From: Candidatus Micrarchaeota archaeon
GTDB lineage: Archaea > Micrarchaeota > Micrarchaeia > Anstonellales > Bilamarchaeaceae
Direction of reading: 5' to 3'
Assembly: GCA_018304385.1 (NCBI GenBank)
Contig: JAGVWJ010000027.1
Coordinates: 1 to 12,904, forward strand
DNA: 12,904 nt
Positions 1 through 12,904 of the stretch are shown one piece after another. The notes under the pieces were generated by a model, which saw nothing but the letters and a program-made list of their open reading frames with translations, was not told the DNA's origin and did no database searches. The stretch's first letter is position 1; each line of letters opens with the position of its first letter. A program made the translations under genes and the position numbers.

Positions 1-34
1 TGATGATTTAATTTTGAGGATCGGATTAGAGTAA

Positions 35-292
35 TTATTTATTACTCAAATCAGCAAAAACAGTTACCCATCCTCCATTAACATACTGCCATAGCTGGCG
101 CGCTTCAGAATCGTAAACTAAGCAGGTTTTAGGCACGGTTTCCTTTCGCATATCAATATAAATTAACGCGAATTTTTCCATCCATTTCAGTTCGCGTGTA
201 AAAGGATTTCTCTCAATAGCTGGCCTTCCTTTTTTTGTCCTTATATCTTCGCACCACGAAATTACTTTTTCAATTTCTTCTTTGGTTGGCAT
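35..292 (-). CDS. Small soluble hypothetical protein (85 aa)
   Basis: ATG start, protein-like composition (Trp/Tyr-containing beta-rich C-terminus), not overlapped by a longer ORF, AT-rich TATA-like tract about 26 nt upstream. No family recognised. Confidence 0.7.
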   Translation of the reverse strand: MPTKEEIEKVISWCEDIRTKKGRPAIERNPFTRELKWMEKFALIYIDMRKETVPKTCLVYDSEARQLWQYVNGGWVTVFADLSNK

Positions 293-324
293 GATTTAAA
301 ATAACAATGAATATTAATAATATT

Positions 325-822
325 ATGGCAAAAAAGACCATATATCCAAAACCTTTGGATTGGAATATCAACTATAGTGAAAGAGAAGAAGCAGTTTTGG
401 GTTTTTTACAGGTTTTAATTCCTCCTTTACGGGCAGCAGTATTATTTGATAAGCATATTCAGTTTTTTTTCTTTCTAATTTTTCGCATTAGCATTTTTGC
501 TATCATATTTTTTATCTTCAATGGTGTGTTCTTAGCTGATTTTAATAATCCTTATTTTTTAATTATTGGGGCTAGCACTGCAAGTCTTTTTGCATATATT
601 GTCTATCATATAACAAAAATACTTTCAAAATTTACTGGTTTTGCTTTTGCTATGGAGCTTGCTATTTACACATTTTTACCAACAATTTTTATGGGAATTA
701 TTTTTAGTGCACTAATGTTATTCGAGCTTCTTCTTGCCACCGTTGCATTTTATTTATATATATTAGATGTAATAATTTCATTTGTATCATTGGCATTAAA
801 GTCGGAATGGTTTAAGATTTGA
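325..822 (+). CDS. Hypothetical multi-pass membrane protein (paralogue 1)
   Basis: Several hydrophobic segments. Preferred start is ATG 325 (MAKK..., TTTAAAAT about 26 nt upstream) rather than 307. Shares LIPPL, F-x-x-PYFL and LDxIIS motifs with the next ORF. Confidence 0.8.
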   Translation: MAKKTIYPKPLDWNINYSEREEAVLGFLQVLIPPLRAAVLFDKHIQFFFFLIFRISIFAIIFFIFNGVFLADFNNPYFLIIGASTASLFAYIVYHITKILSKFTGFAFAMELAIYTFLPTIFMGIIFSALMLFELLLATVAFYLYILDVIISFVSLALKSEWFKI

Positions 823-827
823 TTATT

Positions 828-1289
828 ATGGCAAAGAATGAGGCTTACTTTGGGTTTTCACCGATATTATTTTTGCTAATTCCTCCACTAAAGTATGTTA
901 TTGTAGAACGAAAATTTAGAGATGTTGTAATATTTGCTGGATCTAGGTTTTTTATTTTCTTCGTTGTTTTCTTGGTTTTAAAGATCCCACTAAATATTAA
1001 TTTTTCTGAACCTTATTTTTTGTTGCTTCTTTCAACGTTTGCCACGTTTATTTTTCCTATAATCGGAAAATCCTTGTTAAAAACTAGAGATATTGTGAAA
1101 GCAGGAGAAAAAGCAGCTGCGCGTTTATTTCTATTTCTGGCATTTCTATTTTTACTCGTGCTAGCTACTATTGTTTTTACGGAAATGATTTTCATACTAA
1201 CTAATTTCCTACTTTTTGTTTTAGATATAATCATTTCTTATATATTTTCTCGCTTTATCTATAATCATGATTTTAAATATGCTCATTGA
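828..1289 (+). CDS. Hypothetical multi-pass membrane protein (paralogue 2)
   Basis: Hydrophobic segments. Likely ATG at 828 (MAKN...), 5 nt after the previous stop. Motifs LIPPLK, FSEPYFL and LDIIIS match paralogue 1. Confidence 0.8.
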   Translation: MAKNEAYFGFSPILFLLIPPLKYVIVERKFRDVVIFAGSRFFIFFVVFLVLKIPLNINFSEPYFLLLLSTFATFIFPIIGKSLLKTRDIVKAGEKAAARLFLFLAFLFLLVLATIVFTEMIFILTNFLLFVLDIIISYIFSRFIYNHDFKYAH

Positions 1290-1302
1290 ATTTGTGATTA
1301 TT

Positions 1303-2727
1303 ATGGAAACTGAATTTGAATCTGAGGCAATAAAGCTCGAACAAGAAGCCCAGCAAAAGGTTAGCAAGGCAATATCTGCAATAGAAGTTGCTATCTCCAA
1401 ATGGGATGCAGCAAAGAAAAAACCTCTCGTATTTTCAAAAAGAATCCAAAGACTAAAAACTTTTTATGAACATTTTTCTAGTTGGGAAAAAGAATCTTTA
1501 AAAGGTAGGAAAGATTTGGTAATGGTTCAAAAAGCATTGGAAAAGGCAGAGGACGAAGCGCAAAAGGTTTTAACACACGCTAAAGAAGTTTCGAGAATAC
1601 CAGTAGTGCAGCCAGTAGCAAAAGATATGGAACGTAATGTAACTATAGCTGAAAGATCAGTAAATCTAGGAAACTTGGCCAGAAAAATGGAACTTTTTCT
1701 AAGTAATCCAAGTTTAACTAAAATAATTTTTACTGAACAGGATTTTAATAATGAACTGGATTTAAGAGAGGTTAAAATGCGTGCAGCTGAAAGAAGATAT
1801 GGGGTCGATGCACCAATTCTTATAATTGCTAATGAAAAAGGGGCAAGGAAGCATGTCGAAGAATTGGAGACTAAGGCAGAAAAAAGAATTGCTGAGAAAA
1901 GCGAGAAAGAGGAAAAAGGATTTTTTGAAAAAATTGGCAGTTGGTTTAAAAAGGTAGACGATTTTTTAGCAAGCTCTCTTAATTTTTTAAAGTATCTTGA
2001 CCCAACGAGATATCTTAATTATATAAATCCACTTTATCATTCAAATGATGAGATGAATAAAGAAATTTCAACCAACTGGCTTACAAAAGATTATCTTGGA
2101 GAAGTTAGTGAGCGCTTTGCTAGGACACCACCTTATCTGAGTGTAGAAGATCGTAGCTTTTTTGATAAAGGGGATGATTCTTGGGGTAGAGATCGAAATT
2201 CAGTAGGCCTCTATTTTCACGATACTAATCATATTTTTATATCAGAAGAGGTTAGAATTGAAAATGATCGAAGAAAAACTATTACACACGAGCAGCTCCA
2301 TTATGCATCTTTTCTTGGCGGAGGGCACAGCATACGTTTTTTAGAAGAAGGAAGAGATAGTCCAAGAGAATTCGGGGATGTTAAATGGTTACACGAAGGC
2401 TTAACAGAGCTACATGCACAGCAACTAGTTAGAGCGCATGGCTATCCACCTGGTTACGTTTCTTATCCAGCAGAAACAACCACTGGTTTTTATATGCAGC
2501 AGCTTGTAGGTGAGGAAGCTCTTAGAAAAGCTTATTTAACCGGAGATTTTACAGAAGTGAGAGATATCATAAATAAAAAGCTTGGCGAAGGTACATTTGA
2601 AGCACTTTTAAAAATGGATAAAGGTGTTGAAGCTTTGAAATTTTTAGTTGAAAAGCTTAAAGCTATCGGTATTGATACCTCTGAATGGAATAAAAACGTG
2701 ATTGTTAGCAGGGCAGGGGCGATTTAG
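1303..2727 (+). CDS. Coiled-coil N-terminus plus C-terminal gluzincin-type zinc metallopeptidase domain
   Basis: HEQLH (HExxH) at 2287-2301 followed by WLHEGLTE at 2386-2409, which resembles the WLNEG third-ligand motif of M1/M4-like gluzincins. N-terminal half is E/K/A/Q-rich and helical. ATG 1303 is preceded by the SD-like GTGAT; the 1267 start overlaps the previous gene. Confidence 0.8.
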   Translation: METEFESEAIKLEQEAQQKVSKAISAIEVAISKWDAAKKKPLVFSKRIQRLKTFYEHFSSWEKESLKGRKDLVMVQKALEKAEDEAQKVLTHAKEVSRIPVVQPVAKDMERNVTIAERSVNLGNLARKMELFLSNPSLTKIIFTEQDFNNELDLREVKMRAAERRYGVDAPILIIANEKGARKHVEELETKAEKRIAEKSEKEEKGFFEKIGSWFKKVDDFLASSLNFLKYLDPTRYLNYINPLYHSNDEMNKEISTNWLTKDYLGEVSERFARTPPYLSVEDRSFFDKGDDSWGRDRNSVGLYFHDTNHIFISEEVRIENDRRKTITHEQLHYASFLGGGHSIRFLEEGRDSPREFGDVKWLHEGLTELHAQQLVRAHGYPPGYVSYPAETTTGFYMQQLVGEEALRKAYLTGDFTEVRDIINKKLGEGTFEALLKMDKGVEALKFLVEKLKAIGIDTSEWNKNVIVSRAGAI

Positions 2728-2735
2728 GTGATAAG

Positions 2736-2984
2736 ATGTCGTTAATTGAACTTATGAAAACAAAAGAATACAAAGATGCAGATAAGAAAGTAAAAGATTG
2801 GAAAGAAAGACTTAGCAAAGCAAATAACAGTGAAGTCATGAAAGTAAAAGACGAAAAGCTAGCTTTCTTTTCGGAAATGCGCAAATCTAACCAAGACTTA
2901 TATTCTATTTTTGAAATAAATGATAAAGAGTTAAGCGAGCTAATCTATGAAAAATTAACCGGAAAAAAAGTTATAATTGATTGA
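2736..2984 (+). CDS. Small charged helical hypothetical protein (82 aa), possibly a partner or inhibitor of the peptidase
   Basis: AGGTGAT archaeal SD directly after the peptidase stop, 8-nt gap. K/E-rich. Function is inference only. Confidence 0.75.
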   Translation: MSLIELMKTKEYKDADKKVKDWKERLSKANNSEVMKVKDEKLAFFSEMRKSNQDLYSIFEINDKELSELIYEKLTGKKVIID

Positions 2985-3007
2985 AGAAGACAGGTACTTA
3001 ATTGAAA

Positions 3008-4252
3008 TTACTCTATTCCTCTTACAATTATATTATCTCCAATACTAGAAACCGAGCTTATAGGTAATGCATATCTTTTCTCGAACATTGTTTGTACGAT
3101 TATTGTATTGTCACTGCCGCTTACTCCAATTATCTTTCCAATATAGCTACCATACTCGTTTATTACCTCTTTGCCATCGAGCCTCATATTAACTAATATA
3201 TTCGTTCTTAAGTCCTTGATTATTCTAGTGCTAATATATCCGACAAATATAGCTGCAATAAGTGTAAACAAAAATTCGCCGAAGCTAACATATGGTGGTT
3301 CTAGATTGGCAACCCATTTCGCGCCAACATAAACTACTAGTATACCAAGTGTTGCAGCAACCGCATATAATGAATATTTTGTAATTGTAAATTTTTTCTT
3401 TTCTGTTAGTGCATCAATGAACTTACCAGCTATTATTAACAAGGAACCAAAATAAACAAGCGTAACAGCATGCTTTACTATTATGTATGCAATAAGTTTT
3501 TCCCCACTTAAGCCTAGTTTTATTCCCTCAGAAAATAATTGATTGCCTATCAAAAGCCCAATTAAGGATAATGTAAATCCCACTATATAACTTATCCAAC
3601 TTACTGTAAAAATCGAGAATCTGAAGTCTCTCGCTATTCGAAGTACTAAATCCTCAACCCCCGCAACTTTTAATAGCAGATAAACTCCAATTAGTACGCC
3701 AACTGGTTCAATTCCATATCCAAGTATACGCGAAATAGAAACTAATATCAAAATAATAGCTGGAATGCCTAGCAATATTCTTGCATAGTGTGGATCCCTA
3801 AGTTTTTCTATTAATACAAAATATGTTTTTTCCAATTCCTTTGCCTGTTTTATAAAAACTATTTTTGTAGAATCGATCTTTATTCTGGATTTTACTATTG
3901 GCAATATTTCTTCATCTGCCATGCCGTCTGTTACAAGTATGGCAGATGTAGGATGAATTTCATTTATCACCCTATCAAGCTGCGTACTTATTGCTTTGTC
4001 TGCAGTATAGCCTAAATTTTTATGCCCTGTTAGCGTTATTATCTCCGCTGTTTTTCCCTCTTTTTTAAGTTGGTCATAAATTTTTACTGCGGAGAATATT
4101 GCATTGGAGTCAGGGTCTTCAGGGTCAGCAAGCGCAAGCTTTGTTGCTGCAGTTATGTTCTTTTCTCTACCAACTACCGGGGCAGTAACTCGCGCCTTTT
4201 CGTAAAGGTCATTGTCCCTGTCTATACATAATATTAGAATCGGCCTTTGCAT
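3008..4252 (-). CDS. DUF373 family membrane protein with a C-terminal PRC-barrel-like domain
   Basis: N-terminal LCIDRDNDL, ALADPEDPDSNAIF and VTDGMADE motifs are typical of archaeal DUF373, followed by multiple TM helices. The C-terminus LDGKEVINEYGSYIGKI...IPISSVSSIGDNIIV-type pattern (actual: LPISSVSSIGDNIIV) fits a PRC-barrel. Confidence 0.85.
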   Translation of the reverse strand: MQRPILILCIDRDNDLYEKARVTAPVVGREKNITAATKLALADPEDPDSNAIFSAVKIYDQLKKEGKTAEIITLTGHKNLGYTADKAISTQLDRVINEIHPTSAILVTDGMADEEILPIVKSRIKIDSTKIVFIKQAKELEKTYFVLIEKLRDPHYARILLGIPAIILILVSISRILGYGIEPVGVLIGVYLLLKVAGVEDLVLRIARDFRFSIFTVSWISYIVGFTLSLIGLLIGNQLFSEGIKLGLSGEKLIAYIIVKHAVTLVYFGSLLIIAGKFIDALTEKKKFTITKYSLYAVAATLGILVVYVGAKWVANLEPPYVSFGEFLFTLIAAIFVGYISTRIIKDLRTNILVNMRLDGKEVINEYGSYIGKIIGVSGSDNTIIVQTMFEKRYALPISSVSSIGDNIIVRGIE

Positions 4253-4273
4253 AAGATTATTAATATATCTGTG

Positions 4274-4281
4274 TATTAAAA
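4274..4281. promoter_or_regulatory. Candidate bidirectional TATA box for DUF373 (leaderless) and csl4
   Basis: TATTAAAA / TTTTAATA centred about 25 nt from the DUF373 ATG at 4252. It is the best TATA-like element upstream of csl4. Confidence 0.45.
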
Positions 4282-4295
4282 TATTTACTTATTTT

Positions 4296-4346
4296 GCTAT
4301 TGGCTATTAGCATGTGGCTAGTAGCTAAAAGCTATACAAGCTAATG
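4296..4346. repeat. Degenerate heptamer tandem array (GCTANNN)
   Basis: gctattg gctatta gcatgtg gctagta gctaaaa gctatac (4296-4337), then aa gctaatg. TGGCTATTAGC-atgtg-GCTAGTAGCTA can pair as an 11-bp stem with G-U pairs. Confidence 0.85.
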
Positions 4347-4351
4347 ATTTT

Positions 4352-4948
4352 ATGACTAACAAAAAGATTGTTTCCCCAGGTGAGCAGCTAGGAAGCTGTG
4401 AAGAGTTTATAGCTGGTAAAAATACATTTACCGATAAAGATGATATATACGCTGCAGCAGTTGGTGAACAGGAAAGCTTTGGTAGGATGATTCAGGTAAA
4501 TAACAAGAAAATGTTTGTCCTTATAACTGAAGGCATGGAAGTGTATTGTATCGTGAGAGAGCTAACTGGTACAAAGGCCTTTGTATCGTGCATCCCAATA
4601 CTAAAAGATAATGAACGATCCTTTCCTGACTTTGAGGCAGTATTGCCAGTGTCGAGTATTAGACATGGTTATGTTGAAAATATAAGGGACGAGGTTCGCA
4701 TAGGGGATATTCTGAAGGCAAAGGTAACGAAGATTGAAAGGCAGGACATAGACGTAAGCATTTCAGAGCAAGGTTATGGCGTCATTAAGGCGTTTTGCAG
4801 TCGTTGCAGAAACATTATGATTATAAATGGTAATAATCTAAATTGTAATAAATGTAATAGAATAGAGAATAGAAAACTACCTTATGGCTATAATAAACCT
4901 AAGGATCAAGGGGATCGATATGGAAGTAAATATTCTAAATTCAGATAA
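4352..4948 (+). CDS. csl4: Exosome complex RNA-binding protein Csl4
   Basis: N-terminal VSPGEQLG, S1 domain (RIGDILKAKV), C-terminal zinc ribbon CSRC...CNKC and ENRK. Lies directly upstream of rpoL, as is common in archaea. Confidence 0.93.
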   Translation: MTNKKIVSPGEQLGSCEEFIAGKNTFTDKDDIYAAAVGEQESFGRMIQVNNKKMFVLITEGMEVYCIVRELTGTKAFVSCIPILKDNERSFPDFEAVLPVSSIRHGYVENIRDEVRIGDILKAKVTKIERQDIDVSISEQGYGVIKAFCSRCRNIMIINGNNLNCNKCNRIENRKLPYGYNKPKDQGDRYGSKYSKFR

Positions 4949-5195
4949 AAAAACATTAGAACTTGAATTTGTTGGTGTTGATCATGTTATTCCACAGCTC
5001 TTAGCTGTTTCACTTAATAATGACAAGGATGTTGAATTTGCTGCTTACAAAATAGACCATGTTATTGATGCGAAACCAAGACTTTTCGTAAAAACAAAAA
5101 AAGGCGAGCCAGTCGATCTTGTTTTAGAGAAGCTGGAACAGCTTAAAGAGCAAACAGCAGATTTTCGCAAACAATTTAAAGAGGCAGTTAAATAA
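4920..5195 (+). CDS. rpoL: DNA-directed RNA polymerase subunit L (Rpo11)
   Basis: MEVNIL...LELEFVGVDH...DVEFAAYKIDH...PRLFVKT. About 91 aa from ATG 4920 with AGGGGAT SD. Adjacent to csl4. Confidence 0.9.
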   Translation: MEVNILNSDKKTLELEFVGVDHVIPQLLAVSLNNDKDVEFAAYKIDHVIDAKPRLFVKTKKGEPVDLVLEKLEQLKEQTADFRKQFKEAVK

Positions 5196-5230
5196 TTAGC
5201 TTTGGGCCTTGAGCCTTGGGCAGTGAGCCT
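5196..5230 (+). repeat. Degenerate heptamer tandem array (TKRGCNN)
   Basis: ttagctt tgggcct tgagcct tgggcag tgagcct fills the gap between the rpoL stop and ATG 5232. Confidence 0.85.
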
Positions 5231-5231
5231 C

Positions 5232-6224
5232 ATGCGGTCTAATAAAATTAATAGTATTCTTACTAAATGGTATTTTCAATTAGGAATATTATTGGTTACT
5301 CTTTTTCTGTTTCTTATTTTTCGTAACCCTATATTCGGCTTTTTGGTTGGGATTGAGCTTATCGTCATGGTAATTTTTGAAATAAAATATGGCGCAAAAA
5401 AACACGGGTGGAAGCACGAACTTTTAGATACAGTAATCGCATTATTTGTAGCTTTGTTTATTTGGTATCTTGCATCATTTCTGTTAAATACTGGTTCGCC
5501 TTTATCTGCTGTTGCATCTTGTAGCATGCTGTCGAATTTGCAGCGCGGCGATTTCGTTGTTGTCCAAGGCAGTAAGATTAATGCGCATGAGATATCTATG
5601 ACTGAGGCGGGGTTTGCTGCAATTAAAGATGATGCAATAATATTTTATGGAGATAAGCAACTAAGTACTGTTAAAGGTTCTATATATTCTTATTGTAATT
5701 CTTTTTCAGGAGATTCTGTCTGCAGAGAATTTATCAATGCCCCAGAACAGTTTATAGAAAAGAAAGGTCCATTAACGTTTCATTATTCTAGATGTGAATT
5801 AGCTACAGAAGCTGGATTAAAATATGTGCCGTGTGTTACCAGTGTAGATTATGCAGGAAAGGATTACAAACAGTCCTTTGATAATGATATTATAGTTTAT
5901 ACACCAACAAAAGGTGATATATTTTCTGTTATTGGTGATATTGTTCACCGCTCATATTTTAAAATAACAACGGATACTGGAAATGTTTATTATCTTTCTA
6001 AAGGAGATAACAATCCTGTTTTTGATATTCAGTTTTATGATTATAAGTATAATGCAGGTAATAGTCCTGTAAATAGTAATAATGTTAAAGGAAAGGTAGT
6101 TACTCGTATTCCCTATCTAGGTTATTTCAAACTTTTAATTACGCCAGCCATTGATCACAAAGGGCAGATAACCTCTTTAGGTGTGATGGATATTGAGCAG
6201 TGTAAAACTCAACTTAAGCCATAA
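5232..6224 (+). CDS. Signal peptidase I, archaeal Sec11/S26B type, with a large insertion
   Basis: Box B VASCSM (Ser at 5523), RGDFVVV, IVHR (His at 5946), SKGDNN..D and RIPYLGY. N-terminal TM helices. Start at ATG 5232 because the upstream TTG extension only translates the repeat array. Confidence 0.88.
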   Translation: MRSNKINSILTKWYFQLGILLVTLFLFLIFRNPIFGFLVGIELIVMVIFEIKYGAKKHGWKHELLDTVIALFVALFIWYLASFLLNTGSPLSAVASCSMLSNLQRGDFVVVQGSKINAHEISMTEAGFAAIKDDAIIFYGDKQLSTVKGSIYSYCNSFSGDSVCREFINAPEQFIEKKGPLTFHYSRCELATEAGLKYVPCVTSVDYAGKDYKQSFDNDIIVYTPTKGDIFSVIGDIVHRSYFKITTDTGNVYYLSKGDNNPVFDIQFYDYKYNAGNSPVNSNNVKGKVVTRIPYLGYFKLLITPAIDHKGQITSLGVMDIEQCKTQLKP

Positions 6225-6228
6225 ACTG

Positions 6229-6290
6229 TAGGCAATAGGTAATGAGTCTTGAGCAGTGAGCCATGAGCCCTGGGCAGTGGTATTGAGCAT
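6229..6290 (+). repeat. Degenerate heptamer tandem array (TRRGYNN)
   Basis: taggcaa taggtaa tgagtct tgagcag tgagcca tgagccc tgggcag tggtat tgagcat, immediately after the signal peptidase stop. Confidence 0.88.
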
Positions 6291-6334
6291 TTATTTATAT
6301 TCTTTTTCTTACATTAAAAATAACGAAGGTTATT

Positions 6335-7135
6335 ATGAAAAAACTTGCGCTAGCAGCTGCTCTTCGCCAACCAGTAAGAAGAAAATTAAATTTGCGCCAG
6401 AGCGATTTGGTTTCAATGTGGGATGATTTTATAGACTGGCCAGCAAGAAGAGCAGCTGAAAAAGGATTCTTTGAACGGGCTTTCGAAAAGCGTTGGATTA
6501 CTCGAGTTTTTGATGCATGTTGCGGTACTGGTTGTGATAGCATACATCTCATAAAGCAAGGTTTGCAAGTTACAAGTAATGAGGTAGATTCAGTCTTTAG
6601 AAAAAAAGCAAGGGAAAATGCAGAACGAAATGGCGTTAGACTTAAATTAACTGCGCATGATTGGAGGGATATCAAATTGGAAGATACAAGTTTTGATGCC
6701 GTCATATGTTTAGGTAATTCTTTATGCTACCTTTTTGGCCATGTTGACAGGATAAAAGCCTTAAGTGAATTTAGGAGACTTTTACGCACTCGTGGAATAT
6801 TAATAATTGATGAAAGAAATTTCCAAAGAATTTTTGATAATAAAGATACTATTCTAGCAGACCCAAGATCATATACTGTTACTCATGTTTATTGTGGCAA
6901 AGAGGTAATCGGTTATCCAACTGAAATAAAGAATGATCGCATTGTTATGGAATATTTAGATTTAAGAAACGGAAAAACCGCGCATTTAGTTCTTTATCCA
7001 TTTAAGCAAGGAGAACTAAGACAACTTCTCATTGATGCTGGTTTTAGACCTGAACGGATTTCTACATTTAGTGATTACGAGCAAGGGGTTAATCCGAATG
7101 CTGATTTTTATCAATATGTTTGTGTTAAGTCTTAA
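6335..7135 (+). CDS. Class I SAM-dependent methyltransferase, glycine/sarcosine N-methyltransferase-like
   Basis: WDDFIDWPARRAAEKGFF, motif I FDACCGTG, DWRD, FDAVICLGNS, LIIDERNF, YCG..V..YP, L.LYPF and C-terminal DFYQYV.VK all parallel the GSMT family. Confidence 0.85.
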   Translation: MKKLALAAALRQPVRRKLNLRQSDLVSMWDDFIDWPARRAAEKGFFERAFEKRWITRVFDACCGTGCDSIHLIKQGLQVTSNEVDSVFRKKARENAERNGVRLKLTAHDWRDIKLEDTSFDAVICLGNSLCYLFGHVDRIKALSEFRRLLRTRGILIIDERNFQRIFDNKDTILADPRSYTVTHVYCGKEVIGYPTEIKNDRIVMEYLDLRNGKTAHLVLYPFKQGELRQLLIDAGFRPERISTFSDYEQGVNPNADFYQYVCVKS

Positions 7136-7947
7136 CCATAATGGCTATCGCCAAATTCTAAAGTAAGCACCTGCTCTAAAGATGTTTTTAGTTTATCTTT
7201 CTCTTTGCGTGACATATTAAGTTGTTCAATTTTTTGATCCCATTTTACAAGCGAACTCGCAATGCGTTGAAGTAAACGCTCATTATCCGTATATTTCGCA
7301 TATTGTAATAGGCAGCGAAGCGCATATTCACTCTCACTCTCACCAAGAGCTTCAATAATAGCATTTCTAAGCATATGTGAGCCTTCTACCTCTATTGCGG
7401 ATAAAAATGAAAAGTGGTAACTAAGCAATTTGGCAGCATCATCTCCTGGCAGCGAAGCAAGCATCTTAACCAATTCGATCATGCCTTCTAAAGCAAAATT
7501 GTAGTTGAACATTGAACGATAAACATTTACCCTTACTTGCGAGGGATCTATATTTGGAAATTTTCTTCTATAAAAGTCAAAGTTATACATTGTTTTAAGT
7601 TCTGAGCTTTGTGCTAAAGCCTCATGGACCATATATAAAACCAGCTGCCTTACTGTATCATTTTCTTTTTTATACATGTTTTTTATTTTTTCTATAGCTT
7701 CATCCTTTCCATTTTCTTTTACAGCAACTGGGTAAAATTTTAATGTAAAGAATGCCTGCTCCAATTCTTTGAGTGTTTTATCCATTGGATCAAGTTCTTT
7801 TTTTTCATTATCTGGTTTATCTTGTGTAGCTAGTGGCATTGGTGTTTCCTGTATTGTTTCAGTTGTTATCTGTGAAATATCTTCTATTCTAGGGGTGCTA
7901 AAATTTTTCTCCTTCCCTTTTTTTGTCTTGTTATTTTTCGATACCAT
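7132..7947 (-). CDS. Hypothetical helical protein with C-terminal HEAT/PBS-lyase-like repeats
   Basis: Long ORF with a disordered, charged N-terminus. LRNAIIEALGE...ALRCLLQY...RLLQRIASSL fits HEAT-like helical pairs. TTTTAAAA lies about 27 nt upstream of the ATG. Confidence 0.75.
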   Translation of the reverse strand: MVSKNNKTKKGKEKNFSTPRIEDISQITTETIQETPMPLATQDKPDNEKKELDPMDKTLKELEQAFFTLKFYPVAVKENGKDEAIEKIKNMYKKENDTVRQLVLYMVHEALAQSSELKTMYNFDFYRRKFPNIDPSQVRVNVYRSMFNYNFALEGMIELVKMLASLPGDDAAKLLSYHFSFLSAIEVEGSHMLRNAIIEALGESESEYALRCLLQYAKYTDNERLLQRIASSLVKWDQKIEQLNMSRKEKDKLKTSLEQVLTLEFGDSHYG

Positions 7948-8039
7948 AATGTTTTATTTATTATCTACGTTTTAAAAACATGACTGTAGATATTTGCATA
8001 ATTAATATTCTAACAAATACGTCGTAGTATTGATGGTTT

Positions 8040-8083
8040 CTATAGGGACGCAGTCTAATAAAAGCCTAAGGCTGCGTCTGTAG
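8040..8083. other. GC-rich inverted repeat / hairpin in a divergent intergenic region
   Basis: GACGCAGTCT (8047-8056) pairs with AGGCTGCGTC (8069-8078, one G-U). Outer CTATA/TGTAG pairing. Directly followed by TTTTATA. Confidence 0.65.
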
Positions 8084-8118
8084 TTTTATAGTTTCTTAAG
8101 CATTTATTTGGTGGGTTA

Positions 8119-8664
8119 ATGGTCATTTATTTCGCAACTAGTAATGAGCATAAATTTAAGGAAGCAAACGAGATCTTGTCCGCTAAAGGAATAAGTGTCG
8201 AGCACTTTAATTTTAAGCATAATGAGATTCGCTCTGATAGTTTAGAAGAAATTGCTATGGAAGCGGTTGATACAACTTTCGCACAGCTAAAGAAACCAGT
8301 ATTTGTTGAAGACACTGGACTTTTTATTGACGCGCTAAATGGATTCCCTGGGACTTATTCTGCATGGGCACTTAAAAAAATTGGGAGCGATGGAATATTA
8401 AAATTACTGAAAAGTGCGAGCAATCGAGCTGCGACATTTAAAACGTGCATTGCATTTGCTAATGGCAAAATAACAAAAACATTTTTAGGAGAGTGTAAGG
8501 GAGCAATTGCAACTAAAAAACGTGGAAAAAGCGGATTCGGTTATGACCCAATTTTTACCCCAAAAGGTTATAAGAAAACATTTGCAGAGGATTTAGAAAT
8601 TAAAGTTAAAGTATCACATCGCTTTGCTGCCTTGCAAAAGCTGACAGAATTTCTTAAAGCCTAG
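8119..8664 (+). CDS. rdgB: Non-canonical purine NTP pyrophosphatase (RdgB/HAM1)
   Basis: FATSNEHKFKE, VEDTGLFIDALNGFPGTYS, GFGYDPIF and SHR motifs. GGTGG SD. Confidence 0.96.
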   Translation: MVIYFATSNEHKFKEANEILSAKGISVEHFNFKHNEIRSDSLEEIAMEAVDTTFAQLKKPVFVEDTGLFIDALNGFPGTYSAWALKKIGSDGILKLLKSASNRAATFKTCIAFANGKITKTFLGECKGAIATKKRGKSGFGYDPIFTPKGYKKTFAEDLEIKVKVSHRFAALQKLTEFLKA

Positions 8665-8682
8665 CTTGATGTATTAGAAATT

Positions 8683-8724
8683 TCAGAGAGGGTTGCGCTA
8701 GGGGCGGAGCCCCCTGGCATCTGA
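8683..8724. other. GC-rich hairpin downstream of rdgB
   Basis: GCTAGGGGC-GGA-GCCCC(C)TGGC, enclosed by TCAGA/TCTGA. Confidence 0.55.
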
Positions 8725-8795
8725 GAGACCTAAAACCTTAAGGAGAAGTATTAAAAAGCAAACTTATCACATAATTTTATACTTTTCTTAGTAGT

Positions 8796-8909
8796 TTAGT
8801 TGTTGGTAATTAGTAATTGGTATTTGGTACGTCGCCAATAACCAAGGACCAAAAACTAATAACCGTAGACAAAGGCTAATTGCTAAAAGCTGATGGCTAA
8901 GAGCTGAAA
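8796..8909. repeat. Composite heptamer arrays in the rps15 leader: TTRGTNN x5, inverted RCYAANN x4, GCTRNNN x5
   Basis: ttagttg ttggtaa ttagtaa ttggtat ttggtac / gccaata accaagg accaaaa actaata / gctaatt gctaaaa gctgatg gctaaga gctgaaa. Confidence 0.88.
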
Positions 8910-8919
8910 TGGTATTTAT

Positions 8920-9375
8920 ATGTCTAAATTGCATTCGCGTAAAAAGGGGAAATCAGGGTCAAGGAGACCAAAATCTGCAGCTAGTGCCAAGCATGTAGAA
9001 ATGCCAAAAGAGCAGATAGAAGAACTAATATTGAAGATGGTCAAAGAAGGCACGCCTGAAGCAAAAGTGGGCCTTATTTTAAGAGACAAACATAATGTCC
9101 CTTCTGTTAAATCCGTGCTAGGTGTTAGTCTAAGTGCCTTTCTAAAGAAAAGGCAGTCATTACCTGAATATCCAGATGATCTATTAAATCTAATAAAAAA
9201 AGCAATGCGCGTTAGAAATCACTTAAGGATTGCTAAAAAGGATGTTCACAATAAAGTTAAATTGTTGCATATTGAATCAAAGATTCACAGATTAGTTAAG
9301 TATTATACTAATTCAGGTAGATTACCAGTTAGTTGGAGATATAATCCAGAGCAAGCAGCATTATTAGTAAAGTGA
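8920..9375 (+). CDS. rps15: 30S ribosomal protein S15 (uS15 / S13e type)
   Basis: MSKLHSRKKGKSGSRRP, IGLILRD-like VGLILRDKH, YPDDLLNLIKKA, KLLHIESKIHRLVKYY and WRYNPEQAALLV. Confidence 0.97.
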   Translation: MSKLHSRKKGKSGSRRPKSAASAKHVEMPKEQIEELILKMVKEGTPEAKVGLILRDKHNVPSVKSVLGVSLSAFLKKRQSLPEYPDDLLNLIKKAMRVRNHLRIAKKDVHNKVKLLHIESKIHRLVKYYTNSGRLPVSWRYNPEQAALLVK

Positions 9376-9384
9376 GGTAAGTTT

Positions 9385-9969
9385 GTGGCAATTAAAAAAA
9401 TCGTTGATAAGTGGAAGCTAAAAAAATGGTATACTGTTTTAGCGCCCCCTATGTTTGATAATAAAGAGATATGTGAAGTTGTAGCAGCTGAGGATCAGTT
9501 GCTGACAAATCGTATTGTAAGAATTAGTCTAATGGAGCTGATGTCTACTAGTTCACAAACATCCATGTTCACATTTCTTAGGTTTAGAATTAGTGGTGTT
9601 GCAGGCAATACTGCACAAACAACACTAATCGGTCACGAAGTCTCCCCATCTTATATAAAAACATTTGCTAGGCGTGGAAAAACTATATTGCACATGATTG
9701 TAGATATTAAAACCAAGGACGATGTAGGTGTTAGAATTAAGGTTGTTGGTGTTGCAACAGGTAAGATCAGTGAAACAACTAAACGCAATCTTAGAAATAC
9801 AATTGTTGAAGAGATAAAGAAAGCAGGACCTACATTTAAATATGATGAGCTTATGCAAGAGATATTATATGGCAGGTTAGTTTCAAAGATTTTCAATCAT
9901 CTTAAACAGATTACTTCTATGAAAAGATTTGAAATAAGAAAAACAGAAAAACAGGAACAGTTTACTTAG
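9385..9969 (+). CDS. rps3ae: 30S ribosomal protein S3Ae (eS1)
   Basis: DKWKLKKWYTVLAPPMF, NRIVRISLMEL, FRISGVAGNTAQT and IFNHLKQITSMKRFEIRKTE. GTG start with GAGGT SD. Confidence 0.95.
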   Translation: MAIKKIVDKWKLKKWYTVLAPPMFDNKEICEVVAAEDQLLTNRIVRISLMELMSTSSQTSMFTFLRFRISGVAGNTAQTTLIGHEVSPSYIKTFARRGKTILHMIVDIKTKDDVGVRIKVVGVATGKISETTKRNLRNTIVEEIKKAGPTFKYDELMQEILYGRLVSKIFNHLKQITSMKRFEIRKTEKQEQFT

Positions 9970-9978
9970 CTGATTTTT

Positions 9979-10305
9979 ATGATGGACCCGCGCCAGATGG
10001 AAAAAATGATGCGCCAGATGGGCATAAAAACAAAGCAGATAGAATCCTCATTAGTGACCATTGAAACATCTGACGGCAAAATACTAATAGCCGAGCCACA
10101 GGTTACTGAAGTGGATATGCAAGGTCAGAAAACATATCAAATAGCAGGCAGTGTAAAATTTGAAGCTGGCATCAGTGAAGATGACGTTAAAATGGTAATG
10201 GAGCAGGCTAATTGTTCTAGAGAGCAGGCTATGGATGCACTAAAGCAGAACAAAGGAGATATCGCGCAAGCAATTTTATCTTTGCAGGAACAGAAAAAGT
10301 CATAA
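9979..10305 (+). CDS. nac: Nascent polypeptide-associated complex protein (archaeal NAC)
   Basis: MDPRQMEKMMRQMGI, PQVTEVDMQGQKTYQIAG and the UBA-like EDDVKMVMEQANCSREQAMDALKQNKGDIAQAILSL. Confidence 0.96.
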   Translation: MMDPRQMEKMMRQMGIKTKQIESSLVTIETSDGKILIAEPQVTEVDMQGQKTYQIAGSVKFEAGISEDDVKMVMEQANCSREQAMDALKQNKGDIAQAILSLQEQKKS

Positions 10306-10334
10306 GATAATGCCCCAATAGGAATAAAAACATT

Positions 10335-10349
10335 TAATAACTAATAACC
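10335..10349. repeat. Two-unit heptamer (taataac x2) just upstream of ATG 10352
   Basis: actaataacc (10340-10349) is identical to 8855-8864 in the rps15 leader array. Short and AT-rich, so it may be chance. Confidence 0.4.
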
Positions 10350-10351
10350 TT

Positions 10352-10939
10352 ATGGCAGTTAAGAAAGAACTTTGGTTAATTTTTATTTTAATAGTTATAA
10401 TCGCAATTCTTGTTAGTGCTATCTCTTTCTTTAATGTTAATGTGGAACAGGCAGATGCTAAACGCTTTGTGCAAGAAGATTTAAAGTCAAAATACCCTAA
10501 TGCTGAAACAGAGATATTATCAGTTACAGAAAAAAAGGATGAAAAAGGCCAAAAGTATTTCGAAATAAAAGCCAAGGTTACAAGATTCGCAAATAGCGCG
10601 TGCCCTGAAAGATCCCATACTTATTATAATTACCCAAAACAGAATTTTGTTGCACCGCCAGATGAAACAATCACAACTAACTGTTCAGTCTGCAGCGATT
10701 CTTCTAAGCAATGCGTTATTGCATTTCCAGAAGAGGCAGTAATAGCATCGCATACACTTAAAGGAACAGAAGATGTTGATCGATTTGTTAATAATAAAGT
10801 TTCAGCTGTTCCAATTGTTAGACAAACAGCAAATTGGATAATTATATGGAACTCTGAGATTAGCAGCTTTTTCTATGAAGTAGAAATAAGTAAAAACGGT
10901 ACAGTGGTTTCTATTAAGAAAATAGATAAGGATCTTTAA
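10352..10939 (+). CDS. Membrane-anchored or secreted hypothetical protein with 4 Cys
   Basis: KK followed by a hydrophobic N-terminal helix (LWLIFILIVIIAILVSAISFF), then a soluble domain with SACPER and NCSVCSDSSKQC. Confidence 0.8.
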   Translation: MAVKKELWLIFILIVIIAILVSAISFFNVNVEQADAKRFVQEDLKSKYPNAETEILSVTEKKDEKGQKYFEIKAKVTRFANSACPERSHTYYNYPKQNFVAPPDETITTNCSVCSDSSKQCVIAFPEEAVIASHTLKGTEDVDRFVNNKVSAVPIVRQTANWIIIWNSEISSFFYEVEISKNGTVVSIKKIDKDL

Positions 10940-10954
10940 AGACTTAAGATTATT

Positions 10955-11923
10955 TTACTCTATCGTAACCTTATTATTTTCTATTTTGATTTCTCTTTTA
11001 ATGAATTTCTTTATTATTTCTGCGTTAGTGTGAAAATGATCCGTAATCTCACTTGTTACTAACTCTGTTTTGCCATTTGCTAACGCAGCATATAATAAAA
11101 GCTGGTCTGCAAGATGTTTGTCTACATCAGAATTACTTTCTTTCTTTAATTCATCAAGAGCTTCCTGCGCAACTTGTTCTGCGCGTTTGCCTTTTTCACC
11201 CAGTGCGTAACTGCCGCGATAATCTTGCCATGCTAACAGCGCGTTGCCAATGTCGCCTTTTTCCTCATAAATTTTCACATTTTCAATTTCATTCTGAACA
11301 AAAATTTTCTTTTCCCTTATGGCGATGCTAAGCGGTAGGTTTGAGACCCGTATTAACACTCTTACAATATTTTCTTTTTCCCATTCTGTTTTTCCATTGA
11401 ATTTAGAAGGCTCAGCTTCTATTTCTATCTCGCCCCCGCCCCTTGGGTAATATCCAGGTTTTATTATTTTTGATTTTATCTTTGCACCCATCGTGATAAT
11501 CGCTCGCATAAAAATATTTTCAAAATAATCATAGCTTGGCGCTTTCATAACGTGCGTGCCGCCAATTATGCGAACATTGCTTTCTTTCTCTGCATGAAAT
11601 AGAATTGGTAAAATGGTTTGCGCAACCAAGCAAACGCTGCCTGCAGTTCCAATGTTAAATTCATATTTTCCGCCAACTATCTCGCCCGGGTTAAAGATTA
11701 AATCCTTGCTACCAAGTTCTGCACCTTCAAGCGTGCCCCTACAAATACTACGCACTGCTTTGCATGCTGTCAAATGCTGTGCTTGCAGACCTGGATTTGG
11801 ACGCTTAGCACGAATGTTAATAATTTTAATTGGTTTTTTTGTAATTGCTGAAAGGCTCATCGCTGTCCTTATGATCTGGCCGCCACCTTCTAGGTAGTCT
11901 CCGTCAATTTCTATTAATTCCAT
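10955..11923 (-). CDS. rtcA: RNA 3'-terminal phosphate cyclase
   Basis: IDGDYLEGGGQIIRTA, IRAKRPNPGLQAQH, GTAGSVCLV, GGTHV..AP, GYYPRGGGE and DKHLADQLL (adenylated His). ATG 11923 follows GTGAT overlapping the ybaK stop. Confidence 0.96.
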   Translation of the reverse strand: MELIEIDGDYLEGGGQIIRTAMSLSAITKKPIKIINIRAKRPNPGLQAQHLTACKAVRSICRGTLEGAELGSKDLIFNPGEIVGGKYEFNIGTAGSVCLVAQTILPILFHAEKESNVRIIGGTHVMKAPSYDYFENIFMRAIITMGAKIKSKIIKPGYYPRGGGEIEIEAEPSKFNGKTEWEKENIVRVLIRVSNLPLSIAIREKKIFVQNEIENVKIYEEKGDIGNALLAWQDYRGSYALGEKGKRAEQVAQEALDELKKESNSDVDKHLADQLLLYAALANGKTELVTSEITDHFHTNAEIIKKFIKREIKIENNKVTIE

Positions 11924-11928
11924 TTTTA

Positions 11929-12396
11929 TCACTTCGTCAAATCCGCTTTTGTTGCATTATTAGTTTTAACTATCTCTAATGGTGAGCATTTAGTTAGCGA
12001 GTTCTGTGATCCACCACCACTATAAACTATTTCTTTGTTCAAAACCTCATCATCAATAAAAAATTTTGCAGAGTAACCAAAAGAAGGCGTTCCACCCATA
12101 GGATAACCTGTTTTATTTAATATCTCATCTGAGTTTGCGAGCCTAAGTTTTTTAGTTCCAATAATTATTGCGAGCTTTTTCACATCAAGTCTTTTATGTC
12201 CTGGCACAATGCAAACTATAAGTTCGTTCGTTAATTCACTAATCACGCAAACATTTTTTACAAAATCTTCTGGCTTCGCATTGGCTGAGGCTGCTGCTTC
12301 TTCCACACTGTGGCAGGATGTTTCAAAGATTAGATGCTCTGCCTTAATGTTATTTTGCTTTATGAATTCCACTAACTTTTGGTCGTATTGATTCAT
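11929..12396 (-). CDS. YbaK/EbsC (ProX-like) aminoacyl-tRNA deacylase family protein
   Basis: HSVEEAA, FVKNV, VPGHKRLDVKKL, TGYPMGGTPSFG, FIDDEVL and YSGGG motifs. Confidence 0.9.
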   Translation of the reverse strand: MNQYDQKLVEFIKQNNIKAEHLIFETSCHSVEEAAASANAKPEDFVKNVCVISELTNELIVCIVPGHKRLDVKKLAIIIGTKKLRLANSDEILNKTGYPMGGTPSFGYSAKFFIDDEVLNKEIVYSGGGSQNSLTKCSPLEIVKTNNATKADLTK

Positions 12397-12418
12397 GAAA
12401 TAGAATTTGATTAAGATG

Positions 12419-12425
12419 TTTTATA
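12419..12425 (-). promoter_or_regulatory. TATA box for a leaderless ybaK-rtcA transcript
   Basis: TATAAAA on the minus strand, centred about 26 nt upstream of ATG 12396. Confidence 0.5.
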
Positions 12426-12487
12426 GAATTATTTGTTTCTCTGTTTTTGGGTCAAACCTCTTTAAGATAAGAATTACATTAGATCAT

Positions 12488-12580
12488 AAAAAGGCTTGAA
12501 AGAGAAAGAGGCCGACGCACTGCTGCGTCGGCAAGGCGACCAGTTATCCTCCCATGCACTCAAAAAAGAGCGTTAAATCT
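12488..12580 (-). ncRNA. Candidate small non-coding RNA (about 90 nt), family unknown
   Basis: GC-rich island with a perfect 9-bp stem GCCGACGCA-4-TGCGTCGGC (12511-12532), an upstream BRE-TATA and a downstream pyrimidine/U tract. No ATG-started ORF longer than 3 codons. Confidence 0.4.
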
Positions 12581-12604
12581 AAAAGTTATTATAACTACAA
12601 CACC

Positions 12605-12619
12605 TATATAAAGCTTGCG
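12605..12619 (-). promoter_or_regulatory. BRE-TATA promoter (CGCAAGC TTTATATA)
   Basis: Near-consensus archaeal cRNAANT + TTTATATA on the minus strand, downstream of the His-rich ORF stop. Predicted TSS about 12580. Confidence 0.6.
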
Positions 12620-12646
12620 GTAGAATATTTTTCTGTGTTATTTTAA

Positions 12647-12904
12647 TCACTCAAGTGGTGGAAGTGCTGCTGCGACTATAAGTGGTGTACGTTTTATCTC
12701 TCGTAAATCGAATATTAAACCAATCGGTATTTCGTGTATTTCTGCGTGTGGGTCATGCACTGTGTCGTGCCCTACATTGCGATGCTCTCCATGCTCACTG
12801 CCCACTGCTAAATGCTCATGGCCAACATGTAATGCATACATATGAATCATCCATAGTGGGTTATGCCCGTGCCCAGACCCCATATGCGCAATATGAGCTA
12901 ATGG
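12647..12904 (-). CDS. 3' end of a His-rich protein; frame runs off the window edge
   Basis: The frame is open to base 12904 (PLAHIAH-MGSGHGH...), so ATG 12883 is probably internal. 14 His in the 85 visible codons. Confidence 0.6.
   Translation of the reverse strand, partial: PLAHIAHMGSGHGHNPLWMIHMYALHVGHEHLAVGSEHGEHRNVGHDTVHDPHAEIHEIPIGLIFDLREIKRTPLIVAAALPPLE
12791..12818 (-). repeat. Heptamer array inside the His-rich ORF
   Basis: Minus strand reads tgagcat ttagcag tgggcag tgagcat. tgggcagtgagc is identical to 5217-5228. Confidence 0.75.

Follow-up and report, generated by a model that had tools for sequence, protein, structure and literature searches.

What are the short arrays of seven-nucleotide units that recur in leaders, intergenic gaps and one reading frame of a Micrarchaeota contig, and how did they come to lie there? 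Bacteria have been known to carry heptamer repeats since about 1990; to our knowledge, there is no agreed origin or function for them. The arrays were noticed in a window of 12,904 nt (the whole stretch of DNA analysed) from Candidatus Micrarchaeota archaeon (assembly G000, 89% complete). The host is archaeal, the window coding for archaeal-type Csl4, RpoL, S3Ae, S15/S13 and NAC; tRNA and Rfam scans of the window revealed no RNA genes. The original prediction proposed a dispersed family at five or more loci, with a possible sixth, sharing an NNRGY core, and knew of no characterised equivalent in DPANN archaea. A literature search likewise found no archaeal precedent.

Heptad arrays in the window

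The following arrays, including one doubtful remnant, were considered.

4296..4346 (+): degenerate heptad array, TTTGCTA TTGGCTA TTAGCAT GTGGCTA GTAGCTA AAAGCTA, then a phase slip
5196..5230 (+): five-unit sense array, TTAGCTT TGGGCCT TGAGCCT TGGGCAG TGAGCCT
6229..6290 (+): sense array, five perfect units at 6243-6277 with degenerate units on either side
8796..8830 (+): five-unit TTRGT-type array, 5' arm of an inverted pair in the rps15 leader
8832..8859 (-): four-unit array, 3' arm of the rps15-leader pair
8873..8900 (-): four-unit TTAGC-type array, reaching 8909 with one degenerate unit included
10335..10349 (-): possible two-unit remnant, with no support for family membership
12791..12825 (-): five-unit sense array, translated in frame as HVGHEHLAVGSEHG

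Five of the six proposed loci carry period-7 arrays (those at 5196, 6229, 8796 and 12791, and the degenerate one at 4296). The sixth, 10335-10349, is indistinguishable from chance, because two-unit chains in the genome are only slightly more frequent at spacing 7 (271) than at other spacings (158-243). In the 4296-4346 array, GC stays in phase through six consecutive heptads, with only two perfect cores; it was missed by TRF and by the lag-7 scan. This array lies within the divergent spacer between a DUF373 gene and csl4, and the orthologous spacer of the relative G002 is without it. The 5196-5230 array exactly occupies the gap from the rpoL stop codon (TAA, 5193-5195) to the ATG at 5232. The same site holds a 16-nt spacer with a Shine-Dalgarno site in G001, the genus-mate of G000, and no array in G002. 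The 6229-6290 array begins 4 nt past the stop of the gene at 5232-6224.

In the rps15 leader, the 8873-8909 array ends 10 nt ahead of the rps15 ATG. The 8796-8830 array is missing from G002, whose leader is shorter by about 105 nt. The leader arrays are identical in three further independent assemblies, with no copy-number difference at this one locus. The 12791-12825 array falls in the variable, His-rich part of a real gene (12647-12904, minus strand), and the corresponding segment of the G002 homologue differs in sequence. That three arrays (csl4, signal peptidase, rps15) end 1-10 nt before an ATG was correctly noted; the rule that emerges genome-wide concerns stops, not starts.

A genome-wide family of oriented arrays

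Chains of at least three T-K-R-G-Y-N-N cores in phase number 156 at spacing 7 across G000, and 0-4 at spacings 5, 6 and 8-12. Lag-7 self-similar segments number 108, compared with 3-13 at lags 5, 8, 10, 11 and 13, and a third-order Markov simulation gave 0 at lag 7 in the fixed-window lag test. The predicted period-7 excess over a simulated control is therefore borne out, and the family is indeed dispersed: when one imperfect unit is permitted per array, 198 arrays are found in 1.53 Mb, and they combine into 170 elements. A shared core was rightly proposed, although the true one is tighter than NNRGY, being T-[GT]-[AG]-G-[CT] within a unit T-K-R-G-Y-N-N.

Each array represents one copy of an oriented element that is about 35 nt long (28-35) and consists of five heptads. 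Four units per array are most common (102 arrays), followed by three (47), five (41), six (5) and seven (3), and the commonest array is a degenerate first unit plus four perfect units. From the outer end inward, a degenerate unit (TTRGCNN or (T)TACTGCCW) precedes three T-K-R-G-Y-N-N units, after which comes an inner unit that in most cases is TGAGCCA. Both end units are defined and differ from those between them.

These features bear on whether the arrays are a mutational by-product, in which in-place polymerase slippage favouring 7-nt units is followed by point-mutation decay. For the slippage hypothesis of heptamers PMC4692102 cites Mrazek 2007, and in many bacteria the long simple repeats contain an excess of heptamers (PMC4692102). 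In Coxiella the heptamer number differs between strains (PMC4990558). Also in line with slippage, the units of one array are mutually unlinked in G000 and assort combinatorially. However, array lengths peak at four units instead of declining steadily, the end units differ from the inner ones, and one core is repeated at about 200 loci. Inverted pairs keep a strict polarity, and arrays are oriented relative to genes. Decay should be equal at core and spacer positions, but the 5-nt core is retained in about 800 units while 2-3 positions are free. We observed neither near-identical units nor open-ended lengths nor, at the one locus compared, the copy-number variation of a contingency locus. Given a fixed array length (4-5 units), defined end units and a locus that is unchanged in three further assemblies, the arrays are not slippage microsatellites, as the original prediction had argued. 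In-place slippage is in our judgement quite an improbable origin. A core retained beside free positions might just as well point to a host function.

Recent copy-and-paste from master copies was considered and rejected, as near-identical array pairs are not in excess (12 observed versus 9.5 +/- 3.4 under unit shuffling).

All 26 inverted pairs have the same polarity, TKRGY arm - loop - RCYMA arm (p 3e-8). Such pairs, some of which could form hairpins, and the location of arrays after stop codons recall REP/BIME-like palindromes mobilised by a Y1 (RAYT/IS200-type) transposase. The arms, however, lack the specific complementarity of such palindromes: partner arms pair only via the common core and are no more complementary than non-partner arms (0.74 versus 0.77). 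About 85% of the elements are solo arrays. G000, G002 and G009 gave no match to the Y1 transposase (PF01797), which is present in several array-less genomes; its presence does not track the arrays, and it was rejected as the mobiliser. A REP/BIME-like origin thus appears very improbable. Selection for hairpins was rejected as well, since partner arms show no covariation at the free positions, and the fold of the rps15 leader (8790-8912, MFE -31.2 kcal/mol) reaches only a modest z of -2.3 against shuffles.

Position of the arrays relative to genes

Spacers account for about 13% of the genome and contain about two thirds of the arrays. Solo arrays in co-directional spacers are sense in 38 cases and antisense in 17. 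Among the sense arrays, 33 of 38 begin at -7 to +19 nt relative to the stop codon upstream, and that stop is nearer than the next start in 29 of 38 (p 0.0017). This tight start at the stop codon persists even in long spacers, and several arrays exactly span the distance from the stop to the next start. TAG accounts for 45% of these preceding stops, compared with 25% genome-wide, and the stop often forms part of the first unit.

Arrays are found also in divergent promoter spacers and in coding regions, where the orientation is antisense for 24 gene-interior arrays and sense for 5. The sense reading closes at least two frames in 146 of the 198 arrays, and 83 of the 198 are free of stops in every antisense frame. 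In a LeuRS-like gene, a full in-frame inverted pair adds 10 aa relative to five orthologues. Two coding-sequence matches of 3-4 units, one at aa 856-863 of the LeuRS-like gene and the other in a glycine-cleavage-like gene of G002, were dismissed as chance matches, being conserved native coding sequence.

We also observed a paralogous 'tagged' gene family, the N-terminus of which bears a translated array copy, encoding residues 5-14. A search for orthologues of this family in five relatives, with a cut-off of E <= 1e-15, gave no match, a negative that carries no weight.

Distribution among relatives

When 401 genomes of the phylum were scanned, the arrays were found to be confined to three genera. 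Four-unit pattern matches number 140 in G000, 35 in G015, 20 in G009, 12 in G305 and 5 in G002; the remaining 396 genomes have 0-3, and G001 has none. Orthologous sites are filled, empty or different, both between G000 and its relatives G002 and G001 and between G015 and G305. At one site G015 and G305 keep an array after the same stop, with different units. As orthologous sites are empty or different in close relatives, the arrays are lineage-specific insertions. This patchiness agrees with the earlier suggestion of a propagating element.

The placement and distribution data allow us to weigh a host cis-regulatory module, namely phased RNA or DNA binding sites for a host multimeric protein at gene ends that would serve 3'-end formation, exosome protection or termination-reinitiation between cistrons. 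HutP-type ring proteins read triplets spaced 7 nt apart, and by analogy the spacing of 7 and the KRG triplet would be compatible with phased-triplet RNA sites of the HutP/TRAP type, in which a cognate multimer binds evenly spaced NAG-like triplets. Such a module accords with the strictly retained core, the 2-3 varying positions and the fixed array size. It accords also with the sense-strand bias, the tight start at the stop codon whatever the spacer length, the arrays placed exactly stop to start, the stability in three further assemblies and the G015 and G305 arrays that follow the same stop despite differing units. On the other hand, arrays are missing at orthologous sites of the closest relatives and in 396 of the 401 genomes, and therefore any function would be dispensable and recent. 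They lie also inside coding regions and divergent promoter spacers, and in G009, as in many phyla, arrays of the same kind are found on both sides of a selfish-looking gene. No candidate binder specific to array-bearing genomes came to light. We therefore consider a host module unlikely.

Association of the arrays with S23p (PF05635) genes

A co-occurring small gene had been anticipated, and one was found in the relative G009. Both strong PF05635 genes of this genome are flanked by TGAGCNN/GCTCANN arrays, and one of these S23p cassettes begins on the TGA stop of the upstream gene. Among loci encoding relatives of the G009 cassette proteins, 64 of 80, from many phyla, have period-7 arrays within 600 nt, whereas at lags other than 7 only 0-13 of the same 80 loci do. 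Four units are the most frequent size at these loci, the same mode as in G000, and the AGC/GCT core dominates in both sets. The upstream arm of the S23p cassettes is of the RGC type (13:0) and the downstream arm of the GCY type (11:1). This polarity, with the left arm reading RGC inward and the right arm GCY, is that of all 26 G000 pairs, and the G000 arrays also match the cassette arms in their size of about 4-5 heptads and their RGC core.

The gene itself lies between inverted arrays in G009 and not in G000. No cassette-type S23p gene is present in the G000 assembly, as far as its 89% completeness goes, and a tblastn search of G000 with the G009 cassette proteins gave nothing better than E 0.36. 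The sole PF05635 gene of G000 is of a weak type, has no arms and occurs also in array-less relatives; G015, despite its 35 pattern matches, has no PF05635 gene at all. G000 has 10 array pairs lying 150-2500 nt apart. Gene-bearing cassettes in G000 were rejected, as the enclosed genes checked with Pfam are housekeeping ones (ribosomal L15, L30, a KH protein). Just one pair of the enclosed genes is homologous, and it belongs to the tagged paralogue family.

With somewhat better than even confidence, we interpret the G000 arrays as the ends, lacking a gene, of a selfish cassette that is of S23p/IVS type and falls in the STRR-like class. The family belongs to the prokaryotic heptamer-repeat class (STRR-like) and has the architecture of the inverted ends of small selfish cassettes, the only gene of which encodes an S23p/23S-rRNA-IVS-type four-helix-bundle protein (PF05635). 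G000 possesses gene-less forms only, as solo ends and head-to-head pairs, and these ends would have multiplied within its lineage, inserting with the outer end at or just past the stop codon of a co-oriented gene. The stop-free antisense reading may have allowed arrays to be tolerated in variable protein loops also. We infer that the phased core is a protein-recognition array, possibly one in which each subunit of a pentameric S23p-like protein binds its own heptad, and that the arrays have no essential host function. The spread of the arrays probably requires an S23p-like protein acting in trans. We know of no transposase, target-site duplication or other mobility mechanism for S23p-type cassettes. 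The absent cassette gene of G000 and G015 also counts against this reading, as do the combinatorial assortment of units, the partner arms that match no better than non-partner ones and the retained core, which a host function might explain equally well. As 64 of the 80 S23p loci have arms of the same size and polarity, the origin of the arrays is directly testable through S23p binding.

A broader proposal, tentative and on balance rather unlikely, would make heptad arrays the recognition ends of a very widespread class of mobile cassettes that has so far gone unrecognised and spans many bacterial phyla and DPANN archaea. Their only gene would encode a pentameric S23p/Avd-like four-helix-bundle protein, with one pentamer per five-heptad array, and gene-less ends would spread to gene termini and protein loops without a known transposase. 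If true, this cassette class would explain STRR and other bacterial heptamer repeats.

Comparison with known systems

Rickettsia palindromic elements are selfish DNA that lies in frame in protein genes; they are 100-150 bp long, bacterial and not built of heptads. They resemble the G000 arrays in that repeats are tolerated in frame in conserved housekeeping genes, at variable surface segments.

The S23p-bearing intervening sequences (IVS) of 23S rRNA in Coxiella burnetii and Leptospira have a small four-helix-bundle gene (PF05635) between inverted repeats. In Coxiella, the IVS comprises an S23p ORF, 28-bp terminal inverted repeats and 3-4 heptamers; tandem heptamers precede the ATG, and the element is termed selfish by the authors (PMC4990558). 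The 28-bp terminal repeats correspond to four heptads, the mode of the G000 arrays, and G009 has the same gene family between TGAGCNN arms. In contrast, the G000 arrays are gene-less, lie outside rRNA, in mRNA spacers and coding sequence, and have partner arms that pair only through the common core. RNase III (PF14622), which excises the IVS, was found in none of 41 genomes of relatives. RNase III-dependent excision was accordingly rejected, and the element must be independent of the bacterial IVS excision route.

TAACTGA direct repeats occur in marine Beggiatoaceae, cyanobacteria and Bacteroidetes, where about 170 intergenic loci have 2-6 copies per set, with a patchy phylogenetic distribution that suggests horizontal spread (MacGregor 2015, PMC4679880). 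Their reverse complement, TCAGTTA, is one position apart from the TGAGTTA of G000. Unlike the G000 units, these repeats reproduce a single heptamer without variation, and most sit immediately before start codons; no S23p gene link was reported for them (PMC4679880).

Two further bacterial sets, the STRR of heterocystous cyanobacteria and the G-rich heptamers found in Xanthomonas and in Nostoc (PMC4692102), can be compared with the arrays. Like these, the G000 arrays have a period of exactly 7, are dispersed at mainly intergenic loci and turn over rapidly among close relatives. The STRR2 heptamer, TTGGTCA, fits T-K-R-G-Y-N-N. Bacterial heptamers also follow the same stop-codon and sense-strand rule (PMC4692102), by which the predicted STRR resemblance is substantiated. 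The G000 arrays differ in their archaeal, non-cyanobacterial host, in their degenerate units with 2-3 free positions and in their short, fixed size of 4-5 units; since they are not G-rich, they have no quadruplex potential. The G000 arrays are an archaeal counterpart of the bacterial heptamers and extend the heptamer-repeat class to a DPANN archaeon. G000 is an unusually clean case of the class, with its compact genome, empty-site relatives, strict orientation rule and precise start at the stop codon, and it also offers in-frame copies in an aminoacyl-tRNA synthetase and an N-terminally tagged paralogue family.

Heptad arrays in the window and across the genome

The genome under study comprises 1.53 Mb in 65 contigs (36.5% G+C), of which the window is the complete 12.9-kb contig C64, with archaeal gene content (Csl4, RpoL, S15/S13, S3Ae, NAC, RtcA, Ham1). 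The original prediction listed six candidate period-7 loci in it. Four were clearly present and one is a degenerate member of the family, but the possible sixth could not be told from chance:

5196-5230, heptad array, clearly present
6229-6290, heptad array, clearly present
8796-8909, heptad arrays, clearly present
12791-12825, heptad array, clearly present
4296-4346, degenerate family member
10335-10349, about 2 units only, indistinguishable from chance

A genome-wide scan confirmed the period: self-similar segments numbered 108 at lag 7 and 3-13 at lags 5, 8, 10, 11 and 13, and Markov simulation yielded zero lag-7 segments in the fixed-window lag test. A core is indeed shared throughout the genome, but the proposed NNRGY is too loose; the unit is T-[GT]-[AG]-G-[CT]-N-N (core TKRGY, or RCYMA in reverse). 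Runs of three or more perfect cores numbered 156 at spacing 7, compared to 0-4 at spacings 5, 6 and 8-12. When one imperfect unit was permitted, the genome held 198 arrays, of 3 (47 arrays), 4 (102), 5 (41), 6 (5) or 7 units (3), and near-relative cores (e.g. TCAGC, YCRGTTT) occur in ∼25 more intergenic arrays.

Another dispersed repeat is seen at 8665-8750 of the window: a hairpin element, rich in GC and ∼50 nt long (core GCGCTAGGGGCGGAGCCCCCTGGC), with at least 9 additional copies on other contigs; the orthologous Ham1/rps15 junction of G002, a genome of the same genus, lacks it. The long spacer at 12397-12646, upstream of a YbaK-like gene (11929-12396, minus strand), contains a perfect 9-bp GC stem, GCCGACGCA / TGCGTCGGC, of which BLAST found one copy in the genome.

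Sense arrays mostly begin near stop codons

Mapping of position and orientation, as the original prediction had proposed, tied the arrays to gene ends. Solo arrays in co-directional spacers were sense in 38 cases and antisense in 17. In 33/38 cases the start of the sense array fell between -7 and +19 nt relative to the stop codon upstream, with the next start codon up to 1343 nt away, and the nearer neighbour was the stop in 29/38 (p 0.0017). Similarly, 16 of 19 arrays in convergent spacers adjoin the stop of the gene to which they are sense. The preceding stop was TAG in 26/58 cases compared to 25% of all stops (p 0.002), and often the first unit supplies the stop itself, as its TAG or TGA. 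This adjacency is not an artefact of open-frame calling, because RpoL has the same C-terminus as its orthologues, with the array directly behind its native TAA. As the core is very well kept and the array start at the stop codon very exact, a host function of the arrays at gene ends is a serious rival to the account of them as selfish elements.

Arrays are oriented elements of about five heptads

In aligned arrays a degenerate outer unit, TTRGCNN or (T)TACTGCCW, precedes the perfect units, and the inner end favours TGAGCCA. Therefore, the real element consists of about five heptads and has distinct ends. Grouping of the arrays gave 170 elements, 144 solo arrays and 26 inverted pairs. All 26 pairs were ordered TKRGY arm, loop, RCYMA arm, and none had the opposite order; loops measured ∼1-23 nt, and in two arm pairs the arms overlapped by 6 nt. 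The inverted pair of the window folds at -31.2 kcal/mol (z -2.3). Partner arms were not more complementary than arms from other pairs (0.74 versus 0.77). We therefore rejected a hairpin refined for pairing and concluded that a pair is one oriented element in two head-to-head copies, which have only the core in common. Units assort freely from array to array, which rejects recent copying of the arrays from few masters.

Arrays inside coding regions

The sense reading closed at least two frames in 146/198 arrays, and the antisense reading left all three open in 83/198; hence arrays deep within genes are mostly antisense (24, against 5 sense). Orthologue alignments showed that a complete inverted pair adds 10 residues to a variable linker of a LeuRS-like gene, and placed a 7-unit array in another variable linker, of an 875-aa protein; two short gene-interior matches proved to be native conserved coding sequence matching by chance. 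The array of the window's last ORF, a real gene, is in frame within a variable His-rich segment.

At residues 553-562 of the LeuRS-like gene at C4:35419-38235 (L026), a perfect 4-unit TTRGC array shows zero indel relative to G002 (KKLKANCQRLR versus KKLKTKCNGLR in G002). In this alignment the array has the look of native codons that have changed to fit the heptad pattern, and not of an inserted element.

A paralogous 'tagged' family (weak GXGXG match; C40:40798-41613, C7:25153-26148, C10:5805-6593, C57:6615-7451 and others, L013-L017) has the N-terminus MRRLALGSEPWAVS..., its start also being given as MRRLALGSEPWAVSHALRANDPFRRFKPEPTHEVR. Residues 5-14 are encoded by a sense heptad array that has TGT, TGG or TTG as its in-frame unit, never TGA; this array occurs in G002 too. 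A TATA-like box ∼25-30 nt before the ATG suggests that the mRNAs of this family are leaderless.

Arrays turn over between species

Matches to a four-unit pattern in 401 genomes of the phylum

Genome, relationship, pattern matches
G000, genome under study, 140
G015, other genus of the same family, 35
G009, other genus of the same family, 20
G305, same genus as G015, 12
G002, same genus as G000, 5
G001, same genus as G000, 0
Remaining 395 genomes, same phylum, 0-3 each

Comparison of orthologous loci, also proposed originally, revealed sites filled, empty or different between close relatives. In G002 the rps15 leader is without the ∼105 nt of arrays and the csl4 upstream spacer has no array; in G001 the spacer downstream of rpoL is 16 nt. 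Between G015 and G305, one site has an array in G015 and is empty in G305, and at a second both genomes have arrays behind the same stop, with different units. The rps15-leader arrays of the window were identical in three more independent assemblies. Therefore, the arrays are lineage-specific insertions that turn over between species and are stable within the sampled population.

The rps15 leader of G001 (G001:C1, L019 1370-1500) has an unrelated GC-rich insert of ∼130 nt exactly where the arrays lie in the genome under study, which gives this leader the look of an insertion hot spot. G034, from another family of the order, had 14 Y1 transposase matches, 19 matches to the reversed control pattern and 1 to the real one, and may have a different repeat system.

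Period-7 arrays flank S23p genes in other genomes

A co-occurring small gene family, envisaged in the original prediction, was found in a relative but not in this form in the genome under study. G009 has two strong-type genes of PF05635 (S23p, a four-helix-bundle protein; 132 and 126 bits). TGAGCNN and GCTCANN arrays enclose each of them, and the start of one of these cassettes lies on the TGA stop of the gene upstream. The PF05635 search of the genome under study returned a single gene of a weak type without arms, a type also present in relatives without arrays. This gene (C22:1805-2182; with the stretch downstream, L001 1486-2740) is followed by two small ORFs and then by an 11-unit degenerate heptad array, with arm polarity opposite to all 26 strict pairs.

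The comparison was then widened to 80 loci whose products are related to the G009 protein (Acidobacteriota, Chloroflexi, Gemmatimonadota, Bacteroidota, Nanoarchaeota, Undinarchaeota and others). A period-7 array lay at most 600 nt away in 64/80 of them, compared to 0-13 loci at other lags, most commonly with 4 units. Arms lie ∼20 nt before the gene start and at the gene end, reading RGC upstream (13:0) and GCY downstream (11:1). Coxiella's 23S rRNA intervening sequence (IVS) likewise has an S23p ORF, 28-bp terminal inverted repeats and 3-4 heptamers before the ATG (PMC4990558).

Origin of the arrays and relation to known heptamers

The explanation with the best support takes the arrays as ends of an S23p/IVS-type selfish cassette that lack its gene, i.e. 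STRR-like elements. The phased core would then be a protein-binding array, its binder may be an S23p-like pentamer (the solved relatives 2gsc and 2rld have 5 chains each), and spread would require such a protein in trans. Against this explanation count the absence of a cassette-type S23p gene from the assembly under study and from G015, and the combinatorial units; moreover, we know of no mobility mechanism. A route through RNase III, the excising enzyme of bacterial IVSs, is unsupported, the enzyme not being found in 41 relatives, and so is a Y1 transposase route, as Y1 presence does not follow the arrays.

Our literature search turned up no archaeal case of such arrays, and no report tying heptad arrays to PF05635 aside from the Coxiella IVS description. 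The likeness to STRR repeats noted in the original prediction holds: heptamers are a class known in bacteria, including the STRR of cyanobacteria, the Xanthomonas and Nostoc heptamers (PMC4692102) and the TAACTGA repeats (PMC4679880). The arrays described here are an addition to this class, in an archaeal host that is new as far as we found, and they share with the Xanthomonas and Nostoc heptamers the stop-codon and sense-strand rule (PMC4692102).
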